Positions 1 to 28,091 are shown, counted from the first letter of the stretch. The stretch is 28,091 bases of DNA from Candidatus Thorarchaeota archaeon (GCA_003345555.1 PRDJ01000047.1:1-28091), one strand, 5' to 3'. The notes: generated by a model from the letters alone, not told the origin. Translations and numbers: made by a program.

Positions 1-324
1 CACTTTGTGCGACAGCATTATCTCCCATTGACCAATCTTCACTTCTTGAAGCGCATTCGACAAGGGATAGAGCAGAAGCATTGCCCAGAGGTACATCATG
101 GCACCTCGCATCAGTCCCGGGAATATGAACATCAATAAATCCCGAACCGTTGACATGGGGATGATGCCACCAATAATCAACCCGACGACAATAGGTGCAA
201 CCACTATGGCCCATAAAATCGCGAGAGCAAAGACAGCTCCGACATAAATCGGCCTATGCTTCCTCATGCTTGCTGTCAATACAAAGTACTCAGCCTTCGC
301 AATGTGGTACCAAGTATGAATCAC
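1..324 (-). CDS. ABC transporter permease-like membrane protein, N-terminal part (runs off the window edge)
   Basis: Not in the ORF track. Manual translation from GTG 324 is open to position 1: VIHTWYHIAKAEYFVLTASMRKHRPIYVGAVFALAILWAIVVAPIVVGLIIGG...LQEVKIGQWEIMLSHKV, with hydrophobic TM segments. An SD (GGAGGTGA) overlaps the stop of the upstream ABC ATPase. Confidence 0.75.
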   Translation of the reverse strand, partial: MIHTWYHIAKAEYFVLTASMRKHRPIYVGAVFALAILWAIVVAPIVVGLIIGGIIPMSTVRDLLMFIFPGLMRGAMMYLWAMLLLYPLSNALQEVKIGQWEIMLSHKV

Positions 325-328
325 AATT

Positions 329-1108
329 TCACCTCCAGGATAGTAGCTTTTCACGATCAACCTTTCCGCCTACAATCCTAAGGTATGCGTCCTCGAGATC
401 GTGAGCTCCTACCGATTCCACTATGCTCCCAGGCGGACCCACAGTAACGAGCTGACCTCCAACGAGAAGACCGATTACATCGCATACCTCCTCGGCGAAC
501 GATGTCTGATGTGTGCAGATGAAGAAAGTCGTACTGGTCTCTTCCGCAAGGGCAAGAATCAGATCCTTGACAAGGACCGCGGTACTTGGATCCAAACGGG
601 CGGTTGGCTCGTCTAGGAAAACCAGTTTCGGTTCGCTCAGTAGTGTAGATGCTACGAGCACCTTCTGTTTCATACCGGACGAATATGACTCAAGCAAATC
701 ATCTTGTCGGCCTTCGAGCCCAAGCATCGAGAGCAATTTCTGAATCCTATGATCCAAGACAGATCCGCCCATACCCTTCAGTGCACCTACAAACTTCAGA
801 AACTCCACAGCTGAAAGCTTGGAGTAGAGGCCTGCAGTCTCAGGAAGTAGAGCTGTCACGGTCTTGATATCGTCCCTCTGCGTGCCGATGTCCAAACCGC
901 ATACCTCTGCACTGCCACTTGTGGGTTTCAAGAGCCCCGCTAGCATCCGCACAGTGGTCGTCTTTCCAGCTCCGTTCGGGCCCAGGAACCCGAATCTGGT
1001 ACCACAGGGCACATCCAAGTCCAAATCCCTGACAGCCTGGACAAGCCCGAAGACCTTGTTCAGGCGAATGGTTTTGATGCAAACACTGTTACTCGTCAAC
1101 GTTTTCAC
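329..1108 (-). CDS. ABC transporter ATP-binding protein (ABC-2/CcmA-like)
   Basis: Walker A GPNGAGKTT, signature YSSGMKQK, Walker B VFLDEPT, H-loop ICTH. The true start may be TTG 1099, since AGGTGA upstream fits an SD. Confidence 0.95.
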   Translation of the reverse strand: MKTLTSNSVCIKTIRLNKVFGLVQAVRDLDLDVPCGTRFGFLGPNGAGKTTTVRMLAGLLKPTSGSAEVCGLDIGTQRDDIKTVTALLPETAGLYSKLSAVEFLKFVGALKGMGGSVLDHRIQKLLSMLGLEGRQDDLLESYSSGMKQKVLVASTLLSEPKLVFLDEPTARLDPSTAVLVKDLILALAEETSTTFFICTHQTSFAEEVCDVIGLLVGGQLVTVGPPGSIVESVGAHDLEDAYLRIVGGKVDREKLLSWR

Positions 1109-1113
1109 CTATG

Positions 1114-1204
1114 AAATCTTTACCGATTTCTCCACCATCATATACCGCGAAGTTTATATATAAATCTTTACCATAGAGTAATCAACAATTACCACAACGG
1201 GTAA
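1114..1204. promoter_or_regulatory. Divergent promoter region with palindromic TATA element and putative operator repeats
   Basis: Palindrome TTTATATATAAA at 1153-1164. Direct repeat AAATCTTTACC at 1114-1124 and 1162-1172. Inverted repeats TTAC-N6-GTAA (1168-1181) and TTACC-N6-GGTAA (1189-1204). Confidence 0.6.
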
Positions 1205-1218
1205 ATCGCATAATCACG

Positions 1219-1746
1219 ATGCGCGAGGATCGTAACATGGGACTGCTCTCGGACCACGAGGAAATCGTGTGGCGTGAATTCCAGCATGGACACAGCACCA
1301 GCGAGATCGCTCAAAGTAATGAGGATGTTGGAAGGGGAGGCTCAGCATACGTATCTCGTGTGCTCAACAGAGCTCGAGAGAAGATTGCCAAGACACTCAA
1401 GAGCCACGCCGAAAGCCACCGGCTCGACATCGAAAGTATCCTAGACTATAAGGGGCTGCTGATAGGATTCGACTATCAAGCAAACGCCCAAGTCTATATT
1501 GTCTTCACCTTGGAACTCGGAGTAATAGTGTGGTACAAGCATGACTCCTACGCAGGCAAACTGTGTCCTGATTGCCCCAAGGAAGAAGAATGCAGGAAGA
1601 CACTGGACACTATCATGGAAGAGTATGCCATAACATTGAGACCTGACGAACAGGCTCTGCCCATGACTCAGCAGTCAGTTGCGATATTCAACAAGCTAGC
1701 GGCAAAGGAGGTTCCCCGCTACAAGAGAAAGACAGATTCTGCATAA
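1219..1746 (+). CDS. HTH DNA-binding regulator with C-terminal Cys cluster
   Basis: N-terminal HTH-like segment (STSEIAQ...SAYVSRVLNRAREKI) and a C-terminal CPDCP-x4-C motif. Alternative start at ATG 1237. Confidence 0.65.
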   Translation: MREDRNMGLLSDHEEIVWREFQHGHSTSEIAQSNEDVGRGGSAYVSRVLNRAREKIAKTLKSHAESHRLDIESILDYKGLLIGFDYQANAQVYIVFTLELGVIVWYKHDSYAGKLCPDCPKEEECRKTLDTIMEEYAITLRPDEQALPMTQQSVAIFNKLAAKEVPRYKRKTDSA

Positions 1747-1757
1747 GGTGAGACAAA

Positions 1758-2498
1758 ATGGGTAGTGAAACAGAAGCGAAGGTTATCAGGCCACCGCTCG
1801 AAGTGGTGACCAGCGGCAAAGTATTCAGGCCGTCGAAAGCATTTAGGAACAAGTACTGGGCAATCGAGCTCATTGTTGGCTTCCTTTTTTGGGCAATACA
1901 ATCCCTAGGGCTTATGGGGGTTGCGTTCTTAATATCGATAACAGAACCCAGCGAGATCCCGAACTACGCTTATTTCCTTGCCACGACCTGGCAGCTAGTG
2001 AACTATTGGGTTCTGATTATCGACTTAATCTGGCTGATTCCGGCTTTGATGATCACGCCAATCTATGTAAGATCAATAGAGTACTCCGTTACGGGACAAT
2101 CTGGAGAAACCTTGCCTGAGATATACGTCAAGAAAGGTATCATCAACATCACTCGAAAACACGTTCCATTTAGAACTATCACAAACATCTCGAGCAGGGC
2201 AGGACCGTTTGACAGAGCGTTTGGAATCGGCACGGTTGAGATAGAGACCGCAGGTTACTCAGGTCCACAACACCGAGGCCCAGAAGAAAAACTCGAGGGA
2301 ATCAAGTTTTACGAAGAAGTAAGAGACTTCATCCTGAGAGAACTCAGAAGGTTCCGTGAGCCATATACTCTTACGACAGAGGTTGTTAGACCTCATGAAG
2401 AACCCGCTTCGAAGATAGTTGGTGCTGCCGACGACGAGATGGTTCGGATTCTTCGGGAGATTCGAGACTTGCTAAAGGATCAGAGAGCGAAGTCATAG
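1758..2498 (+). CDS. Bacterial PH-domain (bPH_2/YdbS-like) membrane protein
   Basis: Two TM segments followed by IYVKKGIINITRKHVPFRTITNISSRAGPFDRAFGIGTVEIETAG, typical of bPH_2. Confidence 0.85.
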   Translation: MGSETEAKVIRPPLEVVTSGKVFRPSKAFRNKYWAIELIVGFLFWAIQSLGLMGVAFLISITEPSEIPNYAYFLATTWQLVNYWVLIIDLIWLIPALMITPIYVRSIEYSVTGQSGETLPEIYVKKGIINITRKHVPFRTITNISSRAGPFDRAFGIGTVEIETAGYSGPQHRGPEEKLEGIKFYEEVRDFILRELRRFREPYTLTTEVVRPHEEPASKIVGAADDEMVRILREIRDLLKDQRAKS

Positions 2499-2505
2499 GG
2501 AACAA

Positions 2506-3246
2506 TCACGTGCTCGCTTCGTGAATAGCGACAACTCCGAACATCATGTGATGATAACGGACATCGTGGAAACCGGCCTCACGAATCGTCTCCGACAACT
2601 CTGCTGCGTTATAGAACTGACTCGCTGTCGAAGACAAGTAGGCATAGCCGGATCTGGAACCTGATATTCTTCCTCCTACGCCCCTTACGAACAGGCAAGC
2701 ATACGTGTGGAACAGCCATCGAACAATCTTGGACTGTGGTTGGCTAGTCTCTAGGCTAACAAAGAGTCCACCGGGTTTCAGAACTCGATGGAACTCCTTG
2801 AAAGTCTGAGCCAGTGTTAGATGGGAGTGACGGATGTTTCGGACTCCAAATGAAACCGTGATAACATCAACCGAGCCATCAAGAACGGGCAGGATTCTTG
2901 CGTCTGCAAGCAGGAGTATAGTCCGGTCCATTCCCGGCTTTTTTCTGGCCTTGCGTAGCATCGGCCAACTGAAGTCCAGGCCAAGTACCTTGGTCTCATC
3001 GGTGGCAAGGTGAGCTAGGTCTGCTACCATATCGCCAGTCCCGCAGCAAACATCAATCCAGATGCCACTTCTGTCGGCGGCGGATGCAGCGGCTCTTTCT
3101 CGCCAACCTCGATCTAGACCAAAGGTAAGGATGCGGTTGATGAGATCATAAGTGGGAGAAACCTTTGCGAACAGCCTCTGTACGGCAGTGCTCATTGCTT
3201 TCATCTCGATATCATTTGACCGCGGGAAACAAGTGGGGCGCCTCAT
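2506..3246 (-). CDS. ubiE: UbiE/MenG-family SAM-dependent methyltransferase
   Basis: LFAKVSPTYDLINRILTFGLDRGWR, DVCCGTGD, ITVSFGVRNI, FHRVLKPGG, GYAYLSST. The real start is probably ATG 3204 or 3195. Confidence 0.85.
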   Translation of the reverse strand: MRRPTCFPRSNDIEMKAMSTAVQRLFAKVSPTYDLINRILTFGLDRGWRERAAASAADRSGIWIDVCCGTGDMVADLAHLATDETKVLGLDFSWPMLRKARKKPGMDRTILLLADARILPVLDGSVDVITVSFGVRNIRHSHLTLAQTFKEFHRVLKPGGLFVSLETSQPQSKIVRWLFHTYACLFVRGVGGRISGSRSGYAYLSSTASQFYNAAELSETIREAGFHDVRYHHMMFGVVAIHEAST

Positions 3247-3332
3247 CCATCTTGTCGTGGGATGGACACATTGAGATGCCCCGACTCAGACAATAGCAGG
3301 TGAGTTCACCTGCTACAATGTATGCTCCGTCT

Positions 3333-4370
3333 TCACTTGCTCTCCTGTGTGAGAACATATGCAACATTGGCGCCCGTCTGAACAGCCTGCAGACCAGTGT
3401 TCGTGCCCAGGATGTCACCGCAGGGATATGCCCATGTATATCCATCAGCCGGCATTTTCACTCTCTCAATCACATCGCCATACAGGTCGTAAATCTCCGC
3501 AAAGACCTCATCCTTCTTCATGAACTCACCGGGCTTCTTCAGGAAGCGAATGAGCCCTCCTCTATTGGCTCGAACGATGCCCCACTCCTTGCATGGCCCC
3601 GGTATGATTTTGATTCCTTGCTGTGGCTCGATTTGGCCATCTATCATGTCGAAAGCTTTCATGATGTTGAGGACGCCCCTCACACCGACAGTTGTTGATG
3701 GTTCGGATATCCAACGACCGTCTATGAGCTCCATGAGGAGATCTGGTACCCCCTTCTTCGCCACCAAGTTTGATAGTATGGGAGGCGCATCATCCTTCAA
3801 TGGCTCATTAACGACTAGCGTGGTTACCCCGAATGCTTTCGCCATTCTTTCCATCTTTTCCTTCGTCTTGGGGTTGCCAATGTTGATTTCTTGAAATATG
3901 ATAGAATCTGGTCTGGTATTGCAGTGAATATTGATAACTAGGTCTGCCTTGCTCCATGCCTCTTGCCATAGCGCGTAGGCAAGTCTCTCAGTAGCTGTAC
4001 CGTTGGGCTTGTCGGCAGTTAGCAGACTGCCGCTACCGCCGCCCCCTAGATCCAGATTGTCAATCCAAGACAGGTATTGGTGATGCATGTAAGCCAGAGG
4101 GTTCTCAACCGGAATTCCTATGATTGCTCCCCTGAGCTTCTTGGGATCGACCTTTTCTCTCATGACTCTGAGGACAACCTCAGTTCCTTGGATTTCTATC
4201 CCGTGTTGTGTGGAAACCACAAGCAGGGTAGGACCATCTTTCATCCCGTTCATGACAAGAACGGGAATATCGATGCTTGTCGTGGTGTTGAGTTCTATTC
4301 CCTTTATGACACCCTTTTGCAGTTCTCCACGTTTTGCAGTGGCAGTCCCGACGGTGATCTTCTCCGGCAT
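3333..4370 (-). CDS. Succinylglutamate desuccinylase/aspartoacylase-family (M14-like) zinc hydrolase
   Basis: Zn motif QHGIE, later NIHC, and a C-terminal barrel (ANRGGLIRFLKKPGE). Start moved to ATG 4370 (MPEKITVG), which has a GAGGT SD. Confidence 0.9.
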   Translation of the reverse strand: MPEKITVGTATAKRGELQKGVIKGIELNTTTSIDIPVLVMNGMKDGPTLLVVSTQHGIEIQGTEVVLRVMREKVDPKKLRGAIIGIPVENPLAYMHHQYLSWIDNLDLGGGGSGSLLTADKPNGTATERLAYALWQEAWSKADLVINIHCNTRPDSIIFQEINIGNPKTKEKMERMAKAFGVTTLVVNEPLKDDAPPILSNLVAKKGVPDLLMELIDGRWISEPSTTVGVRGVLNIMKAFDMIDGQIEPQQGIKIIPGPCKEWGIVRANRGGLIRFLKKPGEFMKKDEVFAEIYDLYGDVIERVKMPADGYTWAYPCGDILGTNTGLQAVQTGANVAYVLTQESK

Positions 4371-4473
4371 TATCGTTACCTCGCGCCGGGGCGCGATACT
4401 CGCCAAGACATAACCCTTGTGCACTGTCCGTAATCAGCAACGGGTGTACGACCCCGGTGGGTGTGTTTGCGCC

Positions 4474-4791
4474 CTACGCTCGAGTAACCTCTACCTCCGC
4501 AGTATGTCGATACTTGAAACTGACTGACTTCGGGGTTCTTTGCGAAGCCACCGGTCGAGTCTTGAGAGAACTCATTACCACACTGAACGATAACGCAGGC
4601 ATACTGGCTTTCAGTCTGGCTTCCAGTACCTCAACTTGCGGATTAGCTGTCGGAGTGTCCCAGATGAATTCATAGAAGAAAATCGTCTTGGACATGTACT
4701 TGCTCCGAACATCCTCTAGCATGATTTTGTCCGGTTGCAGAACGAGCTTCATGTAGTCCTTCCGTTGGTAAAGCGGACCGGCAAGACTCAA
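4474..4791 (-). CDS. Small hypothetical protein (105 aa)
   Basis: TTG start with GAGGT about 9 nt upstream. It fills an otherwise empty gap in the same orientation as the M14 gene. No recognisable motif. Confidence 0.4.
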   Translation of the reverse strand: MSLAGPLYQRKDYMKLVLQPDKIMLEDVRSKYMSKTIFFYEFIWDTPTANPQVEVLEARLKASMPALSFSVVMSSLKTRPVASQRTPKSVSFKYRHTAEVEVTRA

Positions 4792-4953
4792 CGAGACTTG
4801 ACCTCAGTTCCCCAACCCTGCAGCCCGGCCCATAAACTAATCGACTTCGGGCTCAGACACGATGCTTGGAATAGCTGTCGAAACCACAGACCTTGGTCCA
4901 CAAGGTTTTTGCAGTTGATTGTTTGATTGTAGAGGCATCTTGAAGGTGGCTTC

Positions 4954-5802
4954 ATGAAAGCGTTTGTTTCTGTCGATTTGGAGGGTATGCCTTATGTCGT
5001 CATACCCGGACATCTCAGTCTGAAAGGGGTCATGTACAACGAAGCGAGACAAATCGCGACGAAAGTCACTCTCATCGTGGCCGAGGAACTGCATGATAAT
5101 GGAGTGGACGAGGTTGTCATTGCTGACAGTCATGGTCCGATGGTTAACTTGCTGACAGACAGTCTGCCAGACTATGTGGAACTAATCAGAGGATATCCTC
5201 GCCCGACGTCTATGCTTTCAGGCATTGAAGGGTGCGATGCGGCTTTGTTTCTAGGATACCACGCAAAGGCTGGCACCATGAGATCTATCTTCGACCACAC
5301 CTATAGTAGTCTTTCCATAAGCCGTCTAGAAATCAATCGTATCGAATCCAGTGAATTCCTTCTCAATGCCTACGGCGCAGGAGATCTAAAGGTTCCAGTC
5401 ATACTCGTTGCTGGAGACCACCAGCTGATTGAAGACGATGTCAAGAAATATTCCCCGTGGGTGGAGACTGTTGCTCTCAAACGGTCTGTTAGTAGAGCGG
5501 CGGCCAGGAGCTTTGGGATCAGCAGAATTGAGAGGGAACTGCGAGCAGGTGTGAAGAGAGCACTAACGAACGTGAGAGAACAAAGAGCAAAGCTTCTCGT
5601 TGCAGAACGCCCCGTCAAGATGAAGGTGACTTTTCAATCAGCATACTTTGCCGACGCAGCTGAAATGTTGCCCATCGTCAAGAGGATTGACGGTTTGAAC
5701 GTGGAATTCACAGCCAGTAACATGACCGAAGCGTACAATCTTTTTGAACTACTGTGCCTTGCATCAGTCGGAGTGGACGCAATCAAGAAAGACCAATCAT
5801 GA
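4954..5802 (+). CDS. dppA: D-aminopeptidase DppA (peptidase M55)
   Basis: FVSVDLEG (DxE), ADSHGPMVN, FLGYHAKAGT, FDHTYSS, ILVAGD. Confidence 0.93.
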   Translation: MKAFVSVDLEGMPYVVIPGHLSLKGVMYNEARQIATKVTLIVAEELHDNGVDEVVIADSHGPMVNLLTDSLPDYVELIRGYPRPTSMLSGIEGCDAALFLGYHAKAGTMRSIFDHTYSSLSISRLEINRIESSEFLLNAYGAGDLKVPVILVAGDHQLIEDDVKKYSPWVETVALKRSVSRAAARSFGISRIERELRAGVKRALTNVREQRAKLLVAERPVKMKVTFQSAYFADAAEMLPIVKRIDGLNVEFTASNMTEAYNLFELLCLASVGVDAIKKDQS

Positions 5803-5829
5803 CTCTAGGAACTCTCATTTCTGGCAGTG

Positions 5830-7119
5830 TCATTGTGGGCCGTCCTTATCTTCTGCCGTGTGATCTCGTCTGAACAGCCTTCCTCTGAAAGCACGTCTCG
5901 CTTGGGTCAGGAAAGAAGAGAGAAGGCGGGCGGGAGGAACGACCATACCTAGGACAATTCTAAGCATCTTCCCTTCCATTGTAGCTCGCTCAGGGTATCC
6001 TATGTAAGACAAGGTGTGCTCGTTCAAGATATCCTGCACAGCCGTCGCAAAGGCCTGTTTTGCGAGCTCTGATATGTCAATGCCCCGGAATAACTCACTT
6101 TGGCTGAACGTTCTTTCCTCCATGACACTCTTCCACTTCAGGTATTTTGCTCTCTCAAGAACAGAATCCAAGCTTTCTGCAAGCTCCTTGACATAAGGAA
6201 TCAGAGCACGTTCACGTTCCGTTGGCATCGGCTGGGACTCAAGTTTTCGACGAACGCCCTGAACAAACGGAAGCTGGTTTGCAGGCGGCCTGAACCATGA
6301 CACGTGAAGCAGACCCTTAACTTCGCGCATAGTAAGCCTGTCCCGTTCTTCGATTTCCGGAGGGACTTTGTCCGACATTACCTCCTTCACTCTTGCAGCC
6401 GCACCTTCGCCGAGTTCCTTCCACTTTTGTTCAAGATCAATCACTGCCTTGGCATAACGATGGATATTGATGCTAAGCTTCGTTTCCATATCTTCTGCAG
6501 TGACGACTCCGACTTCCTTCAGTGCAAACGATCGATTGCCGCTCGCAGGATTCCAAAACCTTTGAATGATGGTCGACAACCCTCCTCTTGACGACGGGAG
6601 TTCTAGGCGAAGAGCATGATCTCCAGGTTGTGCAACGATGTAACAGGCTCGAAGTGCAGCATCAATTGTCCCGAAGCTGGTCAGATCGACCGGGAACAAA
6701 TCCATCGCACCGTGGCCTGAGGTCGACCAACAAGAGATTCTTCCAGTCTTGGTATCCTGCTCGATGATTATCCGCTCTTTGTCTCCCAGATGATCAAATT
6801 GGGCAGTGAAACCTTTGCTATAGGCCATTACTGCATACAGCACGCGGCGCTCTGTTTCGGGCTTCAGACCGGGCATTCTCAAGACAAGACCAATTGTCTC
6901 GAGGGGTTCCCCTTCCGCCAGCCATGACCCGGTTGTCTGATCCCACTCCCATCGATCACCTAGACTGTAGAAAAGCTCGCGAAGACTGCGCAAGTCGGTT
7001 GCCTCCTTTGCCGTCTTCAGAGTCGATTCCTCCCAAGAATGATAACGCCTTCTAAGCCGCGCCATGCCTTTCGCTTCTGTTTCGAGCCACCGGGCGTCGA
7101 CTCTCAGTCTAATCTTCAT
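5830..7119 (-). CDS. Hypothetical protein (429 aa)
   Basis: Long open frame with natural soluble-protein composition and a helical C-terminal half. No family recognised. Confidence 0.8.
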   Translation of the reverse strand: MKIRLRVDARWLETEAKGMARLRRRYHSWEESTLKTAKEATDLRSLRELFYSLGDRWEWDQTTGSWLAEGEPLETIGLVLRMPGLKPETERRVLYAVMAYSKGFTAQFDHLGDKERIIIEQDTKTGRISCWSTSGHGAMDLFPVDLTSFGTIDAALRACYIVAQPGDHALRLELPSSRGGLSTIIQRFWNPASGNRSFALKEVGVVTAEDMETKLSINIHRYAKAVIDLEQKWKELGEGAAARVKEVMSDKVPPEIEERDRLTMREVKGLLHVSWFRPPANQLPFVQGVRRKLESQPMPTERERALIPYVKELAESLDSVLERAKYLKWKSVMEERTFSQSELFRGIDISELAKQAFATAVQDILNEHTLSYIGYPERATMEGKMLRIVLGMVVPPARLLSSFLTQARRAFRGRLFRRDHTAEDKDGPQ

Positions 7120-7510
7120 CCGAATCTCGTCCTCAATGTGTCAAGTCCTTTTGAATTTCATCATATATGCGCTGCCAACTAAGTTACGCACTCACATATG
7201 CTCAGTCAATCGAGCGTGTCTCCACTACGTATTGATAGGACTCGATTGGAACGTCAGTTCGGAAGCTTGCATCGAACGGTACACCGGTGGTCAGATTCAG
7301 GGGTTGAATAGCAGCTACATTCAGGAAAAGTCGTTCACTCCGTAACAATCTGCTCGCAACGGCTTGATTCTTCTCATCGGTATGTGGTTCATGAACTTTG
7401 GCCAAGTCTAGGTAGGGCCAGCGGCCTCGGTTGGTGCCACATTCACTTATTTGCCAATCTAGCGGTAATAGAACGGTTCTTGGTGTGAATGATATAGGAA
7501 GACCATCTGC

Positions 7511-9139
7511 ATGTCGGATCGAACAACACCGCAGAGAGACTCAGACGGAAACACCGATTCCGAGAGAGTCCCACAGGACGTCACCTGCGAAGCTGAAGAT
7601 TCTCGACAGAGTAGTCGCCTTCTCTATCTTATGAACAGAGTTCTCGAAGAATCACTCGTCTGCAGAAGCGTCGCTGAGGTAGCCAGTCTCGGGCTGGAAC
7701 TTGCTGAGGAACTGACTCAGTCCTCCTATGGCGTGGTCGTAGAGGTCGATGGTCAAGGAAGACCTACAATCATAGCGCAGAGTTCTCTTCCCGGCACATC
7801 ACATCACGGCCAAGAACTCGATTCTGGACTGTCAAAGCCAAGTCTTCAAGCGACCGGGCCTTGGAAGGAGTTGTTGTCATCGACAGGCCCTGTGCTTTTC
7901 GAGGGCAGTTCCATCAAGGAATTCCTCGTCATGCCTTCAACGTACACAGTGTCCGGATCAGTCTTGGGCGTTTCGCTGAGACAGAGTGACGGGGTCTTTG
8001 GAGCGATGGTTGTGGGACGACGCAGTGGCATCTGCGACGCGTCTGCAACAAGGAACTTGGATTCGTTTAGCATCTCATTCACTCGGGCGCTGGTTCACAG
8101 GAGAGCTCTGGACGCACTCGAGAAGAGGGAACAGGACTATAGGAACCTAGTTGACTCGCTTCCCGATGCGTTTTCTATTACGGCGCTTGATGAGAGACTG
8201 ATACTTGTCAACAAAGCCTTCGCCGACATGCTAGGCTACCGGCAAGACGAACTCATAGGCAAGACAGTCTTGGAGCTGACAGATCCCAAAGAGTTGGATC
8301 TCGTCTTATCTCAGACCGGGCAACGACGAAAGGGAGAAAGTTCTGTTTACGAGCTGAAGATGCTGCACAAGGATGGTCACACGTGCATAGTGAGAGTATC
8401 AGCGATCCCTGCAAGGGATGAAAGTGGTTCCATCACCGGGATATTAACCGGATGTACCGACGTAACAGGCTATCGGCAGATGGAAGCCCAACTTCAACAA
8501 CAGAAAAGGGAGACGGAGCTCTATGCTTCACTCCTGAAACATGATGTCGCAAACGATCTTCAGGCTGTGCTAGGCTATCTTGAGGCCGCGCTCATGTTCT
8601 ATGGAGACATGGGTCCTGCAACAAAACAGATGGTCGAGTCAGCTCTCGCAGCAGCAGAGAGGATGGGACGCCTAGTAAAGGCGTTTGGCAGCCTCAGCAC
8701 CACGACTCATTTTGACATAGCTACAGTGCTCAAGGAGACCACCGCTGATGCAGTGAAAGTCAATAGGCAGCTAACCGTCAACTTGGTAGTTTCTCCCGAG
8801 GCCGAGAAACTGACTGTTGCTGGTGGAGCACTATTGCCCATGACCTTTGAGAATCTGCTTAGAAACGCCGCCCAGCACGCAGGTGATAACCCCGTTGTTG
8901 ATGTTACTCTCTCAAGGAGACGCGGATTTGCCGAGATTCTTGTGTCGGACAATGGACCTGGTGTGCCCGAAGACATAAGGAAAACACTATTCACAAGAGG
9001 ACTTTCTTCCTCTGAGCACGGAGTAGGTCTGTATATCGCCAAACAAGTGGTAGTGGCATGTGGGGGGTCAATTGAGCTTCTAGACGGTGAACAGGGAAGA
9101 GGGGCTACGTTCAGAGTACTTCTGCCCGTTGCTCCCTGA
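7511..9139 (+). CDS. GAF-PAS sensor histidine kinase (orphan in this window)
   Basis: GAF-like N-terminus, PAS/PAC (LVDSLPDAFSITALDERLILVNKAFADMLGY...HKDGH), H-box LKHDVAN, N-box ENLLRNAAQH, G1 DNGPG, G2 GVGLY. Confidence 0.93.
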   Translation: MSDRTTPQRDSDGNTDSERVPQDVTCEAEDSRQSSRLLYLMNRVLEESLVCRSVAEVASLGLELAEELTQSSYGVVVEVDGQGRPTIIAQSSLPGTSHHGQELDSGLSKPSLQATGPWKELLSSTGPVLFEGSSIKEFLVMPSTYTVSGSVLGVSLRQSDGVFGAMVVGRRSGICDASATRNLDSFSISFTRALVHRRALDALEKREQDYRNLVDSLPDAFSITALDERLILVNKAFADMLGYRQDELIGKTVLELTDPKELDLVLSQTGQRRKGESSVYELKMLHKDGHTCIVRVSAIPARDESGSITGILTGCTDVTGYRQMEAQLQQQKRETELYASLLKHDVANDLQAVLGYLEAALMFYGDMGPATKQMVESALAAAERMGRLVKAFGSLSTTTHFDIATVLKETTADAVKVNRQLTVNLVVSPEAEKLTVAGGALLPMTFENLLRNAAQHAGDNPVVDVTLSRRRGFAEILVSDNGPGVPEDIRKTLFTRGLSSSEHGVGLYIAKQVVVACGGSIELLDGEQGRGATFRVLLPVAP

Positions 9140-9329
9140 ATTCACATCAGCGACCTTACAAGGGTTGGTCAATAGATTGAGAAAACATGGACTATCTGCT
9201 TTCGTTGCCATTCTTCGCCAGCCTCTCTTCCAAGCCGAATGGCTCCCACCTTCACACAGGTGACCCGGCGTAAAGAATCCATCCACTATGAGGCATCACG
9301 ACGTTATTACAGAAACAGGATAGACACAT

Positions 9330-9357
9330 CAGAGGATGGAGATATTTCATTCCTTGG
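9330..9357 (-). other. 3' arm of the pre-23S processing stem
   Basis: CAGAGGATGGAGATATTTCATTCCTTGG is the near-perfect inverted repeat of 12544-12571 (13-bp and 9-bp perfect arms around an imperfect 6-nt centre). Confidence 0.85.
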
Positions 9358-9389
9358 ACGACTCTAGGTACTGCACGAGTTACACTTTG

Positions 9390-12474
<3,085 letters not shown>

Positions 12475-12543
12475 CTACTTATGTAACCAGCACAGTATTA
12501 CCTGTCGTGTAGTCGATACTACACAGCATGACTAAGCATGCTG

Positions 12544-12571
12544 CCAAGGAATTGTATGTCTCCATCCTCTG
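12544..12571 (-). other. 5' arm of the pre-23S processing stem, within a highly structured leader (about 12475-12740)
   Basis: Pairs with 9330-9357. The leader also has hairpins GTGTAGT-N4-ACTACAC, AGCATG-N6-CATGCT and GCGCGCA...TGCGCGC. Confidence 0.85.
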
Positions 12572-12762
12572 CAGTCTCAGCCCGCGACTCTCTAGGTGCA
12601 CGGCACCAAGTCGCGCGCGTTGACGGTCCACCACCGGGAAAGACACCTATCTCATGGTCGGGTCCCGATGGACCTTAATCCGGGATCATTGATTCCGGAC
12701 TTCGGACCCCTGCGCGCACACCTCTGCAAGGAATGCGCGCCTCCGCAGCCTTCTGGGCTTTG

Positions 12763-12778
12763 GATTTAAGCTTTCCTC
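12763..12778 (-). promoter_or_regulatory. BRE-TATA promoter for the 23S rRNA gene
   Basis: The minus strand reads GAGGAAAG-CTTAAATC, matching the archaeal stable-RNA promoter pattern. It lies about 290 nt upstream of the mature 5' end. Confidence 0.65.
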
Positions 12779-12930
12779 TGAGTCGAGATTCACCAGAATG
12801 GCACATGGACGACCTGCCATAGCCGTCCAACAACACCTTCTCTACTCGACTCGCGAGAAGCAAAACAACTATGTCCAGTTACCAAATAAAGCTTGTGACA
12901 TGGAGCGGCAGAATCTGAGCTGGTTCAGAT

Positions 12931-13635
12931 TCATTCGGAGCGACATTCCCTTTGTTTTGAGATTAGGTCGCCGATTCCGTGCCTGGCCATACTCAGCATG
13001 AGGTCTAGCGTCTCGCGATTGAAGACCCCATTCTCGCCTGTGCCTTGGACCTCCGCGAAATCCTCGCCTCGCATGACGACGTTCATGTCCACTGTAGCCC
13101 TGGAATCCTCCGGATATGATAGGTCAAGTAGGACCTCACCATCCACTACCCCGACACTCACTGCAGCCACGTAGCCCTGCACCGGGACCTTGGTTATTAT
13201 GCCCATGCTTACCATGTAGTCGAGTGCATCACAAAGTGCTACGAACCCTCCGGTAATTGATGCGGTCCTAGTTCCCCCGTCTGCCTGTATGACATCACAG
13301 TCCACCCTGATTTCTCGTTCTCCAAGCTGATTGAGATCGACCGCCGCACGGAGAGACCGCCCTATAAGCCGCTGAATCTCGTGTTCGCGTCCGGTCACCT
13401 TATAGCGATCCGTCCTCTCACTTGTGGCACGCGGGAGCATTCCATATTCGGCCGTCACCCAGCCGCGTCCTGTACCGTTCAGCCAGCTAGGAACCTCTTC
13501 CTCAACGGTTGCGGTGCATATGACTTGCGTATCACCAGTTCTTATCAGAACTGACCCCTCAGGATTCTTTAGGAATCCGCGTACTATCTCTACGGGCCTA
13601 AGCTCGTCATTCGCTCTCCCATCATATCGAGCCAT
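12931..13635 (-). CDS. rph: Ribonuclease PH, bacterial type
   Basis: [57 protein letters not shown]. Confidence 0.93.
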
Positions 13636-13778
13636 AAGACCAGTCTCCGCACACTGGGCGATAGGGGGCTCTATTAATCGCTACCGGATAGGCACTCGAC
13701 AGATAGTTTTATTCTTAACAATGCCACATCTGGCAGGTTAGACTCAATGCAAAGTATCCTGACCGGAGTTGGTCAAAC

Positions 13779-14801
13779 GTGATGAATGTCCGGAAGAAGT
13801 TTGATACCGCTCTATCCGATACCGTCGAAGAATGGAAAAAGAAAGACAAGGTGAGGGGTATCTTTGTTTACGGTTCTTATGCGAAGGGCACTGTGACAGC
13901 GAACTCAGACTTGGATATATGTGTCGTATGGGATAAGGAGGAGGCTCCTGCCAAACTCCCAGCAGACCACAAGGGCATTCGAATTGATATGACCTTCCTG
14001 TATCCGCGAGCTATTGAGGATGCCCTCAGCAACAAGGCGAAAGACTGTCTCGGAGTGGCGGAGGTTGTGTGCAGACTCAAAGGTGCCAGAGTTGTTCATG
14101 ATACAGGTGGCATGCTAAGGAAGTTGCAGCAAAGAGCTCTAGAGTACAAGTGGTCTGAAGATATCATAAAGGGACTCAAAGCGCATGCCGTTGAGTCTCT
14201 TGCTAATGCAGTGCGCCTGTCAGAGCAAGAGGAAGACTGGATGAGCGCCACCTATGAACTGCGAAACGGGCTTTTCGACTTGGGCCGGGTCCTCCTCATG
14301 AAGAACAATATCTTCTGCATCATTAAGCCGTCTGAGGTCTTAAACGAAGTCAGAATGCTCGACCCAATGACCTATGGGCTATTCCTTCGCACTTTCAAGC
14401 TGAAGGGGCTTGAAGAAGAAGACCTGCGCGGCATACTGGGCGACGTGAGGCACTGGGCAGGGATTGCTGAAGAGCGTCTCAAGAAGGCACAGGGAGACAC
14501 TGCGGCCGGACTACTGGCCCAAGCGCAGAGAGAATACTATGGAGCCGGGGGTCTGACAATCGGTGGGGATTACGAGCTGGCAGTCTTCGAGATGCGCCAA
14601 TCAGTGCAAACGCTGGGGCTTGCACTGCTTGCGATAGATGGACTGATAGACCTGGACAGGGGAATGGTCGTGAAGGAACTGCAGGAGCATGAAAGCGAGT
14701 TCTATGACCAAGTGTTTATTGAGTATGGTTCAATCGACTTCCAACCGAAGGAAATAAAGCGAAGCATAGGAGAAGCACAATTCGTCGCTCAAAGACTGTG
14801 A
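13779..14801 (+). CDS. Pol-beta superfamily nucleotidyltransferase with two C-terminal helical (HEPN/KNTase-C-like) repeats
   Basis: IFVYGSYAKG...SDLDI (GS-x9-DxD) and a third Asp in RIDMTF. The start may be ATG 13782. Confidence 0.8.
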   Translation: MMNVRKKFDTALSDTVEEWKKKDKVRGIFVYGSYAKGTVTANSDLDICVVWDKEEAPAKLPADHKGIRIDMTFLYPRAIEDALSNKAKDCLGVAEVVCRLKGARVVHDTGGMLRKLQQRALEYKWSEDIIKGLKAHAVESLANAVRLSEQEEDWMSATYELRNGLFDLGRVLLMKNNIFCIIKPSEVLNEVRMLDPMTYGLFLRTFKLKGLEEEDLRGILGDVRHWAGIAEERLKKAQGDTAAGLLAQAQREYYGAGGLTIGGDYELAVFEMRQSVQTLGLALLAIDGLIDLDRGMVVKELQEHESEFYDQVFIEYGSIDFQPKEIKRSIGEAQFVAQRL

Positions 14802-14862
14802 AGGTTCGGAATCGGTTATATTGATTAGGTCCGTTGTCTCCCATATCCGAAAGTGAGCGGCG

Positions 14863-15564
14863 ATGCCCGAACAGAAGGCGCGCATAGTCAACCTTCTTAG
14901 TGTTCCACTGACAAAAGATAAGCAGTCGGTCCTCCTGTTCGAGTTCAATCTATATGCGTCCCTAACGAACTACATCATCAAGCTAATGATTCGGAAACAG
15001 ATCAACTCGCCATCAAAAGCGGAATCACTGAAAGAGAGTTTCGAGAAGAAGCTCTTCATCTTGGCCATATCATCGGATAGTCCTGAGATAGCTTCATCTG
15101 AGAACGCTCAGAGCGTATTCGAGTCGAGGTTCAACCCTCGTACTTTCGAGCACTACAGAGGAACGCTAGCCCCGGAGCAGGACAATCAACACACTGGACG
15201 TGTTCATCGGTTCGTATCTTCATACTTCAGGGATGTGGTCCGAACTGCCTTGTCAGAAATCGCCCACCATCGCAAACTGGCAGCGACAGTTCGGAGCCTA
15301 GGAGGCAAGACACCGTTCTTCAGGTTCGGCAGGATGATCTTCTCGGCGCCAATTGCTAGTATCACAGAGACGAGCTGCATCATCGTCACGACAAACGGAG
15401 ACGAGATTCCGGTTCCCTTCGATAAGAGAAGCAAGAGTCGCGAAGTAACCATCCTGAACGCGCTTGCTGCCGGCCATCAGAAGTGCGATAGAGTGCGCCT
15501 GAAGTGGCACAAGGAAGGATACCTTGACATAGGTGTTCGTATTCAAAACCCCGTGCTAAGGTAG
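14863..15564 (+). CDS. TnpB/Cas12f-like WED+REC protein lacking the RuvC domain
   Basis: By-eye similarity to the TnpB N-lobe: KARIVNLLSVPLTKDKQSVLL...LTNYII, then KTPFFR, then SITETSCIIVTTNGDEIPVPF, then DRVRLKWHKEGYLDIGVRI, then stop. A TATA-like TTATATT lies at about 14817. The CDS itself is secure (about 0.85); the confidence given is for the family call. Confidence 0.6.
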   Translation: MPEQKARIVNLLSVPLTKDKQSVLLFEFNLYASLTNYIIKLMIRKQINSPSKAESLKESFEKKLFILAISSDSPEIASSENAQSVFESRFNPRTFEHYRGTLAPEQDNQHTGRVHRFVSSYFRDVVRTALSEIAHHRKLAATVRSLGGKTPFFRFGRMIFSAPIASITETSCIIVTTNGDEIPVPFDKRSKSREVTILNALAAGHQKCDRVRLKWHKEGYLDIGVRIQNPVLR

Positions 15565-15565
15565 A

Positions 15566-16453
15566 CTACTTGGCCAATCGGCCCCATGAAATCACAGCTC
15601 CGGAGAAGTCAGAGGAGAATGCCTCTCCGCTGCTTGCCCATGCTACTGATGAAACTCCACCCTCAGCTCTGAGAGCCGTCTTTTCCGAGTTTGTTTCAAT
15701 AGACCATAGCCGGACTGTGCGATCCATACTGCCCGATAGAAGATGTTTGCCGCTAGAGTCTATACAGAGAGATGTTACGACGTCGGAATGTCCAGCAAGC
15801 CGATGCGCCTTCTTAGGATTATCAAGATTGACAGACTGTATGTCGCCGCCATGCATTCCTAAGAAGACACACGATCCGTCCGGCACCGCCGCCATTGACC
15901 TGATTCGTTCGTCATACCTTCCTAGTACAGATAGCATCGTGAATTCTCGCAGGTCCCAAAGCCTGCACTCGCCATCATATGATGCTGTCACGAGCTGAGT
16001 GCCTTCTCTAACAAACGACAAACCGGAGACGTCAGCCATATGGGCGCGTAAGCTCTTCAGGCTCCTCAGGCTCTTTGTTGAGAAGATCCTCACTTCGCCA
16101 TCTCGTGCACCAACCGCCCCTTTCTGTGCCGCTTCCCAAACGGCCATTGCCTTCACTTGGTCATTCTGTCTAAGCAAGTGTGTGCCTTGGACTCCGGCCC
16201 GACTCCACACCCGCGCCGTCTTGTCCCAGCTCGCAGAGAGTATTCGCTTCCCTTCACTGATGAAGAATACTGCTGAAATCGTGGACTCGTGGCCCTTGAG
16301 GACTCGCTGTAACCTGCCGGTTTTGGCATCCAGAAGGATGATGCGTCCGTCCAACGTGCCACACACAAGGCGGAGACCGCTCGGGTCCGCAGAAACACTC
16401 GTAACCGCTGGTGGCTGAGCGCCGGACGGTCTGTAAAGGATTGTTTTCTTCAC
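15566..16453 (-). CDS. WD40-repeat beta-propeller protein (about 7 blades)
   Basis: Repeats LKGHESTISAVFF...SASWDKTARVW, LRAHMADVSGL...TASYDGECRLWD, LAGHSDVVTSL...SGSMDRTVRLWS. Confidence 0.93.
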   Translation of the reverse strand: MKKTILYRPSGAQPPAVTSVSADPSGLRLVCGTLDGRIILLDAKTGRLQRVLKGHESTISAVFFISEGKRILSASWDKTARVWSRAGVQGTHLLRQNDQVKAMAVWEAAQKGAVGARDGEVRIFSTKSLRSLKSLRAHMADVSGLSFVREGTQLVTASYDGECRLWDLREFTMLSVLGRYDERIRSMAAVPDGSCVFLGMHGGDIQSVNLDNPKKAHRLAGHSDVVTSLCIDSSGKHLLSGSMDRTVRLWSIETNSEKTALRAEGGVSSVAWASSGEAFSSDFSGAVISWGRLAK

Positions 16454-16523
16454 AAGTAATCACCAAAGCGAGCCTAAGTCACAGAATATCCCTGCCCTTA
16501 GGAAAGAGCATGAGCAGAAATAA

Positions 16524-17531
16524 CTACCTCTGTCTGAGTCGTGAGTATGCAACCAAGCATACGACGAAGAGAAGAATGAGTAGGGGAACATATGCAAGAA
16601 AGCCGGTGTCCTGAGAGAAGCTTGTGGTGTTGTTTGCATATTGAACAACGAAAGTCTCGAGAACTTGGCCAACAATCTCAAGGCTTCCCGCACTGCATTT
16701 GTCAGGTGTATCTTCAAGAGTATGCCAGTACGATGGAAATGGATTGTGCTGAATTATATCCAAAGAGGGAATGCCAGCACTCAGGAACGGCCTGTGGTCA
16801 TCCAGAATTGAAGCTCCGATGTCATCGAGAAAAGTTCCATTGTGGCCAATATCCTCTGCGATTGACCACAAGTAATCCTGAAGCGATTTGGTTGAACTGG
16901 TTTCCCGCAGCAATCTGACGTTCGTATCACCAACCATGTCAAGCAGAATCATCGCCCGAATGGTTGTCTTTCGGTCGCTGCTGAGTTGTCCAACATAGTA
17001 AGTGGACCCCACTATCCACTGCCAGCTGTTGATGTTTCCCGAATCTTCGGCATCGAAGAACACGAACTCTACTGACCCACGAACTTCCTCTGGCAATGCG
17101 CATGCAAGCTCTAAGAGCACGGCAACTCCGCTCGCACCATCATTAGCACCGATAACTGGTTTCGTCCTGTTAGTGGGATTCGATTCTTGATCGGCCTGAG
17201 GTCGAGTGTCATAGTGCGCACCAAGAATCAAGCACGCGTTGTCAGACGACCCCCACCGGCCGATTATGTTGACACAGGGAACACCCAAGTATGTGAAGTT
17301 CTGCAGAGTGATATTCCAGCCATCGGTTGTCATGCAGCCTACGATATACGCTCTGCACAGGCTAAGGTTATCCGACCCAGGAGGCCTCGGGCCAAAGTCG
17401 CATTGTGAATTCAAATACACAAATGCTTGGGAACCATCAAAGGTAGGTGTGTACGTCGCCTGGACTATCGGCCATACTGGCTGAGTCATGAGCAGGAGTA
17501 GTAGACAGGAACGTAGTTGGAGCAACATCAC
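16524..17531 (-). CDS. Membrane-anchored M28 family peptidase (glutaminyl-cyclase-like)
   Basis: Signal peptide, GAHYDTRP, GANDGASG, FFDAED, LLDMVG, DDHRPF, YWHT, C-terminal TM helix. Confidence 0.9.
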   Translation of the reverse strand: MMLLQLRSCLLLLLMTQPVWPIVQATYTPTFDGSQAFVYLNSQCDFGPRPPGSDNLSLCRAYIVGCMTTDGWNITLQNFTYLGVPCVNIIGRWGSSDNACLILGAHYDTRPQADQESNPTNRTKPVIGANDGASGVAVLLELACALPEEVRGSVEFVFFDAEDSGNINSWQWIVGSTYYVGQLSSDRKTTIRAMILLDMVGDTNVRLLRETSSTKSLQDYLWSIAEDIGHNGTFLDDIGASILDDHRPFLSAGIPSLDIIQHNPFPSYWHTLEDTPDKCSAGSLEIVGQVLETFVVQYANNTTSFSQDTGFLAYVPLLILLFVVCLVAYSRLRQR

Positions 17532-17551
17532 TTCCTCCAGACAGAAAGAAC

Positions 17552-18790
17552 CTAGCCAGCAGATTTCCGATGAGCTGTATCTTTCCGCGTTTCAAGATAG
17601 TGCCGTAGTATACCGGGCAACTCTCGGGGCAGCCTCCGGATGACTGTAATAGGTATGTCGGAATATCCAATCTCGCCTCGTGCAAGCATTACCATCACTT
17701 CTGAAGCAAGTCTGTATCCGCTGGCACGAGACAGAACGAAGTCGGCAAACGACGCCCCTCTCATACCGGCCCATGCGGCCATTGCGAAACTGGACCCGAA
17801 CGCCTTATGACAGAGAGTATCATATTCACTGAGGAAGGCTCCATCATACCTACCACGTTCGGCCGCTCTGGCGGCCACCTTCGCTGCGAAGACCCCGGAC
17901 CTCATAGCGTAGGCAATCCCTTCGCCCATCATTGGATCCACAAAACCAGCAGCATCCCCTACGAGTATAGCATGGTCCATGACGTTCCTAGAGTGCAGTC
18001 CGTCGGCCCCGAGAAAATAGGTTCTTCTTCTTGCAGCCGGCAGGCTGAGTCCAAGTCTCTTTTCAACGCTTGATACAAAACCGTCGAACGCGGGTCGGAG
18101 AGGATACATGTGGACAGCTGCACCCGCGATGCCAATCCCAAGGTGTTCTCTCTTCGGGAAGACCCACCCGTAGCTCACCTTCCCCTGCACTGGCGCTACT
18201 TCAAGGATGTAGGGCCTGCCATGTGTGGCCTCCATTACACCGTCTTCTCCCACATGGAAGTCAGATTCCATGCCAAGGCCAACTCTTGACAGGTCCTTGC
18301 GCTCAGGCCTCAGACCTAGAGACCGACTTACGATTGAATTGACGCCGTCTGCGCCTATGATTATCCGGGAATTCAACTCTCGTCCGTCACTCAGCTTTGT
18401 CACAGCACGGTCGCTGGTCACACGGGCATTCACAACTCTTGCCTCTTCAAGAAGCTCGGCTCCCGAATCGACCGCTCTCCGAGCGAGATACTCATCGAAC
18501 TCTGACCGCATTGTAGTTATGCCCATCAGCCTATCAGAGACGAACTCGGCACTCTTACCGCTAGGAAGTATGAATCTCATTCCGTAGATTCTGCGTTCCA
18601 CCAGGTCAGCAGGTATCTTGCCCCTCAGAACGCTAATCCCCCGATACATCACGGCCCCGCCACAGGGCTTGTCTCTCGGTAAGAGACACTTCTCAAGCAG
18701 TAGTGTCTTCAACCCCTGTGCGGCACAATCACTTGCAGCAACCGACCCAGCAGGTCCCGCACCCACTACTATGACATCGTAGGATACCAT
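17552..18790 (-). CDS. Geranylgeranyl reductase family FAD-dependent oxidoreductase
   Basis: VIVVGAGPAGS, KPCGG, IIGADG, YGWVFP, VGDAAGFVDPMMGEGI. Confidence 0.9.
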   Translation of the reverse strand: MVSYDVIVVGAGPAGSVAASDCAAQGLKTLLLEKCLLPRDKPCGGAVMYRGISVLRGKIPADLVERRIYGMRFILPSGKSAEFVSDRLMGITTMRSEFDEYLARRAVDSGAELLEEARVVNARVTSDRAVTKLSDGRELNSRIIIGADGVNSIVSRSLGLRPERKDLSRVGLGMESDFHVGEDGVMEATHGRPYILEVAPVQGKVSYGWVFPKREHLGIGIAGAAVHMYPLRPAFDGFVSSVEKRLGLSLPAARRRTYFLGADGLHSRNVMDHAILVGDAAGFVDPMMGEGIAYAMRSGVFAAKVAARAAERGRYDGAFLSEYDTLCHKAFGSSFAMAAWAGMRGASFADFVLSRASGYRLASEVMVMLARGEIGYSDIPITVIRRLPRELPGILRHYLETRKDTAHRKSAG

Positions 18791-18988
18791 CGTGGTCTCC
18801 TCCCCGATAGCAATGCCGGTGGTCCAGAAGACTATGTCAGGCCGCCTGCTTCGGCACTTCAGACGACTGACTGCGGATGTCTCTATTTATGGTTACTGGC
18901 TTCTCCAATCAGCAACCAGTGGATTAAGTAAGCCATTTGTCAGAATAGTACAATCGGTCCATTCGTAACATGGGCACAGGCCCGTGTT

Positions 18989-19636
18989 TCATATATCTCT
19001 GCATGACTCACAGCCCGGTCTCGGTCTCAGACCTAGACGACGCATAATCTTGCCGCCGGGATATTGTCGTTCAGCAGAAGCACCTTGGGCTGCCTCTAAC
19101 TGTATTGACCTCCGGTTCACCTCCTTGAAGCCATATGCGGTGATTAGCATCTTGGATGGATTGTTCTCTTCGTATACTTCGCAGTAGACTTCATTCACGC
19201 CAGCATCCAGAAAGTACTTGGTCGCTCTGCGAATCAACGCGGTAGCTACACCTTTTCTGCGACGCTGCAGAAGCACGCCTATGCCCGTGATTTCGCCATA
19301 GACAGATTCGCCCTCCTTCTCTATGAAGCAAGCAATGAAACCACATGGAATGCCCCAGAGCTCGGCGATGAATATTCCCTCGGTCTCAAGGCGCTTTGCA
19401 TCATCAATTGTCAGAGGACAGAACGGGTCAGGCGAGGCAATAAAGCACCTGTTGTAGAGATCAACAAAGGAGTCGATTTCTTTCTTGCGAAGTCTATGCA
19501 CCTTGATGTAGTTGGGTACTTCCTTCTCTTTCCACCGTTCTGCAGCAAGCTTGAGAGCCTCTTGGGTTTCAGCTCTCATGACTATGTATGACCTCTGCCG
19601 TCCAGTGCCTCTTGGCTTAGCCTTGCTCTCGACCAC
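18989..19636 (-). CDS. GNAT family N-acetyltransferase
   Basis: EITGIGVLLQRRRKGVATALI (acetyl-CoA motif A) and ENNPSKMLITAYGF. C-terminal CESC. Confidence 0.88.
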   Translation of the reverse strand: MVESKAKPRGTGRQRSYIVMRAETQEALKLAAERWKEKEVPNYIKVHRLRKKEIDSFVDLYNRCFIASPDPFCPLTIDDAKRLETEGIFIAELWGIPCGFIACFIEKEGESVYGEITGIGVLLQRRRKGVATALIRRATKYFLDAGVNEVYCEVYEENNPSKMLITAYGFKEVNRRSIQLEAAQGASAERQYPGGKIMRRLGLRPRPGCESCRDI

Positions 19637-19687
19637 TCCAACACCCCACCGATCTCAAATCAACTCCGCAAGATGTCCTAAGACCAT

Positions 19688-20467
19688 TCAGATACTAGTT
19701 GCGAGCCCCTTGAATAGGCGATCAATGGCCCGGATGGTCGCTCTTGTTTCCTTCTCGATGGCCTCTATGAGAAGAGGACTCTGCTCACCAGTTTTTTGAC
19801 TCTCGTCGCGTTGCTCCTTTTTTGGGTCTCTGTGTAGATTGCCATCCACGGCAAGAATCGAAGCGGCACGAAGCCCGTGTGTCTGAGCAAATACAAACAA
19901 CAAAGAGCTCTCCATCTCAATGCATTTCACATTGCAGCGCGTCCACAAATCAAGCTGATTATTCTCGGGAGTTGCATAGTACACATCGCTTGTCCAGCAA
20001 ACACCTGAATGTAACCTATCGGCCGGGAATAGGGCTGACATCTCATCAAACAGCGCTCTGTGCAAGTCAGCAGATGCCACAGCAGGATATTGAATCGGGG
20101 CATAGTTCATGCTTGTTCTCTCATCCCGAATCGAACCGATAGGAACCACAACGTCCCCCGTCTTTACTGAGAGGTCAATTCCTCCGCATGTGCCTACCCG
20201 TATGATGTTCTGCGCACCTAGCTTTGCAAGCTCCTCCAAGCATATGTGTGTCGACGGGGTGCCCATCCCGGTACCAGAAACTGTGACTGCAACACCAGCT
20301 GGAGTGTAGGCCCTATAGGTCACAAGACCGCGATTCCGTGAAATCTCCTCCGCCCTCTTCATCTGAGATGCAATCAAAGGGACTCGGTCCGGATTACCAG
20401 TGATGATCACTACCTTCTCCACATCGCCTTCACCGACTCGAAGATGAGGTTGTATTCTCAGCTTCAT
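19688..20467 (-). CDS. udp: Uridine/purine nucleoside phosphorylase (PNP_UDP_1)
   Basis: IITGNPDRV, SGTGMGTPS, IRVGTCGG, IRDERTS, CIEMESS. Confidence 0.88.
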   Translation of the reverse strand: MKLRIQPHLRVGEGDVEKVVIITGNPDRVPLIASQMKRAEEISRNRGLVTYRAYTPAGVAVTVSGTGMGTPSTHICLEELAKLGAQNIIRVGTCGGIDLSVKTGDVVVPIGSIRDERTSMNYAPIQYPAVASADLHRALFDEMSALFPADRLHSGVCWTSDVYYATPENNQLDLWTRCNVKCIEMESSLLFVFAQTHGLRAASILAVDGNLHRDPKKEQRDESQKTGEQSPLLIEAIEKETRATIRAIDRLFKGLATSI

Positions 20468-20590
20468 CAGATTCGCACATCCTGCTTAGTGGGTCGGCGC
20501 TCATCACTGCGATGACTACGCCATGCAACGGTCCATGAGGATGGTAAGGAGCTATATCAATTGACCGCCTTCACCGTTGACGAATTCTCT

Positions 20591-20785
20591 CTACGACCGT
20601 AGGCCTTCCATGCGACCAATCACACAATCAATGCAGACCCATCTTCCATGGATCAAGAATGCCCTTCTAAGTCTAGGTGGAGACGAGCCGCATACATCGC
20701 ATGAACGGGACTCGTTCTCATAGCTTTCTGAAAGGAAGACAAACAGCAATGAGAGCAGTTCGTGAACACCGGTCGTCACTTGCAT
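20591..20785 (-). CDS. Small zinc-finger protein (start uncertain)
   Basis: CDVCG-x16-WVCIDC double CxxC motif. It fills the gap between afpA and udp in the same orientation. Confidence 0.6.
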   Translation of the reverse strand: MQVTTGVHELLSLLFVFLSESYENESRSCDVCGSSPPRLRRAFLIHGRWVCIDCVIGRMEGLRS

Positions 20786-20870
20786 ACGTAGTCATATCCG
20801 CCAATGCCCTCTAGTTCGCACCTTATTAGGGCCACCCGGACGCTACGGTGCATCCAGTTGAAAGCGATGC

Positions 20871-21431
20871 TCAAGAGGTCATCATGAGTGCTTTGATTTG
20901 CTCTGCTAGCTCGGTCACTGACCCCACTACTCTGACGCCTTCCATCTTGCGTAGACGTTCTGAGTTCTCAAGGTCAACTCTGCGCGTTCTTATCTTGACA
21001 AGCATTCCTTCAGGTGACATGGTCTCGGTTTCGCCAGGATGCTGGTCAACGGGAAACAAAATCACGCGCGTGTTTCCTTTTAGTGCCTGAGCAACCGCAT
21101 TGGTGATTAGCGTGTCTGCTATTCCGTAGGCAATCTTGCTAGCAGAATTCGCAGTAAGTGGTGCCACAACGAGTGCATCATATTCTCCCACCTGAAGAGG
21201 CCCTGCAATGAATGGTGTATTAGCATCGACTTCTGTCTTGACCTTGGTGAAAGACTCATTGAGCAAGTTCCAAAGCTTGTACCAGTGGAGAACTTGCCGT
21301 CCGGCTTTTGAAACAAACACATCAACTCTTGCACCAATGTCTTCCTGAACCCGAGTCATGGTTTCTATGACATCACGTATCTTGTCACCAGAACCTGTTA
21401 TTCCCCAAGCAATTCGTACCAATTCCGTCAT
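20871..21431 (-). CDS. afpA: Archaeoflavoprotein AfpA (HFCD flavoprotein family)
   Basis: RIAWGITGSGDK, VFVSKAGRQVLHWYKLW, DANTPFIAGPLQVGEYD, APLTANSASKIAYGIADTLITNAVAQA. Start moved to ATG 21431. Confidence 0.88.
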   Translation of the reverse strand: MTELVRIAWGITGSGDKIRDVIETMTRVQEDIGARVDVFVSKAGRQVLHWYKLWNLLNESFTKVKTEVDANTPFIAGPLQVGEYDALVVAPLTANSASKIAYGIADTLITNAVAQALKGNTRVILFPVDQHPGETETMSPEGMLVKIRTRRVDLENSERLRKMEGVRVVGSVTELAEQIKALMMTS

Positions 21432-21610
21432 CGTGAGACTCGGCGCACACCCACCGAAATATCTAGTTATGGTCACAGACGCCTTCATAGCCACCGTGAA
21501 GGATGCTATACAGAGTCGGACAATGACGGGTGAATGATGGCAGAGTTCATTATGCTGCTTTCGCATTCATGAACACGGTTGCATAGCACCTACCTGTCGG
21601 TGGCCTCGGA

Positions 21611-22609
21611 ATGTATCGTACAAGCTTTGGCATCACAACAAACATGAGTCTAGCAGCATCGGCCTGGATTGCAGACAACGCTAAGTCACTCGGGGTCGAT
21701 GGGATCTGGGTGGGTGAAGACATAGGCCGAGGGCATGACATACTTGCATTGACGACGGCGATGGTGCTTCGTGCAAGAGGAGTCAGAGTCGGTACTGCCA
21801 TCATTCCAGTCACAGTCCACGATATCACTGCTCTTGCAAGAGCCGGAAGAACACTAAATGAACTGGCCGAAGGAAACTTCGTGCTGGGCATAGGCATTGG
21901 CGGGATGCAAGACATACGCAATCTCGGAATCGCACTTGACAAGCCTGTTACAGCCCTACAGGAGACGGTCAAGATTCTCAGGAAACTGTGGGCTGGAGAA
22001 TCCGTGACCGCAGAATCTGAGTTATTCAAATTGAAGGACTACAGCCTTGGACTAAGGCGGCCTCTTTCTTTACGTGTGTTCTTGGGAATTCGTGGCCCAC
22101 AGATGCTGAGATTGGCGGCGAGGATAGCGGACGGCGTTGTCCTATCCGGTCCCATTGCCTATCTGGAATATGCGATTCGAATTATCCGGAATGAGGCAAC
22201 AAGAACCGGCAGAGACCCCGAGTCAATTGAGAAGGTGGTTTGGGTTCCCACTATTCCAACCTTCAAGGAGGGTGATATCGCGGCTTCAAAAAAGGTGATC
22301 GCGCTCGTTGTGGCCGATACCCCGGATCAGGTCATCAATCTGACAGATGTCGACAGAAAGCAAGTCGAACTGATTCGTTCATCCGTCAGGGACGAGGGGC
22401 CCTCTCAAGGTGCAGCCTATGTAACAGAGGAAATTGTGGAGACATTTTCGGTGACAGGAGACAGTACACACGTGGTCGATCAATTCGACATCATGGCCAG
22501 AGCAGGTGCAACTGAGATTGTCATAGGACCACCATTCTCAGGCGACTGGAGGGCGGCTGCCACCGAAATTCTCCAGGAAATTGCTGCTAGGAAGAGAACC
22601 ATAACTTGA
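21611..22609 (+). CDS. LLM-class (Mer-like) F420/flavin-dependent oxidoreductase
   Basis: GVDGIWVGED, RVGTAII, FVLGIGIGG, LRKLWAGESV, GIRGPQMLRLAARIADGV, IVIGPP. Confidence 0.88.
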   Translation: MYRTSFGITTNMSLAASAWIADNAKSLGVDGIWVGEDIGRGHDILALTTAMVLRARGVRVGTAIIPVTVHDITALARAGRTLNELAEGNFVLGIGIGGMQDIRNLGIALDKPVTALQETVKILRKLWAGESVTAESELFKLKDYSLGLRRPLSLRVFLGIRGPQMLRLAARIADGVVLSGPIAYLEYAIRIIRNEATRTGRDPESIEKVVWVPTIPTFKEGDIAASKKVIALVVADTPDQVINLTDVDRKQVELIRSSVRDEGPSQGAAYVTEEIVETFSVTGDSTHVVDQFDIMARAGATEIVIGPPFSGDWRAAATEILQEIAARKRTIT

Positions 22610-22665
22610 GTCATCTCAAGAGAGACCTGCATTCCGTGATTCAGAAATACAAAGAATACGAGGTT

Positions 22666-24099
22666 CTAAGTCAGATAGCTAGCTAGGTCCAAGTCATCAG
22701 TGTCTACATACCAGAAGTCATCCTCTCTTTTCCAGTGCCGCGCCAAATCCAGCATAGAGCGCGACCCCTTTTGGACAAGGGTCATGATGGGCAATACCGA
22801 CTCTACTCCACGTTTGTGCTCCAGTGAACGAAAGTACTGGTAGTACTCAACCTGATGTTGACTTGGAACCTGTATCCAAAGTATTACTCCTCTCGAAGAC
22901 ACAAAATACAGCGCAGCTGGAACGAGGGGCATTAGTGACAGAATGCGTTCTGTCCAATCTGGTTTGCACACTACCTCGAAACAGAAATTCCCCGAGAGGC
23001 CAATTCCTGCGAAGACCGTGTATGGCAGTATTACACGACGCTCGATCAGTCTGTGCGTAGAGCTGATGACCTGTTTTGTGTCTACGTCCCATCCTTTTAT
23101 TCGAAGACTCTGGCTGACGGTCTCTGGAGAAGCACGACAATCAGACCTTAGCTCGGAGGTAACAGCAAAGTCTAGAGGTTGAAACTCCTTCCTTCTACCG
23201 CCGCATGAGAGAACATGAAGGGTTGACCCGGCCTTTTCGACGGGCGCCGCTTCCGGAGGCTGGCGGATTACTTCAGAAATCGACCATGTGCCGTTGTTGA
23301 GAAGGGCGAGATTTGACTCAGCACCCATAGATGACTGAACATGAAGGCTTACATAATCAAAGACCGAGCCAACAAGCGCACTTGCACTTGAACGAAGAAC
23401 TGAAAGCTCCTGCTCGCCCCCGGGAAACATAAGAGAAACGTAGCCCAAGTCGCTTACTGCAGTCTTGAGAATGCTTCTAGTGAACGGGAATCCAGCCATG
23501 CCTGTCTCAATTGCAGCCCAGTCAACTCCTTCAGACAGCTTGAAGAATAGCATTACAGACTGGATACCAAAAGCTGTGTTGTCTGACAGGCAACTGAATC
23601 GTACGGCATGTTGGTCCTTCAGACGAACGAGGGATGACGAAACTGTCTTGGGAGCAATCTCCAAGGTCCTTGCGATAGCATTCACGGTCGATAGTGGGCT
23701 TCTGGCCAGACAAGAAAGTACTTGCAGGTCTCGATCATTGATCGGAGTCTCGTCATTCAGGAACGCAAAGCTGTAGGCAGACTTGATGGAATCGGAAGTA
23801 TGAAGGTTGTATTTCTTGAGCGTCTTGAGATTGTCGATGATTTTCTTCATGAAGTGTTCGTTGACGGGTGCCACGGTCGGATCGGTCGGCGACTTAGCAA
23901 ACTCGGGGTTTTCCTTCAGATGCTCAACAACGCGCTTGGCGTCTTCAAGCGATACAGTTCCAGCGAAGAGAGCAAGATACAGGCGAATTGCCTCGAGATA
24001 GAATCGGGCAGATGGATCATCCACCGATGGAATCAAGTCATCATATGGTGTGGATACCTCTGGTAAGGCGCTCTGGCCCGGTACCAAATCCCTAGGCAC
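22666..24099 (-). CDS. Tandem (double) Lrp/AsnC-like wHTH regulator with extra N-terminal helical domain
   Basis: DRDLQVLSCLARSPLSTVNAIARTLEIAPKTVSSSLVRL followed by a RAM-like alpha/beta segment, and a second unit FQPLDFAVTSELRSDCRAS...RLIERRVI. Confidence 0.7.
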   Translation of the reverse strand: MPRDLVPGQSALPEVSTPYDDLIPSVDDPSARFYLEAIRLYLALFAGTVSLEDAKRVVEHLKENPEFAKSPTDPTVAPVNEHFMKKIIDNLKTLKKYNLHTSDSIKSAYSFAFLNDETPINDRDLQVLSCLARSPLSTVNAIARTLEIAPKTVSSSLVRLKDQHAVRFSCLSDNTAFGIQSVMLFFKLSEGVDWAAIETGMAGFPFTRSILKTAVSDLGYVSLMFPGGEQELSVLRSSASALVGSVFDYVSLHVQSSMGAESNLALLNNGTWSISEVIRQPPEAAPVEKAGSTLHVLSCGGRRKEFQPLDFAVTSELRSDCRASPETVSQSLRIKGWDVDTKQVISSTHRLIERRVILPYTVFAGIGLSGNFCFEVVCKPDWTERILSLMPLVPAALYFVSSRGVILWIQVPSQHQVEYYQYFRSLEHKRGVESVLPIMTLVQKGSRSMLDLARHWKREDDFWYVDTDDLDLASYLT

Positions 24100-24153
24100 C
24101 TCTCTGGTAGAAAGGAAGAGTATGCAGGCTTAACTATCTCAACTTGGACTTGT

Positions 24154-25242
24154 CTACGCAAGACTCTGCTTTCCAGTCATTCGTAAGAGAGCTTTCTCTA
24201 ATGTCTTTCTGGTAGCAGATTCTTGTGCTATGAATGTGAGTGTTTTCGCAGAGCTCTTCGTAATCTGTATTAGCGATGACGATAGTGCGAGCCAGTTCCA
24301 GAGTGATGGCAACTCAATACTCAGAACCGAAAGACTGCGTCCCGAGACAACCCGCGCCTTTGGCAATGTGCCTGCTTGGATGTGAAGCATTCGCGAAAGT
24401 GGGGATTCCTGAGAGCTCGAATCGACACATAAGACTGCCTTGTGAATGAGACCAATATCGCTGAGAAACACGTAAGGTAAGGTCATCTTGCTCCGAATCG
24501 AGTCCAGACGCCTTCTGAGCGTTCTTTCGGGTGGGCAACGCAGACTTAGGCGGCTCATGTATTCGGTCACTTCTCTGACTGAGGCATGGTAGCTGTCTTC
24601 GAGGACAGACAGGACTGCCAAGTTCTCCACAGTACATGCGCTTGGCTTGCTCAGTTTTAGTGAATTCATGGCAGGAAGCACATCAGCATAATCCTTCATG
24701 GCCCCAGTGCTGACTTCGAACCGGAATCCTTCGTCAAGAGTCCATTGCCTGCCGTCAAAGAGCCCCATGTTCAGATGATTTGAGACCTCGGCTGCTACAT
24801 CATACCTGAGTCCAAAGTCACTTGTGCGATCGTTTGACCAATCTATGAAGCGGGCGGGAAAGGGCGGATCACGACCGAGAGACGTGACTGCCTCAAAGTA
24901 GACAGCTGCGTTGGTTCCAGATGTCATCACGGATCTTGACGCTAGTGTTACTTGAGTATTTGAGTCAAGCCAGGCACAGAATGCTTTGAGCTGATCAGAT
25001 GTCTCTGAGGCCTGCGCCCAGCCAAACACCAGACTCATACCTACCTTTCCATAGTCAACACTGGATTTGACTCTCAGATGGTTGGTACGGACCAGCTTAT
25101 GCCAAGTCTGGTTTACCATTGGCCGACTGACTTGAAGGTCCTTCGCCAAGTCGCTTTGGCGCATGCCCGGATTCATCAATAACCGTCTTAGAAGCCTCAA
25201 ATCCGCTGGTTCGAGCTTGTTCAAGTCCATCACTCTCGGCAC
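24154..25242 (-). CDS. Tandem (double) Lrp/AsnC-like wHTH regulator, paralogous in architecture to 22666-24099
   Basis: ADLRLLRRLLMNPGMRQSDLAKDLQVSRPMVNQTWHKL...VDYGKVGM, and a second unit NLAVLSVLEDSYHAS...ERTLRRRL...LSDIGL. The start may be ATG 25230. Confidence 0.7.
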   Translation of the reverse strand: MPRVMDLNKLEPADLRLLRRLLMNPGMRQSDLAKDLQVSRPMVNQTWHKLVRTNHLRVKSSVDYGKVGMSLVFGWAQASETSDQLKAFCAWLDSNTQVTLASRSVMTSGTNAAVYFEAVTSLGRDPPFPARFIDWSNDRTSDFGLRYDVAAEVSNHLNMGLFDGRQWTLDEGFRFEVSTGAMKDYADVLPAMNSLKLSKPSACTVENLAVLSVLEDSYHASVREVTEYMSRLSLRCPPERTLRRRLDSIRSKMTLPYVFLSDIGLIHKAVLCVDSSSQESPLSRMLHIQAGTLPKARVVSGRSLSVLSIELPSLWNWLALSSSLIQITKSSAKTLTFIAQESATRKTLEKALLRMTGKQSLA

Positions 25243-25431
25243 CGAACAGGTTGGCCGATTGTAAAGTTAAACGATGCATTTTCTTATCTTTTTCGCACTC
25301 ACTCGAAGAGCGGTATGACGGGTATGGACTGCTCCCGCGTCATAGCTCCCTATCTTTGGCTTCCTTGAGGCTTCTTGCCCATCGTGGCGACCCTACAAGT
25401 TCTTAATCTGGAATGCGGATAGATTTCCTAT

Positions 25432-25450
25432 AGTTTCAGTGCCTGAAACT
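25432..25450. promoter_or_regulatory. Perfect 8-bp inverted repeat, candidate operator or hairpin
   Basis: AGTTTCAG-TGC-CTGAAACT in the divergent intergenic region between the Lrp-like pair and the peptide ORFs. Confidence 0.45.
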
Positions 25451-25606
25451 GCCGGAGTGGCCTCTACAGGGAGCACCATCGGGCCGGACCGAGCCCAAAT
25501 GGGCACCCGCAAGGCCGTCATAGGTGGGACCGTGTAGAAGACATTCCTGAGTATCGATGTCCAAGAATGCGAAGCTAAGGAGGTGACAAGAATTAGCGCA
25601 GATCGA

Positions 25607-25729
25607 ATGCGGACAATCTACGAGAGTATGACCAACAACCGAGTCGCTCTCAGATTGTTGTCGATCGGAATAGTGCGTGGCATATCGTCTGTTGTACAGC
25701 CGCCCTGTGAAGACCCTAGTCCGTTCTAG
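25607..25729 (+). CDS. Putative 40-aa peptide ending PPCEDPSPF
   Basis: MRTIYESMTNNRVALRLLSIGIVRGISSVVQPPCEDPSPF*. A perfect SD (AAGGAGGTGA) lies at about 25577-25586, but the start codon is uncertain (in-frame GTG 25583, ATT 25592, ATG 25607). Confidence 0.4.
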   Translation: MRTIYESMTNNRVALRLLSIGIVRGISSVVQPPCEDPSPF

Positions 25730-25857
25730 ATAGAACATGGATAGCACGACTAGTGCCTCTCATGGGTCTTGGCTGTGCCGCGGACGTCTTGTCGCGCAAT
25801 TGCATTGGACATTGGGTACTCGAGCTAGGCGCGTCGGAGAAAGGAGGACACAGAGAG

Positions 25858-25902
25858 ATGCTTAACCCACACCCACTATCACCAGATCCAACCCCGTGGT
25901 AA
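25858..25902 (+). CDS. 14-aa micropeptide MLNPHPLSPDPTPW, copy 1
   Basis: SD AAGGAGG at 25841-25847, ATG 25858, TAA 25900-25902. Encodes the same peptide as copy 2. Confidence 0.75.
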   Translation: MLNPHPLSPDPTPW

Positions 25903-25943
25903 ACGTGGCAGTCACGTTCGAACCAGAGGGAGAGGGAAACAAA

Positions 25944-25985
25944 ATGGAACACTCGGAACGAAAACACAACAATGGTACCTGTGGC
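25944..25985 (+). pseudogene. Degenerate 5' remnant of the 85-aa gene
   Basis: ATG GAA CAC TCG GAA CGA...AACACAACAATGGTACCTG resembles ATG ATA GTA ACA GAA AGA...AACAACAGCAATGGAATACCCTG at 26124 onward. The frame is lost after the shared ER. Confidence 0.4.
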
Positions 25986-26038
25986 ACAGTGTTGCCTAGG
26001 TCAACATTGGAGCAGTCATTCAAAGGAGGAGAGTACAC

Positions 26039-26083
26039 ATGCTTAACCCACACCCACTTTCACCAGATCCAACCCCTTGGTAG
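26039..26083 (+). CDS. 14-aa micropeptide MLNPHPLSPDPTPW, copy 2
   Basis: SD AAGGAGG at 26023-26029, ATG 26039, TAG 26081-26083. Differs from copy 1 only at CTA/CTT, CCG/CCT and TAA/TAG. Confidence 0.75.
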   Translation: MLNPHPLSPDPTPW

Positions 26084-26123
26084 AAAAAACGAATATACCT
26101 CATGAAAGAGGAGACGAAAACAA

Positions 26124-26381
26124 ATGATAGTAACAGAAAGAATTGGAACAACAGCAATGGAATACCCTGCCATGCCTGAAACAGGTAGAGAAGTTGATGC
26201 GCTCAACGACCCGGAGATAGTAAGGCTTACTGCGCTAAACCTCGAATTGGCAGTCAAGAATCTAATGTCATCCAAGGCACCACCTGAGTGCCTCGTCCTG
26301 ACAGCAGATATATGCACACACAGACTAATGGCTATACCAACTGCCGATGGCGATGTCAAGGTGCTCGTTTTCGAATCGTGA
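26124..26381 (+). CDS. 85-aa hypothetical alpha/beta protein
   Basis: SD GAGGAG upstream of ATG, natural composition, and a helix followed by three beta-strand-like segments. Confidence 0.75.
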   Translation: MIVTERIGTTAMEYPAMPETGREVDALNDPEIVRLTALNLELAVKNLMSSKAPPECLVLTADICTHRLMAIPTADGDVKVLVFES

Positions 26382-26609
26382 GCGAATCCCGGACGTGTAG
26401 AGTTCGGACTTCGCATCAAACGATTCGTGTCGAGCACCTGGACAGAGCCGCAGGAGTGTAAATAGTAGGCGAGTGTACGTTGTCACGCAGAGCCCATCTG
26501 ATTGTGCGTCGGAGTCCCATCCTTTGGGGCACCAGCCTTGAGCCTGTAGAAGGAGAAGGACACGGAAAAGCCTACTCAGCGCCCGGCAGAGAACCAAGAT
26601 GATAATTTC

Positions 26610-28019
26610 GTGAATGATTTCTCGGATGAACAAGCAATCGAAATCCGAGAACAACAATGTCGTGAGCCCAACAATCGGGAAAATCGACAGACTACTTCTA
26701 ACCTCAGACGTTCCCTCAAGTCAGTGTTCTCGTGGCAGAATTACTCCGTATATCTAGTCACATCGTGGGTTTTCAGTGCATTCGTAGTAGTCTGGTCTTT
26801 ACTGAATCTCTATTTGCGTGCAATTGGTTGGGACTACTTGCAGATAGGGCTCGTATTGGCGATTGTAAGCACCACATCCGCTTGTGCAAGAATCGTTGGG
26901 GGATATGTTGGCGATGCGGTCGACCGCAAGAGACTGTCAATACTTGCTATGCTTATGGCTGGCGTCAGTCATCTGACAATAGGACTTTTCACTGATTTTG
27001 CGGCGGTATTGCTGGGATTGATGATTTACGCAACAATGGACATAGCAAAGGGGGGTTCCTCGGCTTACATCATGGACAACATTCCCCAGAAGGACAGTGG
27101 GTTAGCCCTCTCATTGTTTAGTGCCGGGAGATCATTTGGTGTATTGACCCTGATTCCGTTTGGAATTCTGGTACCAATCATAGGCTTTTGCTTAGCCATG
27201 AGATTTTGTTTTGTCACGGCCGGATTGCTCTTTTTTGTCTGCACGGCGGCACGTGCATACCTCCTGACATCGAGCGTTCAAAAGGAATCCGCCCCCAATG
27301 TTCCACTCTGGAAGGATTTCATTCGCAAGAACCGCTATGCGGTCAGTTTGCTTTTCAGAATAATGCCAGGTGTGCTTGTTGTTGTTATTCTCGATTCATT
27401 TAGTGATGCCCTTTTTCAATATGGAACGTTGCTCTACACCAATGAATACCTTGGCGTCTCGATATCGGGCATTACGATCATCGTGTTAGTCTCCCTTGTC
27501 GTGTCAGTACCGCTCCTGCTGAAAGTCGGCAGATTCTCAGATGAGAGGGGGGTCAGAAAAGCAGCATTGATTGTATACGGTGTGATGCCCGTATGTGCGA
27601 TTCTCATCATACTGGCACCCGTTTTCCCATATTGGGTCCCGTCGGAGATTGTCGAAATTGCAGAGCGCGAGGTAACCGGATTCGGAGCCGTCTTTTCAAT
27701 GCCGTTCCTGGCATTTGTCCTGAAGCAAATCAACGATACGCTTTGGAGCCTCGTACTCCTGACGCTGATTCAGAAGAGACTCCCGAGGCAAGATACCGCC
27801 AAGATACTTGCAGTATTCTGGTTCATTGTGTATCTCTTCATGTCTCTAGGTCCATTTGTCGGCGGTCTTCTGTTCACATACGCGAACCCATCACAGCTGT
27901 TCACCGTGGTCCTCATTCTCAACCTCGTCATCTTGGTTTCCATTGCTCGTGCCGGATTGGTAGGACGAAACGACGAACCAGCAGAACCAAGGCAGACAAT
28001 ATCTGCTTCCCGACAATGA
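26610..28019 (+). CDS. MFS transporter
   Basis: About 12 TM segments, motif A GGYVGDAVDRK, and a second-half repeat GRFSDERGVRK. Confidence 0.93.
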   Translation: MNDFSDEQAIEIREQQCREPNNRENRQTTSNLRRSLKSVFSWQNYSVYLVTSWVFSAFVVVWSLLNLYLRAIGWDYLQIGLVLAIVSTTSACARIVGGYVGDAVDRKRLSILAMLMAGVSHLTIGLFTDFAAVLLGLMIYATMDIAKGGSSAYIMDNIPQKDSGLALSLFSAGRSFGVLTLIPFGILVPIIGFCLAMRFCFVTAGLLFFVCTAARAYLLTSSVQKESAPNVPLWKDFIRKNRYAVSLLFRIMPGVLVVVILDSFSDALFQYGTLLYTNEYLGVSISGITIIVLVSLVVSVPLLLKVGRFSDERGVRKAALIVYGVMPVCAILIILAPVFPYWVPSEIVEIAEREVTGFGAVFSMPFLAFVLKQINDTLWSLVLLTLIQKRLPRQDTAKILAVFWFIVYLFMSLGPFVGGLLFTYANPSQLFTVVLILNLVILVSIARAGLVGRNDEPAEPRQTISASRQ

Positions 28020-28091
28020 GCCGCTGTGCTTATCGGCAAGCAAGGTCTATGTGTGTGAGAGGTTCGCTAAGAGATGTCAGAAGAACAAAGA

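What the first reader, a model, noticed from the sequence alone, without database searches (positions are those of the whole stretch)
25840..26083. Duplicated, purifying-selected 14-aa micropeptide genes (MLNPHPLSPDPTPW) invisible to ORF callers
Seen in sequence: two 45-nt ORFs, 181 bp apart, each with a strong AAGGAGG SD 9-10 nt before ATG. They encode an identical Pro-rich peptide ending in Trp. All three nucleotide differences are at third positions (Leu CTA/CTT, Pro CCG/CCT, stop TAA/TAG), while the flanks diverge right after the stop and between SD and ATG. That is the pattern expected if the constraint acts on the peptide rather than the DNA. Context: the ORFs are divergent from two double-Lrp/AsnC-like regulators and upstream of an 85-aa gene and an MFS transporter. 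Inference: an undescribed archaeal peptide module. The peptide could be a signal or pheromone (Lrp-like sensors, MFS export), a RiPP-like precursor modified in trans, or a ribosome-arrest leader controlling the downstream genes. No modifying enzyme is adjacent.
Basis: partly seen in the sequence, partly recalled or inferred. Interest (0 to 1): 0.88.

Follow-up and report, generated by a model that had tools for sequence, protein, structure and literature searches.

The report
Conserved hidden micropeptide genes in Thorarchaeota
Two unannotated 14-codon genes in this Asgard (Thorarchaeota) contig are real: an equivalent 11-15-residue, proline- and acid-rich peptide that always ends in Pro plus Trp, Phe or Tyr is encoded at the same spot in all 66 related genomes checked, but what it does is still unknown.

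Summary
ORFs 25858..25902 and 26039..26083 both encode MLNPHPLSPDPTPW. They differ by three silent changes and each has a GGAGG site 9-10 nt upstream.

The feature is conserved across the family. In 66 of 66 Thorarchaeota genomes where the intergenic DNA was available, a Shine-Dalgarno-led ORF of 11-15 codons lies 27-61 nt upstream of a clade-specific 85-aa gene. Pro is at -2 in 66/66 and an aromatic residue at -1 in 66/66 (W 45, F 19, Y 2). The peptide body varies widely: 62 distinct peptides, rich in Pro, Asp and Glu.

In another genus, two old paralogues encode the same peptide despite 12 silent nucleotide differences, including a TCA/AGT serine switch. So selection acts on the peptide.

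A conserved ~45-aa protein in the same operon ends in the same motif. That motif occurs nowhere else in this genome.

The two divergent neighbours fold as double Lrp/AsnC-like proteins.

The function is unresolved:
- Trans-acting peptide docking through its C-terminal Pro-aromatic carboxylate on a locus-encoded partner: ~0.45.
- Cis-acting termination-pausing upstream ORF: ~0.3.
- RiPP precursor: ~0.1.

No paper describing this was found.

The parts
25841..25902 (+). Micropeptide gene copy 1. SD AAGGAGG at 25841..25847; ORF 25858..25902 encoding MLNPHPLSPDPTPW, stop TAA.
   Evidence: Orthologous copy with orthologous flanks in three congeneric genomes.
26023..26083 (+). Micropeptide gene copy 2. 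SD AAGGAGG at 26023..26029; ORF 26039..26083 encoding the same peptide, stop TAG. This is the copy whose position is conserved in all relatives.
   Evidence: Present in 66/66 loci, with its stop 27-61 nt before the start of the 85-aa gene.
25579..25729 (+). Conserved small protein 's44' (~45 aa), ending ...VVQPPCEDPSPF-stop, which is the same C-terminal motif as the micropeptide. SD GGAGG at 25579..25583. The probable start is ATT at 25592; the GTG at 25583 lies inside the SD.
   Evidence: It is the only other frame in the 2.28-Mb genome ending [DE]P.P[WFY]-stop.
25926..25985 (+). Decayed remnant of the SD and first codons of the 85-aa gene, carried along in the ~181-nt tandem duplication that produced copy 1.
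   Evidence: The SD-like run plus ATG at 25944 resemble 26108..26126. The ORF it opens is not conserved in the sister genome, judged by reading the alignment.
26098..26113 (+). Weak anti-SD:SD pairing (CCUC 26098..26101 with GAGG 26108..26111) between copy 2 and the 85-aa gene. In many relatives a GC-rich hairpin sits at this position.
   Evidence: window spacer MFE -5.0, z -3.9; 33 of 61 distinct spacers fold better than 95% of shuffles; 20 distinct stem sequences among 24 hairpins.
26124..26381 (+). 85-aa gene ('p85'). The protein is specific to this archaeal family, has no Pfam or NCBIfam match, and is modelled as a disordered N-terminus plus one helix on a three-stranded sheet.
26610..28019 (+). 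MFS transporter gene, syntenic in almost all relatives.
   Evidence: Absent from the locus, and with no orthologue found, in single-contig genome G236.
24154..25242 (-). Proximal divergent gene 'reg1' (362 aa): wHTH plus RAM-like unit, twice in one chain.
   Evidence: Best solved match is NirDL (4ch7, Foldseek E 2.6e-8), followed by single-unit Lrp/AsnC regulators.
22666..24099 (-). Distal divergent paralogue 'reg2' (477 aa) of the same family, with an extra N-terminal region.
   Evidence: Same BLAST cluster as reg1, and present wherever the contig reaches that far.
25433..25449 (+). Palindrome GTTTCAG-TGC-CTGAAAC in the divergent promoter region. It is a candidate operator and is conserved only within the genus.

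Best explanation
SHOWN. The two ORFs are genuine, translated genes. Their product is a 14-residue acidic, proline-rich micropeptide, and it is the peptide that is under selection. The gene belongs to a module confined to one Thorarchaeota family: two divergent double Lrp/AsnC-like genes; then on the other strand a ~45-aa protein (s44), one or two micropeptide genes and an 85-aa protein; and usually an MFS transporter. The micropeptide has a variable body and an invariant Pro-aromatic C-terminus. s44 carries the same ending.

INFERRED (most likely mechanism). The released peptide acts in trans. Its C-terminal Pro-Trp/Phe/Tyr with a free carboxylate, preceded by acidic residues, is a docking anchor for a partner encoded in the locus. 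The lineage-specific body sets specificity. The best candidate partners are the Lrp/AsnC-like proteins, whose RAM domains in characterised family members bind free amino acids, aromatic ones included. Binding of the peptide, and competition with the identically tagged s44, would feed back on transcription of the divergent operon. p85 is the alternative partner. Export by the MFS is possible but cannot be required.
For: Translated, peptide-level selection:
- An SD-led ORF of 11-15 codons sits at the same place in 66/66 loci from 16 genera. There are 62 distinct peptides. Pro is at -2 in 66/66, an aromatic at -1 in 66/66, Glu at -3 in 42/66 and Pro at -4 in 48/66.
- Codons at the conserved positions vary silently.
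- In genus g2, two paralogues with different flanks and different start codons (TTG and ATG) encode the same peptide. They differ at 12 nucleotides in 9 codons, all silent, including TCA versus AGT for Ser. None of 200,000 simulations matched this.
- Pooled over orthologue pairs, pN/pS is about 0.5 for the body and 0.18 for the last three codons.

Favouring a trans-acting ligand:
- Duplicated copies are kept identical or nearly identical in peptide within a genome in two genera, while orthologues diverge very fast. In one pair SerRS differs by 3% and the micropeptide by 46%. A third genus has nucleotide-identical copies, which are uninformative.
- The same C-terminal motif ends the strongly conserved s44 protein in the same operon, and no other frame in the genome ends that way. 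This suggests a dedicated reader encoded nearby.
- W, F and Y are interchangeable at the last position, as expected for an aromatic pocket.
- The neighbours fold as wHTH+RAM twice over. From established knowledge of the family, RAM domains bind amino acids.
- The regulators and the MFS evolve about twice as fast as SerRS.
Against: - There is no direct evidence that the peptide binds anything.
- The invariant positions are exactly the last two residues before the stop. The ORF always sits just upstream of p85, often followed by a hairpin next to the p85 SD. That is also what a cis-acting pausing ORF would look like.
- The body composition (Pro 25%, Asp 14%, Glu 12%, Gly 8%) matches residues known to slow ribosomes that lack eIF5A (PMC5499558).
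- Covariation tests between the peptide and neighbouring proteins singled out no partner.
- The argument from old paralogues rests on one duplication event.
- The MFS is absent in one single-contig genome that keeps the rest of the module, which weakens an extracellular-signal version.
Confidence: 0.45

Rival explanations
1. Cis-acting regulatory upstream ORF. Ribosomes translating the Pro/Asp/Gly-rich peptide pause at or just before termination on Pro-aromatic-stop, possibly depending on aIF5A or polyamine status. The paused or terminating ribosome changes access to the p85 ribosome-binding site, for example by opening the adjacent hairpin or the anti-SD pairing. The peptide itself is a by-product.
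For: - The invariant positions are the penultimate and last residues plus the stop. The penultimate residue is the key determinant in known termination-arrest peptides; PepNL, also 14 aa, is one example (PMC11890864).
- A Pro-Pro-Trp ending makes the AZIN1 upstream ORF an eIF5A/polyamine sensor (PMC8705083).
- eIF5A-dependent pauses occur at termination and at Pro/Gly/Asp motifs (PMC5499558), which matches the body composition.
- The position is fixed 27-61 nt before p85.
- A hairpin lies 7-16 nt after the stop and 1-15 nt before the p85 SD in about half of the spacers. In the window and a few other genera the SD itself is paired.
- A hypervariable body is what one expects if only composition and the C-terminus matter.
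Against: - Old paralogues keep the whole peptide identical through 12 silent changes. That is unexpected if the body is only loosely constrained, given that the ribosomal tunnel should be near-invariant within a family (assumed, not tested here).
- The upstream duplicate copies in g1 and g2 are followed by no intact gene, yet they stay intact.
- Phe is as acceptable as Trp at the end, unlike the reported Pro-Pro-X hierarchy.
- About half of the genera have no hairpin.
- The spacer length modulo 3 varies, and p85 has its own strong SD.
- No archaeal arrest peptide is known to me.
Confidence: 0.3
2. Precursor of a ribosomally made, post-translationally modified peptide or cofactor (RiPP-like). 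It would have a variable core and a conserved C-terminal recognition or reaction site. It would be modified by enzymes encoded elsewhere or by poorly recognisable neighbours, and be exported by the MFS.
For: - Tiny, sometimes duplicated structural genes with a hypervariable body and a conserved end.
- A hairpin after the structural gene, as in many bacteriocin operons (the comparison rests on my own knowledge).
- Cys turns up repeatedly in the body.
- F420-type luciferase-like oxidoreductases, a flavoprotein and a GT4 glycosyltransferase lie within a few kb in many loci.
Against: - Those neighbours look like housekeeping genes (Mer-like LLM, AfpA, EndoIII, SerRS). They drop out of the neighbourhood in several genera while the core module stays.
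- No radical-SAM, YcaO, lanthipeptide, cyclodehydratase or peptidase gene was identified among the conserved neighbours examined.
- The p85 fold gave no convincing match to a peptide-recognition element.
- The MFS is dispensable.
Confidence: 0.1
3. Small stoichiometric subunit or chaperone-like partner of the p85/s44 (or MFS) assembly, with no signalling role. Alternatively, a secreted antagonistic peptide whose variability reflects an arms race.
For: - Operon membership with two other small proteins, and a C-terminal tag shared with s44.
- Fast evolution of the peptide.
Against: - An 11-15-residue disordered acidic peptide is an unlikely structural subunit.
- Nothing indicates toxicity or immunity, and there is no PADLOC match beyond the HTH.
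- Within-genome copies are kept identical rather than diversified.
Confidence: 0.1
4. A chance ORF, or a DNA/RNA-level repeat with no coding function.
For: In the window alone there are only three differences between the copies. Their all-silent pattern has a chance probability of 0.015.
Against: - 66/66 loci keep the SD, start, frame and ending while the nucleotides diverge.
- There are 12 silent differences and no replacements between the g2 paralogues.
- No Rfam family matches.
Confidence: 0.01

Closest known systems
Termination-arrest leader peptides (E. coli PepNL, TnaC; PMC11890864)
   Same: An ORF of about 14 codons with its own SD lies directly upstream of another gene. The critical residues are the last two before the stop.
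   Different: Those peptides are conserved along their whole length and act on bacterial ribosomes with RF2. Here the body is hypervariable, any of the three stop codons is used, duplicates persist without a downstream gene, and the same ending sits on a separate 45-aa protein. Stalling has not been tested.
AZIN1 upstream conserved coding region ending Pro-Pro-Trp, an eIF5A/polyamine sensor (Ivanov et al. 2018, as summarised in PMC8705083)
   Same: An upstream ORF whose conserved feature is a Pro-rich ending with a terminal Trp followed by a stop. Archaea have the eIF5A homologue aIF5A.
   Different: The motif here is [DE]-P-x-P-[WFY] or x-E-P-[WFY], not Pro-Pro-Trp, and Phe is common. The downstream genes have no known link to polyamines. 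Initiation is SD-led, not by scanning.
Rgg/SHP and other RRNPP peptide-regulator cassettes of Firmicutes (from my own knowledge)
   Same: A tiny, usually unannotated peptide gene lies next to, and divergent from, a cytoplasmic transcription factor. The peptides differ between lineages, and a transporter is nearby.
   Different: RRNPP receptors are TPR proteins. Their peptides are cut from longer hydrophobic pro-peptides after secretion and are re-imported by Opp. Here the neighbours are Lrp/AsnC-like, the peptide is 11-15 aa, acidic and has no signal sequence, and the MFS is dispensable.
Lrp/AsnC (feast/famine) regulators and the fused double unit of siroheme decarboxylase NirDL/AhbAB
   Same: Both neighbouring proteins model as wHTH plus a beta-alpha-beta-beta-alpha-beta unit, twice per chain. 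NirDL is the best solved match, followed by single Lrp/AsnC regulators.
   Different: Sequence identity is about 12%, and no AsnC/NirD Pfam or NCBIfam model matches. Their ligand is unknown, and no Lrp-type protein is known to me to bind a peptide C-terminus.
Acidic C-terminal tip of bacterial SSB (...DDDIPF-COOH) as a docking tag (from my own knowledge)
   Same: Acidic residues, then Pro, then a terminal aromatic residue whose side chain and free carboxylate are read by a pocket on partner proteins.
   Different: SSB is a DNA-binding hub protein. There is no homology, and the comparison only shows how such an ending can work.
peTrpL, the 14-aa trp leader peptide of Sinorhizobium meliloti that also acts in trans on an efflux operon (PMC7298713)
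   Same: A 14-residue, Trp-containing leader-type peptide that shows a cis-regulatory ORF product can also have a trans function linked to an exporter.
   Different: It is bacterial, works by transcription attenuation through Trp codons, and acts within an antibiotic-dependent ribonucleoprotein. There is no sequence or context similarity.

Membership tests
Ribosome arrest / termination-pausing leader peptides | Short ORF on the same strand, immediately upstream of the gene it controls | tested here: met
   The micro-ORF stop lies 27-61 nt before the p85 start in the loci where a start could be assigned. Co-transcription itself was not shown.
Ribosome arrest / termination-pausing leader peptides | Sequence constraint concentrated on the residues nearest the peptidyl-transferase centre at the stall site | tested here: met
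   Pro at -2 and an aromatic at -1 in 66/66 loci; Glu at -3 in 42/66.
Ribosome arrest / termination-pausing leader peptides | Demonstrated ribosome stalling (toeprint, Ribo-seq, peptidyl-tRNA) | not testable with these tools
Ribosome arrest / termination-pausing leader peptides | An mRNA or factor switch coupling the stall to downstream expression | tested here: inconclusive
   A hairpin or anti-SD pairing lies between the ORF and the p85 SD in 33/61 distinct spacers. Several genera have none.
RRNPP / Rgg-SHP type peptide signalling | Receptor is a TPR-domain cytoplasmic regulator | tested here: not met
   The reg1 model is wHTH+RAM-like twice over. Its best matches are NirDL and Lrp/AsnC regulators.
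RRNPP / Rgg-SHP type peptide signalling | Pro-peptide with a secretion or processing signal that releases a shorter mature peptide | tested here: not met
   The whole ORF is only 11-15 codons, hydrophilic, with a mean net charge of -2.
RiPP precursor peptides | Co-located modifying enzyme(s) conserved with the precursor gene | tested here: not met
   The conserved core is reg2, reg1, s44, the micro-ORF, p85 and the MFS. The flanking LLM, AfpA, EndoIII, GT4 and SerRS genes are variable or housekeeping.
RiPP precursor peptides | A peptide-recognition element (PqqD-like RRE) in the cluster | tested here: inconclusive
   The p85 model (pLDDT 82) has only weak matches: Roadblock/longin/PAS-like, Foldseek E ~0.1, VIA Z at most 6, with MbnC at Z 5.0 within the noise range.
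Lrp/AsnC family (for the two divergent genes) | N-terminal wHTH followed by a RAM (beta-alpha-beta-beta-alpha-beta) domain | tested here: met
   AF2 model at pLDDT 82, with the secondary-structure order wHTH-RAM-wHTH-RAM. Foldseek probability is 1.0 to Lrp/AsnC structures and E is 2.6e-8 to NirDL.
Lrp/AsnC family (for the two divergent genes) | Match to the family's sequence models | tested here: not met
   Only weak MarR/HTH_24/ArsR-type HTH matches, all below the curated cut-offs. No AsnC_trans_reg or NirD-type model matched.

The most novel reading that the evidence does not exclude
The micropeptides are lineage-specific ligands ('pherotypes') read through their C-terminal Pro-aromatic carboxylate by the RAM domains of the double Lrp/AsnC-like regulators. 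That would be a ribosomal-peptide signalling or feedback circuit in Asgard archaea built on an amino-acid-sensor fold. As far as I could find, no such system has been described in Archaea.
Probability: 0.22. Interest if true: 0.9.

Novelty: new variant of a known kind. Interest (0 to 1): 0.72.

Why it matters
Gene callers do not call genes this short, and they call even the ~45-aa neighbour only rarely (7 protein clusters against 72 for the 85-aa gene). So a module conserved in the 66 Thorarchaeota genomes examined here is missing from annotations.

Whichever mechanism is right, it would be new for Archaea. One possibility is a peptide ligand for Lrp-type regulators. The other is an archaeal nascent-peptide sensor that resembles the eukaryotic eIF5A-dependent upstream ORFs, which is of particular interest in Asgard archaea given their link to eukaryote origins.

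The system is easy to test. The peptides are 11-15 residues and cheap to synthesise, there are only three candidate partners, and nature provides 62 variants.

Tried and rejected
- Co-folding of reg1 + p85 + s44 (the micropeptide is too short for the tool) gave no verdict: score 0.00 and controls not run. It says nothing either way.
- The first two attempts at that co-folding job failed because the machine was busy.
- Mantel and partial Mantel tests compared micropeptide distance with distances of reg1, reg2, p85, MFS, EndoIII, LLM and their sub-domains. Partial r was small and similar throughout (-0.02 to 0.22), including for the control protein, so no partner stands out.
- Fold searches for p85 (Foldseek PDB, AFDB clusters, VIA wide) found only weak Roadblock/longin/PAS-like arrangements in the noise range.
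- The language-model atlas search for p85 gave only sub-threshold leads.
- Pfam, NCBIfam and PADLOC found nothing for p85 or s44.
- Rfam found nothing in 25200..26700.
- An HMM search of 1.8 billion proteins with the s44 profile found only the same small family plus repeat-protein artefacts.
- Programmed readthrough or frameshift into p85 is rejected, because spacer lengths fall in all three frames.
- A genome-wide C-terminal tag system is rejected. Only three frames in 2.28 Mb end [DE]P.P[WFY]-stop, and all three are in this locus.
- A conserved operator was sought. The palindrome at 25433..25449 is genus-specific only.
- Literature searches found no description of this module.

Full report
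**Observation.** The window carries two 45-nt ORFs at 25858..25902 and 26039..26083 on the + strand, 181 nt apart. Both encode MLNPHPLSPDPTPW. They differ at three positions: CTA/CTT, CCG/CCT and TAA/TAG. Each has AAGGAGG ending 10 or 9 nt before the ATG. Outside the SD and the ORF the two copies are barely alignable. The exception is that the DNA after copy 1 still shows an SD-like run and an ATG resembling the start of the downstream 85-aa gene. So the original tandem duplication was about 181 nt and everything except SD plus ORF has decayed. The own genome (2.28 Mb, 82 contigs) holds only these two copies. In the window alone, the chance that three random changes are all silent is 0.015.

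**Comparative evidence that this is a gene.**
- The 85-aa protein (p85, 26124..26381) has no Pfam or NCBIfam match. Sources name its homologues as hypothetical proteins of Candidatus Thorarchaeota.
- p85 was found as a single match in 69 of 76 genomes of the window's own family and in none of 224 genomes from 29 other families of the phylum. It therefore serves as an anchor.
- I fetched 67 homologous loci.
- In all 66 genomes, own included, where the upstream DNA is present, an ORF of 11-15 codons lies just upstream of p85. It is preceded by a GGAG-type SD 7-10 nt before the start codon, which is ATG in most and GTG or TTG in a few.
- There are 62 distinct peptides. The penultimate residue is Pro in 66/66. 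The last is W (45), F (19) or Y (2). Position -3 is Glu in 42/66, -4 is Pro in 48/66 and -5 is Asp or Glu in 32/66.
- The body is 25% Pro, 14% Asp, 12% Glu and 8% Gly, with a mean net charge of -2.
- The conserved Pro and Asp/Glu positions use several synonymous codons.

**The strongest single result** comes from genus g2 (loci L030, L031). Two copies with unrelated flanks, one starting TTG and the other ATG, encode the same 13-mer. They differ at 12 nucleotides in 9 of 12 codons, all silent, including Ser TCA versus AGT. None of 200,000 random-substitution trials reproduced this. Selection therefore acts on the amino-acid sequence, body included.

**Evolutionary pattern.**
- Orthologues diverge fast. 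One pair of genomes differs by 3% in SerRS and 2% in p85 but by 6 of 13 micropeptide residues.
- Pooled over 14 close pairs, pN/pS is about 0.5 for the body and 0.18 for the last three codons. One of the 14 pairs turned out to compare paralogous copies.
- Duplicates within a genome stay identical or one residue apart. This holds in g1 (four genomes, orthologous flanks, few silent differences, so gene conversion is likely) and in g2 (old paralogues, no conversion).
- Fast change between lineages combined with identity within a genome is what one expects of a ligand that must fit a co-evolving partner. It rests on few independent events.

**The rest of the module.**
- Gene order is conserved: reg2(-), reg1(-), then on the + strand a small ORF (s44), the micro-ORF(s), p85 and an MFS transporter.
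- s44 (25579..25729) is a ~45-aa protein that is strongly conserved over its whole length and ends ...VVQPPCEDPSPF-stop. That is the micropeptide's C-terminal motif on a different protein.
- s44 is called by gene finders in only 7 protein clusters. A profile search of 1.8 billion proteins found it only in this clade. That search also recovered divergent forms ending RDPCPF, ADSNPF or EDPNPW, so the Cys is not invariant.
- In the whole own genome only three stop-to-stop frames end [DE]P.P[WFY]-stop: the two micro-ORFs and s44. The motif is private to this locus.
- reg1, modelled with 20 orthologues (pLDDT 82), is a wHTH plus beta-alpha-beta-beta-alpha-beta unit repeated twice. Its best solved match is the fused double Lrp-like siroheme decarboxylase NirDL (4ch7, E 2.6e-8, TM 0.50/0.57), followed by ordinary Lrp/AsnC regulators.
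- p85 models as a disordered 20-residue N-terminus, one helix and a three-stranded sheet (pLDDT 82). Fold matches are weak.
- Wider neighbours (Mer-like F420 oxidoreductases, AfpA, EndoIII-like, GT4, SerRS) look like inherited synteny and drop out in some genera.
- In the single-contig genome G236 the MFS gene is missing from the locus, and no orthologue was found elsewhere in that genome. The regulators, s44, the micro-ORF and p85 remain.

**RNA features.**
- The spacer between the micro-ORF stop and the p85 start is 27-61 nt, and p85 has its own GGAG(G) site.
- In 33 of 61 distinct spacers the fold is more stable than in 95% of shuffles (mean z -1.8). The typical element is a 4-7 bp GC-rich hairpin with a GCGG/CCGC-like core. 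Among 24 examined there are 20 different stem sequences. It starts 7-16 nt after the stop and ends 1-15 nt before the SD.
- In the window the equivalent is only a CCUC/GAGG pairing that includes the p85 SD (26098..26111).
- Several genera have no such structure.
- Spacer lengths fall in all three frames, so recoding into p85 is excluded.
- No Rfam family matches the region.

**How it most likely works.** Two readings remain serious.

*(A) Trans-acting peptide (about 0.45).* The released peptide docks through its acidic-Pro-x-Pro-aromatic carboxylate on a locus-encoded partner. The variable body gives specificity, and s44 carries the same tag and competes or cooperates. The Lrp/AsnC-like proteins are the preferred candidates, because RAM domains of this family bind free amino acids, aromatic ones included (established knowledge of the family), and a C-terminal aromatic residue offers the same side chain and carboxylate. 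p85 is the alternative. In favour:
- whole-peptide identity of old paralogues;
- persistence of upstream duplicates that precede no intact gene;
- the private shared tag on s44;
- W/F/Y interchangeability;
- fast-evolving regulators.

*(B) Cis-acting pausing ORF (about 0.3).* The invariant residues are exactly the two before the stop. The penultimate residue is decisive in known termination-arrest peptides such as the 14-aa PepNL (PMC11890864). A Pro-Pro-Trp-stop ending makes the AZIN1 upstream ORF an eIF5A/polyamine sensor (PMC8705083). eIF5A-dependent pauses occur at termination and at Pro/Gly/Asp motifs (PMC5499558). The ORF's fixed position and the hairpin next to the p85 SD would fit coupling. 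Against:
- the paralogue identity;
- the orphan duplicates;
- the frequent Phe at the last position;
- the lack of a hairpin in half of the genera.

The two readings are not exclusive; peTrpL is a 14-aa leader peptide that also acts in trans (PMC7298713). A RiPP-precursor reading (about 0.1) lacks any conserved modifying enzyme.

**What could not be done.** The one co-folding job gave no verdict. Covariation tests did not single out a partner.

**Novelty.** No paper describing the module was found. An earlier first-reader note of this scan describes an analogous cascade of small ORFs beside two Lrp/AsnC-like genes in another genome. The components have no homologues in curated families. The kind of thing (a conserved micropeptide gene beside regulators, either ligand or leader) is known from bacteria and eukaryotes. 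I therefore rate it a new variant of a known kind, with a substantial chance that the mechanism is new for Archaea.

Noticed in passing
window 25579-25594; loci L032 and L040: The s44 gene probably starts at a non-canonical AUU/AUC/AUA codon. A conserved Ile codon lies 8 nt after GGAGG in most loci. The in-frame GTG inside the SD is cut off by a stop codon in L032 and L040, and the next ATG is not conserved.
   Followed up: partly
relatives, e.g. L026, L079, L082, L088, L097 (spacer between the micro-ORF and p85); window 26098-26113: A GC-rich hairpin with compensatory stem variation sits between the micropeptide gene and the p85 ribosome-binding site in about half of the genera. In genus g8 a conserved UCCC 5' of the stem can pair with the SD.
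   Followed up: partly
window 25926-25985: A decayed copy of the SD and first codons of p85 follows micro-ORF copy 1. It opens a 54-codon frame that overlaps copy 2 out of frame and is not conserved in the sister genome.
   Followed up: partly
L108 (G236, single-contig genome), between p85 and the EndoIII-like gene: The MFS transporter gene is missing, leaving a 420-nt gap, and no orthologue was found elsewhere in that genome. The rest of the module is intact.
   Followed up: yes
window 25433-25449: Perfect palindrome GTTTCAG-TGC-CTGAAAC in the divergent promoter region. Variants are conserved in the three congeneric genomes but not beyond the genus. It is a possible operator.
   Followed up: partly
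window 24154-25242 (-) and 22666-24099 (-): The best structural match of the 362-aa neighbour is an enzyme, siroheme decarboxylase NirDL, which is itself a fused double Lrp-like protein. Whether these two proteins are regulators or something else is therefore open.
   Followed up: no
L118 (G287): A third genus (g5) has two micropeptide copies (MDPYAPDPAPF). They are identical at the nucleotide level, so this is either a recent duplication or an assembly artefact.
   Followed up: no
window 26124-26381 (p85 residues 21-31): p85 carries a conserved internal G-R-E-V-D-P-F-T-D-P-E stretch that loosely echoes the acidic-Pro-aromatic tag of the peptides. Arg22 and Arg34 are invariant.
   Followed up: no
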